From positions 29,264,001 through 29,328,000 of the forward strand of contig NC_135655.1 in NCBI RefSeq assembly GCF_964188315.1: a stretch of DNA of 64,000 nucleotides, in the 5' to 3' direction. The DNA comes from Podarcis muralis (taxonomy: Eukaryota). A program made the translations under genes and the position numbers. Each line of letters opens with the position of its first letter. Position 1 is the stretch's first letter. A model generated the notes under the pieces. The model did not search any database. It was given only the letters and a program-made list of their open reading frames with translations, and had not been told where the DNA came from. Positions 1 to 64,000 of this stretch are shown in pieces.

Positions 1-1214
1 CACATGAATTTTCATGTTTTAAAAAATGAAGTGTGCAGAAATTGGAGGAGAGGAAAAACTTAAGACTGGAAAAATGAGAAACCGAGAGAAACTGACACTG
101 ACAAATGCATCCATCCATAAAGGATAGTTTTTTGTATAATCAGCCCAGTTTAAATTTCCTTTGCTATGTTTTCCATCTGCCAACTGGGTGGATGAAGTTA
201 GCATCCGGATATCTTCATTGTTAAACAAAACACTTTATTAAATTTGCATAAAATCCACAGACATGGAATATTATGGGTGATATTCAACTAAGTCCTACTC
301 AGAGTAGACTCACTGAAATTAATGAACCTAAATTTGCCCATGTCCATTTATTTCAGGGGATCTAAGTAAGACTAGCAATGAATATCACCCTAAATCAGCT
401 TGCAATGTGACCTTTATGGCAGATTTAAGCCACTTATGCTATGAATCTTTACCTAGTAAATAATGAGTTTTTTATAAAGTTGAGCCAAAACAACTGACCT
501 AATATTGTGTTCAAAACGTATCCCCGATTTTTATTAAGTCTTGCAATTTTTGATGGACACAATTGTGTTCCTTTGATCTTCTCAAAATTATTTCCCTCCT
601 CCTTTGCCTTCCTTTTGTCCTTGGTCTCATTGCCTTTGAATCTTGTGTAATCATTATTTGCTTTGAAATGCATGTATGGTGCAGCCGAACAATTTACTGC
701 CCCATCCCAGCAACACATGCAATATGGTAATATTGCTAAATATCTGTATTCCTTTGATACTCTTTGGAACTTGGCCTCTTTGTACATCTTCCCTTCCTCT
801 ATGCTCTCACTGTTCTTGATCTCATTTGCCCACATAGTCACATATAGTGCAATCGTATATGAATGTAAGAGCGGCCTTTCTGGATCAGGCCAGTGGCTCA
901 CCTAGCCCAGCATTCTGTTCTCCCAGCAGCCTATGGGGAGCCCAAAGTCAAGACCTAAGCAGTCTTCCCACTGTGATTTCCAGCAACTGGTATTCAGAGA
1001 CATACTGCCTCCTCTGTGGAATGGGAGAGCATTGTCTTGTCCTTTTCCTCAGGCAGCAAAATGGCTAAGGCTGGCACTGACTACATTACACATAGCTTGT
1101 ATGTTAGTAACCATGCGGTCTCCATCATCTATTCTGGCCTTGCTCTTCTCCAAGTCTGCTATTAAGAGTAGGTGCTTATTCCTCTTGTTCTGCTGCTTCC
1201 CCCCCTGGGGAAAG

Positions 1215-1598
1215 GGGAAAGGGGAAAGGAAAGGACTGCTGGACAGTAAAGTCCAGTCAAAGGCAACTATGGGGTTTGGCACTCATCTCACTTTTCAGGC
1301 CGAGGGAACTGGCATTTATCCACAGCTTTCCGGGTCATGTGGCCAGCATGACTAAGCTGCTACTGGTGCAACGGAACAAGGTAATGAGTGCCAGAGTGCA
1401 CGGAAACACCGTTTACCTTCCCGCCTCAGCGGTACCTATTTATCTACTTGCACTGGTATGCTTTCAAACTGCTAGGTTAGCAGAAGCTGGGACAGAGCAA
1501 CGGGAGCTCACCCCATTGTGCGGAGTCAAACTGCTGACTTTCCGATCGGCAAACCCAAGCGGCTCAGTGGTTTGAGACCACAGCGACATCCACATCCT
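1215..1598 (-). mobile_element. Sauria SINE (tRNA-related head, Bov-B-like tail)
   Basis: Reverse-complement similarity to the copies at 35362 and 47098. 13-bp TSD cccctggggaaag at 1202-1214 and 1599-1611. Confidence 0.85.
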
Positions 1599-2799
1599 CC
1601 CCTGGGGAAAGCCACTCTTTAGCACTTAATTGGAACAAGCAGCAATTTGGGTTCCTCCCAGATGGCCATTTGTTATGATCTATCACTAAAGAATGGATTT
1701 TCCTTTGGAAAGGAGCGGGGCAAAGGGAAAACCACTCAGACTCAGGCCTAGAAAATGTGCATTAAGAGGAAAGCCTCTCAGACCAGTGCTTTCTAGGCAG
1801 GGCACAAGTGGAAGTGTGGATGAACCCTAGTAAAATGAATCTCTTAGTCATTAATGAATTTTCCACATGGGCATCTCCTAATCAGATACTTTGTCCTCAC
1901 GAGTATAAAAGTTTGAATTTTAATGTAATTTCCTAGAGCCCCTCAACTTCCTGGTTAACATTTGCAGCCTTCAGCAACTTATATAACAGTGTGGGACTGT
2001 GTGTTGTTGTTTTTTAAAAAAGTGTGTTTCTGTGTGATTCCACTGACTCAGTTCTGCAGCTGTTAATGCCAGAAGGTTTGTTCTTTTTCTTTACGTGCAA
2101 TTGTCTTTACTAGCCCTCAGTAAAATCTGCTCTGTAGGTAGAGTAGGAAGGGATCCCATATGACTAATGCTTGCTTGTAGCGTAGTTCCTACCATACCCC
2201 ACAAAGAGCTGAGAAACTCACACTTGGTTAGTAGAGGATGCCTCACTTGAAAAGGCCTGAGTGGTATTTTTATAATCCCCTTAAGCAAAAGGTCCACAAA
2301 CTACATTTGGGTTGCATGTTTGGATGCAGAATAAGGTCTTGAAGGACAGGGTGGGAAATGGGGGACATTTACACAAGATGTAATACTGATTCTCACCTAG
2401 CTCTGCCTACTGCCTTGCCTCCACCCATTGTTCGTTCCTTCCAGTGATTTGGATCTCACCTTTCTGCACACAATATACCCAAGGTATGTTACAATATGCA
2501 CAGTCCAAGCACCGTAAAAACAACATAAAATAATAAATTACAGCAGATTCAGACACGGCAGCATTTCTAAGGAGCTCGCTGAGGCAACACACTGTCTGTC
2601 AAGAAGAGGAAGGCAGGGCTAGGTGTACCTCTTTGGGGAAACTATTCCATTGTTTGGGCGTCATAGCAGAAAGGGCTCTGTCTCTTGTGCTTACCTGCTG
2701 AGAAGGGCAGAGAAATGGCAGGATAGAGTTGTCAGGCAGTTTCATATGAGAAAAAATTGTCCTTAACATAACCAGAACCCAGTCTGTTTTGTGCAGGGT

Positions 2800-2937
2800 T
2801 GGAGAACACATGGCCTGCCAGACATTTTTTGACTACAACTCCCATAAACCCCAGCCACCATGGCCAATAGCTAGGGGTTATGGGAGTTGTAGTCCAGTGA
2901 CACTGGGTGTCCAGTGACACCCAGGCTCCCCAATCCT
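2800..2937. mobile_element. Diverged hAT-like MITE (actacaactccc...gggagttgtagt family)
   Basis: Same internal palindromic core as the intact copies at 52557 and 60587. Similar remnants lie near 6130-6235, 20505-20640 and 21050-21180. Confidence 0.6.
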
Positions 2938-4469
2938 GAATTAGGGTTTTTAGGGAAAATGTATCTCCTAACTATTCTCAGCACCCTTAATAAACTACAG
3001 CTCCCAGAACTATTTTGGGGGAAGCCACAACTGCTTAAAGTGGCAGCATAGTGCTTTAAAGGTGTGGTGTCAATGTGGCCATAGAATGGAATTCTTGTCT
3101 GATGTCAATAAATGCTGGTGCTGATAACTTTAAGCTGACCTGACTGCTTAGGTCAGTGGCTTAATGGAAGCCCTGCTTTGTGTTTCACCATCGGAAGTGC
3201 TTCAGGTAGCTATGCAATTCCTTGCCACAGGAAGCCTAGTTAATGTTCTCTCTCGATGTCTTTAGAGTAGGGGTAGGGAACCCAAAGTGTTCTTGCCTGG
3301 CTAGAATGTGTCATTGAACTCTGTTAATGCCTCTTACTTGTCTGGATGAGGAGAAAGGGGTATGTACGTGTGGATAGAAACTACCCTACTGCACAAAGGT
3401 AAATTTACATTCATTGCTCTCACTATTGCCTGTGGTGTGTGGCCCTTGGAAGGCTTTCCAGAAGGGAATTCAGCCCTTGAGTGTAAAATGGTTTGCCACC
3501 CCTGCTTTAGAGGACAGATGCTGCTACTCAGACATGCATTAGTCTGGATAATTTTATATTAAATTGTTTACATTTTGCCTGTTGCTGATAATTTGGTATT
3601 AATGCTACTGTTTTGGATTTCTTTTTTTTAATTTTATGGTATATTTTAAGGTGGTTGTTAGTTGCCTGGAGAGCCCTTTTGGGAATGGAAAGACAGGATA
3701 TAAATGCTTTTAATAAGCAAACAAATTGGGTTTTATTATCTTCAAGATGATGACCACTTGCCAGCTGAAAGCCCTAGAAGTGTTCATAAACTGAGGTAAT
3801 TACTTTAATCATTAACAAGAAATCAACCTTTGAAAAAACACTGCTCCAGCCTTATTTAAAGCCAGTTACAGTAATGACTTTCATTTGTACATAAGAAGAA
3901 CCCTGCTAGGGTGGACTAAAGGTCCATTTAATCCAGCACCCTGTTTCTGATACTGGCCAGTCAGATTCATCTAGAAAGTTCACAAGCTGGACATGAAGAC
4001 AATTGCCTTCTTCTCCTGTTGCAAGCTGTATTGATGGCTATACCTCCCCCAAACCTGGAGGCTCTATATTATGGCTAATAGTCATTGATGGCCTTAGGGT
4101 GCAATCCTACATTCAATGCTCAATCAAGTGAAGGGTGTTAGGATGAGGCAGAGAACTTCTGGAGTTCAAACCCATTCCACCTGTAGAATTGTCTCTGTAT
4201 GCTACACAAAGGCTCTGCCAGCTAGGCCACCCTGCAAATCCCTGAAAATAGGGAAGCATTGTGAGTGGGCATGGATGGCACAGGGGAGGAGCGCATCTAC
4301 ATCAAATCCTACCTGCTCTGCATTCCATGACGTCACCCAAAACATGCCATGAGCCTGCCCTTGTGTAAGTAATTTCCCTCTAATTAATTCCAGTGGGAAG
4401 GAATGAAGTAGGAACATAATCACAACCCCTAACATGCTTTTTGTGTCCTCCCAAAAAACAATTGGGTAA

Positions 4470-4640
4470 GGGCTGTACTTAAGTGATAGAGCATCTACTT
4501 TGCTTTGAGAAGGTCCCAGGTTCAATATCCATAAGCCAGGGAGGGAGTCCCTGTCTGAAATACTGGAGAGCTGCTACAAAATGACACTGAGTTAGGTGGA
4601 CCAATATTCTCACTCAGTACACTGCAGCTTCCTATGTTCC
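4470..4640 (+). mobile_element. Old tRNA-derived SINE
   Basis: Head resembles tRNA A/B boxes (gtgatagagcat...ggttcaat). Related copies at about 7105-7305 (+), 9045-9215 (-) and 26760-26915 (-). Boundaries approximate. Confidence 0.55.
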
Positions 4641-7600
4641 AATGGTTTGGGTGCTACAGAACTATTGTTGGTGGACCGGGATGAAGCCAGGGCCTTCAGA
4701 TTCCCAACCAGCAGATTGCTTGGTTATCCTCTGTGCATCTATCGAAGTGCATTTTTAAGCTTGTGACCACCATCACATCTTGTGGCTTCAAATTCCACAA
4801 ACGTTTCACTGAGACTGGACACAAGTAGGCACTGAAAAGCAGCCAGAGAGACAGTCTCAAGGAAATGGATCTACTGCTACAAATAAATGACAGTTACATG
4901 ACGTAGGCATCTCTGTTTTTAGGAGGCAAGCAAGCAGGGAAAGGGACTAATTAATAGCAAGGAACAGATGCCCCAGCAATGCTGGCATTGCTGACACTTT
5001 TCTGTTTCTGGAAATGAAACCCCAAATCATTTGTCACAGAAATAAACAAAATGACATCAAATATTTAAACAGAAAGAGGAAGACTGAAGAGGAGATAAAC
5101 CACACAGTAAACAAGGAGAGAAAAAACCCACCCTCTACTTAGCACATCTGTTTTCCCTTCCACACATTGAGTTGACACACTGCAACAGCACAGCTCATCA
5201 GATGGCAGGATTTACAAGCTCGCTGCCACTTCTTAAAGGGGTTGAGATTCTGCAATGAACATTAATGGATAAAAGCTGGGCAGCCTGCCTTGGGCAAGGC
5301 AGCAGAGACAAAGTCCACGTTGAAGGGTAGCTTTTGTGAAGAACAGTGAATGTTAAAGAGTTTGTTTCACAGCATAAATCCATCAAAGCTTTCGTTGTTC
5401 TGCCATTTTGCCCCGAGGATGCATTTATGTGGCTTTCACAGCCTTTCCAGGCCCATGACACTTTTTAATGTGCATAACACACACACCCTGTGGGCACAAT
5501 CCACCAGGGACTCCTCTGTGCAAATTTCATTGAAATAAATAGGAGCTGCACAATGTCACCGTACAATGTTTTTGGAAGGGGACTTGTGCAGAACAACTTC
5601 CCAGTGGCTTATGGCCTGCTTGACTTTATAACAAAATAGTAATGCAGGTGACTTTTACTCTCATTTCCCAGATGGGGAACTAAGGTTTTAGAGATAGTGA
5701 ATTGTGCAAGGCTGTGCACCTTTTCCATAGTAAGTTAGAAGTCTATTGCATCTGATTAAACAGTGCCACTGTCTCTGAGTGCCGTCCTTTCCTACCCTGT
5801 TCACTGTAAGAAACAATTCTCTTTCTCCCTTGGGAATTTATCCTGATACTGAAGGAGATAGAAAATATAGCCCAGAGAGTTAGGTATTCTGAAACTGGCT
5901 TAATTTAAAGATACCATTTGGAATAAAGAGGCTGTCGATAAATTCTAATTAATAATAATCTGTTCTTAGGAATTTCTAGGATTAAGTCAACAAGGCTGTG
6001 AGTGCATGTCTAAACAGGTTTTTCTTAGTGCTGAATTGATATATCCTAATCACAATATTACCAGCAAAGGAAAGGGATAAATTATCATTAGGGCTGTGAT
6101 GTTTAATCAATTGATCAAATGGCTTTGCCATCCTGATGCTCTCCAGATGTCTTGGACTACAACTCCTATCATCCCCAGCGTGCACAGACATCCTGGTTGG
6201 AGCTAATGGGAGTTGCAGTCCAAAACATCTGGTCTAAATGATTACTTTTGCTTGTTCAAAATGATTACAAATCTCTCCAAATTAATTAGATATCTTCTTA
6301 GAAGAAGCCTTTTCCATTTCCCCCACTCTCATCTTGGTATCTTCCATTTTCCTCTCTCTTCCGCCCACTCCTCAGTTGCTTGACAGAACTGGGAGTATGA
6401 CTTAGTTGCAGGCATGGAGGCTTAGAGCTTTTGTGTGTGCTACTGCCATTGCTGGTCCTTGTCTTGCTTTTAGAGGAGTCAGCCTGGAAAGGAGAAAGGA
6501 TGGTGATTATTCTGTCTGACCACCAAGGGAAGGCAACACTCTGAGCACTTGCATACTTGCAGTTCTGCAGATTACCCTGTAGTCCCATTGAAATCAGTTG
6601 AGCTTACTTCTGAGTAGATTGATTCAGAAAGCATTTTATTTACAAATCATGGGACTTATGCACATGCAGATTTGTACACGTTTAATCTGTTGATCAATTT
6701 GACTAATGTGTTTAACCAACTATTTAATTGTGTGACAGTCTTACCGCTTATGCAGTGCCCTCTTAGAAAACATAAGCATAACAGATAAATGGATCAGTCA
6801 GTGCATAAAGGAGCCAGGGTCAATTATCAATCAGGTCAATGACCTGATGAAACATAAATCACCAAGGATCCCCCAGGGAAGGGTGCAACAACAGAGAATA
6901 CCCTTTCATGTGTTCCCAACTCCGAAACATCAGATGACAGCAATGCATATATTAGGGTCTCCTAGCTCATTGCGTGGACCAGCAGGCTAATGTAGGAGGT
7001 GATGGTCCTTTAAGTATCCTGGCTATAAGCTGTTTAGGGATTTAAAAATAATGAAAAGCACTTTGAATTGAGCTGGGAAAGAGACTGGAAGGCAATGAAG
7101 CTATGGGGAAAGGCAGCTTAGTGGCAGAGCACACACTTTGCATGCAAAACATGCCCAGTTCAGTCCATGATATATGCAGTTTAAAAGGATCAGGGAGCAG
7201 AAATGAGAAAGACCTCTCCCTGAAACCTGGTAGAGCCACTGCCAGTCAGAGTAGATGCCGCGCTAGATGAACAAATAACCCTGTATATAGCAGCTTCCTA
7301 TGCAACCTAGAACTACAAGATTTCAAAGCTGCACATTAAAGTCTGCTATAAAGAGTTACTGATAAAACTGTGCATTTATTGCTGACATTACACAAAAGCC
7401 ACAATATTACACACTACATGACCCTATGTCCCAATGATTGCCAACTACTGGTAAAAAGAAAAAGTCTATTTTCTTATCTCCAGCCCTATTTCTGTTTCTG
7501 TTTATAGCTGACCCTTTTTTGTGACTCCAGAAGAATTGCTTTGTCACTCTGAGGATGCAATCCTGTACACATTTGCCTGTGAGCAAGTGTCCCACTGAAC

Positions 7601-10600
7601 TCAATGGGACATACTTCTCAGTAGATATACAGAGGGTTGCCCTTTAAATTTCGCTTTCCCTGGATTTCGAGTCTGCCTTTCCAGATCTGCAAAAGGGGAA
7701 TTGGGGTATATTTACTTGTTTGGGATGGAGGAAAGGGAGGGTACATTGGCTGAAAATATGTATAAAGTGCATGAATATTTATAAAGATCTCCGAGACCCT
7801 TGGATGGAAAGTGCTGTCTAAGTGCAGATTATTAAACCTGTCATTTTGTTGAGTGCTCTTGCAAAGAATTCTTTCCATTTCTCTACCCCCCCCCCCGCCG
7901 CCCAAATCATTGAAAACAGGTGGGCGTGTGGCAAGCACTCGGCACACAAAGAGTTTAGAAAAGCTCCAAGAGGCTTAAAATAACTGTTGTATTATGGTGC
8001 TTCAGCATGTAAGACTGAAAATTAAGCTTTGTGCAAACTCCATTATACCAAAATGTGAGTGCTACTGTCCATGGTGCTGAATTTTAAACTTTTCCCTCCT
8101 CCCTCGCCTCTATTTCCCTCTTCACAGCAGTTTCTTGTTTCATTCTCCATGGGCTGACCTTAATGGCCAGACATTTATCAGTGTTCATTCTTTTACTAAA
8201 CAACATTTACTCCACATTATATGCTGGCTCGGCTGCATCACAGAGATATTGCAAATGGCTCTGCAGTTGTTGCATTAGTTCGCTATAGGAACCTAAGCCC
8301 CTAGTATAGATTTCTATCTCAGATCCAGGTTACCTGCCCATCCTGACTTAGTTCAGAAGAAAGCAGATCGAGGCATAATTGATCTGTGACCTCTTTAAGA
8401 CTTTGCTATGTATTTTTAATATTAGCTAAATCATGGTATAGCAATACATCTGAGGACAAAAGTAAACCCAAGCAGCAGGCTTCCTGTGTGTTTATACAAA
8501 CAACATTTTCCCTTTGGTTACCAACAGGTAATTGAATCAGTCATCACAGTCCCACAGTTATTTCCATTTACTGGGTTCCAGTGCACACAATAAATGTTTG
8601 TGTCTGCAAGGGCTTCCTCGTTCGTAGCCACAGAATGGAGAGACAGGAGCTTCTCCCTTCATTAAAGTAAATTGGCAAGTCCTTATGCTGAAGTTCCATA
8701 GGTGCATAGGACATGACTTATATTAAGCCAGACCACTGGTCCATCTAGCTCACCTGCAATATTCCTTCCTTAGTTTAACTATTGGCAGCTTATTGACATC
8801 ACCTGTTTCAGTTGCCTGTGTACTTGACAAGGCCCTTCTTTGGTGTTTCCAGCACAAAGACTTATGACATCACACAGGTTGCCATGGATATTCTCTTCAA
8901 ACAGGTTAAAGCAAGCTAGCTAGTCCAGTGCTGAGATCATTTGAGATCAGGAACCTTTACAGCCCTAGGCAGTTAGACATGCCAAAGCTCATTGAAAACA
9001 ATGAGCTTAGATGTGCTTAACTTTGCATAGGAGTGAACTGTTTCATAGGAAGCTGCCATATACCAAGTCCAGACCATTGGTCTATCTAGTTCAGTACTGT
9101 CTACACTGACTGGCAGCAACTCTGCAGGGTTTCAGGCAGGGGTCTCCCCCAGACCTATGTAAAGATGCTGGAGATTGGACCTGAGATCTTCTGCATGCAA
9201 AGCAGATGCTTTACTGGTGGATGTTGAACTGACATGTGCTCACTGGACAGACCAACTACAGGTAATTCATCAGAAATTAGAAAGAATCTGGAGGATAATT
9301 GCAGCCTACCTCTAATATTATATGGGGATGAAAATGGCTGGTCTATAGTAGAGCTTATATGCAAAAGGAAATACCAATATAGCATTATAGGTGAGGTTGT
9401 GGAAACTGTCAGGATAGTTATAGAGCTATAAAATATTGTTGCAGATACATTTCATGGAACTTCATTTTTAATAATAAAGTAAAAGGAAATAAGTGACTTT
9501 TAAAATGTTGGGATGGAGGACCACAATAGAATATCTCTCCTTTCTTCTTAATCCTAAATAAAAGCATAACCCAAGCAGACATAGTATGAACAGGCTGCAT
9601 CTTCCATGTCAAGAGATTTGATAGAGGCGGCAGAAAGTGCCATATTTCTTCCCTCACCCTAAAGGACAGTTGAAGAACCAGGATTTGGGGGTTCCTCAGA
9701 TAGGTTAGCCCAATGGACCCCCATGTGGAAAAGGTGGAGTGTGCAAACTGAGAGGTCTCTTGATATCCTTCTGACTTGCTTAGAGAATCTGTGGAAAGTA
9801 AGATGTGAAGGACTATCAGAGGGGTGAGTCCTTTTCCAGTATTAAAACCCTGGCAAATTCCTGGTTATTCCACCCTTAGGACCTACTAAAAGAGTCAGTA
9901 AAAACATCGGAGAGCAGGAGATACTTCATAAAGTACGCAAGTGGTAAACCGAGACTGTAAAGAAGGTTCCGGTTGATGACAATTCCATTCTAAAGCTATA
10001 AGAGCAAGAAAGACAACTCAGAAGTTATAAATTTGAGTTATATGAGCTGAAATCTGCCTACCAGCCGTGTGGCTTGTTCTTGATAAACCCCTGGTTTTGC
10101 AGTTCCAGCCAGGTAGCAAAAATGGGCGGTTTATCAGTCCCACTGACAAAGACAACATACATGGCTGGTATATGGCTATGAGGGCCAGTTGGGCTGTTAA
10201 GAACTTTCTGCTAAGCACATAAAGAAACATGTGTAACAGTCACCCACCCACCCACACAAATTTGTGTGTTTTACTGTGTGCATGTGTGCTCATACGATGG
10301 CACTTCCCAGTGAACAGAGACCATATTTACAGGCAGAAAAGCCATACATATATGCAATGTGTATGTGTTTGCAATTGCCACTCTGGACCCCTTATATATA
10401 GTAATCATTGCTGTACCTACTTTCCATTTAGAAAATGTGTGACTTTGAAGCTTTCCTAAGTTGCCACAGCATTTGAAGGGCTCTTATACTTCAGAAAAGG
10501 TCTAATCCTCTAGAATTGAAGATTACCTATATCCATTTGTGTTAATATTTCTGAAGTTACGCAGTTGAGAGCCACAGAAAAGGTGATGAACAAAATATCA

Positions 10601-11404
10601 ACAGGGTTTTGGCTTTAATTGGATTTTAGAAACTCAGTGAATAAAATTGATAAATATTTATCACTGCTGATGTTCTAATTAATCACCATCCTGGGTAATT
10701 CCCTTTTCTTTCCTCAAATTGTATTGCGGACACTTTCATTATGCTACAATACAGTTCATATGTTGCAGAATCTGGCACATCTCATGACATACCTTTATAA
10801 AAGCTCAATCACTCTCCATGTGATAGAACTGTTAGTATATCAGTCCTCCGTTGCTGGGTGTGTGATTGTTACATCACTTGCCTGTGTTTATTTTCTAGGC
10901 TTGGAAAAGCCTGAGAACGGAAGTTAGCCTTGTCTCTTCCGCTTTCTGTGTTTGTGTACTTTTTACTTTCTGTTCTCTCTCAGAGCTGAAGTGAGAGAAT
11001 GCCCTGACCATCTGTCCTGTAAATATTGCTGAATAAAAGCTTACAATGAGCACACAATTTTCCACTTCGTTTCTGCTGATCTCTACTGAGTCAGTGTGCA
11101 CGTAGACATTTGCTGTGTGTCGCTGGAGCATGCCGGGACTGATGATTTATGGACATCCCAGAACTGCACAACACCAGGAGGACGCCCAGAGAGGTTTCAT
11201 CTCATCCCGGGGGCTGCCTGGGCCCCAGGGTGTATCCTGACATTAACCACAATTGTGTAACCTAAACCTGACCTGCCTCTTTGTGTTATTTCAACACTTC
11301 TACTTGACAGGCTGGTATATAACTTCTTTCTTCCTCACAATAATCCTGATATAGGTGTATTTATTCCCATTTTATGGATGAAGAACTGGAACCTCAAGGA
11401 TCAC

Positions 11405-11757
11405 CTCTCCACATATGAACCAACACAGACCCTGAAATCATCATCTGAGACCCTTCATCATGTACTTGACAGGTCCAGAGGGTGGCAACATGAGAACTGG
11501 CCTTTTCTGTGGTGGCTCCCAATTTGCGGAATGCTCTCCACAGGGAGGCTTGCCTGGCACCTTCATTGCATCTATTTAGGCACCAGGTGAAAACATTCCT
11601 CTCCTCCCAGGCATCAGCTAATTAAACAACCTATGGCCTTTTAAACTGGTGGGGGCACTATTGTTTTTGTTTATTATGTATTTTTGTGCTTCTATATTGT
11701 AAACCACCCTGTGACCCTTGGATGAAGACCTTTAATAAATAAATAAATAAATAAAAA
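11405..11757 (+). mobile_element. L2 LINE 3' fragment
   Basis: ggccttttctgtggtggctcc...ggaatgctctcc matches the L2 ORF end (AFSVVAP.LWNAL). (AAAT)n tail. Confidence 0.6.
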
Positions 11758-13044
11758 ATAAACTCTGAGATAATGGATTGCCCGAGGCCTCTTAGCAAAT
11801 TCCTGTCTCAGTAAGACTTGAATCAATGTTCCCCCGAATGTAACTCTTTGCACCTCTTTAACATGGGTTAACCAATATGCAGTCAGTTTTATATTTATTA
11901 AAATATTTATATACTCACCTTTCATATAGTGGTCTCCCAAAAGAAAAATAGAGCGGGCAGGGTTCGACTAATGAGCCCTATCAGCAAGATTCACAAGAAC
12001 TTTTGCAATTGGTCTCCCCCCCGCCCATTTTCCTCCCTCCACATGCCTAATGTGCCCCCCCCAAGAAATTGGTTTGGGAGAGAGAATCCCCAGAACAGCA
12101 CATGGACAGGGGGAAGGGGAGATCATTCCACCTGGCAAGCTGATATGCTTGTGCATGCAGAACATTTATAATAGCACAACGTCATATTCCACCCACAAAC
12201 TTGAAACCTAGTCAATGGCAGGTAACCGCTAGGTCAACGGCAGGTAATTTAAAGACTGCAGCATGGATTAATGGTCAGCAAAGGCCTCAGCAAGCACTGT
12301 TGCATTAATGGATATGTTTGCCTCAATTCATAGGGGGAAGTGGTTCCACAGGAAGGGGGCAGCTACAGAAAAGGCCCTTCTCCTGATCGCCATGAAGTGA
12401 ACCTCTGCAGCATAGCAATTTGGAGAGCCTCATCCAGCCAGGCAGGTCATTATGGAAGGTAACATTTAGCATCTAAGCTCTTCTGGGCGTGATTTTTGAA
12501 GGTGAGGTTTAGCATCAGAATGACTATATAAACATGAAGAAGAGATTTGGAACTAAAATCCCCATGTGCTAGTAACATGCCAATTAATTGTTTCTCACAG
12601 ACACCTTTTATTTGTCCCTGTATAGTATATTTACTTTGGCTTTCTACTTTACAACTCTTTTTCTCTGAGTGGGGAAACATATTTTATTTACTCCACTATT
12701 GCTCCACAGAGATCAGGATGAAAATGGAAGCAACTGTTCTTTCTCATTGGCGCCTTTCCTTTCAGGGAACACATCTGATTGGTGGTGCAAATTGGTGCTT
12801 TTGCTCTAGAAGCATAGTTGACCGACAATGAACAAAGCAGCAGAGATGCAGAGGGAGAACGCATAATCTGCTTTCATCATAGGCCAGAAGCACCTGTAAA
12901 ATGATGTAAGAACAGTGGAGACTTTTTACAGTTAGATTGTTGCAAAGCATTGTAGGTGGGGACTATCTTTAAAAATGGTCCAGAAAATTCATTTGGCATA
13001 GAATGTGGCTTCAAGAGTACTAAGTGGAACTAGACACTCCAGTA

Positions 13045-13270
13045 CAGTGGTACCTGGGGTTACATACGCTTCAGGTTACAGACTCCGCTAACCCAGAAAT
13101 AGTGTTTCAGGTGAAGAACTTTGCTTCAGGGTGAGAACAGAAATCGTGCTCTGGCGGCGCGGCAGCAGCAGGAGACCCCATTAGCTAAAGTGGTGCTTCA
13201 GGTTAAGAACAGTTTCAGGTTAAGTACGGACCTCCGGAACGAATTAAGTACTTAACCTGAGGTACCACTG
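13045..13270 (+). mobile_element. Tc1/mariner (Tigger/pogo-like) MITE
   Basis: TIRs cagtggtacct...aggtaccactg flanked by TA on both sides. Same family as the copies at 19529 and 41100. Confidence 0.85.
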
Positions 13271-13487
13271 TAATATTATGCCAGCATTTTTTCATCTTCA
13301 TTGGCTCCTGCAATGTTTCTTGTCCAATTCAAGGTGCTGATTCCGACCTTTAAAGATTTTTTTACAACTTGGGAACATGGCGAATCTACCTGAACCCTGA
13401 GATCACCAACAGAAGATTCTCACAAGCTGAGATAAAATGGGTGGCCACAAGACAAAAGGCTTTTTTTACAAGTGACCCCCATTTATG

Positions 13488-13901
13488 TGTGGCAATAGAT
13501 ATATTGGGACCCCAGCTAATTGATTTATTGGTCCTCAATTAGCTTTTATGGCAGCCCGGTCCGGCGCGCTTCCCTCAGCTGCGCCACTCAGCTCCCTTCG
13601 TCCGGTAGCTCCAGTCACACCTTAGCAGAGATAAACACAGCGGTGATAAACTGTCACGTCCTTCACTTAGCTTCCAGACAAACACACACAGAGTCCAGGT
13701 TTGTCCATTTCAGCTCTTTATTCCGACATTCCCCCAGGGATCTCCTGGGCTCCTTTCCGCCATTACAGGCTACGTCTTTCTCCCTCAACGACCAGAGGGG
13801 AACAGACAGACTCCTCCCAAACTCCTCCCAGCTTCTAAAAGCTGACGTCAGAATTGAGGCATCATGGGAACTTCTTAACCAGTTAAGTTCCAAACCTGAC
13901 A
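13488..13901 (-). repeat. 3' LTR of the Copia element
   Basis: Direct repeat of 16335-16748 (offset 2847) with no difference seen by eye. Contains a CRE palindrome TGACGTCA at 13843-13850. Confidence 0.95.
13546..13593 (-). other. tRNA(iMet) 5'-half-like sequence inside the 3' LTR
   Basis: AGCTGAGTGGCGCAGC-tgag-GGAAGCGCGCCGGACC-gggctgc-CATAA versus vertebrate tRNA-iMet AGCAGAGTGGCGCAGC-GGAAGCGTGCTGGGCC-CATAA (tRNA sequence recalled). Blocks match 15/16, 13/16 and 5/5. Confidence 0.8.
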
Positions 13902-13910
13902 CCCCCTCTA
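13902..13910 (-). other. Polypurine tract
   Basis: Minus strand reads TAGAGGGGG immediately before TGTCAGG, the start of the 3' LTR. Confidence 0.85.
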
Positions 13911-14336
13911 TGCCGAAACCATTCTGACAAGACCCTCTGAGTTCAACACCTTGCCCTTTGCCTTGTGCCACTTCCCGGCATCTTTCCCAGGCACCTGTTG
14001 AACCCCTTCAACACTCCCAGAATCACACTGTGCGACACTTTTCCACGCACTTGTGACCTGATACCCTACTGACCCTTTAGGGCCAGCAGTTGTGTCTTCT
14101 CCGTCAGACTTTTCCCCCTCTGACTTGACAACCCTTCCGTGAGCTTTCTCCATTACCGGAGATGAAGCCTCACACCTGGACACTCCTTTCACAACCCTTG
14201 GAGATGCCCAAACCTGCCCTGAACCCTGATCCTGGACTTGGTCCCCATCACCGGGTTTTGAACCCTGATTCTGGACCTGATCCCCCGTCACCGGATTCAG
14301 CAACAGCCTCCCTTCTCCCTTGAGAAGACTTTGCAC
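13908..14336 (-). pseudogene. IN-RT linker, first residues of RT, and RNase H C-terminal tail; RT/RH core deleted
   Basis: SPRVVKGV (linker-like) and SVEGVQQVPGKDAGKWHKA (Copia RT-start-like) are followed within about 60 bp by the PPT. No YxDD motif. Confidence 0.6.
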
Positions 14337-14760
14337 CCGTCACCTGGTGACGTATTCCCTTTTCCTTGAAAAACTCCTCCAGAGCAGACCCAGTAAACTG
14401 TGACCCTCGGTCGCTCTTGAACCCTTGCACCTTGGTGGAAAACCTTAGTTCCACCTCCGCAACCCAATCCTTGATCAGTTGCGCCGCCTCCTCCTGTGAT
14501 TTGAGAGAGAGACACCAGCCAACCTGGCTGTGGCCATCTGTCAGCGATGGCACATACCTGGCCCCACCCAGACTCTCACACCTCATGGGTTCTGACAGAT
14601 CTGTGTGAACAAGCTCAAAGGGCTTCTTTGGCTACCCTCCCAAACCCGGGAAAACCATGTACCTTTGCACCTTTGCATGCCCTGCACCCTAGGGACCTCC
14701 CGCATTTCCGGAGTTAGTACCCTTTTGTGCACCTGTGCAACTTTTGCACATGAGTGGGAA
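14337..14760 (-). pseudogene. Copia integrase remnant (Zn-finger part plus truncated catalytic core)
   Basis: CRACKGAK...(frameshift)...KPFELVHTDLSEPMRCESLGGARY...VQGFKSDRGSQFTGSALEEFFKEKGIRHQVT. Similarity stops before the catalytic Glu. Confidence 0.9.
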
Positions 14761-14779
14761 CCTTAGCACACTGCACCTG

Positions 14780-15114
14780 TGCTTTTACCAGCATTCCCAC
14801 CACCCTCCAGAGGTGTCTCCAGAACAAAGAAATTATTCTTGCTCTTCGCCATGTTGATCCGTTGTCGCCCCCCTCTGAAAATGGAACAGGTGTCATTTTC
14901 AAAGCACATTTTTGAACCCCTGCTTCGTTAGAGCAGATACAGATAACCGACAACAATTCAGTCCCGGCACAACGTAGACCTCTTGCTCCTCCTGTAAAGG
15001 AGAGAAAAACACGTTAGCCAATTGTTCCTGTTGAAACAGCCCTGCAATTCCGCAGTTTGCCTATCAGGTGCTGCCTGATAGTAGAATCCAAAACACCCAG
15101 CGTGTCACCGTGTC
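14780..15114 (-). pseudogene. Copia protease region remnant
   Basis: RWV/(frameshift)LDST at about 15080-15100 is a degenerate W.LDSG motif. VYVVPGLNCCRLSVSALTKQGF resembles Copia VLYVP.L..NLLSVS.L...G. Contains stops and frameshifts. Confidence 0.7.
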
Positions 15115-15117
15115 CTA

Positions 15118-16068
15118 GCTGGAGTTGTTCTTTACAGTTGCCATAGAAGCAACAAACGTCCCGCTGCCTCTGTCCTTGGCAGCGTCCGAAACCGCAACAT
15201 CCTGCGTTGCTCTGAAGACTGGACTTATCTCAGAGTTCCCAGACAACTCTGCAGCACGTATCTCCCTCTGCAGCAGATGGCTGGCCTTGAAGCCTGTAGC
15301 TGTGTCCTGTTTCCCAGGCTTCAACTTTCGACGCAAATATCTCTTGGCAGCCTTTGGAAAAAGAGGCTTTTCTGTGCTTTTACTGCTCACCGCCCCCCCA
15401 CTGCTCCCAGGGCTCCCGGGACGCTTTCCTGCACCCCCAGTGGTAGGTAAAGGGCTCCCAGCAGCTTGCCTCTCTCCAAGCTCCTCACGCAGATGTTGAA
15501 CTCCAGTGGAAAAATCACTGCCTTGGGCTCCTCCCGCTGGCCTCCTTCTCCTTCTTCCGGAAAAGCACTCCTTGCCAGCTCCGCCCATTCTGAACCTCCA
15601 CTTCATTCCAGCACGTACAGTGGAAAACTTTTTAAACGTGCCTTTGGAAAAAGTCCGCCCCCCCCCCCACCTGCTCAGCAGCACTCCTTGTGGCTAAAGC
15701 ATCAGGGACAGGGGCCCCAGCCGTCTCTAGGCTTTTGTATTCTTTCTCCAGGGCTCTGGCCTTTTGCTGAAGCTTCACAGCACACTCCCAGACAGCCCTT
15801 TTAGATAGTCCCCCCTCTGGGGCCCACAGCCCTTCCCAGCTGTGCACCGGCTCTCACGAAGGTGGTCAGCGCCATCTTGCCTTCTGTTCTGAAGCAGCCA
15901 TCTCCCGGCCCTTGCTGTCTGCCTCCAGCCTCACAAACTCCCTGGAGCACTAGGCAAACGGCCTCTGGCTTCCTGGCACCCAGAACAGTAGACTTCAGAT
16001 CAGCAGCCAGGTTGCCCAACTTCTTAAAGTGAGCATGGAACGTCCTCCAAGACCTGGCAGCCTGCCAT
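15118..16068 (-). pseudogene. Copia gag remnant
   Basis: GGLSKRAVWECAVKLQQKARALE...AGAPVPD resembles Copia gag. Degenerate zinc knuckle near 15270-15310. Multiple stops and frameshifts. The start ATG at 16068 is inferred. Confidence 0.55.
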
Positions 16069-16325
16069 CCTCTTCCGTTCTCCCAAGGGGCCCCAAGCTT
16101 ACTCACAGCCTATCCAGCACCCGTCCGGAGAAACGATTTTCCAGCTGCTCTTCAGCTCTCCGCAACACAGGCAACCACTTTGTGTCTTTCAGTCAGCCGC
16201 TTTTAGCTCCGCAGCTACTCCTTGCCTCTTAACACCAGGCAAAAAAAAAAACCACCATCTCCTGCCGATCTTCAAACGCATTCCGGCAGCTTCTTCAGTG
16301 ACAGTTTTACAAGCGGTGATTAGTA

Positions 16326-16334
16326 CCCATAACC
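16326..16334 (-). other. Primer binding site, half-tRNA(iMet) type
   Basis: GGTTATGGG directly after the 5' LTR, complementary to CCCAUAACC of the tRNA-iMet anticodon stem-loop, as in Drosophila copia. Confidence 0.85.
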
Positions 16335-16748
16335 TGTGGCAATAGATATATTGGGACCCCAGCTAATTGATTTATTGGTCCTCAATTAGCTTTTATGGCA
16401 GCCCGGTCCGGCGCGCTTCCCTCAGCTGCGCCACTCAGCTCCCTTCGTCCGGTAGCTCCAGTCACACCTTAGCAGAGATAAACACAGCGGTGATAAACTG
16501 TCACGTCCTTCACTTAGCTTCCAGACAAACACACACAGAGTCCAGGTTTGTCCATTTCAGCTCTTTATTCCGACATTCCCCCAGGGATCTCCTGGGCTCC
16601 TTTCCGCCATTACAGGCTACGTCTTTCTCCCTCAACGACCAGAGGGGAACAGACAGACTCCTCCCAAACTCCTCCCAGCTTCTAAAAGCTGACGTCAGAA
16701 TTGAGGCATCATGGGAACTTCTTAACCAGTTAAGTTCCAAACCTGACA
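16335..16748 (-). repeat. 5' LTR of the Copia element
   Basis: Direct repeat of 13488-13901. Its tRNA-like segment is at 16393-16440. Confidence 0.95.
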
Positions 16749-17237
16749 TTATGGAATGCTCCCTCCAGACTGGTTTGCCTGGCACCCCCTTTTAATGTCT
16801 TTTCAGTACCTGAGAAGAGTTTCTTCAGTTTCACTGATCTTTTAAGCCCCACTTTTAAAATCTCCGGCATTATCAGGGGGGAGAGACGAGTCCCACCATG
16901 TACAGGAAAACTATCTTACTTTTTATAAAGTTTGGGTATTCGTGCTTTCTAATTTTTATATTTTGGGTTCCATGGAACTCCCTGCCACAATAATTCAGTT
17001 CCTCAAGGTGACCCTTTTCCACAGTTGCTCGTTCCTTTTAAAATCCTCCTCATAGGCTTAAGCATGAGGTGGACACCAGCACTGGATATAGTATGACCTG
17101 TTGAGAATATTGTTTATTAAAGGGTTTTGTGTATTTAAGGCAACACTGATATTTAAACTGGTGTCTTGCATGCACTTTATGGCAGTTTCTACAGACTGAG
17201 AGACAATGTTGCTGACACCAGCCTCTAAACAGCTTTT

Positions 17238-17330
17238 TGTTGTTGTTTAGCCATTTAGTCGTGTCCAACTCTTCGTGACCCCATGGACCAGAGCACGCCA
17301 GGCACTCCTGTCTTCCACTGCCTCCCGCAG
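17238..17330 (-). mobile_element. Bov-B (RTE) LINE extreme 3' fragment
   Basis: Matches the Bov-B end at 63298. (CAA)n tail. 13-bp TSD ctaaacagctttt at 17225-17237 and 17331-17343. Confidence 0.9.
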
Positions 17331-17439
17331 CTAAACAGCTTTTACCTCAAGCCAAATTCTCTAAAACACAGCTGAATTAACTTACAACCCATTGCAGCTA
17401 CTAAGGACAGTCTGCTTATGATCCCATAGCTTCGCTAGC

Positions 17440-17800
17440 TGGACTTCCGGCTGCTTGTACAGTTTGGCCGATTTTAAAAATCTGGTTGTGGTAAGACATT
17501 TGCACTGGGCAGCCTCCTAGTCTAACTCAGCCACCTGCTTCCTTTTTTCTGATCTTTACCAGCAAAGTATTGTTTGCACACTGGAAATGAACAGCTTAAT
17601 ATTCGGGCCTCATCTTTCCACTTTCACCTCATCTTTCCCTGGCCTCTGCCTCACACCTCCCTCGTCAACTGACTTCTCCAACTTTGTTTTCCAACTGACA
17701 GTTATCTCCCAACTGACAGTTAACTGCCTGTTCTTCACTGGCTTGAATATACAGCTAATCAGAGTCTCTCTTTTCCGCCCCCCAGACCAATCAAAATTTA
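17440..17800. promoter_or_regulatory. Candidate promoter or enhancer with ETS, MYB, GC-box and CCAAT motifs
   Basis: ACTTCCGG at 17443-17450. Donor-like GTG|GTAAGA after 17490. Six YAACTG hexamers in 17666-17726. CCGCCCCC at 17775-17782 and CCAATCA at 17787-17793. Motif evidence only. Confidence 0.4.
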
Positions 17801-18321
17801 CTGATCCCGACCCTGTCTATCAATATTAAAAGTGATTGCCTCTTTCTCCCGTTTCAGAACCTGTCACCAAGAAGCCACCCCTAAGCAGTCGTGCAACATA
17901 TGAACAGCACAAGGCCTTGGACTTTGACAGTTGTGCTCTGACATTGCCATAGAAATATGTTTCGAAGCACAAAACATCAACAGACAGCCATATATACAGC
18001 AATTCTCCACACTGTGTTTTCACATGGTTATTTAGTTCTGTGGAACTTCCTACGCCTTAGGTTAATTGCTGTTTGCCATGATTTTTAGATTTCTTCTCTG
18101 ATTTAAAATGATTGTTTTTAGCATTACTGCTGCCATATAGAATTTTACTTGTGTGGGTTTTGGAGTTTTAAAATTGCTTCAATTGTTTTCCGTGCATTTC
18201 CCAGAGAATTATTGTTATTGGGTAACAGGTAAGTTGAATAAATAAATAAAATTAAGTCAGGCAGTATCCAGTAACAACTTTTGTCCTATATTGTTTTCTG
18301 AATAGCTAGGCACTTCTTTAA

Positions 18322-18812
18322 CAACTAATCCAGAATGCGGCAGCTAGACTAGTGACTGGGAGTGGCCACCGAGACCATATAACACCTGAAAGACCTACAT
18401 TGGCTCCCAGTACGTTTCTGAGCACAATTCAAAGTGTTGGTGCTGACCTTTAAAGCCTAAATGGCCTCAGCCCAGTATACCACCCCCATTGTTCAGCCCG
18501 GACACTGAGGTCCAACTCTGAGGGCCTTCTGGCAGTTCCCTCATTGCGAGAAGTGAGGTTACAGGGAACCAGGCAGAGGGCCTTCTCAGTAGTGGCACCC
18601 ACCCTGTGGAATGCCCTCCCATCAGATGTCAAAGAAATAAACAACTTTTTGATGTTTAGAAGACATCTGAGGGCAACCCTGTTTAGGGAAGTTTTTAATG
18701 TTTGATTTTTTTATCGCTTTTTTATTGCTATTCTGTTGAAAGCCGCCCAGAGTGGCCGGGGAAACCCAGCCAGATGGGCGAGGTATAAATAATAAATTAT
18801 TATTTATAATAT
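18322..18812 (+). mobile_element. L2 LINE 3' fragment
   Basis: QLIQNAAARLVTG...LHWLPV...FKVLVLTFKA remnant with an AT-rich tail. Confidence 0.85.
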
Positions 18813-19528
18813 TATCCAGTAAACACGATACCATGTTGGTGGAGGGGTTTTTTCATGGGCTGATTCCATAGCGCTAGTCTTACATATAATGAAAATGTAA
18901 GGGTGCCATCACATAGCCCCCTGTTGGAGGATTTGTAATGCCTCATCACAATCCTGGGTTTGCAGGGTGGGCAAAAAAGAAGGCAGGTTTTATAGCAGCA
19001 GCAGCAGCAGCAGCTGTGGCATGGTGGTGAGAAAGGAGATTCATGGAGAGTCAGAAGGTGGTGATTAAAACAACAGGAGAGATCTGAATGGATTCAGAAG
19101 AGAGAAACACTGAGGGCAACAAGAAGAAATACCAGAGATGAGTACAATACAAAAGCTAACTCCAAAAAGCTAACACAACAGAGCCTTTCCCAACTCCCTT
19201 CTCACCCTCAATCCTTATTTTAAATCAGCACTTTGTCTGCCTCAAGAGTTCCTCCTGCACACTCTACTCAAACCTCTGCCATTGTTTAAAACTGCTACTA
19301 TTTTCCTTTCAGTGTCTCTCCAACTCTGCTTTACTCAAACCTCTGCTGCTGTTTAAAGCCACCATTTCCCCCTCTGTGGCTTGCTTGCTTGCTCCACTTA
19401 AATTTTATTTATTTATTTGTTGTATTTATATACCACCTTTATCTTCCAAGGAGCTCAAGGTGGCATTCATGGTTCTTCTCCCCATTCCATCATCACAACA
19501 ACCCTGTGAGGTAGGCTAGGCTAAGATA

Positions 19529-19770
19529 CAGTGATACATTGGGTTAAGTACTTAATTCGTTCCGGAGGTCCGTTCTTAACCTGAAACTGTTCTTAACCTG
19601 AGGTACCACTTTAGCTAATGGGGCCTCCTGCTGCCACCGCGCCGCTGGAGCACGATTTCTGTTCTCATCCTGAAGCAAAGTTCTTAACCCAAGGTACTAT
19701 TTCTGGGTTAGCGGAGTCTGTAACCTGAAGCATATGTAACCTGAAGCATATGTAACCCGAGGTACCACTG
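19529..19770 (-). mobile_element. Tigger-like MITE inserted in an older SINE-like repeat
   Basis: Reverse orientation of the 13045 family. TA flanks. Host repeat continues on both sides. Confidence 0.85.
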
Positions 19771-22700
19771 TATGGTAAATGGCCCATGAACACCCAATGA
19801 ACTTGAGCAGAGATTTGAACCCTAGTCTCCCAGGTCATAGTCCATCCAACAGTCTAACCATTACACCCCACTGGCTCTCTGCCATTGTTTAAAACCACCC
19901 ATTTCCTCAAAGTGTCTCTACACTGAAGGGCCAAGTTTGCCTATGCCTGGGATGGGAGTTCCAAACTCTGGGATCAGTCACTGAGAAGGCTAGCTGCAGG
20001 GATCTTCTTCACCATGTGATGCCTTCAGGAAATGTGTTGGGGAGGCAGATCCCAGCAAGATTGAAAAGGAGTTGGCCAAGTCTGCAAAGGCTGGAAGAGG
20101 AGACTTAACCCCAGGACTTTTGGGGAGAGAGAAAGAGAGATGAACCTGCTGTGGTCTGCTTTGTCAGCATGTTTCCTGCAGGCAACACCAAACAAGACTG
20201 AACCCTCCTACTCTCTGCAGTGTGGTGAGGGGGGTGGGGAGATGCAGTGCCGCCTTCCCACACCCTCCTCCTGACCATATAGGGTTTTTCAAAACCCAGT
20301 TAAACATCAGCCCCACCCCAAATTTATTTGAGACTAGATCAGGTCAGGTTTCCCACAGGGCAGCCAGAGCTCTGGTTTGGGAGAGAGCTGTGTAGAGGAC
20401 TAATCCTAACAGACCACACTGTCCATTTATAAATCTCAATATTTATTGGTTTCTTCAAACTCTTGGGCAGTGCCAGGCACTTCTGAGCATATAAAGAAGG
20501 CATGGTTAAGCAATGTCCCCCACCTTCCCGAAGTTGTTGGACTCTAAATATCCACCATTCCCAGCTAGTTGTCGCTGGTGGTCAGGGATAATGGGAGTTG
20601 TGGTCCAGCAGCACCTGGAAGGCCAAAGCTTGTCCCCCCCCCCCCCCGATATAAAGGCCCACAATTATATAAGTGGAGCTGATTGCATGGGTCTTTCCAG
20701 ATTCCTTTAAAAGGCGGATGTGCTGGTGCAACATTTCAAAGGACATCTCATTCAAGCCTCAGTATGACCATGAGGAGTGTTTGTAGCTTCTTGGAACATG
20801 TATCCTTGATCAGAGCAGATTCTTACCAAAACAGCATCCTTGCTCTTATGTTGTTTTAATTTTATCAGTTGTCTCAATTTATGCTACTGATATTTTGTTT
20901 TGTTTTGTTTTGTTTATTTCTACTGTCATTGAATTAACTGACTCATAAAGCTGTTGGTTCCTTCTAACACTACAGAAGTTAAACTATTACCTTCAAATAA
21001 ACTTAATCAGCCTTGTGAGGTAGATATGCCTATGGTTTTCATACAAAGAATAGCCACCCCAAACTTAGCACCCTCTAAATATTGTTGGACTACAACTCCC
21101 ATCATCCTTGACTATTGAAAATACAAGCTGGGGTTGATGGGAGCTGTAACCCAAAGCATCCGAAGGGCACCAGCGTAGTATATTTAATAGCAGCCAGGAC
21201 ACCTTTGCTGTTGCTCAGTTTTCAAAAAAGGGCAAGCATTTTCAGCTTTCGTTAACTTTAATTAAGGCTGAGAGTGCTCGGCGCCAATGGAGACGGAGGC
21301 ATCTGAGCTTCAGCATTTCTTACTGTGATCAGGAATGAAATCAAATGATTTCTCTATCAACTCTGCCTTCAACTCTCCTTTCTGTTCGCTGGCAGTGGTG
21401 AGTGCAACTTTCCTTATGAAGTGGATTGAGTGCTGATGGAATGAATGGCCCGAAGCCTTAATGCCACAATTACGAAGTATAGAAAAGGGCAGCACAAATT
21501 TCCTCTTTACTGATGTTCTTCCCCATGGTGATCCTGATGAAGTTCAAAAATGACAAATTCAGAATACCAATTTCCCCAGATCATAATGCCCAGATGTATT
21601 CCAGGGAGAGCTTCAGGACAAGGATATTACAAATGTATGCATCAAATTTTGCACCTGCGCACTCTGCATTCATTAAGCTGGGCGCTCAAAGGCAGTGGTT
21701 GTTGGTGTATGCTCAGAAGACAATTATTTAACCCCTTATTCCCCTTTATCTTGACAATTTCTGCAATTGACTAAAATTGGTGTGGGGTTTTTTTGGTTTT
21801 TAACGAAAGGGGATATAGTTTACAAAACAATACATTGGCTCCTGAGCAATCAATTGGCTCAGGAATTTTCAAGTTTGAAAAAGTCAGGGATGCCTCAAGG
21901 GCACGTAGCACATTCATGTGACCTTTAAAGCAATTCAGGCATCTGACCATTGGGGGGGGGGGGGAACCTTGTGTTGTCACTCACCAGGACCTGGCTGTGC
22001 TTGTACCCACGAAAGGACAAGGAAGAAACTGAAGGGGCAGTGCCAAAGCAAAAGGCACATTATTTTGGATGGCAGCTGTCACCCATCTGCCTACAATCAG
22101 CCCTGTCTTGTTTTCACTCACCTTTTAGAGTTCAAATGTTAATAAGTATGTAGTTAGCAGGTGGTCGCTCACCAAAGACCCCTGACTAAAATTAGCCATC
22201 CTAGGATAAGACAGGGTGGCGGACTGGATCCAACCAGTGGGCTCGATTCAGAACTGACCCACCTTCTGTGGACCAGTTTTTCAGCTGGGCTTGGCTATCC
22301 ACCTGTTGATCATCTGACGTTATATGATGGCAGGTGGTTCATCATCAAAGGAAGTATCATAGGCACCCCCAATGCTTTCTCCCCACCCCCAGAAATGGTT
22401 TGAATCCAAGCCAGGGCTGCAAAGATTCCTGCCGAAAGTAGGTTTTGCAAGCTCCACTTTCAGCAGAGATTGGCTCCACTTGGGAATTGCTCAGTGGAAC
22501 CAATCCCAGTGGAGTTTGTGGTGAGTGCAAAATTTTAAAGTGGCCATTATGAGCCCTTATACTGACCAAGAGACTTATACTTCAAACCTGGAAGGATAAA
22601 TACCTCCCATAACTTATGCAAGGGTCTGATGACCTCAGTGCCCTGGCTATATTTAAACATATTTGTCAAGTTCATGTGGATACCTACTTGGATATCTGGA

Positions 22701-23268
22701 GAGCTTATATGAACTGCCCCTAGGCACTGCATAGGCCCCAGAAACTACACTGCCCAAGGAGGCAATTTGATTCCTAAACACCCCTAGCTGTTTTTAAATT
22801 GTTATTTTAAATGATCTGATCAAAGATCTCCAAATCGTATGTGTTTTTGGCACGTCAGGCGTTTAGAGGCACCTTGTAAAGAAACAGCCTGGGTGATCTG
22901 ATGCAACTTCTGATCAGATGGGCATTTTACGATACCTTCTTCAGGGCTGGATTAAGACCTTTAGAGGCCCTAAGTAAGGAAAAGATTATGGTGTGCCCCC
23001 TCTTGTGTAATTCAAAACAAAAACCAGAAAATAAGAATGTACTTTTCAAAATGACATAAAACTTACATGTATGATGAAATGCATCTACACATATATCATG
23101 TGCGACTCATGGCAGGATCTGATTTTCTCACATTATTTGAATCTACATTAGTAGGATGCCCCTGGTTTAGGTGGGGATAAGCAACAAAAGAAGAACACAA
23201 AATGTGGGGAAAGTATGTACTGGTGTGTAAGAAAGTCCTGATTTTTCCCATGGCGACTGCTTCAATTT

Positions 23269-23417
23269 NNNNNNNNNNNNNNNNNNNNNNNNNNNNNNNN
23301 NNNNNNNNNNNNNNNNNNNNNNNNNNNNNNNNNNNNNNNNNNNNNNNNNNNNNNNNNNNNNNNNNNNNNNNNNNNNNNNNNNNNNNNNNNNNNNNNNNNN
23401 NNNNNNNNNNNNNNNNN
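23269..23417. other. Assembly gap (149 N)
   Basis: Run of N. Confidence 1.
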
Positions 23418-24205
23418 TGCCCTAATCTAGCACTGACCTTTTCAGACAAAGGTTTCTTATGCTGAGCAGGAAAGTGTGAAGGGGCATGTTCGGGTGAACA
23501 TTGTTACAGCGGTCCCTGAGACTGGGATCTTGGATCACACATTCCTTGCTCCACAAATGTGCAAGTTCTTAGAGTCTGCTTGTGTACAACACTGCAGACC
23601 ACTGGTTTTTACCAGCAACAGTGCAGGCCAATGCATGCATCCCAAAGCTTTAGAATCCAGCTGATGAATCCATTACCTGAGGTTCATGCATTGCCATGGA
23701 GAAGTTAGAATCATTTCCCCAAGACATCTAGAATTCTAGAGTTGTCGTATGAAAAGAAGAGCATGGGCATAAATATAACATTTGTTGGCACAGTAAGCAA
23801 CATTTTTGCCCCCTTGCCACTCAGAAAAGGAGAGTCATTAACTGTCATTGTGATAGGAGCATCAAGGAGCCACAGATGGAGCAACGGGAATCATTTACAT
23901 GGAACATTAGTTTTAGGAGCTCCTTCAGGGCAGTCAAAGGAGGTGGCCTATGCATAATTTTCAACTTGCCAAGGCCCTAATGTGCCATAAACATAGAAGA
24001 TGGGGACACAAGACAAAAAAAATGCTATAAATGTGGGAGAAACCCCTCCCTTTGTGTCAAAGCAGCTATTTTTTCACATCAGACTCATACAACTCTTTCT
24101 TTCTGGCAGGAATCACTGTCAGCTCTAACGAACAGCAGGCATTAAACATTGTGGGGGATGAATTTTCCAGATACAATGAATGGTTTGTCTTATAATGTGG
24201 ACATG

Positions 24206-24207
<2 letters not shown>

Positions 24208-24242
<35 letters not shown>
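24208..24242. repeat. (TA)n microsatellite
   Basis: Direct reading. Confidence 0.95.
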
Positions 24243-24245
<3 letters not shown>

Positions 24246-25866
24246 AAGCCTGTCACCTTCTTCCTTTTGGATTATTAGTTCATCTTCTAGCTCTTCGTCT
24301 TCTGACAGTTTACAATGATAGCCTAGACACATATGGTCAGCAGAATCCACCTCTAAAGTATTGTCTCTAAGCCAAAAAAAACCCCGCAACCTTAACACAA
24401 GTAATAAAAAAAAACTGCAGCAGTTGGTGTTAAAACAAACTACCGTTCATGCCTACATTGTACACATGCCATGCAAACTGGGATATGTGTGTGCTCTAAA
24501 TAAAGAATTTTTATAGCTGAGAATAGGAATGGGCAAACTTATCAATTTCACTTTCTCTCAGTTTGTCATTTTTCCAATTTTAAGTTCAGTTCTCCACATT
24601 TCCACATCAGTTTGTGATTTTTTAAAAATTCCACATGAAAATTTATCAGCCTTTTAAGTGTGAATTTGTCCTAATATACAAATGTTGCATGCAATTTTTG
24701 TCTTATACATTTTTGCAAAGCTTATTTTGCCTAATATTTATGTTTTCTCTAATATAATACATTTTTGAATGTTATTTTCAGTATTATATGCAATGTTATC
24801 CTATCTTGACCTGCTAGGGCCATGTTCCCCAAACTACATCCACCCACACACAAGCCCATGAACAGGAGAACACAGTTTCATCCTGCCTTGGCTATATGAC
24901 CTGTTCCCAGCAGCAAGCAGGATCACACAGTCAAGGCAGCAGGATTCAATCCTCACTCATCATTTGATGAGAGCGGATTAAAGTGCTTCTCAGAATCGCT
25001 GTTTAAAGCAGCCCGTGCACTTCACCAAGTGGGTGGAAGAAGCACACAAGCTGTTTCAAACAGTGCTTTTGAGAAGTGATGTAAGGCAGTGCCCATGATC
25101 CTGCTTCAGCTGAAACAGAAGACCTGGGGCTGCCTAAAAGCAGTTCTCAGGAGTGCTTTTTGAAGCATCCATCCCACTCTACTTCCCAAGGAGAAGTGAG
25201 TAGCTGCTTCAGACAGCACCCACCCTTTAAGTAAGTGGACTGCAGCAGTGGGGTTGGGGAATCTTGACCACCCCACCCACTGCCACCTACTCACTCAAAG
25301 GAAGATTGGCCTCATCCTCTTTTGAGAATCGCGTTTGAGAAGTGCTTTAAGGCATCCCCAGCACTCCATTTCAGCTGAAAGGGCAGTGGGGTTGCTACCT
25401 TAATGTACCGTACTTCTCAAAAACACTATTTGACTCAACCACTTCCTTCACAATTATGTTTGCAAAATGTTAAGGCAGTCCCTGCACTCATATTTCAGGC
25501 TGAAATGTGAGCATGGGGGCTGTCATAAAGCCTTTACAAGTTTCCCCACATTCCCTTTTAAAATGTTGCAATTGGGACCTTAAAGGGCGAGAGGAAAATT
25601 TGGAATACTGTGCATTTGCCAGGTGGGCAGCCACATTCCTCTGTCAATCACATGGAATCATATCATTGAGAGACCACGTGGTCCCACTCACCTGTCAAAC
25701 TTGTCCTGCAAGGCCAATCCTGATAATAATCTATCTCATGGAGCCAAAGTTTCCCCACCCCTGCTTTACTTTAATATACCGTACATATTTTGTACACATT
25801 AAATGGCTGGAAAACTGCATTGCAAAAAAAATTTAAAAAATTGCTTATTGTTTCTGAAAGTGCAGA

Positions 25867-25956
25867 CACAGCTGTCAACTTTTCCCTTTTCTTGTGAGGA
25901 ATCCTATTCGGAATAATGGAATTTCCCTTAAAAAGAGGAAAATGTTGACAGCTATG
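25867..25956. mobile_element. 90-bp hAT-type MITE
   Basis: TIRs cacagctgtcaac...gttgacagctatg. Perfect 8-bp TSD agtgcaga at 25859-25866 and 25957-25964. Confidence 0.85.
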
Positions 25957-27985
25957 AGTGCAGATGAGGTAGATTCAGCTTTAATTATGAATTGACTCTT
26001 CCCCCTTTCCCTAGCTGAGAATGACAATACACTGTATACTGTATAATGAACACTCCAGTGCTGGGTCTCTCCTTAGATACTCCCACCTACCCACACCTGT
26101 TTCCCAGTGAGGCCAATTGTTGCCAGGACTTCAGTAACTTCGGACTTATCCAGACTTCCACTTGTCCCACCACTTTCCCAAGGGAAAACCCACTCACTAC
26201 TGCTGAATTGTAGCAAATGTCAATCGGGTTTTTCACAGACTGATGTTTGCTCCAAATCAGCACTAAAGAGCAGTTTTTCCCGGGGAATGTGGCAGGAGGA
26301 ACAGAAAAGCACTCGGGCCATGTCTAGAAAGCATGGGACAAGCAGAAGCCCTTGGACTGGATATTTTCGGAGTCATATACAACATTGCGTTCTGAAATGC
26401 TTCTCGTTTCTGTTGTTTTTAAATGTTTTCCAAAGTTTTGGGAGCATTAGAGATTGCCTGATGAAAACCTTAAAGAAAGTTTGGTTGGTTACCAGCTCTT
26501 TGTCCATATCAGATGCAGTGTTGCATGAAGTGTTGCATGTTACTCATACTTTACTTTACAGGCATATGATGCGAGAACAGAAAGCACTACAGAACTGGCT
26601 GCAGTCTGGGCACTGATTGTCAGCTCCCGGTATAAATACTGCAGAATAATAGTTTTGAGGTGTCCTCTCATTGTTCCTCCTGAAGCTCCTACTGCTGTCC
26701 TTTTGTTCTTATTCCAGCATTCCAATGGCTCTTCTGTATGCATAGGAAGTTTTCTTATACCAATTCAGACCACTGGCCTATACAGCGCAGTATTGTCTAC
26801 ACTAATTAGCAGCCCATTTTCAGGCTGGGGTTTCTCACAGCCCACCTGGAAATGCAGGCAACTGAACCTGGGACCTTCTGCATGCAAAGCATGCAAAGCA
26901 GAGGCTCTCTACCACTGAGCCATGACCCTTCCTTTCTGGACATTTGCTTTATCTCTCCAATATACAGACCTGAATGTGAATTATTCACCTCTTGTACTCC
27001 TGCCATCCCTGAGCTCACCCCACCTGGGTGTCAGTAGTACCAGTCTTCCCCCTGTACCTTCCCAATCTCCACAACTGCCCCATGGACAATGACCAGCATC
27101 TGGATCCCAATTTCCCATTGGCTTTGACTTACTAGTTTGGGCATGGAGATTGAAATCTCCATTTGATGGCTCAATGTAGGCGGCCCAGACTTTGCAAATG
27201 GTGTTCCTGCCCCGACTACCCTTGATTCGCTCACGTGGCACCTTAGCACTTTCCATGTTCTGTCTCCTTTCCCATCTTCCCTATTCTCTCCATAACATCC
27301 CAAGCTGTAGATGATGGCAGGCTCCAGTGACACATCTCTCTGGGTTTGCCCTCCTGCCTGCACATATACTCATGAGCCCAGCCCTTTGTCTTTTGTTTAC
27401 AGGCCATTCCTCCTCGCTTCACTTCCAGATTTACCACGTTTAGAAAGACAACGTGACCTACTTAGGCTCCCTGACCTAGTTATAGCAGAAACACTGACTC
27501 CAAATGCTCACTCTAGGAAAAAAAAGAAGAAAAAAGGACAAAGGCAGTGGAGCATGGAGAGAAATATTATCATGATTGTTGCTAATGAAAACAAACCCAC
27601 CCGTATTGAGCTGCCTGCTGTTGCCTTTTTCAATCACTGCTGTTTCCCTGAGGGTTACTAGGCGTTCAGCTGCTCTTCCACTTCTGCAACTCTGGCACTA
27701 CCATCCAGCACCATCCTGACCTTTCCTTTATTTTCTCTGCTGCTCAAACCTTAAACTATTTTTCTTTCTCTTTTTTAAATAAAGTATTGGCTGCTGTAGC
27801 CTGCTTGCTCATGAGAACATAAAAAGAGCCCTGCTGGATTTAACCAATGGCCCATTTAGTCCAGCATTTCATTTCCACCATGGCCAACCAGATATCATTG
27901 AGAAGCTCACAAGCAAGACATGAGCACAACAGCACCTTCTGCACTTGAGATCCCCAGCAACTGGTATAAGAAGCATGTTGCCTCT

Positions 27986-29020
27986 GGGTTGGATGAGGTA
28001 ACTGTTAGGTGGATTTGTAGTTAGTTGACTGACTGAACCCAAAAAGTGCTCATTAATGGTTTTTCGCCCTCCTGAGAAAAAGTGATAAGTGAGGTCTGCA
28101 GGGTTCTGTCCTGGGCCCGTTGTTGTTCAACGTCTTTATGAAGGGCCTGGATGAAGGAATTGAGGGGATGCTCATAAAGTTTGCAGATGATGCCAGATTG
28201 GGAGGGGGTAACTAAAGCTGAAGAGAAAAACCGGGATTCAATATGACCTAAACATATTGGAAAAGTGAACCAACAAAATAAATTTCAATAGAGACAAATG
28301 TAAGGTTCTGCACTTAAGTAGGAAGACCCAGATGGACAAATATAAGATGAGAGACACCTGGCTTACTAGTAGTACATGTGAAGTCTTGGTAGACCACAAG
28401 CTTAACATGAGTCAACAGTGTGATGCAGCAGCAAAAAAAAAGCTAACCCTATTCTAGGCTGCATCAACAGAAGTATAGTGTCCAGATCAAGGGAAGTAAT
28501 AGTACCACTCTATTCCGCCTTAGTCAGACCACACTTGGAATATTGTGTCCAGTTCTGGACACCACAGTTTAAGAAGGATGTTGACAAGTTGGAACGTGTG
28601 CCGAGGAAGGCAACCAAGATGATCAAGGTTTCTGGAAACCAAGCCTTATGAGTAACGGTTGAAGGAGCTGGGTATGTTTAGCCTGGAAAAGAGGAGAATG
28701 AGAGGAGATATGATAGCCATCTTCAAATATCTTAAGGGTTGTCACATGAAGATGGAGCAAGCTTGTTTTCTCCTGCTCTGGAGGGTAGGACTCAGACCAG
28801 TGGATTCAAGGTCCAAGAAAGGGGATTCTGATGGAACATCAGGAAGAACTTTCTGACATTAAGAAGTGCTTGACAGTGGAACATTGTCAACTTTCCTTCC
28901 TTGGAGGTTTTTAAGCAGAGATTGGATGGCCACCTGTCATGGATGCTTTAGTTGAGATTCCTGCATAGCAGGGGGTTGGACTAGATGACCCATGGGTCCC
29001 TCCCAACTCTATGATTCAAT
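27986..29020 (+). mobile_element. CR1 LINE 3' fragment (RT remnant)
   Basis: [36 protein letters not shown] and [26 protein letters not shown]. ctatgatt-type tail. Confidence 0.9.
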
Positions 29021-29748
29021 GTTTCTAAGAGATGGCAAATGTTTTACCTGCTCTGCAGTTGTTCTGACAGTTGTGTCTCTCCTGTCTCTGATGGGGCTTC
29101 ATTGCACTCTATAGATAACAGTGTGAAGAGAGAGAAAAGTGGCAGCACGTTTGTGTCTCTTGAAACAGCTACCGGTACTTCTATCCTGTCACTTGCTTTC
29201 TGACTTGCTTCACTTCATCTTTTTCTTCTTGTTCTTCTGCAAATCTGCAGGAAATGAGAAGAGACCCAACAACCAGGAAGTAGTGCTGTCAAGATAGTAA
29301 GATAAGGAAATGAATCAGCATACCTCTAACTAAAGATCTAGCAGCACAGCAGCCATAACAAAAAGTGAAAGGAAGTTAGCAGGAAATCCAAATTTACCTG
29401 CTACCAGACTTGCACAAAACAGAGCTTTGCATCCTCCCATAGCTGTGCTTCCGAACATGTTGATTCAGGTTTTAGAAGGAAAGCATAATGAGAGTTATGG
29501 ATCTGCAAGGGGAGATTCACTTAAGAAAATTCAAAGGCTAACTTACGAATGTACCAAACTAACAATTTTTTCAACAAGGCAGTGTATTTTAAGAGCATCT
29601 ATTATTGTCGTGTTTATATCTTCTGATAACCAGAAAGTCAAAGTACTCCTAAGAAATAGTCGTAAGTGGCTTGAAATACTGGTGCGAATATTTCCACCCA
29701 TCTTCAGTGCTCACGTCTCATCTCTCTAGTTGACAAATGTCTGAGAAG

Positions 29749-30075
29749 CAGGGCTGGCCTGCCCATCAAGCAGTGCCCCCACCCTTCCAGCTTCTTCCAT
29801 CATGGACAGAAAAGTGGCACTGGCTGTGACGCTGGCTTCTGGTAAGATCTTGTGAGATCTCAACAAAATATCATGAGACCTTGAGTGCATGAGATCTCAT
29901 GAGATTTCAGTGAGATCTCATGAGATCTCACTAGAAACCATTGGCCGTAGCATCACTGCTTCACAGGCACTGCAACAATTCTCAGGTAAGGGAGGTAGCA
30001 GCGGGGTAGAGCAGTGCTGGGGCAGTGGCGGGGGGGGGGTCACCTTAGGCAGTAGAACAGGACATGCTGCCCCTG
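29749..30075. mobile_element. Old hAT-like non-autonomous element with a GAGATCTC array
   Basis: Degenerate caggg... and ...cccctg termini, weak TSD (ctgagaag/tcgagaat), internal palindrome array at 29845-29932. Confidence 0.45.
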
Positions 30076-31640
30076 TCGAGAATTATACCCTGGCATGCTG
30101 TTGGACACATTAGCAAACGAGGACTTATGAACCTCTTCTGACCACAATGACACACGAATAGGAGTACATAATTGCCTCCTTATCACTGTCCTGCCCCCCT
30201 CACTGCCTACAAAAGCAGCGATGAACCACCTAGAGCTTTTGATGATTAAGCAGTGTGTAAATCCTGTTAAATAAAAATAAACAAATATTTAAAATGGACC
30301 TAATGGCTGCACATTCAGGAACAATACCCTTTCACCTCATATCCTTTCCAAACTCACAAATTGTCTCCACTTCAGGCTGCCTGCAAACTCAGGAAGGTGC
30401 ACTTATCGTTGATACTTCCTTCATGCATCAAAGCTTTCATTCAGAACATTGCAATGAAATCTTTGTCTATGCATTGTTGGTTGTAACTCTTGCTTTTCCA
30501 CACAGAGAAGCTGACTGGACAGGCAGCTGAATCTTTATTTGACACTGATGAAGGTGTTGTGTCTTCCGCCACACTTGAAGTAGCAAGCTAGTTTGGAGGG
30601 CGGGTCAGGAGATGCTATGTAGCAAATGCACCCCAGCATCTGCTGCCTGAGGCATTTGCCTCACATTGTCTAATGATAGGACAAGCCCTCTAAATACTCG
30701 TAAGGCAAAAAAAGTCATTACACCTGCAGCTAATGCTTTTCTCATGTTACTATCGCTTCTTTGTATAGTACATTTAAAAGTTTTCACCTAAGCCCACAGT
30801 CAGCTTGGTTGAGGTAGGCTAGTTCTGAGTGATTGTGTCTTAGCCCTTGCCACTGATTGAGCTTCACGGACAACCTCCCCCCCCCCCTCCAAATCCATAT
30901 ACTTTATCCACTGAGCCACAATGAGACATTATTGGGGAAAGTCACTGAAGGAGATATTTTTTTTATAAGCACATTCTCATTTAGCTTTACCACAGTGAAT
31001 AACTTTTGTGTCCTTTGTTTTAAAAGAAACTTAATTTCTCATTTCAGGCTCTAATCATTTTTGTGTACCTTGCTGGGATCAAGCTGTGTTTCAGCTCCAT
31101 TACTGTTTATGAAATGTACTTATTTTCAATGTCACAAAGTAATCTGTTGCATGCAAAACCTCGCTATGTACAATTGTGATAAGCACACATTAAAATCTGC
31201 TTCCGTCCAACGACAAGTGTGAGATTGACTTTAAGATGGCAGCGCTAATGGTGATGGCGATGATCATCATAATGATGATGATAAATGACTTCTGTTTATT
31301 CCTCTTTGAGGTAATGAGCCTTTAATATCAACAACACTTTTTCACGGGTGCAGGCCTAGAAATCTACTAGGTTTCTGAGGATTTTATCTATTTATCTATT
31401 TATTCTTAGAGCTGCAAAGTTAACATTTAGATTTCAGAGTAGTTTTCTTTCTTTGCCATCCAGAGCTGAGGGGTTAAACAGATGGATAGTACCTTCTCAT
31501 AGAGGGTCAAGGAAGGACCACACCAATGTCTGACTGGGAAATCCCACACTTATCATTGAGCAATACAAGGTGCACCAGATAGTAAATGAATACCCAGTTC
31601 AGCACTATGTGTCATAAGTGTGGAGAAACAAACTTAAACA

Positions 31641-32169
31641 TGTTGCAGAGTTTAGCAGGGTTTCCAAAAAATAGACCAGAGGCAATATTTCATCCAGCGG
31701 AGCTTTTACATGTGCTGAAGGCAAATGTAGCGTAATGCTTATCAAATCCAATACAATCAGGATTGACTCAGTCCATACACAGTTGCAGCACTTACAAAAC
31801 TTAAAAACTTACAAGAAGACTAAACCTTAACACTATACAGAAACAGAAACACCACACCAGAAGGAATAGAGAGAAAGAGAAAAGACCCAGGCTCCTTCTG
31901 GCCTATATTTATAGTCAGCATGACTCTGCAGAATAGAGATAAGAGAACTACTTCATAGCAGCTTCCCAGAAGGTATAACCCAAACCATCATTAACCCTTC
32001 TGTCTCTGCTTCTCTCACACAGAGAAGCCTCTAGTAGCTTTGAGAATCCTCCTGTATTAATCCAAATAGAAAAGAATCTTTACACATGAGATCAATACTT
32101 TCTGCACTAAGAAATGCAAACTGGCACTATGAAGATGTTCCTGTCCTGAGCCACAGTCCAAGCAGGACA
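31641..32169 (-). mobile_element. Solo LTR (529 bp)
   Basis: TGT...ACA ends. 4-bp TSD aaca at 31637-31640 and 32170-32173. Minus-strand TATAAATA within 31903-31914. Confidence 0.55.
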
Positions 32170-33372
32170 AACAGCAGGTAGTTTAGTTATTTATTGGCAC
32201 GGTGAGTGAAAGCACCCTGTGACTTCTCCTACACTAAAGTTGTTGCTGTGCCTGCCTCTTCTAGTCCCTCCTGGTCCTGGGAGACAGTAGGGGAGGGGAC
32301 CAAGTGGGTTCGGCTGACCCCCCTCCCTTCAGACACTGTCTCTCCCTCTGCTCCTGGCACGTCCTGTCCTCTTCCCTCATCTCTGACTGCTCAGACTGCT
32401 CCCCATCCTCAAGCTCTGGCTCCTGCCTCACGGTAGGTACAAAACCCCATAAATTGCTCCCTCTGTTGGTGTTCCATGTCCAGTGTTATGTCCTGAATTG
32501 CTGGAGTGTATTTGGAACAATGGAGATACTTTGCACTTGCATGTATCTGCATGCAAAAGCCTACAAGCTGTATATATCTATGTCTGGAACTGTTTTACTA
32601 AGCCTTATCTTCTGCAACAGAAAACTATTTGGACCTTAAGCTGCTTCCATGTGGTGACTGGTGCTGGGAGCAAATTCCACTGCCTTTGTATCTCATATCA
32701 GATTCCCAACACCTCTTCCACCTGTTCCTCAGAGCCCTGACAGTCCATGACAGTACTTGAGTGTGAGGAGCATCTGGGACAGCACTATGCAGATAGCAGC
32801 AGTATGTAGTAGCAGCCCCACCAGACACACTTCATCAGCCAGTAGCTGTGCATTTTCATGGTGTGACCTCAGAGCCAAGGGTTAGCAAGCACATGAATGT
32901 TTTTTAAAACTGGATTGCTGGCCCAGGTGGCCCAGGGCTAGAAGATTGAACCCTTTGCCCGCCCACTGAATTCCTGATCAAGATCAGGGCCCCTGCACCT
33001 TCTGTTTGCCCTAAGGCAAGGAGGGAATCTCCCATATGCTTCAATGAGTATTCTGACCAAAACAAATAGAAAGTATGGAAGATGGATCTGAATCAAAACT
33101 GCAGCAGGGCAGGAAAGGGTTAAAGACCTTTCACCCTGATCTGGATCCTACCACACTGTGACTAGCCACATGCCCCAGGAAATCCCACAAGCAAGACCTG
33201 AAAACAAGAGCCTTGCCCTGTTTTGCCTCCCTTTATCTAGTGTTCAGTGGCATGCAGCTTCTAAACTTGGAGGTAATACGCAGCTTGTAGGGCTTCAAGG
33301 TCAAAGTGGGTGGTTCTTGGCTACACTTGAACTTAAGTGTTCATCTTATTTGGGGGGGTGCCCATTTTACAG

Positions 33373-33424
33373 ATGTGGCCAAGTTTCATCACATGGACCA
33401 TGCACAACTATTGTGGAACGCAAG
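33373..33424 (+). other. Candidate 52-bp exon, gene unknown
   Basis: ccattttacag acceptor and AAG|GTAAGT donor. All three frames open. No recognised homology. Confidence 0.2.
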
Positions 33425-35361
33425 GTAAGTTATCTCTCCTTTGTTTCTATGGTTGTACAGAAGACACATTTTTTCTCCCCACACAGAAAAGCAACTGCAT
33501 CTCATGCAAATATCTCCTGCACTTTCCCTCCTCGCCAATGTAGAATATTTCAAACAAATGCATTAAACCCAAATTCCAGACACACTGGCTACATTTCTGA
33601 TGGCACCCTCTGATTAAATTTTCAGATGTCTGTAAGCATTCCCAAGCCACTGTGTATTGGGTCCCCTTCACAGTTAGGTTTATGTTATTAGTATTGACAA
33701 TCGTTCACTTGAAACCTAGGCCAGGACTGAAATCCCGTCTCGTCACTTATCTCTCCATTTTTATCTTGTTTGCTTCCTCTCATCATTTCAAATAAATACT
33801 CTCCTTCATAAAGATCCTCTTTTTTTCCTTTTTCTTTTTGCAAGGAGGGGAAGACTGCAAAAATGGGAGCAAATGGGCAAGCCAAAGTGAGCTAAAAAGA
33901 CAGGCATGAACAAGAAGAGGAAGCTTTAGTTTTCAGTATTGATGACATTATCCTGCCCCGCTATAAAATCTCTCTTGGGTAAACTTAGCAGATTTTTTTG
34001 CACTGTAGGGAATACCATTGTTTCCCTTAAGGAAGCAGGAAACGAAAAGAATGGGCAGGAGACTTTACAAAGGAAGAATGAGCGCGGGGGTATAGCAACA
34101 AAATATGCCCTTTGCTATTTGACATAATATTCCTCCTTTTGTAATGGAAAACTCAGCATAAAGTTGCCCCTAAAGATTCAAGGGGAGAGCCATATCTGGA
34201 ATTTGACAAAGAAGCATTGTTTGGTCACTGCGACACAGAGGGAAAGGAGGCAAAGATGGTTAAGAGAAGACATGGTGGAGATCAGGGAGCAATCCAGACC
34301 CAAGATCCAGCAGGAGGAGTGGAGTTTGGAATAGACAGATCTCTGACTGGGTCTGGACCAACAAGGGCTATGCTGTCCAAACTCAGCCAGAGATATGTCA
34401 GCATAGGCCAGTTAAAGCTCGCTAAGCCTAGGCTGTGGGAAGTCTCAAAAATGGGGGGGGGGGGACAGCGCAGCAGGAGACTTACCCCTCTGTGGCACCA
34501 ATGCACCCCACCCCACAACATCATGGCGGTGCAGCATGACATCATGCTCCCCCCAACCATGCCAGGCCAACTCAGCCCACCATCCCTCACCCACTGCCAG
34601 CTGCCTTACCTTTGCGGGGAAGTCAAAGGGATGCACAGAGGGAAGATGCTTCTTCCCATGCATCCCAGGTAGAGATCACCAGAGCGCCTTCCGGGAGGGC
34701 ACACTGGCAATCCTCCAAATGACGCCACAAGCATCTTTGTCCTGACGCATCCCTTTGAGGACCACTGTGGAATTTTGTGGGGGCCCATCCCCCTTCATGA
34801 AAATATTGTAGGGGCCCTGGCCCCCCTGTTTCCCCTCTTCCATATTCTGTTGAGCTGGGTCACATAATCTAGCAACCTAGTAGAAGCTACACTGGCCAAA
34901 GGGGTGGTGTAAATCAACCCCTATTTTAATGGCTTGCTTTCCCTCTGCCATGCTCAGTTCATCCGGCCGTAGCCTCACTGCCAAATGGAGTGTGTCATAG
35001 GAGCATGTGACTTCAGAATAACATACCCTGGCATAAATTATGCTGTTTTCCTACAGTTTTGATTGTTCTGCTCTCCTGTTATGAATAGCTTGGATTACAT
35101 GGGAAATGGCTTCATACCAGGTCAGACTTTTTGTCCATCCACCTCCCAGCATTGTCTGCTCTGACTGGCAACTGCTCTCCAGGGTCATTCCCATCATCTG
35201 CTACATCAGAGATGGCTGTGGCTCATCCTCAACTATAGGCCCTGCTGATGGAGACAGACAGGTTTGGAATCTGATGGCATTTGGAGGACCACAGCTTCCC
35301 CATTCCAGCATTACCCAATCCTCTACCACCAGCACTTAGCTACTGTGTAAGAAGAATGATA

Positions 35362-35717
35362 GGGACACGGGTGGCGCTGTGGGTTAAACCACAGAGCCTA
35401 GGACTTGCCAATCAGAAGGTCAGCGGTTTGAATCCACATGACAGGGTGAGCTCCCGTTGCTTGGTCCCTGCTCCTGCCAACCTAGCAGTTCGAAAGCACG
35501 TCCAAGTGCAAGTAGATAAATAGGTACTGCTCCGGCGGGAAGGTAAACGGCATTTCCATGCGCTGCTCTGGTTCACCAGAAGCGGCTTAGTCATGCTGGC
35601 CACATGACCCGGAAGCTGTACGCCGGCTCCCTCAGCCAATAAAGCGAGATGAGCGCCACAACCCCAGAGTCGGTCACGACTGGACCTAATGGTCAGGGGT
35701 CCCTTTACCTTTACCTT
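35362..35717 (+). mobile_element. Sauria SINE
   Basis: gggacacgggtggcgctgtgg head and (ttacct)n tail. TSD taagaagaaYgat at 35348-35360 and 35718-35730. Confidence 0.9.
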
Positions 35718-36746
35718 TAAGAAGAACGATGCCCAATACTGTCAATGTGAGATTCAGATTTAGTTTAACACCAAGAGACTCTGTGTTGGCATGGATCCCT
35801 CCTAGCCACAGGATTAATTGCAGCTCACTGTATTTGTATAGGTGGAGGTATGGGTGTTATTAATGCCAGAACTCAGACACTGTCTCCCTTCTTTTCCTCG
35901 TGTTGTACTGCTCAGACCTTGTCTCTCATGGTTAACATGACACAGGAGTATTTCTTGCTCACTGCAACATGGAGAGAAGGAAAGGGAGAATGATTTGGGA
36001 CAAAGGAATATGGCGTTATCTGAATGCCAGGCTCCTCATTTGAGAAAGAAATGCTAATATAAGTGGTGAAGGCATGAGGAAGAATGAGATCCACTGAGGT
36101 GTGAAAGCAGCAGAGATGAGAGGCAAAGATTCACAGCAATGGAAGCCTTTACACCATCCAACTTTGCAGGGCAACCTCTTGACTCACAGCAGGAGGGACC
36201 CATGAGCAGCTGCTGTGAAAACACATTAGGAAGCTCCACTGCCTTTCTAAAGTAGGCATTCCCACCACCACCTGGGTGGGAGACGGCTTGGAAATCAGAC
36301 TTCTAAAGGGCTGAGGAAAAAAATCATGTGAGATCAGTGTCAATTGTTGGGTTCAGGCCAAATGAGACGTGGAAACATCAGAACTTAATCTGCTGCTGAA
36401 TCTTTATAAACTGAGGGTAACGTGGGTTGATCCAGAGGCGCAAACCATGCCTTTCCTCACTGACACTTCCTCACACATGCATACGCATAAAGGTCTTCCC
36501 TCCCCCTATTAAAAATCAGCACTGAAAAAGCCATTTAAAGGCACACACAAAACAAAACAGAACAACAGCAGACCCTCTCACAACAGGCAGTTAGTGGCCA
36601 GAGACCTGTCTTTGTCTGCCAGCAACAGAAAAGTAGAGAGAGGACCAGTCTAGCCTCTAATGGAAGGGAGTTCCACGGGATCCAGTATGGGGGACCATGT
36701 AAGGGGACCATGTAAGATTCCTGCATCGCAGGGAGTTGGGCTTTAT

Positions 36747-36926
36747 CAGTGGTTCCCAAATAGCTAAGTACTAAGCACCCCTGTTTTGCAAAAGTCAAGC
36801 CACAACCCCATATTTTGAAATTTTTGGTATCTCTATGGTATTTTGTTATGTGAATGGTGCCACAGACCCCATGGGTGGGTTACGCAGACCCCCTGGGGTC
36901 CATGGTCAACCAATTGGGAACCACTG
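36747..36926. mobile_element. hAT-like MITE inserted in a CR1 3' end
   Basis: TIR cagtggttcccaa...ttgggaaccactg. CR1 tail (ggactagatga...ccttccaactctac) resumes after it. TSD degenerate. Confidence 0.7.
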
Positions 36927-39159
36927 GACTAGATGATAACCAAGGTTCCTTCCAACTCTACAGTTCTATGGTTTTATTAAGCATCTCTCTAAGCCCAAGG
37001 TATGGAGTTCCCATAATCTCTGGCCATTAGTTATGCTAACTAATGGGAGTTGAACTTCAACAATATCTGGAGGTGGCCCTCATGTTATCGACCTCTGCTC
37101 TGAGCAGCATAATAGCTATAGGTAAAAGGTAAAAGAGGATTTTAAATGGAGAACCAAATGAACAGACTGGTCAAGGTCTAAATTCTATTGTCAATTTTTG
37201 GTTTTAGTTTTCGTATGGTCTCTTTTTGGTTTTATTTATTTGGTCCACACCTTCAGGATGGAATATTAATGCACATAATAAATAAATGAAATAATACTTG
37301 AGGAACCATGCACAATTAAGTCATATATCCATCCCCATCCTAGAACAGTCTTTTTGAAGTGGAAGTTGAGCACACTTGCAACTCTCTTCAAAAGGGGTGT
37401 GATCTATGCAATGCACCTAGGAAACAATATGCAACTTGTGAACTAGTATTTTTGTTATCAAAAGTGAATGTTGCACAGTGTATCTAGGATCATTTGCTGT
37501 GGGGGGGGGGGAGTGTGCTCACATGTGCACCACTGATTACTATGCATGGCCTAACTAAATGGAAGGATATTCATGTGAACAAGAAGTAAACTGCACAACA
37601 GTTTCCACAAATTCTAGAAGGTCTTTCTCTGCCAAGGTGTAATAGGCTGAATTCCTACTTCAGACCCAAGCTGATCTCATGAAATTGCCCCCGCTGGTTT
37701 TAGTTCTCCTAGTAATGAGTAGTTCCCTGCTTACTCATAGCAGCTTTACTAAAAGGGACCAACTTCAGATACCACTCACTGCGCTCAGGATGCAGCTTCT
37801 GCTAACTTTGGTTTCCTAAACTTGTCCAAAATAAGATGCAATGGTTTCTTAAAACAGCCCCTGGAGCAACTGGACACCACTGTTTTGATTGCTGCATATC
37901 TTCTCTATGTATTATATATCTGTATTGGTTTTCAGTGGGGAAAACATTTGTTGCTTTTAGCACACTTATAAGTTTAAATAAAAACAAATATATCTGTATT
38001 GACTCGAGTTATTATGCTCAGTTTCATACAGCATAAGTGGTTCAAATAAAAATAGATTGGCTATAGTAAATGTGCATCAGTTCCAATAATAACAGAGGCA
38101 GCTTCAAGAAGCACAGGAGTTTAATTTTAATGCACTTTGGATTGACAAAGCAAAGGAAAGAAGACTGGGTTTACAACAGCTTTTAGTCTAAATTTTATGT
38201 CTGAGTTCTTTTATGCTGCAAGGTGAGAATGTTTGCCAGATTTACAAAACACAACTATGTGATTAAAGAATGTCTGCATATATACATGCCAGAAGGAGGA
38301 TGCAGGTCTCTTTTGCCAAGTTGAACAAGTGAGAAAACTACAAATGTAAGCTGAGTGTCAAAGAAATTTAAGATCCTGTGGAATTCACACTTGTGGCCAC
38401 AGCAAGCATCCCCCATAAGCCATACCCTTTGGGCAGTTGTGCCTTGCAATGGGACACTCTGAGTTAGCTGGTAGTTTGGCTCTGCATATTCACACTACAC
38501 ACACCAGCAATTACCAAACAGTGTGACAGGGCACTCTAGCCTGCTTCAAGGAAGGCAGAAGCAGACCTAGGAACAATGAAGCCTTGATAATGTGCAAATA
38601 GTTACTTCCTGAGTCAAGAGGCAGTACTTGAAGGCAGAACTCCAGAAGGTTGGGTGGAACCTAGAGCAGATTTGAGGGATGCAGGGGAAAGTGAGAGGAA
38701 AGTTTCCATTGCTAAAGGAAAATCTTTGTCCTGATGGAACCATAGATGTAGTGCTATGTTGCATACAGTTTAAGAGATCAATGTGCAGTTGGGTTAGTAG
38801 CAAGGTAAAGCAGAGGTTTTATGGACAGTAGAGTCTTGACCTGGATAGACACTCTGGTGCACACAAAATCTTTGATGCCAATTCTGATCATCTGTGACCA
38901 TGGGCCATGCTGGCTGGGGCTGATAGCAGCTCTAGTTCAACAATAAAACCTGGAGTAATGATTGTAGCTGATAAGGGCAGTGGAGATTGAGGAATCTCCA
39001 TCATGAATCTCAAGGGTCTGTGAGGAGGAGTTCCCCTCAACTGTTTTGCCACTTAGTCCAGTCACCCTGGGGCAAATATGTATATGTCACTATGACGCCT
39101 CATCATAGTGCTCTGCCAACATGGTGCCCTGTAAGCCAATTGTGAACCCATTCACACAC

Positions 39160-39162
39160 GCG

Positions 39163-39225
<63 letters not shown>
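39160..39225. repeat. (CA)n(GA)n compound microsatellite
   Basis: Direct reading. Confidence 0.95.
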
Positions 39226-39228
<3 letters not shown>

Positions 39229-39333
39229 AAACTGCATATGGATTTTGTCATAGCATAACTGCCCAATTATTATAAACTGACCTCAACAAAGACCAGGAAA
39301 ATAGGCCTGTGTTTTGCCTCACAGTAATACAAT

Positions 39334-39475
39334 GGTTGGATAGTGTTCTCGAAGCTACAAACATGAGCCTGACCAAACTGCGGGAGGCGGTGGAAGACAG
39401 GAGTGCCTGGCGTGCTCTGGTCCATGGGGTCACGAAGAGTCGGACACGACTAAACGACTAAACAACAACAACAAC
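39334..39475 (+). mobile_element. Bov-B 3' fragment
   Basis: gagtcggacacgactaaacgac(aac)n end. TSD aatacaat at 39326-39333 and 39476-39483. Confidence 0.9.
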
Positions 39476-40594
39476 AATACAATATTGATTGATTGATTGA
39501 TTGATTGATTGTAAACATTAAGTGCTGCCCTAATGATTTTTTTTTTAAAAAAGCCTGAATCTTGAAGATGGCAAATATAAGATCAACAATCGTTCCAAAA
39601 AAAGTTACTGATGAAATAAGAAAAATCACCTTATAAAGAGATTGACTAGTAAGGGTGCCCATGTGTCTGAGCAGATATTCCTGGCTTGAGGTCTTGGGAG
39701 GCACTAAAATTGAGGTCTACCACCCAACTCACAATGCTATGTGGCTGGCATTGTTGGGGGAATAAATTCCACATTTAACAAAAAATAAATAAATGTATGC
39801 CTCATATTTGATTCCGATTGTCGTTCTTCTCATAATACATGGATGGTTTATGCTGACTACTTTCTCAAAATGGATCTTTGCAGGCTATCCATCAAACAAT
39901 TATATCCAGCATGTGAATTTATAATTACTCTGTAAAATCACTATATTAACTAGTGAATTCATAATTATTGTACATGCATATTGAGCATTTGCTTTGTTTA
40001 TGTCCTACTGTGTGTTACATCAATTTGCACCAGCGCATGATGCACGTGCTATTCTTGTTTGTTGTTATTTGTGATTTATTTCTATTATATATTCTTTCTG
40101 TACATTTGCAATTGGTTTTTGTTTTGTTTCCTGCTTTTGTCTAGCAGAGGCCTGCCTCTTTTTTCTTTTCTTGCTGGACATAGAAGGGAGGCAAACGGAG
40201 ATGAAAGAGAGCTGCCATCAACCATGAAGCAGCAGACCTGTTGTGCATATTTGCTGTGCCCTATGTCTGGATAGGCTATATGCCTCCAGAACAGTAAGCT
40301 AGAACTCATGGGTACTGCCTATCAGCCAGAGTCACTCAAAAGCAATTTCTGCATTGCACTTAACAGAGTTGGAGAACAAGATTAGGAACAGCAGGGACCC
40401 AGAAGTTCAGCACCTGGGACAGCTCCCAGGCTTAGCCAACATGTCGGAGTCCCTGCAATAGCTTAACTTAGATCTCATAACCTCCAGAAGAAGCTGAGGA
40501 AGAAATCTGATTCTGTTCAAAGAACGATAAAATCTTCACTTTCTGAAACAATATGAGAATTGAAACACAGCCATCCTTTGAAATTTGCACTTAC

Positions 40595-40726
40595 CTGAAT
40601 GTTGTGATACAGCGCTCCAACCAATGTGTGTCTAAAAGCATTCATTAGGTACTGTGGGGGCTCTGCCCCACTGCTTACTTCACTTGACAACCCCCCTGAC
40701 TGCTCCGCAAGATGATAATTGCTGAA
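40595..40726 (-). CDS. Candidate 132-bp internal coding exon (FSNYHLAEQSGGLSSEVSSGAEPPQYLMNAFRHTLVGALYHNIQ), gene unknown
   Basis: ttctttaacgttttagtgcag acceptor and consensus CAG|GTAAGT donor. Phase 0-0 and only this frame is open. No homology recognised. Confidence 0.3.
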
Positions 40727-41099
40727 CTGCACTAAAACGTTAAAGAATTTACATGAGGGGTGTGGGTTTTTTTAACACTAGTTGCTACACAAATGTGAAC
40801 TGAATTTGAGATTAGGGAAAAGAGAAGTGGAACGAACCAAAGCTGAGAGAACCTTCTATCCCTAGTGAGGACTGCCAGAGCCCAAATTCTCAATCAAAGC
40901 AGCAGAGAGTTAGATGTCCAAAAGTATTGCATTGTGCTGCAGCTGTGTGACCTGAGAGCCATTTGATTCTTTTCTCCCCTGGAGACCCCTTAGAGATTAA
41001 ATTGCCATGGGTTGAATGCCCCAATTAAGATCCCAGAAGCTCTGACCCACCCAGTTTGTTTTCAAAGCCAGAAACATGTCCCCCCTTTTCAAAGAGATA

Positions 41100-41338
41100 C
41101 AGTGGTACCTCAGGTTACATACGCTTCAGGTTACATACGCTTCAGGTTACAGACTCTGTTAACCCAGAAATAGTACCTCGGGTTAAGAACTTTGCTTCAG
41201 GATGAGAACAGAAATCGTACTCCGGTGGCACAGCAGCAGGAGGCCCCATTAGCTGAAATGGTACTTCGGGTTAAGAGCAGTTTCAGGTTAAGAACGGACC
41301 TCTGGAACGAATTAAGTTCTTAACCCGAGGTACCACTG
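41100..41338 (+). mobile_element. Tigger-like MITE
   Basis: TIR cagtggtacctc...gaggtaccactg with TA flanks. Confidence 0.9.
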
Positions 41339-42765
41339 TATGAGGAATTCAACATCTGATGCCAAGTCTGGTGAGTTATGTGGGTCATGCAAACTCCTAG
41401 GAAGAGAACAAGTAGCTTGAGATGAGGAGTGACTAACAGAAAGGTTTGGGTCTCTGGTCTCAATACTATGTGGCTTGCACTGCTAAGGCAGTAGTCTGAA
41501 ACAATGTTGTGAACTACCTGGGAAACCCAAAGAAATGGTTTTTTTCCCCATAGTCAAAGTGCTTTCCTTGCTTGTTTCATTGTTTCCTGTGCTAAATGTC
41601 TTCTGCTCTGAAGACACAGGCGGAGCAGAAGGGTGAGCACTGCTCTACCACTGGGATCTAGAGCACCAGCACTATCTAGCTCCTACTAAATAGCACAAAT
41701 GACAAGAAGTTGCTGGAGGTGACAAGGTGGGGGAGTGGAAGGTGGGCTCTAGCCTGTCCCTAGCATGGAACCCTGGAGTGAGAAATAGGGCCTGATTTCT
41801 CTGTTCCATCAAATCCCTAGAAGCTTCCAGTCTCTGGGCCATCTGTCTGTCCCTCGTGGGACCATCTGTTCACAATGATCATCCCTCCCAGGACACTGTG
41901 TTCACTGTGACTGGCAGACTGGAGCATGCCAGAAGCTGTGAGAAAGCAACAAGCAGCCTATAAATGTGGAATTTCTATTTCCAGCATGTGAAGCATGTGT
42001 GCGCCTCTCTTGTTTTCCTGTACACCACAATGCAAGGCATTCAAAGACATGGCCCAAAAATAGAACAAAATCTGTAGCCATGATTCCTATATAGCTAAAT
42101 GCTCATTGGAGAAGCACATAGCGAAGACAGGCAAAACTTGCATGAATGAGAGTTTTCCCAGGAATATGCAAAGATACCAGTGAAGTGTTAACAGTTCCTC
42201 AATGGAGGGTATCCTTTGCTGTGTGTAAGTACTAAAGCAAAGCTTATTTTATTTTGCTTACTGTGTTGGGAACTGTGAATTAGATAGATTTGCATTAAAA
42301 TGTGAACCGAACCAAATTTCTCCCCCATCCCTGATTGCTGCATGGCTTCCACATATTTTGGGCAAACTTTCCAAGAATGTAACAAATGCACTTCCTATCT
42401 GGACCCTAATTTTGGAGAAGCGAAATCTTAGTTTTTATCTTATGCTAAAGGGCCATCATATGCCAGTGCTATATGAATGAAAGCATGTATTCCAGATGTC
42501 CCAATTCAGCAAGGATACCCATATTTTGGTGTGCCCTGGTGTCTCTCAGCTATAAAATGGGGCTGCATATTGAAAGATGCATGCACATGTGTTTATTATA
42601 TGCATTTGACTTCCTGTTTTCAACACCTCATTGCAATTAGAAAATATATAAAGAAATAATACATTATAGATGGCTTAATGCCAAAATTGGTTTTTGTACT
42701 TGCAGATAACTTAGAAGCCTACTACGCAAGCATTAAAATATAATTAAAATATACAATCACATGAA

Positions 42766-42799
<34 letters not shown>

Positions 42800-44451
42800 G
42801 TGAAGAGGTATGCTGAGCCAAGCCTGAGTGGAAGTCCTCCTCACCATTTCTCCTCTGTGCTGTATTTGTGCATTACAGTAATAATGTGCTTCATTACTCT
42901 GAAGCAGTTGTTCCAGTTGGTGATACCCACCATAGTTTGTTTCCCATGTTGATCTTTGTCTCAGTTCAGCCCAGCTGGCACTGCCGCAGTATTACCCAGT
43001 GAACACCCAGAACAGCTGTGCTGTGGCACCATGCTGTGGTTGAGTGAGCAATGAGTAGAGGGGTGCACATCTTTGCAGCCCTTGGAGTAGAATATTGCTC
43101 ATACGTAGCTAGATCTTTCCTTCAGCAGTGTTGGATCAGCATAATGGACAGGTTGAGATGGGCAGCTGGACAACACAGAAAGAGGCCAGCTAGCACTCTA
43201 CACTTCCTGCCTGCGAACAGCCACTTGCGAGTAAAGCTCAGATTGATTTGCCAGAGAGCAGGGGCAGCCCAAGACGTTTTTCCGCCTGAGGCAAAATGCT
43301 GCCCCACTGCCACCCCTGCAATGAGTGAGGGATGTGAAGCTCTGCAAGGGCTTCTCCTTAAGGGAGCATTAGTACATTGAAATTATTGTTCCTCCAGTTA
43401 CATTTTATCTCTAGAAGGATCTGAAGCTGAAGCTGATCAATCCCCTCTTTCTCCTTGTTGAGGAAAAGAAACATTTATTGCCACTCTTACTGCAGCCTCA
43501 CCTCCTGACACAATATTATCTCACTGCAACCTGCCCAGTAAGCAAATTGCTTCTTTTGGCCCCAGCACAGTCTCTGCACGAAGCCTGCGATATTGATTCT
43601 GACACTGCACTGGCACATGTGGGACAATTCCAGGAGGTGAAGAATCAATGAGGCCACAATTGCGCCTTCACAGCCAGAGCTATGGGAGGCAAAGGAGGAT
43701 GTGTGAACAGCACGTAAGTGGAAAAAACAAACAAATGTTGGAATGTCCTCAGCTGACTCAGCACAAAAGCAGAGTGGCCATATGAACAGAAACAGCCATG
43801 GCTACTACTACTACTACTGCTACTACTAGTAGTGGGTCCTGCAACAAGCAAGCAAGTAAGCAAATAAATAAATCATCTACTCACACTTCTTTTACCATAC
43901 TTAGTGGACTCTTGTAGTGTGTAGTGCACCTGTTCAGGTTCCACTTAGCTGGGAAGAATGAAAGGATGTTATTCGGCAGCAGTTCCCATCATGCCTGGAG
44001 GATTGGTCCAAGAATGGGAATGTTGGTAAACTCCAACTTCAGCTGATCTTTTTTGGCTTATGGAGTCCTGCAATGGCCCAACTTACCTCCCACAGTTTTT
44101 GAACATCTTCATGAAACTGCTGGGTTCCTTGAGTTCACTGTGAATAGGGAATGATTGTTAAACCACTCTGAGAAATATAGCTCTAGGAGGGGAATATGGG
44201 TCTCCTAACAACTCTTAGCACCCTTAACAAACTACAGCTGCTAGAATTCTTTGGGGAAGCCATAGTGTTTAAAGTGCTATCATAGTGCTTTAAACATCTA
44301 GTGTGAATGTAGCCCAAGAGAAGGGAATGCAACTAGCATTTGGCAAGGAAGTCTAGTCTTTGCACCCCTTGGAAGAGACCTAGTGCCTATAAGCAAAAGA
44401 ATGAGTGGGACTAAGGAATGTAATGTAGGATATATATTTTAGAAAAAGGTA

Positions 44452-45124
44452 CAGTGGTGCCACGCAAGACGAATGCCTTGCAAGACGAAAAACTCGCTAG
44501 ACGAAAGGGTTTTCCGTTTTTTGAGCTGCTTCGCAAGACGAATTTCCCTATAGGCTTGCTTCGCAAGACGAAAAAAATTCTGGGTTTGAATTTCTGTGTG
44601 GTGGGTGGCTGGGGGAACAGTTGGGGAGGGGTTTGCAAGAATCTGGAAGCTTATGTGGTTTTTTTCTGCATTTTTATGATTTTCTGTGACCATTGGGCGA
44701 CTGCGGTTTTTTTAAAAAAAATTCTGGATTTGAATTTCTGTGTGCTGGGTGGCTGGGGGAACAGTTGGGGAGGGGTTTGCAAGAATCTGGAAGCTTGTGT
44801 GGTTTTTTTCTGCATTTTTATGATTTTCTGTGACCATTGGGCCACTCTGCTGTTTTTTTAAAAAAATTCTGGGTTTGAATTTTGAAATGCTCTTTACAGT
44901 ATGTGTGACTTTAAAGAGCACTTAATAAACTCTTGTTGTACCAAATTTGGCTTTGTTTGGACTTTTTTTGACCATAGGAACGCATTAATTGATTTTCAAT
45001 GCATTCCTATGGGAAACCGTGCTTCGCAAGATGAAAAATTCGCTAGACAAAAAAACTCGCGGAACGAATTAATTTCGTCTTGCGAGGCACTACTGTATAT
45101 ATTTCGTCTTGCGAGGCACTACTG
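44452..45124. mobile_element. Second Tigger-like MITE family, with an internal tandem duplication and a duplicated right TIR
   Basis: TIR cagtggtgcc.cgcaagacgaa. About 143-bp units at 44571-44712 and 44713-44858. Right end atttcgtcttgcgaggcactactgta occurs twice. Confidence 0.85.
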
Positions 45125-47097
45125 TATTTATGGTAGCAGATAAAGGATCTGAACAAAAGCATCATGGAAGTAAGGATGGGAAGTCAAAATGCTAAGGGAA
45201 TGTTGTATTAAAACTGAATTGAATGTGTTGAACTGTATGAAAATCAATAAAACATTATGGGTAAAAAAATAATTAAAAAAGGAAGAGACCCAGTGTCTCT
45301 CGAATTCCACTTTCAGATTCATTCTAGGGGGGGTCTCTGCATGTTCTCTATATTTTCCCCACCTCTCTTGTTGAGTTTGTTGAAAGGCAAGTGATTTCAT
45401 TAAAATCTGCAAAGTTCTTTGAAGATTAAAAGTGCCAAGTAGGATTATTAACAGAGTTCTTGTTTCATTTGCTTCAGTAACAGTGGCTCCAGGGAAAGGA
45501 AGGCTCTCAACATACGCATGCTACGCATTTGCTTGAGCCTCCACAATATTTATCAACTTTTGCGAGCTTAGAGGAGCACAAAACAAAATTGGAACAGCAG
45601 CCCTTGCATTCGTTCTGGAGCAGGTGAAAACTGAAATAAAATGTGGCCCCATGAATGGGTATTTTCTCCTCCCTCTCCAAATTCCCCCAACATCCTGCTA
45701 ATTGATACCCTACCTGGAGACTCCTGTGCAACTTGGATGCATGTCATAGAGTCAGCACATGACATGCTGCCCCCATTGTGATGTCGTTGTGATGTTCCAT
45801 CACTGCCACAGCCACATTGTTTACACTTCCAGCCTTATAGTGTCCTGAGGAGAGTAAATCCAAGTGATTTATTGTCTAAACACCTGGTGACAGGGAGACA
45901 CTCTTCCGCGCCCACACAGCCAGGCTAAAGCATTTTATCTCACGTCCTATCAATCAGCAAAAACCTCCAATGCATGTTTACTCTGATGCAGGCAGGATAG
46001 AGGAAGCACCAAGGGTGCAAAGCGAAGGGCTTTGAAAGCAATCATTTTGCAGCAGGGTGTTTGTCACATTTGTCTCCTGCCTTTGCATTCATCCAAGGAG
46101 CTCAGGGCTATCTCCACAGGGTCCTCTGACTTTATTCTCACAACAGCCCTGTGAAGTAGATTAGGCTGAGAAACTGTGATGCTAACTTGAGGTCATCTAG
46201 TGAGCTTCACGGCTGTGTGGAAATTTAAACCTACCACAACCACACTGGCTGTCCTGAACCACAGGTATTGCTGAACTTTTAGAGCCTTCCTCAACCTAAA
46301 GATTTGCAGAAAGATCATGAGAAGTGTTGCAAATTCAAAATAAAAATGGTGTTGATCCTGATGTGCAGCAATTTTCAAGCAATTCATTATGTAGTGGAGG
46401 GCACTTGAAAGGCATTGGAATAAAGAATTGCTGTTAGGTCCCCCCCCCCCTTTAACAAGGCCAATGACTCTTGAGTGTAGATGCAAGGTGAATCAGGAGA
46501 ATCCTATTTTTATTATTTCCCCTGCATAGTTATAGACTAAATGTTACTGTATTTGTTAACATGGGGGCGGGGGGATGCCAGGCTTCTCTGAACCCAAGAT
46601 TTCAATAATAGTTCATTTGTCCCTGCAGACGCAGATTCCATAAATTGCACTACACAGAAACACACTGCTCACTCTCTCTACCTATCAGTCCTAGGCATGT
46701 GACCATATGCTCAATACCAGATCAGCTCATACAGCTCACACAGGATATCAAAGCAGCTCCACCACCCCCATTCTTATAAACAAAGAGTGCCAAGCATCCT
46801 CTCCTTTGAGTAAGCAAACTAGATAGCCGAACCACCTCCAAATGGCCCTAGACAGGTCCCATCGCTACTTCACAGATGTCTCTCACATCCTCACTGGTAG
46901 CAGTGGGGTGAGGATGGGCAGACTTGCTGTTTCAGAGGAGATCGTGATGCCCTATTAGCATACCAGTGCCATTAAAACAGGAGAGATGTGCAAGATGGTG
47001 ACCCCAAAATCCCACAGGTGGATCTGGGAATAGCCATGACAGCACACTTCCACTGACAGGGGGTTTCTTCCACAGCTATTTGATGAGAGCTACCACA

Positions 47098-47454
47098 GGG
47101 GACGCGGGTGGCGCTGTGGGTAAAACCTCAGCGCCTAGGACTTGCCGATCGTCAGGTCGGCGGTTCGAATCCCCACGGCGGGGTGCGCTCCCGCTGCTCG
47201 GTCCCAGCACCTGCCAACCTAGCAGTTCGAAAGCACCTCCGGGTGCAAGTAGATAAATAGGGACCACTTACTAGCGGGAAGGTAAACGGCGTTTCCGTGT
47301 GCTGCGCTGGCTCGCCAGATGAAGCTTGTCACGCTGGCCACGTGACCCAGAAGTGTCTTCGGACAGCGCTGGCCCCCGGCCTCTTAAGTGAGATGGGCGC
47401 ACAACCCTAGAGTCGGACACGACTGGCCCGTACGGGCAGAGGTACCTTTACCTT
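47098..47454 (+). mobile_element. Sauria SINE, young CpG-rich (POM-like) copy
   Basis: B box ggttcgaatcc intact. Bov-B-like gagtcggacacgact near the end. TSD taccaca at 47091-47097 and 47455-47461. Confidence 0.9.
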
Positions 47455-50400
47455 TACCACACAGCTAGAAGAAAGATGAGACATGGCTTGTCTGTCTACA
47501 CAATGAAGTCAGAACGGTCCTACATTTGCATTGATTTACTCACTTACTAAATTTATATATTATCCTTCAGACATGCCTCCAGGGTTGTTTACATAAAATC
47601 CAGCAAATTACAAAGAATACAAGGGAGAGAGGGAGAGGGAGAATTCAAATAGGCACTGAACAGAACAACAGCTCAAACACCTCATGCCAAGAAATGTGAA
47701 AGTCCTGGACTGTGACCTGAGAGACCAGGGTTGAAATCCCAACTCGGTCATGAAACTGACTGAGTGTTCTTGAGCCACTGAGCCAGTCACTGTCTCTCAG
47801 CCTAGCCTACTTCACAGGATTGTGGTGAGGATCAAATGGGATGGGGGGAGAACCACATCTTCTCAGCTCTAATTTAAACTAGACAGGTTTTGGCTTAGAG
47901 CTGAAAAGATGTGGGTACCAGGTAGGTGAGGGAAGTCCACAAATGTGGTACTGTGAATGAAGGACTCTCTTTTTGGTCACTGGTCACTATACCATGGATG
48001 GTGGGGGCACATGGAGGACAGACTCTGAAGATGATCTTAATATATGGGCTCAATATGCTTATCCATTCCTGCCTCCGCCAAAACACAGACTACATTCAGA
48101 AAGCACTTTATTCCACTTTCTTGACATTTCCTCACTTAATTGTTTTGTTTTGCCTTTTATGCAATCTTTCACACGATGCAGAAGTCACTTCTGGAAATCC
48201 AGCGGAAACTACTGGAAGTTTAGTGGCTCATTTTCATGTTAACTGCTTCCAGGAAGGAAAAAAAAAGTCTGTTTGCAAACCTGCTGATCCAGAAAATCAC
48301 CAAACAAAATTTGGGGCAGTATCTCCGCATACATTTGTTTCCCATAGTTCCACCATCTAGCATGACATGGCAGCATATTGATCAGAAAACCACAGTTCCA
48401 TAATGCAGCAGGTACTGCAGTGTAAAAGGAACGTTAGCAAGTGGGAAAGTATTATATCCAGGGAAATTAAACACAGCAACCCCCATGTCTGAATGTAGCC
48501 TTGCAGTAATGTTGATTGTTCAAAGAAGCCAATGGCCTCTGATCGCTTTCTTGACATTCCTAAAGAATCCCCTCCTTCTAGCCAGAGACTCTGAAGTCAC
48601 TCACCTTCCTTTGCTGAATCTTTTGTGGTTTATCAGCCTCAGAATTTATTCAGATAACTTTGAGGTACTTCAGAGAAAAGCAGCCATAAATTATGGAAGG
48701 GCTACAAGGACTGGTTTATGACGAAAGGAATATTATATATACACAGCTTGGCAGGGGTCCAGGAGTTTAAAGGTAGACCCCGTCATGAACTCATTCAGGA
48801 TTAATAGCAATTAATAATTTAAATAATAATTAAAAGACAAACTAAGAGGGGGCAAGATAGTTGCTTAGGGGGAAGGATATATATATTCCACAGAGGAGGC
48901 TTCCATTGCAGAGCAGGGAATGCAATGCAATGGAAATAACATCAAGGCAGCGGAATCTTATCAGGGGATGTTTCATCATTGTGAGACAAATTAAAGATTG
49001 GCTTTGGTGAGTGACTTAGATCCAGCTGACCTGAGTTGAAACACAACTTCTGGTGGAGATGAATATAAACATAAAACTCTGGAGTGTGTCAAGCACACAC
49101 GTCATTTGTTTGAAGGGGCTCCATTTGACCCAGGTTATTTGCAGGTGAGTCAGAGATAATAAAACAGGAAAAATAACTTTGGCGTGCTTTATTCTTCTAA
49201 GGCTGCAGTCTGATGCATACTGACTTTGAAACATGCTCCACTGCATTCAGTGGGCCTTATGTTTAAGTAAACATGTGCAGAACTGGGCACTGACAAGGAA
49301 ACAAGGCTGCAATTCTATGTGGATTGGTGGGCTAATCCTGATTTCCCACACAACCAGTGTGTCAAGCTGGGTAGGTGGGCAGGGCAAGTCCTGAACTATT
49401 CAAGCCCCAGCAATCAGCTGATTGTCGGTGCTTGCAAAACAATGTGGTTGCAAACCCCTTTGGCCAGGCCGTGGCTTCATTTGCCCCACACCTGATGTCC
49501 TATATGATGTCAGGTGTAGGCAGGAGAGCATGGCTTGCCCAAAATGAGCTGGTGAGCCAGTTGGGGGCCTAATTCATCCTGTGGGCCAGAGATTCCCCAC
49601 TCATGTGCTGGGGAGAAAGCCCAATTGAATTCAGTCTGTCTTACATGCTTAGGATTGTGCTGAGTTGACACAGATTAGAATCATGGAACTATTTTGTGAA
49701 AGCTGCAAAATATTTTTTAAAATGCTAAAAAAAAAGTTACAAACTTCACAAAAATCAACAGAAGGTGAACTTTAAAACAATAAAAAGTGCACAACCATGG
49801 CAGAGACATATTCACTCAAACTGGCAAAGCTTGTCAGAACAATAATATATTCAAGTGTCTCTGAGAAGCACAGATAGTGGATGCCTGTTCGTATCTCAAC
49901 AGGAATGCTGTTCCATAGAACAGGGGCAGCCACATTGAAAGCCCTGCTCTCAATTATGGTGGAACAGTCTTCTGATATCTATAGAACTTGAAGAAGAAGC
50001 TCTCCTACAGACCAGTGACCTACAGGGTATTTACATAAAAGATAAGGCAGTCACTCAAGTAATCGGTCTGCACAGCTGTATAGATCCTTACGTTTGTACC
50101 AAATAATGAACTGCTGTAAAGTAACTGAGCAACTGAATTTGATTGGTTTAATTTTAACTTGTTTATAGAGGGATCCATTCATTAAATTTGAGGAAAGGGA
50201 TCCACACTGAGGGGGAGCTGCTTCCCTCCTTTCTTCTCCTTGGCATGAAGCAGCAGTGCTGACCTCCTCTTACTGGGTCTGAATCTAATCAAGCATTACT
50301 ACATGTTGGGAATGAGAGGGTTGACTGGCCTTCCTTCGGGGAATAGGCTCGTGAATAAGCCTTTCAAGATTCAAGCTTTATGGAAACAGACATATGAAGA

Positions 50401-52556
50401 CACAGATGAGCAGAGCAAGGGGCCAGCAAGCCTAGGCACCTGTTCCAGGGGGACAAAGGCTTACTGGGATACTTTTGATTGAGGAAGTTTAAGATGCAAA
50501 ATACAGTTCAAAATGGAACTTACATATATACCCTGCTAGGACTTTCCCTCGGTCAGAGTTCTGTGTTGCTCCAAGATAGTGCTGTGCCAAAAAAATTATC
50601 CAGTGTGTTTTCCTACTATTCTCCATCAACTAATGATAAAATGAACTTCATTTGAAAATTATAAAAAAGGAGAAAGAAAAATCCAGTCAACTGCTCATGA
50701 GTGAGGCACAGCATTTCCTGTTATGTTTGCCTTATTTTCAAGGGGGTTGAGGGATTTAATGGGTGTTCTTTCATTCTATATATTAGATGCAGAGGAACGG
50801 CCAGATATGTGGATGATTTCTTGCCAGTCCACTTTGCAGGACTGGGAGAGAATGAGTCTGTGGGCCACCAATTTCTACCCCCATCTTCTGTTTGTCCTGC
50901 TTGTAAAACTAGTTGTCACCAGCATTCAAAGAACTGTTTTTAGAATGGTCCCATTCTAATGGAGGGGGTGAGGGGTGGCCATTTTTCATACTACATCAAA
51001 GATGCTCTTGAGTTTCATTCATTTCCTTCAGATGTTAGCTATTCAAAGATGTTCTTTGTGTCACTTGTGGGAGTGACCATAAAGCCTAGTGAACAGTGCA
51101 ATGTCCCTTGTTCCAGACCACAGAGCAAGATTGCTAATGTTTTGCAGTCAGGGCCTTCTAAATATTCCTGGGAACTGGGATGAAACTATCATGGTGTCCT
51201 CCCAAAAGCATGACTCAGTCTATAGATTAGTGAAGCGAGAATGACTGAGCTGCTAGTGTCAAAAGGGGGTGCATTTTCCAGAGGCAGACTGTATTTCTTT
51301 GAAATGGCACTGGTACACTCACAATTGCTTGTGTGTGCAATTTGTGCTCAGCAGACCAACACACTCCCATTTCGATTCAATGGTACTTTCTCCCTCATCG
51401 CTTGAGACCAAAGAAGTCTGCAAAGCACAACCTTAAAGTGACCTTCCAATCCTCCATTATTTAATAATTTAATAACAATTATCATCCAAGAGCTACAATT
51501 ATACCCTGCGCAGGCAGAGAGAAGAATGCAGAGCTGATTACACAATCAAAATGTCTTGGCTTATTAGAAATACAAACAAGCTTCTATTAGAGATTGACAT
51601 AAGTGGGCCAGCTCTTCCACTGGCGTAAACGGGCGTCGCTCCACACCAATCAACACAACTGGGGTACTTTCCACCAGCTTATTTGTGGCCCTTTGTCTTT
51701 AAAATAATCAGATCAGCTACATGGTATACATTGCTAAACAAAATCATGCCCAAACATATTTTGTATGCATATAAATAATACATCCCATAATGACACAGTA
51801 AATTAAAAGATTGGGCTCTTCACTACAATGTGATTTTTTCAGTCCTTTTATGTTTACATTGACTGTGTTGGTATTGTTGAATTGGAACAGAATATTCTGG
51901 GCTGTCTGTGTCTTGGAGCGGTTGATGGTAATGATAGTTATTTCTGCTGGTTTGCTAATCTTTGGCACTGTGGTGGGTGCGGCTGATGGTGTTGTTGGCA
52001 TTTAGTAGGGACTTTTTTCTCTCTCTTTTTAATCATAAGTGGGATCTATCAGCATTCCAAAGGCTGCTTCTTTCATGACATTAGGACCTGCCTTTTTATT
52101 TTTATTTTTTGCATACGTTACTCTGCAATATGCCAGGTAAATGGTACTACATAATAAATAATAATACTCAGATTCCAAATAGTGACAGTTTCATGCTCAC
52201 TAGGTCAATGATCAAAGAAATGTGCATATACAAATCATGGCCTTTCCTAACATAGGCTCCCTCCAGGCTCCTGTTTGCTTGAGGGTGTTTTCTGCAACAT
52301 GCCATTGACACAATAATAGGGCATTTGTGATGGATTTATACTGGACCATCCATACATTCTGCTGTATTTGTTGTTTTGCAATGCTTTCCCAATTTCACCA
52401 CATTATTGTTCTTCTAGTGCAACAAATGAAACAGTATGTCTACCTTGAACCATTGCAGATGTAAACAGTATAGGAAGCAGAATTAATACTGTCTTGAGCA
52501 CAAATATTCATGAATGCACAATAAGAAGGATGCATAGAAGGGCACTCACTACAGAG

Positions 52557-52692
52557 CAGGCTTCCTCAGCCTCGGCCCTCCAGATGTTTTTGGCCTACAA
52601 CTCCCATGATCCCTAGGTAGCAGGACCAATGGTCAGGGATGATGGGAATTGTAGTCTCAAAACATCTGGAGGGCCGAGGTTGAGGAAGCCTG
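52557..52692. mobile_element. 136-bp hAT MITE
   Basis: Long TIRs caggcttcctca.cctcggccctccagatgtttt. TSD cta(c/t)agag. Confidence 0.9.
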
Positions 52693-53276
52693 CTATAGAG
52701 CGATCAACAAAGAAGATGAAGATGTAACCACTTGATCATAGTCATTCCCTGTTATCCATGGCTTGCTTTCTCCTCCCTCCACTTTTGTCTGCTCCTCTGT
52801 AAAAGTTGCTCCATTTGCTTGTGGTGGAGAGAGGCTGCAGACACAAACATGTCTATTTGGGGGAGGTGTCTTCTCGTCACTAGAAACACTTAGGATAGCA
52901 GCCAGTTTCCCCCCCTACTCATGTAGTGTAATGACTAGAGATCTCTCTCCATTAACTTGCATACGGGGAAAGAACAAACTGCAGGGCCTCCCCTCCCCCC
53001 CAAAAAAATGGCTGGTAGCCCACCAAGGACCCTTAGGGTAAAATGATTCTTAAAAGGTAAGTGAGATTGTCCAATTCTACTACTTCTGTCCCCCAACAAT
53101 TGTGAGGATATAGCTTTTCTCACCCCATGCAAGTCAATAGAGAATCCCCTTGATTCCATAAGTGGGGGGGGGGGGCAGCACCACCAGAAACAGCTAGGGG
53201 GGTGAGCAATTTAATCCAGTGCAATCCTAAACATGCTAGTTCAAGTCCCACTGTCTGCAGTGTAGCTTAGAGGAGA

Positions 53277-53541
53277 TATGATAGTCATCTTCAAGGATGA
53301 AACAAGCATGTTTTTTCTCCTGCTCTGTAGAGTAGGACTCGAAACCATGGCTTCAAGTTACAAGAAAGAAGATTCTGACTAAACAGCAGGAAGATCTTTC
53401 TGAGTAAATAACTGTTCGACAGTGGACTAGTCTATATCGGAAGGTGGTGGACCTTTGTTCATGGGATGTATTTAAGCAAAGGTTGGATGGCCATCTGTCT
53501 TAAGAGATTCCTTTCCAACTCTACAATACTATGATTCTACG
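53277..53541 (+). mobile_element. CR1 3' fragment
   Basis: Similar to 28700-29020. ctatgattcta tail. Confidence 0.75.
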
Positions 53542-54938
53542 AAAAGCAACATAAATTGATCTTTAAGCTTGTTTCAAAGCCTCTGTGTCACTTTATGTTG
53601 ATACATTGCTTTCTTTTGTGATCCTCTTACCTTCATCCGCTGTCAATAAACTCATTTTTTTAAAAAAAAAAAAGTACAGAGGGGAAAGAAGGACTGGTGT
53701 TGCAAAAGCCTGTAGTTATTCTTTGATATGGCATATGCAAGCTCCTAATGCCAATCTCATAATATAAGTACCCGTCTCTTTGCAAAACTTTTCTCCAGCT
53801 CAGATTGCTAAACAAGATTCTAAGCATGAAGGCAGCATCCGGCAGACCAGGCACCCCAAAGCCAACTGATGCTCAATAGAGCTTGCACATGGTCCCATCA
53901 GAGTGCATGCGCTAACATTATGTGCCGGGAAAGATTTAAATGGACAACAGATAAGCTTTTCATGAATGCTTCCCCAGCCAGTTTTAAATTGAGCTGAATC
54001 AAATCACCCATCGCTGGTTGCGAAACAGACTCAAATTCTGCACCTTGCTTTCGAGAAATTAGCCATGATTATGCCTCCTTCGGTCCCATTGATATTAATG
54101 GGTATTAATTGCACACAACGACTTTGGACAGTGGCCAAAATGTTTTAATGGGGGCTGGCTTGGCAGGGTGGGTCGGAGGGAGAGAGAGGGGTAACATCCA
54201 GGTCTGCCTCAGCAAGATTCATTACAACTCTGCTTTTGATGCTGCAGGTGCACTTTTGTGTTTTCCCTTAAATGCAGGATCACCATCACAGGCACAATTA
54301 TTTGCCATCGTAATTGTCCCTTTTAATCCTCCATCTGCTGGGACTGTGCGCAATCTGGTAACTAGGTACTGTTGCAGATGCTAAGAATGGTCTGTGCAGC
54401 ATAGCCCCTCACATCTAATTACAGAGGGTTTTTCTTTTTTCCTTTTTAAAAGTCATTTAGCTAAGGAAATGATGTCGGCAAACTTGTATAGAACGGGAAG
54501 CTATTTGATTTCTAGCTCTGCATGCTGGCAACTGAAGCATTAGGGTACGGAAAATGGGGGTGCAAGGAAGCCCCAACACGAGGTCCCACTTCCCAGCAGA
54601 GTCTCTGATGAGACTCTCGGCTCACACACTATGGTTTCCAGGCAAATTTCCATTTGGTGTGCAAAGAGCTGAAACTTTTAGATTAATCCCAGATCTGTCA
54701 GCCTCCATCATTTTCAAGCAAGGCTGCAAGCTCCAGGCGAGTCAGTTTCTTTCTCCAGTGCTGAACAGCCAAAAGCCTCTCATTCTCTCTGTGAGTGGAC
54801 AGCTCTGTTCCTTCCCCTCCGTGCTCCTGAGATGACCCCAGAGCTTTCATTGGCTCAGTCCTGACCATGATTCTTAAGAGAAGGAAGCCAGACGTGTGTG
54901 CATTATCACCCTGTTGGTTTCATTTTGGTCTCCTCCAG

Positions 54939-54965
54939 CAAGCTCAGTTCAGTTAACAATCCCTG
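54939..54965 (+). other. Candidate 27-bp microexon
   Basis: gtttcattttggtctcctccag acceptor and CTG|GTACGT donor. Frame-preserving. Lies in a repeat-poor block. Confidence 0.2.
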
Positions 54966-55205
54966 GTACGTACTCTCCGTCCTTCGGAGAGATGCACCAT
55001 CTACTCAAACAGCAAAGCTCACTCTTTGCCTCTGTGATACTCTCCAAATTCTCACCAATAGAAAATGAGGCATGTCACAAGGGGGAACTCCTTTGAAAAC
55101 GAATAGTGACTTCTACATTCCTTCTGTAAAGTGGGCGATGTGTGTACTTAATAATTCTTTGTTACCAAGCCTGCACTAACGCGTGTGTGAACAAAGGTCA
55201 CCATG

Positions 55206-55460
55206 GAAGAAGAAGAAGAAGAGTTTGGATTTGATACCCCGCCTTTCACTCCCTTTAAGGAGTCTCAAAGTGGCTAACAATCTCCTTTCACTTCCTCCCC
55301 CACAACAAACACTCTGTGAGGTGAGTGGGGCTGAGAGACTTCAGAGAAGTGTGACTGGCCCAAGGTCATCCAGCAGCTGCATGTGGAGGAGCGGAGACGC
55401 AAACCCGGTTCCCCAGATTATGAGACCACCGCTCTTAACCACTACACCACACTGGCTCCC
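55206..55460 (-). mobile_element. tRNA-derived SINE with a (TTC)n tail
   Basis: Minus-strand head ggagccagtgtggtgtagtggttaag (A-box-like). Confidence 0.8.
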
Positions 55461-55663
55461 TGGAAGCATTTTGTTTCAAGATTCTGGGCTCAGAATTGTA
55501 GTGTGCCATGGGGATGCTGCATGTTACTTTCATTACTGGGGGGGGGGCGTATTTTGAAGGGCCAAAACAGCACCAGAGAATAAGATAGCTCTGGGGACTC
55601 TAGAAGAGGAAAATGATAAGCTGGGGGAATGCATAGGCATAGACTTCCTTGATTCCACTCTGG

Positions 55664-56115
55664 CAGAATCATAGAATCATAGAGTTGGAAGAGACCAAAA
55701 GGGCCATCGAGTCCAACCCCCTGCCAAGCAGGAAACACCATCAGAGCACTCCTGACATATGGTTGTCAAGCCTCTGCTTAAAGACCTCCAAAGAAGGAGA
55801 CTCCACCACACTCCTTGGCAGCAAATTCCACTGTCGAACAGCTCTTACTGTCAGGAAGTTCTTCCTAATGTTTAGGTGGAATCTTCTTTCTTGTAGTTTG
55901 GATCCATTGCTCCGTGTCCACTTCTCTGGAGCAGCAGAAAACAACCTTTCTCCCTCCTCTATATGACATCCTTTTATATATTTGAACATGGCTATCATAT
56001 CACCCCTTAACCTCCTCTTCTCCAGGCTAAACATGCCCAGCTCCCTTAGCCGTTCCTCATAAGGCATCGTTTCCAGGCCTTTGACCATTTTGGTTGCCCT
56101 CCTCTGGACACATTC
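55664..56115 (-). mobile_element. Young CR1 3' fragment
   Basis: Open frame [39 protein letters not shown]... and an (ATTCTATG)n-type tail. Confidence 0.95.
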
Positions 56116-58268
56116 CAGAATCAACAGCTTATGCTCTATCTATAGAAATAGATGGAGTCAGGGGGAACTAGCTTTGCATTAGAAGGAACAGAGAAGGGCC
56201 GCCCCAGATCCGGCAAGAGAGTTATCCTTGTTGTCCCTCTTGTTGCAACAGGATTTTGGTAACTGACTGCTTCTAATGAAAGGGCTGGTGCTGCACTGTT
56301 TTTGTGGTAGTTATCTGTATGCTTTTAATAGATCCTATATAGAGATAGTTTTAATTCTATTAATGTTTAACTGTCTATAAATGATTTTTCCCCCCCCAAT
56401 GTTTTTAGTTGTTCTCATTTCTTTCTGTAAGCCACCTTGAGTCCCTGTCAGGGGAAAGGGCAGGGGCTTCATCATCATCATCATCATCATAGGAGGAGGA
56501 AGAAGAAGTTGTTAAACAGCAAAGAATATATAGTTTTAATTCTATCAATGTTTAATTATATTTTAATTATTTTCCTCCCCCCCCCCATGCTTTTAGTTGT
56601 TCTCATTTTTATCTGCAAGCCGCCTTGAGTCTCTGTTGGGGAGGAAAGGCGGAGTATAAATAAATATATAACAATAGTTAAACTTCCCCCCTGACTCAAA
56701 CTAGCTCAGAGGATGGAGAAGGAGAGAGAATCTGCCTCCAGCAGAGGAGGCTGAGGGAGGAGGAAGCAGCTTCTTAGGTAAGGAAAGCTTGTGCGACTCC
56801 ATGCCAGTGCAACTCACATCTTAAAAGTCTGTGTGCTTGTTTAGATTTTTGGCAATGCATGTGTAGGTGTAATCAATACATGAATTGGAAAACCCATGTC
56901 ACATGGTATGGCTTAATTTCTAAATAAGAGAAATGGAGTCAATCTTGCCTGAAAATCAAAGTTGGGCCCTCTTGCATGGAACTTCTTTCTTTGTCCATAG
57001 ATGTGCATAGAATGATGGAGGGTGTTTTTCTTTAAAGTGAGGTGAAAGTGGCACTCTGCGCATGAGTACTGACACACTTTCCTCAATAAGTGCTGTGCAA
57101 GTCCTATTGTGATGAAAACAGCAAAGTTAAAAATTGCAGCCTTACCAAGTCAACATGTTACCAGGCGCCACTTATTGTGACATTTCTTACTTCATTCTAA
57201 TTCAAAAGCTATGGTTCAAATTTAAACAGTCATCCATAGTGGGCGGGGGCACACAATATATGGTTTGTACCGGGTGCAGCAATGGTTAGTTACAGCACTG
57301 GTTCTGCACACTTCTCTTTTAGGAAATATGCATTAGGATTTAGGTTTCCTGCGCTTGAGCTCATGGACCACATTGCTCTTCATAGCTTCTTCATGAATCA
57401 GATCTTTTTCAGCTGGTTTTATTTATAGTTCACCTCAGTGATGTATTTATAGTGTGGGGAAAGGCCAGGATGGTTTTCACACTAATAACCAGGTGCCCAT
57501 GGATGCTTAAGATCTGATGATCATGTATCAGAATCAGAGTACCCATCCTTCTAGTACCATCTCCCTGCCACAAGGAAGGAACAGCCACACAGAATTCAGA
57601 GTTTTCACATAATTTCTCAGCCACCTCAAAACAGTTAACACTCTCAATAGTGTCAAGCAAAGCTGACATGTGTACACCAAGTAAAAAGCATCTGTAATGA
57701 AAAATACAGTATATTTAGTTAACGGTGTGAAAAAAAGCCCACAAAGATGTCTTCCTTTTATGAAGAAGAGCTTTAAAAGAGTCATCACAAGCAGTCAAAT
57801 CCGAATTAGGGACAAATCGCATCATTCTACCTACACTGTACTTAAGGTAGCTGTGCTGGACTGATCACACCTTAAGTATTACAAAGGAGTAGTGTCACTA
57901 CTGTACATTTCATGAAATTTATGTGAAAAACCATCAACTCAGAAACAACCTCAACCTAGGAAGAACAGTAAGGAAGAGGGCCCTTTTCAAGCAGAGTTGA
58001 GAGGAGTTGTGGCATCAAGGAAGCCGTAGATTAGAATTGCTTAAAGTTGATCTGGAATGCTCCCCCGTAATTTCACTACCCATTTTGCAGTCAGCTAAGC
58101 TGGGTCACCGGGGGTATGTTTGGGAATGAAACACTTACCAGTGACACGCTTCCCAGTGGCTGATGGCAACACCCAAACATCCCCTCAGCAAGACGCTATG
58201 TGATAGCATAGTATCATGGGGAGGGAATTCCTTGGTGGGAAATGGCAGCCACCATAATTTTCCCGTGG

Positions 58269-58909
58269 TGTGCTGGTCCCATGGGTTACCCGAGAGGCGA
58301 AGGTCCAAGTCCAGTCCGTGGTCAAAGGTGCAACGAGGAGGCAGTCCATAGTAGCTGAAGCTGGGTGCAGGGCAGGGAGTCAGGTGAAGTCAGGAACAGG
58401 CACGCAAGCAGGGAGCCAGGGCGGGTCAGGAGCTCAGGCAGGACAGGGTTCAGGCAGGAACTAGCAACCAACAATGTTGCTCCCGGAACTTGGGGCTGGG
58501 GCTAGCTGGCTTTTATCTGCCCCGAGGCATAGGGCGGCCCCGATCCTCTGGTGACTCACCTCTCCTGGCCTGGAGGCAAGCACTCCTCCTGCTGCGGGAA
58601 CTTAGTTCCCTCCGCCTCTCTGCCCTGAGCCTCTGCAGCTCAGGAGAGGCTGGAGGGTTACCGGACCCAGAGGCAACCTCAGCTTCCTCTGACGGGGCTG
58701 AGAGTAGAGCACCTGCAGGCAATGGGTCCTCCATCACCTCAGGAGCCAGAGCAGACTCAGCTGATGCCTGCACCTGAGGATCCAGCACAGGTGAGGACCC
58801 TTCAGGCTCATGCCCCAGCCCTGGCTCAGCTGGCTCTGGAGGCAGGGAATCCTGTGCAGGCTGGGATCCCTCAGGTTCAGCATCCAAGTCCGAATCCCAG
58901 GACATCACA
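58269..58909 (-). mobile_element. Solo LTR (641 bp, probably Gypsy-like)
   Basis: TGTG...CACA ends. 5-bp TSD cgtgg/catgg (one CpG-type transition). Minus-strand GATAAAAG TATA-like box near 58510-58517. Superfamily is inferred. Confidence 0.75.
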
Positions 58910-59978
58910 CATGGTAATTTTTGAAGGCAGTCATCCAAGACATAAAAAAGAGGGTAGTCTGCAACTCCTCTCCCCAAAGCATATCTTGGTAGTCCTCTTG
59001 TCTAAAAGAATCACCAGGATCACTGCTGCAAGAAATCCCCACCCTCCATTGGGCTATGTTATAGGGCTGATACTGTAGGCGGGAGAATGGGGTGTTATTT
59101 TAATCATCAATATTGTATTCATAGCTGAACAAAATATAGGGCAAATGTTCCTGCCCTGCTGAACTCACATTCAAAATCATTAGCAATCATCACACACTCC
59201 CAGAGTTCTAATGCAACATGCAGGTGACGGCGAGGGGGTTGTTCCCTCCTTTTGCTGAATGAAGTCTGCCATCACATTGGTCATGTAGAACCTCTGCCCA
59301 TCTGAAAAGGCTGGTGCAGCCTGCAAAACGATGGGTCCACCAGTCTCATGTTCAGCCTCGTCTTATTTTATCAACGTGACTACATCTGTAGAAGTCCATC
59401 CCAGGCTAATGTGCGAGGACAGCCACACAGTATGGCACAGAATGATGCTGCAGGCAATAAGGGAGGTCAGTGTTGTAGTGGGAAATTTTGAAATTAAGAC
59501 GCCCCATAGCCACACCCCAAGGAGAGTCCAAAGTGTTTATCCATGGTTGATGGTGGGTAGGTAGGTTGGTAGATAAGTAGATAGACAGATACTGTAGACT
59601 GATAATCAGATGCGGAGACCAACAGACACAAACACACAAAAGAACAGCAGTAGGTATCATAATACCCAATTAATGAGTACCACAATGACTGCAATCCTAT
59701 GTCCTGGGAGTAAGCATCATTGAATTCATTGGTGCTTACTGCTGAGTGCTTGTAAAGTACATTGGGCATTCATATCCATGCCTCTGCATATTTCTTTGCA
59801 GCAAAATGGCTAATTTCTAAACAGATGTGCCATAGAATCATATGTGGGGAGGGAGAGCTGCCCATCTGGTAGCCCCATTTGCTACAACCTTCTTTTGCAT
59901 GCCTTTCTCCATGCTTTCCCCAGCCCAGGCACTGAGCTACTTGGTCTTTGCATCCCCCTTGAAAAGCAGGAGAGTTCC

Positions 59979-61115
59979 AGGAAAATTGGCTTTCAGGTGG
60001 AAAAATCAAAATTAGAGACTGAATTGCTAGATCCCAACACTAAGAATTTGTCAAGAATGTATAACTTGTTGCTGAAATGGAATACACAAGATGAAACAGT
60101 TAAATCAGCTATGATTAAGTGGGCACAGGACATTGGTCATAACATTATGTTTGCTGACTGGGAGTGGTTGTGGAACACCGGTATTAAATTCACGGCATGT
60201 AATGCCTTAAAGGAAAACATTATGAAAATGACTTACAGGTGGTACATGACCCCAGTCAAGTTAGCAAAAATCTACCATTTGCCTGACAATAAGTGTTGGA
60301 AATGTAAAGAGACTGAAGGTACTTTCTATCACCTTTGGTGGACATGCCCGAAGATTAAGGCTTTCTGGGAAATGATTTATAATGAAATGAAAAAGGTACT
60401 TAAATGTACTTTTCTTAAAAAACCAGAGGCCTTCCTCTTAGGCATCGTCGGCCAATTGGTGTTAAAGAGGGATAGAACTTTCTTTATGTATGCTACAACA
60501 GCAGCAAGAATACTCATCGCAAAGTATTGGAAGACACAAGATCTACCCACTCTGGAAGAATGGCAGATGAAAGTGATGGACTATATCAGTGTTTCCCAAC
60601 CTTGTGCCTCCAGCTGTTTTTGGCCTACAATTCCCATCATCCCTTGCCACTGGTCTTGCTAGTCAGGGATGATGGGAGTTGTAGTTCAAAAACAGCTGGA
60701 GGCACAAGGTTGGGAAACACTGGACTATATGACATTGGCTGAGATGACTGGCAGAATCCGTGATCAGGGAAAAGAGACGGCGGAAGAAGAATGGAGAAAA
60801 TTTAAAAGCTACCTTAAGGACTACTATAAACTTAATGAATGTTAGTATGTCGAGGTTTTTAGGGAAAAAAAGGGATACAGTGATATAAGATTAGATTATA
60901 GAAGAGATTAAGATGACAGAGGTTGGAAAGGAATATTTAGAAGTTGTTAAAAAATCATGGGCATTGGGATGCAGAAAGGGGGGGTATGGGGGAGTCACGG
61001 AAAAGAGGTTCATGAAAAAATGTTATGAAACTATACGTGTTTGTATGTCTTTTTAAGTGTTTGTTTGTCTTTAAAAATTGTTGTAAAACCAATAAAAATT
61101 TTATAAAAAAAAAAA
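59979..61115 (+). mobile_element. 5'-truncated L1-clade LINE (ORF2 C-terminus, 3' UTR, poly-A)
   Basis: CWKCKETEGTFYHLWWTC zinc knuckle. Poly-A at about 61105-61115. 18-bp TSD gaaaagcaggagagttcc at 59961-59978 and 61116-61133. Confidence 0.95.
60587..60722. mobile_element. 136-bp hAT MITE inserted in L1 ORF2
   Basis: TIR cagtgtttcccaaccttgtgcctccagctgttttt. Perfect TSD gactatat. Confidence 0.95.
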
Positions 61116-61885
61116 GAAAAGCAGGAGAGTTCCTTAAGTTGCCACTTTCACTGCTTAAGCAATTTTCCTTTCTATAAATACCTTCTCCTCTTCCTCTTCC
61201 TCGTGCATGTAACGGGCCGAGAGACTCTTGTATGGAGCCCCACAAAAAGAATTTAACCCTTCTCCATGCAGCCAAGAAATCCCATTATCCTGACTCCTTT
61301 CCTGAATACCTTCCGAAAGGCAGCTGAATCAATGTTTGACTTGTACGAGCAGCCGCCCGACTGCTATTTGGAAGGGATTCAGACAGGGATTACAGCAAGG
61401 CAGTGGATAAAAATCTATTACATGGTGGTATTTATTTTAGATCCCCAGGCACTTGAAGTGAACTCCAGCAACGCACTTCGTCATCATTTAGTGAAACACT
61501 TAATGCGCAGGGGTCAAGGAACCTCATTCTGGAGGAAGAAGAAAGGGAGGTGGAGGCCAGGAGTTTTTGCAGCTACAATCCCAGGGCTTAAGAGTGCCAA
61601 GGCAGAACTCTTTAAGGCGAGGCAAGCACCATTTATTTACGGTACTAAGTTGGCTTTGTGTAAGACAGAAGTCACCAATATCTCCTACGGCATCAATGGA
61701 AGGTCTTGGTAAATATCCCCTCAGAAAGCCACAATACTCATGACTGTATACTCTTGCTGCTCAGTCGCTTTTTGCATCCGCTCAGCCTCTCCTACATTGA
61801 AGACAACCCTTTAAACAAGCTCATATTTATTGACTGTCAACAGAGAACACCCTCCTTCCCTTCTGTTCTGGGCAGAGGAGAGTTG

Positions 61886-62551
61886 CAAAGAGCTTTTCTT
61901 GAGACCGACCCAGAAACTCCAGCGGGTGCAAAATGCCGCGGCAAGACTCCTTATGGGGTCCTCACTGCGGAATCACATTCACCCAGTGCTATACCAGCTG
62001 CACTGGCTCCCGGTGGAGTACAGGATCAGGTTCAAGGTGCTGGTTTTAACCTTTAAAGCCCTATACGGCCTAGGACCCTCGTGCCTACAGGACCGCCTCT
62101 CCAGGTATGTCCCACGGAGGACCTTACGGTCTTCAAATAGAAACATCTTGGAGGTCCAGGGCCACAGGGAGGTTAGACTGGCCTCAACCAGAGCCAGGGC
62201 TTTTTCAGCCATGGTCCCGATCTGGTGGAACGCTCTGTCACAAGAGACTAGGGCCCTGCGGGACTTGACATCTTTCCGCAGGGCCTGGAAGACAGAGCTG
62301 CTCCACCAGGCCTTTGGCCAAGGCACAGTCTGACCTCCCTCCTTCGGTAATCCACATAGAACTCTAGCCCAATGGTTGCCATTAATTTGATTTTGAATTG
62401 GTTTTAGAATGAATTGATTTTAGAATACATTTCAATTAATTGATTGTGATTTTATATAAAGTGTGTTACTTTTATTGTTGTTAGCCGCTCTGAGCCCAGC
62501 TTCGGCTGTGGAGGGCGGGCGGGATATAAATAAAATTTTATTATTATTATT
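61886..62551 (+). mobile_element. L2 LINE 3' fragment
   Basis: QKLQRVQNAAARLLMG...LHWLPVEYRIRFKVLVLTFKALYGLGP...AFSAMVPIWWNAL. (TTA)n tail. Confidence 0.95.
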
Positions 62552-63297
62552 AGTGTGGTGTCCTTTTGTCATTGATTGGGGGGGGGGGGGATACCTGCAC
62601 TATTTTGTATTCCTTTCTCTTTTCCTGCTTTTTTAGATGGGGTAAGATATTCTGCCACACAGCCCACAGTCCACACAGCCCATATCAGCCATTTTGTTGC
62701 CTAGTGCTCCCCCCCCCCCACTGCAAAACAAACCAGCAAACAACACTTTATGTAGGGGAGGGAGCAAGTCTAAGAAAGCAAAGGTCTCATCCCAAATGGC
62801 TGCCAACTCTTGAAATCAAAAGACAATGAACGTTGCATGAGGACAGAGCTTAAAGTTCTGTTAATGATGGACAAAAATAAAGGGGAATCAAAATGGTTAA
62901 GCGCTGGAAGTTAAATGGAGTAATTGTTGCAGAGTACAGATAAATTAGGAGGAAATGGGAGCACTGCTGGGTTGTTGATTTTAAAGTAAAGTACTTGAAA
63001 TATCAACCTCTTCTCTGCTAAGGCAAACTCATGTCAACTTTTTTATCATAGGCATTTGATAGCCTTAAAATGAAGCAAAGTTTATCTTGGAGATGCACTT
63101 CCCTGTGAGCAGACAATTTTTACAGGTGGCAGGAATGAGCAAAAAGCACAACTATATTGGAAAGAAATTGTGGAAGTTATTTTGAAAAATAAAACTTACC
63201 AGATATGTGATAACCGTACACACCACTAAGATGGCTTTTTGGCTTTTGCTTATTTATTTTTTCATATACACATCTCAAGGCAAAATTAAAGATGCAC

Positions 63298-63859
63298 TGT
63301 TGTTGTTGTTGTTGTTTAGTCATTTAGTCGTGTCCGACTCTTCGTGACCCCATGGACCAGAGCACGCCAGGCACTCCTGTCTTCCACTACCTCCCGCAGT
63401 TTGGTCAAACTCATGCTGGTAACCTCGAAAACACTATCCAACCATCTTGTCCTCTGTCTCCCCCTTCTCCTTGTGCCCTCCATCTTTCCCAGCATCAGTG
63501 TCTTCTCCAGGGAGTCTTCTCTTCTCATGAGGTGGCCAAAGTATTAGAGCCTCAGCTTCACGATCTGTCCTTCCAGTGAGCACTCAGGGCTGATTTCCTT
63601 AAGAATGGATGCGTTTGATCTTCTTGCAGTCCATGGGACTCTCAAGAGTCTTTTCCAGCACCATAATTCAAAAGCATCAATTCTTCGGCGATCAGCCTTC
63701 TTTATGGTCCTGCTCTCACTTCCATACATCACTACTGGGAAAACCATGGCTTTAACTATACGGACCTTTGTTGGCAAGGTGACGTCTCTACTTCTCAAGA
63801 TGCTGTCTAGGCCTGTCATTGCCCTTCTCCCAAGAAGCAGGCGTCTTTTAATTTCGTGA
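63298..63859 (-). mobile_element. Bov-B (RTE) LINE 3' fragment
   Basis: LDSILRSRDVTLPTKVRIVKAMVFPVVMYGSE...RRIDAFELWCW...GRQRTRWLD. One in-frame stop. (CAA)n tail. Confidence 0.95.
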
Positions 63860-64000
63860 GAATTGCTTTTAAAAAAAAGTCCCAGTTTAAAACAATACAG
63901 AACACAAAATGGAACAAAAATGTCTTTTATTATTTCTTGAAAGTGCAGATAGTTGGGATATTAGGGACACACTCAAGAAACAGTCCCTAAGGACAAACAA

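Follow-up and report, generated by a model that had tools for sequence, protein, structure and literature searches.

Half-tRNA-iMet priming is known from several Ty1/copia elements, including Drosophila copia, yeast Ty5 and the plant elements Osser, Bryco and Gymco-II (PMC10886601, PMC6317226). Their PBS, which abuts the LTR, is the complement of the anticodon-loop region in this tRNA (GGTTATGG...). The same arrangement is found in WIN, a lizard-type Copia element located in a 64,000-nucleotide stretch of DNA (the window), and in a clade of its relatives; the 5-bp target duplication is also common to both groups, as is the Copia coding type, which is seen with its domain order in relatives of WIN. 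The WIN clade differs from the other half-iMet Copia elements in two respects. Firstly, its PBS is 8-9 nt long, while that of 20 outgroups is 11-15 nt long. Secondly, its U5 contains a sense copy of part of the presumed primer and an antisense box; the sampled outgroups have no sense copy.

How half-tRNA-primed elements select, hold and later remove their primer is poorly understood, as is plus-strand transfer with a very short PBS. The WIN clade is a natural three-part module (short PBS, antisense U5 box and sense primer copy) with testable predictions.

Extended antisense contacts between primer and template include the U5 contacts of RSV, the Ty1 boxes and the bipartite PBS of Ty3. The HIV-1 primer activation signal resembles the WIN-clade box CCGCTG..CTCTGC(T): both are located upstream in U5 and are antisense to primer sequence not bound by the PBS (PMC11181671). 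In HIV-1, RSV, Ty1 and Ty3, all contacts are antisense to the primer, and none is known to include a long same-sense copy like that of the WIN clade. HIV-1 also imitates its own primer tRNA near the PBS by means of a tRNA-like element (PMC5113203, PMC5689005). This is a structural mimic of the anticodon arm which binds LysRS, whereas the WIN clade carries a sequence-level copy of nt 1-33 in which the anticodon loop is the least conserved part.

Small-RNA gene sequences are found inside the LTRs of Cassandra (5S), Ajax (5S) and Helenus (tRNA), as in WIN (PMC10886601). However, these are tiny non-coding elements with a complete Pol III promoter, and the tRNA of Helenus is unrelated to its PBS. 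The piece in the WIN clade comprises the 5' half only and has no B box; it is located in the U5 of Pol II-type LTRs, in coding elements, and corresponds to their own presumed primer. WIN contains no tRNA with A and B boxes and is 3261 bp long, compared with less than ~1 kb for Helenus and other Pol III-driven TRIMs. The self-priming elements Tf1 and sushi likewise have sequence of primer polarity in their own 5' RNA (PMC6317226). In contrast to these, the WIN-clade piece lies away from the RNA 5' end and its PBS-pairing part is not conserved. Tf1-type elements conserve complementarity between their own 5' RNA and the PBS; in WIN this amounts to 6 nt, and it is lost in the relatives.

A preliminary description of the window stated that no LTR piece was known to be the element's own primer. 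This agrees with the Helenus paper (PMC10886601), and no description of a sense primer copy in a Copia LTR was found by full-text literature searches. The same-sense primer copy in a Copia LTR appears to be new; already known are extended antisense contacts with the primer, mimicry of a tRNA by HIV-1 and LTR pieces derived from small RNAs. An LTR can thus long retain a copy of the element's own primer, unlike the Pol III promoters of Cassandra and Helenus and the structural mimicry of HIV-1.

Anatomy of the element and its U5

WIN is an internally degraded Copia element of 3261 bp (13488..16748), with an identical LTR pair and a 5-bp target duplication, TTATG (13483-13487 and 16749-16753). All of its features given here are on the minus strand. 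In element sense, the 5' LTR (16335..16748) and the 3' LTR (13488..13901) are each 414 bp long, bounded by TG..CA and 100% identical. The 9-nt PBS, GGTTATGGG, directly follows the end of the 5' LTR (16326..16334) and is complementary to tRNA-iMet nt 31-39. The polypurine tract AGAGGGGG precedes the 3' LTR (13902..13909). WIN therefore has the structural hallmarks of a Ty1/copia element (TG..CA LTRs, 5-bp duplication, PBS and polypurine tract). An AATAAA polyA signal is located at LTR 180-185 (16564..16569, also 13717-13722).

The 2.4-kb interior is degraded; its sole recognisable coding remnant is an integrase-core fragment (14248..14586), which is also its only Pfam match (rve, E 2e-9). In the relatives L007 and L002, the domains follow the order gag, rve, then RVT_2, of which WIN keeps the rve fragment only. 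Ten ORFs of the window were looked up exactly in a protein collection and none was found. WIN is coding-dead, yet its LTRs are identical and its target duplication is intact; it must have been mobilised recently by the proteins of another element. There is no further copy of it within the window. In a DNA run, word depth reaches thousands across WIN, as against ~9 across its flank; the family is therefore abundant. Element-sense RNA of the family was also detected.

Two smaller features concern the surroundings of the element and its leader. The sequence just past the insertion site (16753-16802) resembles that at 11528-11577, 5 kb away (72% over 50 nt); WIN was probably inserted within another repeat. 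Some 85 nt beyond the PBS, at 16240-16250, the leader contains a run of 11 T in element sense.

The tRNA-iMet-like segment is located at LTR 309-356, at 16393..16440 in the U5 of the 5' LTR and at 13546..13593 in the 3' LTR; the copy in the 5' LTR is the one carried by genomic RNA upstream of the PBS. The reverse complement of both intervals reads AGCTGAGTGGCGCAGC-TGAG-GGAAGCGCGCCGGACC-GGGCTGC-CATAA, exactly as first described. Local alignment of the LTR with tRNA-iMet (reference sequence from PMC8216282) scores 36, with 28/32 matches over nt 1-32 and a single insertion of 4 nt, in the D loop. Addition of CATAA after a 7-nt insertion gives 33/37, which reproduces the earlier count of 33 matches over nt 1-37 with two insertions.

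This score was reached by none of 5000 dinucleotide shuffles searched on both strands (mean 15.6, maximum 29, Gumbel p ~3e-6), and the top score in the rest of the window was 23 (291 tiles). Control scores on the LTR were at background: 19 for elongator tRNA-Met, 12 for tRNA-Lys and 14 for the antisense strand. On the strength of these alignments, the stretch is a genuine, tRNA-iMet-derived, same-sense copy of the 5' half of the primer, from nt 1 to ~33-37. Both the shuffles and the relatives described below exclude a coincidental match to a GC-rich LTR. The central claim of the preliminary description stands and is strengthened by these relatives: the PBS matches the anticodon region of a tRNA whose 5' half is present in the LTR as a sense copy.

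Two single-cell 3'-end RNA runs show an increase in element-sense depth from ~3 to ~30 at 13672-13687 (LTR ~215-230). The R/U5 border is therefore placed near LTR 222-228, ~40 nt past AATAAA; given this polyA edge, the antisense boxes and the sense copy (309-356) lie in U5. In WIN the copy is 58 nt ahead of the PBS, within the 5' leader of genomic RNA, and its complement is part of minus-strand strong-stop DNA.

The antisense box consists of two parts upstream of the copy. Box A, CCGCTGTG, is located at LTR 259-266 (16483..16490, also 13636-13643) and is antisense to tRNA-iMet nt 18-11 with one mismatch. Box B, CTCTGCTA, is located at LTR 272-279 (16470..16477, also 13623-13630) and is antisense to nt 7-1. 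This feature is absent from the preliminary description. In all seven U5s compared (see below), CCGCTG(Y)G, followed by (A)CTCTGC(T), precedes the copy; these are antisense to tRNA nt 18-11 and nt 8-1, respectively. Box B is a perfect 7-8-mer in six of the seven and 6 nt long in L004. It was also considered as a sense copy of the 3' acceptor end of the tRNA. The antisense reading is the more likely because CTCTGC is mostly preceded by A, the partner of U8, and not by C, and because box A continues the antisense register.

The predicted duplex of the WIN box with tRNA nt 1-18 has an energy of -28 kcal/mol, which is reached by none of 500 shuffles. Across the clade, tRNA nt 1-18 pairs at the box with -25 to -29 kcal/mol in 6/7 U5s (0-3 of 500 shuffles match). 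In 7/7 U5s the real tRNA is a stronger partner of the box than the copy in the same element: -25 to -29 kcal/mol against -12 to -25, and -17 against -14 in L005. The first eight positions of the copy contain substitutions in 5/7 elements; these substitutions are never compensated in box B, which is still complementary to the tRNA. A box restricted to the D arm was not significant on its own, in the U5s of either the clade or the outgroups. The complementarity of U5 to the primer outside the PBS is thus conserved, as is characteristic of contacts resembling a primer activation signal, and by analogy with HIV-1 we read the box as an additional primer-contact site.

Between the copy and the PBS, U5 contains a hairpin with a 10-bp perfect stem, AGCTAATTGA/TCAATTAGCT, and AATAAA in its loop (16361..16391, also 13514-13544). 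Hairpins are present in the same position in L002 (TTGGGTCA..TGACCCAA) and in the L008 3' LTR (GTGGAAT|ATTCCAC), and are absent from L004, L005 and L007, in which the spacer is short. A further U5 sequence, GTGACAGTTT (LTR 245-254, 16495-16504), is perfectly complementary to the leader sequence AAACTGTCAC (16298-16307), 27 nt past the PBS; in the minimum-free-energy fold of WIN, the resulting U5-leader stem encloses the boxes, the copy and the PBS. In RNA cofolds of the primer with U5-PBS, pairing occurs at mixed sites and the 8-9-bp PBS helix is mostly missing from the minimum-free-energy structure; no weight is placed on these cofolds. A leader box downstream of the PBS and complementary to primer nt 9-31 was significant in no element.

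Relatives, outgroups and origin of the copy

Relatives were found by a profile-free search with the integrase fragment and by follow-up look-ups, which yielded five elements having upstream sequence. L004 and L007 are from Podarcis lilfordi, L002 and L008 are from one ENA assembly, and L005 is from a Logan run. Together with WIN, and with both LTRs of L008, these provide the seven U5s compared. L003 and L006 were left out as their upstream sequence is too short. L001 (P0002) was rejected as a relative; it is a distant Copia element without the GGTTATGGG-type PBS. A gag search matched only the query itself (Podarcis lilfordi).

The proteins of the relatives share 42-56% identity with the WIN fragment or with one another, and BLAST of their LTRs against the WIN LTR gave no alignment. 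All five have a PBS of 8-9 nt (GGTTATGG plus one variable base), and in 5/5 a sense tRNA-iMet-like stretch lies 20-110 nt ahead of it. The sense score was 36 in both WIN and L005, 33 in the L008 3' LTR, 32 in L004 and 29 in L002, each reached by 0/2000 shuffles; it was 21 in L007 and in the L008 5' LTR (p 0.005-0.012). Control tRNAs scored 21 or less on the seven U5s.

Over nt 1-32 the copies have an identity of 0.79-0.89 to tRNA-iMet, with nt 17-32 the best-kept section; over nt 33-39 it drops to 0.63. The near-perfect parts differ from lineage to lineage; L005, for example, contains an exact 18-mer of tRNA-iMet nt 7-24. Pairwise identity among six U5s is 0.66 in the copy and 0.69 in the upstream box, while the other segments are at the shuffled baseline (0.45-0.57). 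Between them, the copy and the PBS tile the primer, with nt 1 to ~33 covered by the former and nt 31/32-39 by the latter. An ETS-type GGAA site was considered as a conserved core and dropped, as GGAA is absent from L002 and from the L008 5' LTR.

Some variation within families and contigs was also observed. In organism A, the loose ends of reads at window 16390-16392 indicate at least two sister LTR subfamilies, one with a shorter copy (..GGAAGTGTGCCGGGCGGCCATAAA..) and another in which the anticodon part is altered (..CCGGACCCAGCTGCGGTAGTAAAT); within-family read variation in this organism is so sparse that selection cannot be read from it. The last 26 nt of the L007 U5 recur downstream, within the end of a called ORF (L007:7072-7097); it seems that most of the 3' LTR is missing or that the gene call extends into it. 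The LTRs of L008 (6-231 and 4713-4940) are 77% identical, and the 3' copy is far more tRNA-like than the 5' copy (33 vs 21). This contig may be a chimera of two subfamilies.

For outgroups, metagenome contigs were scanned and gave 80 distant Copia loci. Among these are 18 distinct loci whose half-iMet PBS, usually GGTTATGGGCCCAG, matches exactly over 11-15 nt. In the 250 nt ahead of the PBS of these 18 loci there is no sense copy (scores 8-19). In L089/L090 and L091, the two nearest outgroups at 31-33% identity, the PBS measures 11 and 14 nt, respectively, and a sense copy is likewise missing. In total, none of the 20 outgroup Copia elements sampled with an 11-15-nt half-iMet PBS carries the copy. 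In outgroups (L009-L091), the half-iMet PBS tends to be 12-15 nt long and to stop immediately before G26 of the tRNA. In L045 and L069 the PBS continues to 23-26 nt, with mismatches exactly at tRNA nt 24-25; this extension looks like read-through of a modified base.

A maximum-likelihood tree, from which the short WIN and L004 fragments were omitted, groups together the four copy-bearing elements whose proteins are long (SH-aLRT 100, branch 0.78). Their terminal branches are 0.36-0.52 substitutions per protein site. Since the copy-bearing elements form one clade and the outgroups have no copy, the copy, the box and the shortened PBS arose together, once, and were long retained. Judged from this tree, the copy arose once and is kept through deep divergence. 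The relatives also have derived indels in common (an extra base after GTG, and GGGCGCC), which point to a single ancient capture. The association of short PBS and copy is consequently one evolutionary event and not a statistical correlation.

Possible roles of the copy

The arrangement probably helps the handling of the primer. Three explanations were suggested in the preliminary description. The first of these, in which minus-strand DNA folds back on its attached primer, is the best fit to the U5 location of the copy, its tiling with the PBS and the spread of conservation over nt 1-32; it is favoured here, tentatively, in a more specific form. The DNA complement of the copy would fold back on the attached primer, and RNase H would then trim the primer to its short PBS part.

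Beyond the anatomy, we infer every step of this model. The half-tRNA primer would be held on genomic RNA by the short PBS and the antisense box of U5. When RT copies U5, the minus-strand strong-stop DNA would come to include the complement of the copy, at a distance of 20-110 nt from the junction of RNA and DNA. After degradation of the template, nt 1-33 of the primer could fold back onto this complement, and in the resulting RNA:DNA hybrid the 5' part of the primer would be a substrate for RNase H. Of the primer, only the 8-9 nt matching the PBS would be left as template for plus-strand strong-stop DNA. This would make the second strand transfer workable with a PBS that falls short of the copyable part of the primer (~14 nt in relatives); with a 9-nt PBS and an untrimmed primer, plus-strand strong-stop DNA would have a non-matching 3' tail, which trimming would avoid.

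Folds of the primer with U5 cDNA, run with RNA and with DNA parameters, agree that, in 6/6 elements, 27-32 of the first 33 primer nucleotides pair with the complement of the copy; this prediction follows by construction from the sequence similarity. The lineage-specific distribution of near-perfect parts fits selection on overall hybrid strength and not on a single motif. In addition, the copy is found only where the PBS is 8-9 nt long, below the ~14 nt typical of relatives. G26 of tRNA is commonly a modified base, and the lengths observed suggest that the PBS in this superfamily normally equals the copyable part of the primer, ending just before G26. It is assumed that the modified bases would allow RT to read at least 14 nt into the half primer in lizards. 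With slightly less assurance still, the sense copy can be proposed to be a built-in guide for primer disposal, replacing the modified-base stop of other elements; if this is true, it represents a previously unknown step of LTR-retroelement reverse transcription. In a variant of this proposal, the half primer may be created in part through pairing between the RNA copy and the 3' half of an intact tRNA-iMet. A point against the fold-back model is that Ty1-type elements, with a 10-nt PBS, manage although no such copy is known in them.

A rather unlikely alternative is that the copy acts as a mask at the RNA level. The copy and the antisense box (tRNA nt 18-1) would form a U5 hairpin that hides the primer-contact site until the tRNA half displaces it. 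Box and copy do constitute an inverted repeat, which is paired in the minimum-free-energy fold of WIN; the box is a significant partner of tRNA nt 1-18 in 6/7 U5s, and masking of the HIV-1 primer activation signal in the PBS-segment provides a precedent (review PMC11181671). However, the preference of the box for the real tRNA over the copy in 7/7 elements and the uncompensated substitutions at copy nt 1-8 (5/7 elements) are not expected of a mask. Furthermore, nt 1-18 would suffice for masking, yet nt 17-32 are the best conserved, and the 261-nt U5-PBS region does not fold with significantly greater stability than shuffles (z -1.7).

Somewhat less likely again is a tRNA mimic, in which the RNA copy binds a factor that recognises tRNA-iMet or pairs with the 3' half of an incoming full-length tRNA. 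Pairing with the 3' strands of the acceptor and anticodon stems would open the tRNA and free its 5' half for the PBS and box. Conservation extends over all of nt 1-32, including G18 and G19 of the D loop. This agrees with mimicry, for which the LysRS-binding tRNA-like element of HIV-1 is a precedent (PMC5113203, PMC5689005). Insertions in the copy are mostly at loops and hinges of the cloverleaf (the D loop, position 26, and the anticodon loop, after nt 31), and this could reflect a role in RNA structure or protein binding instead of fold-back. The stems themselves are not consistently preserved: a D stem is impossible in L004 and weak in L002, changes in the anticodon-stem strand (CCGGA, CTGGA) would break the 5-bp helix with the 3' strand of the tRNA, and the acceptor strand is changed in 5/7 elements. 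The anticodon loop is not conserved, and the Rfam tRNA model does not recognise the piece.

The copy may, improbably, be a passenger relic without function. A packaged primer fragment would have been copied into U5 by template switching during minus-strand synthesis and would since have decayed slowly. The similarity begins exactly at tRNA nt 1 and stops near the primer cleavage site, as expected if the whole processed half served as template, and the shared derived indels indicate one capture. A relic does not fit the retention of 79-89% identity to the tRNA despite terminal branches of 0.36-0.52, while other parts of U5 are at the random baseline.

Tf1-like self-priming, the second of the earlier suggestions, is very improbable. 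Here CCATAA of the copy would pair with the PBS and the element's own RNA would serve as primer. CCATAA of WIN is complementary to 6 nt of the PBS, but this pairing part is kept only in the WIN family: it has been lost in L004, L005, L007 and L008, and identity over nt 33-39 is 0.63 even with generous alignment. The copy is also internal to U5, away from the RNA 5' end.

The nt 8-19 region of tRNA corresponds to the A box of tRNA genes. The copy includes this region, but the third suggestion, that it donates a Pol III promoter, can be set aside almost entirely, together with a chance match in a GC-rich LTR: the T arm is absent, as is the B box (which had not been evident in the preliminary description either), neither ARAGORN nor Rfam (E up to 10) calls a tRNA in the element, and the LTR instead has Pol II signals, namely a CRE-like TGACGTCA, AATAAA and the mapped polyA edge, with the piece located downstream of the Pol II polyA signal.
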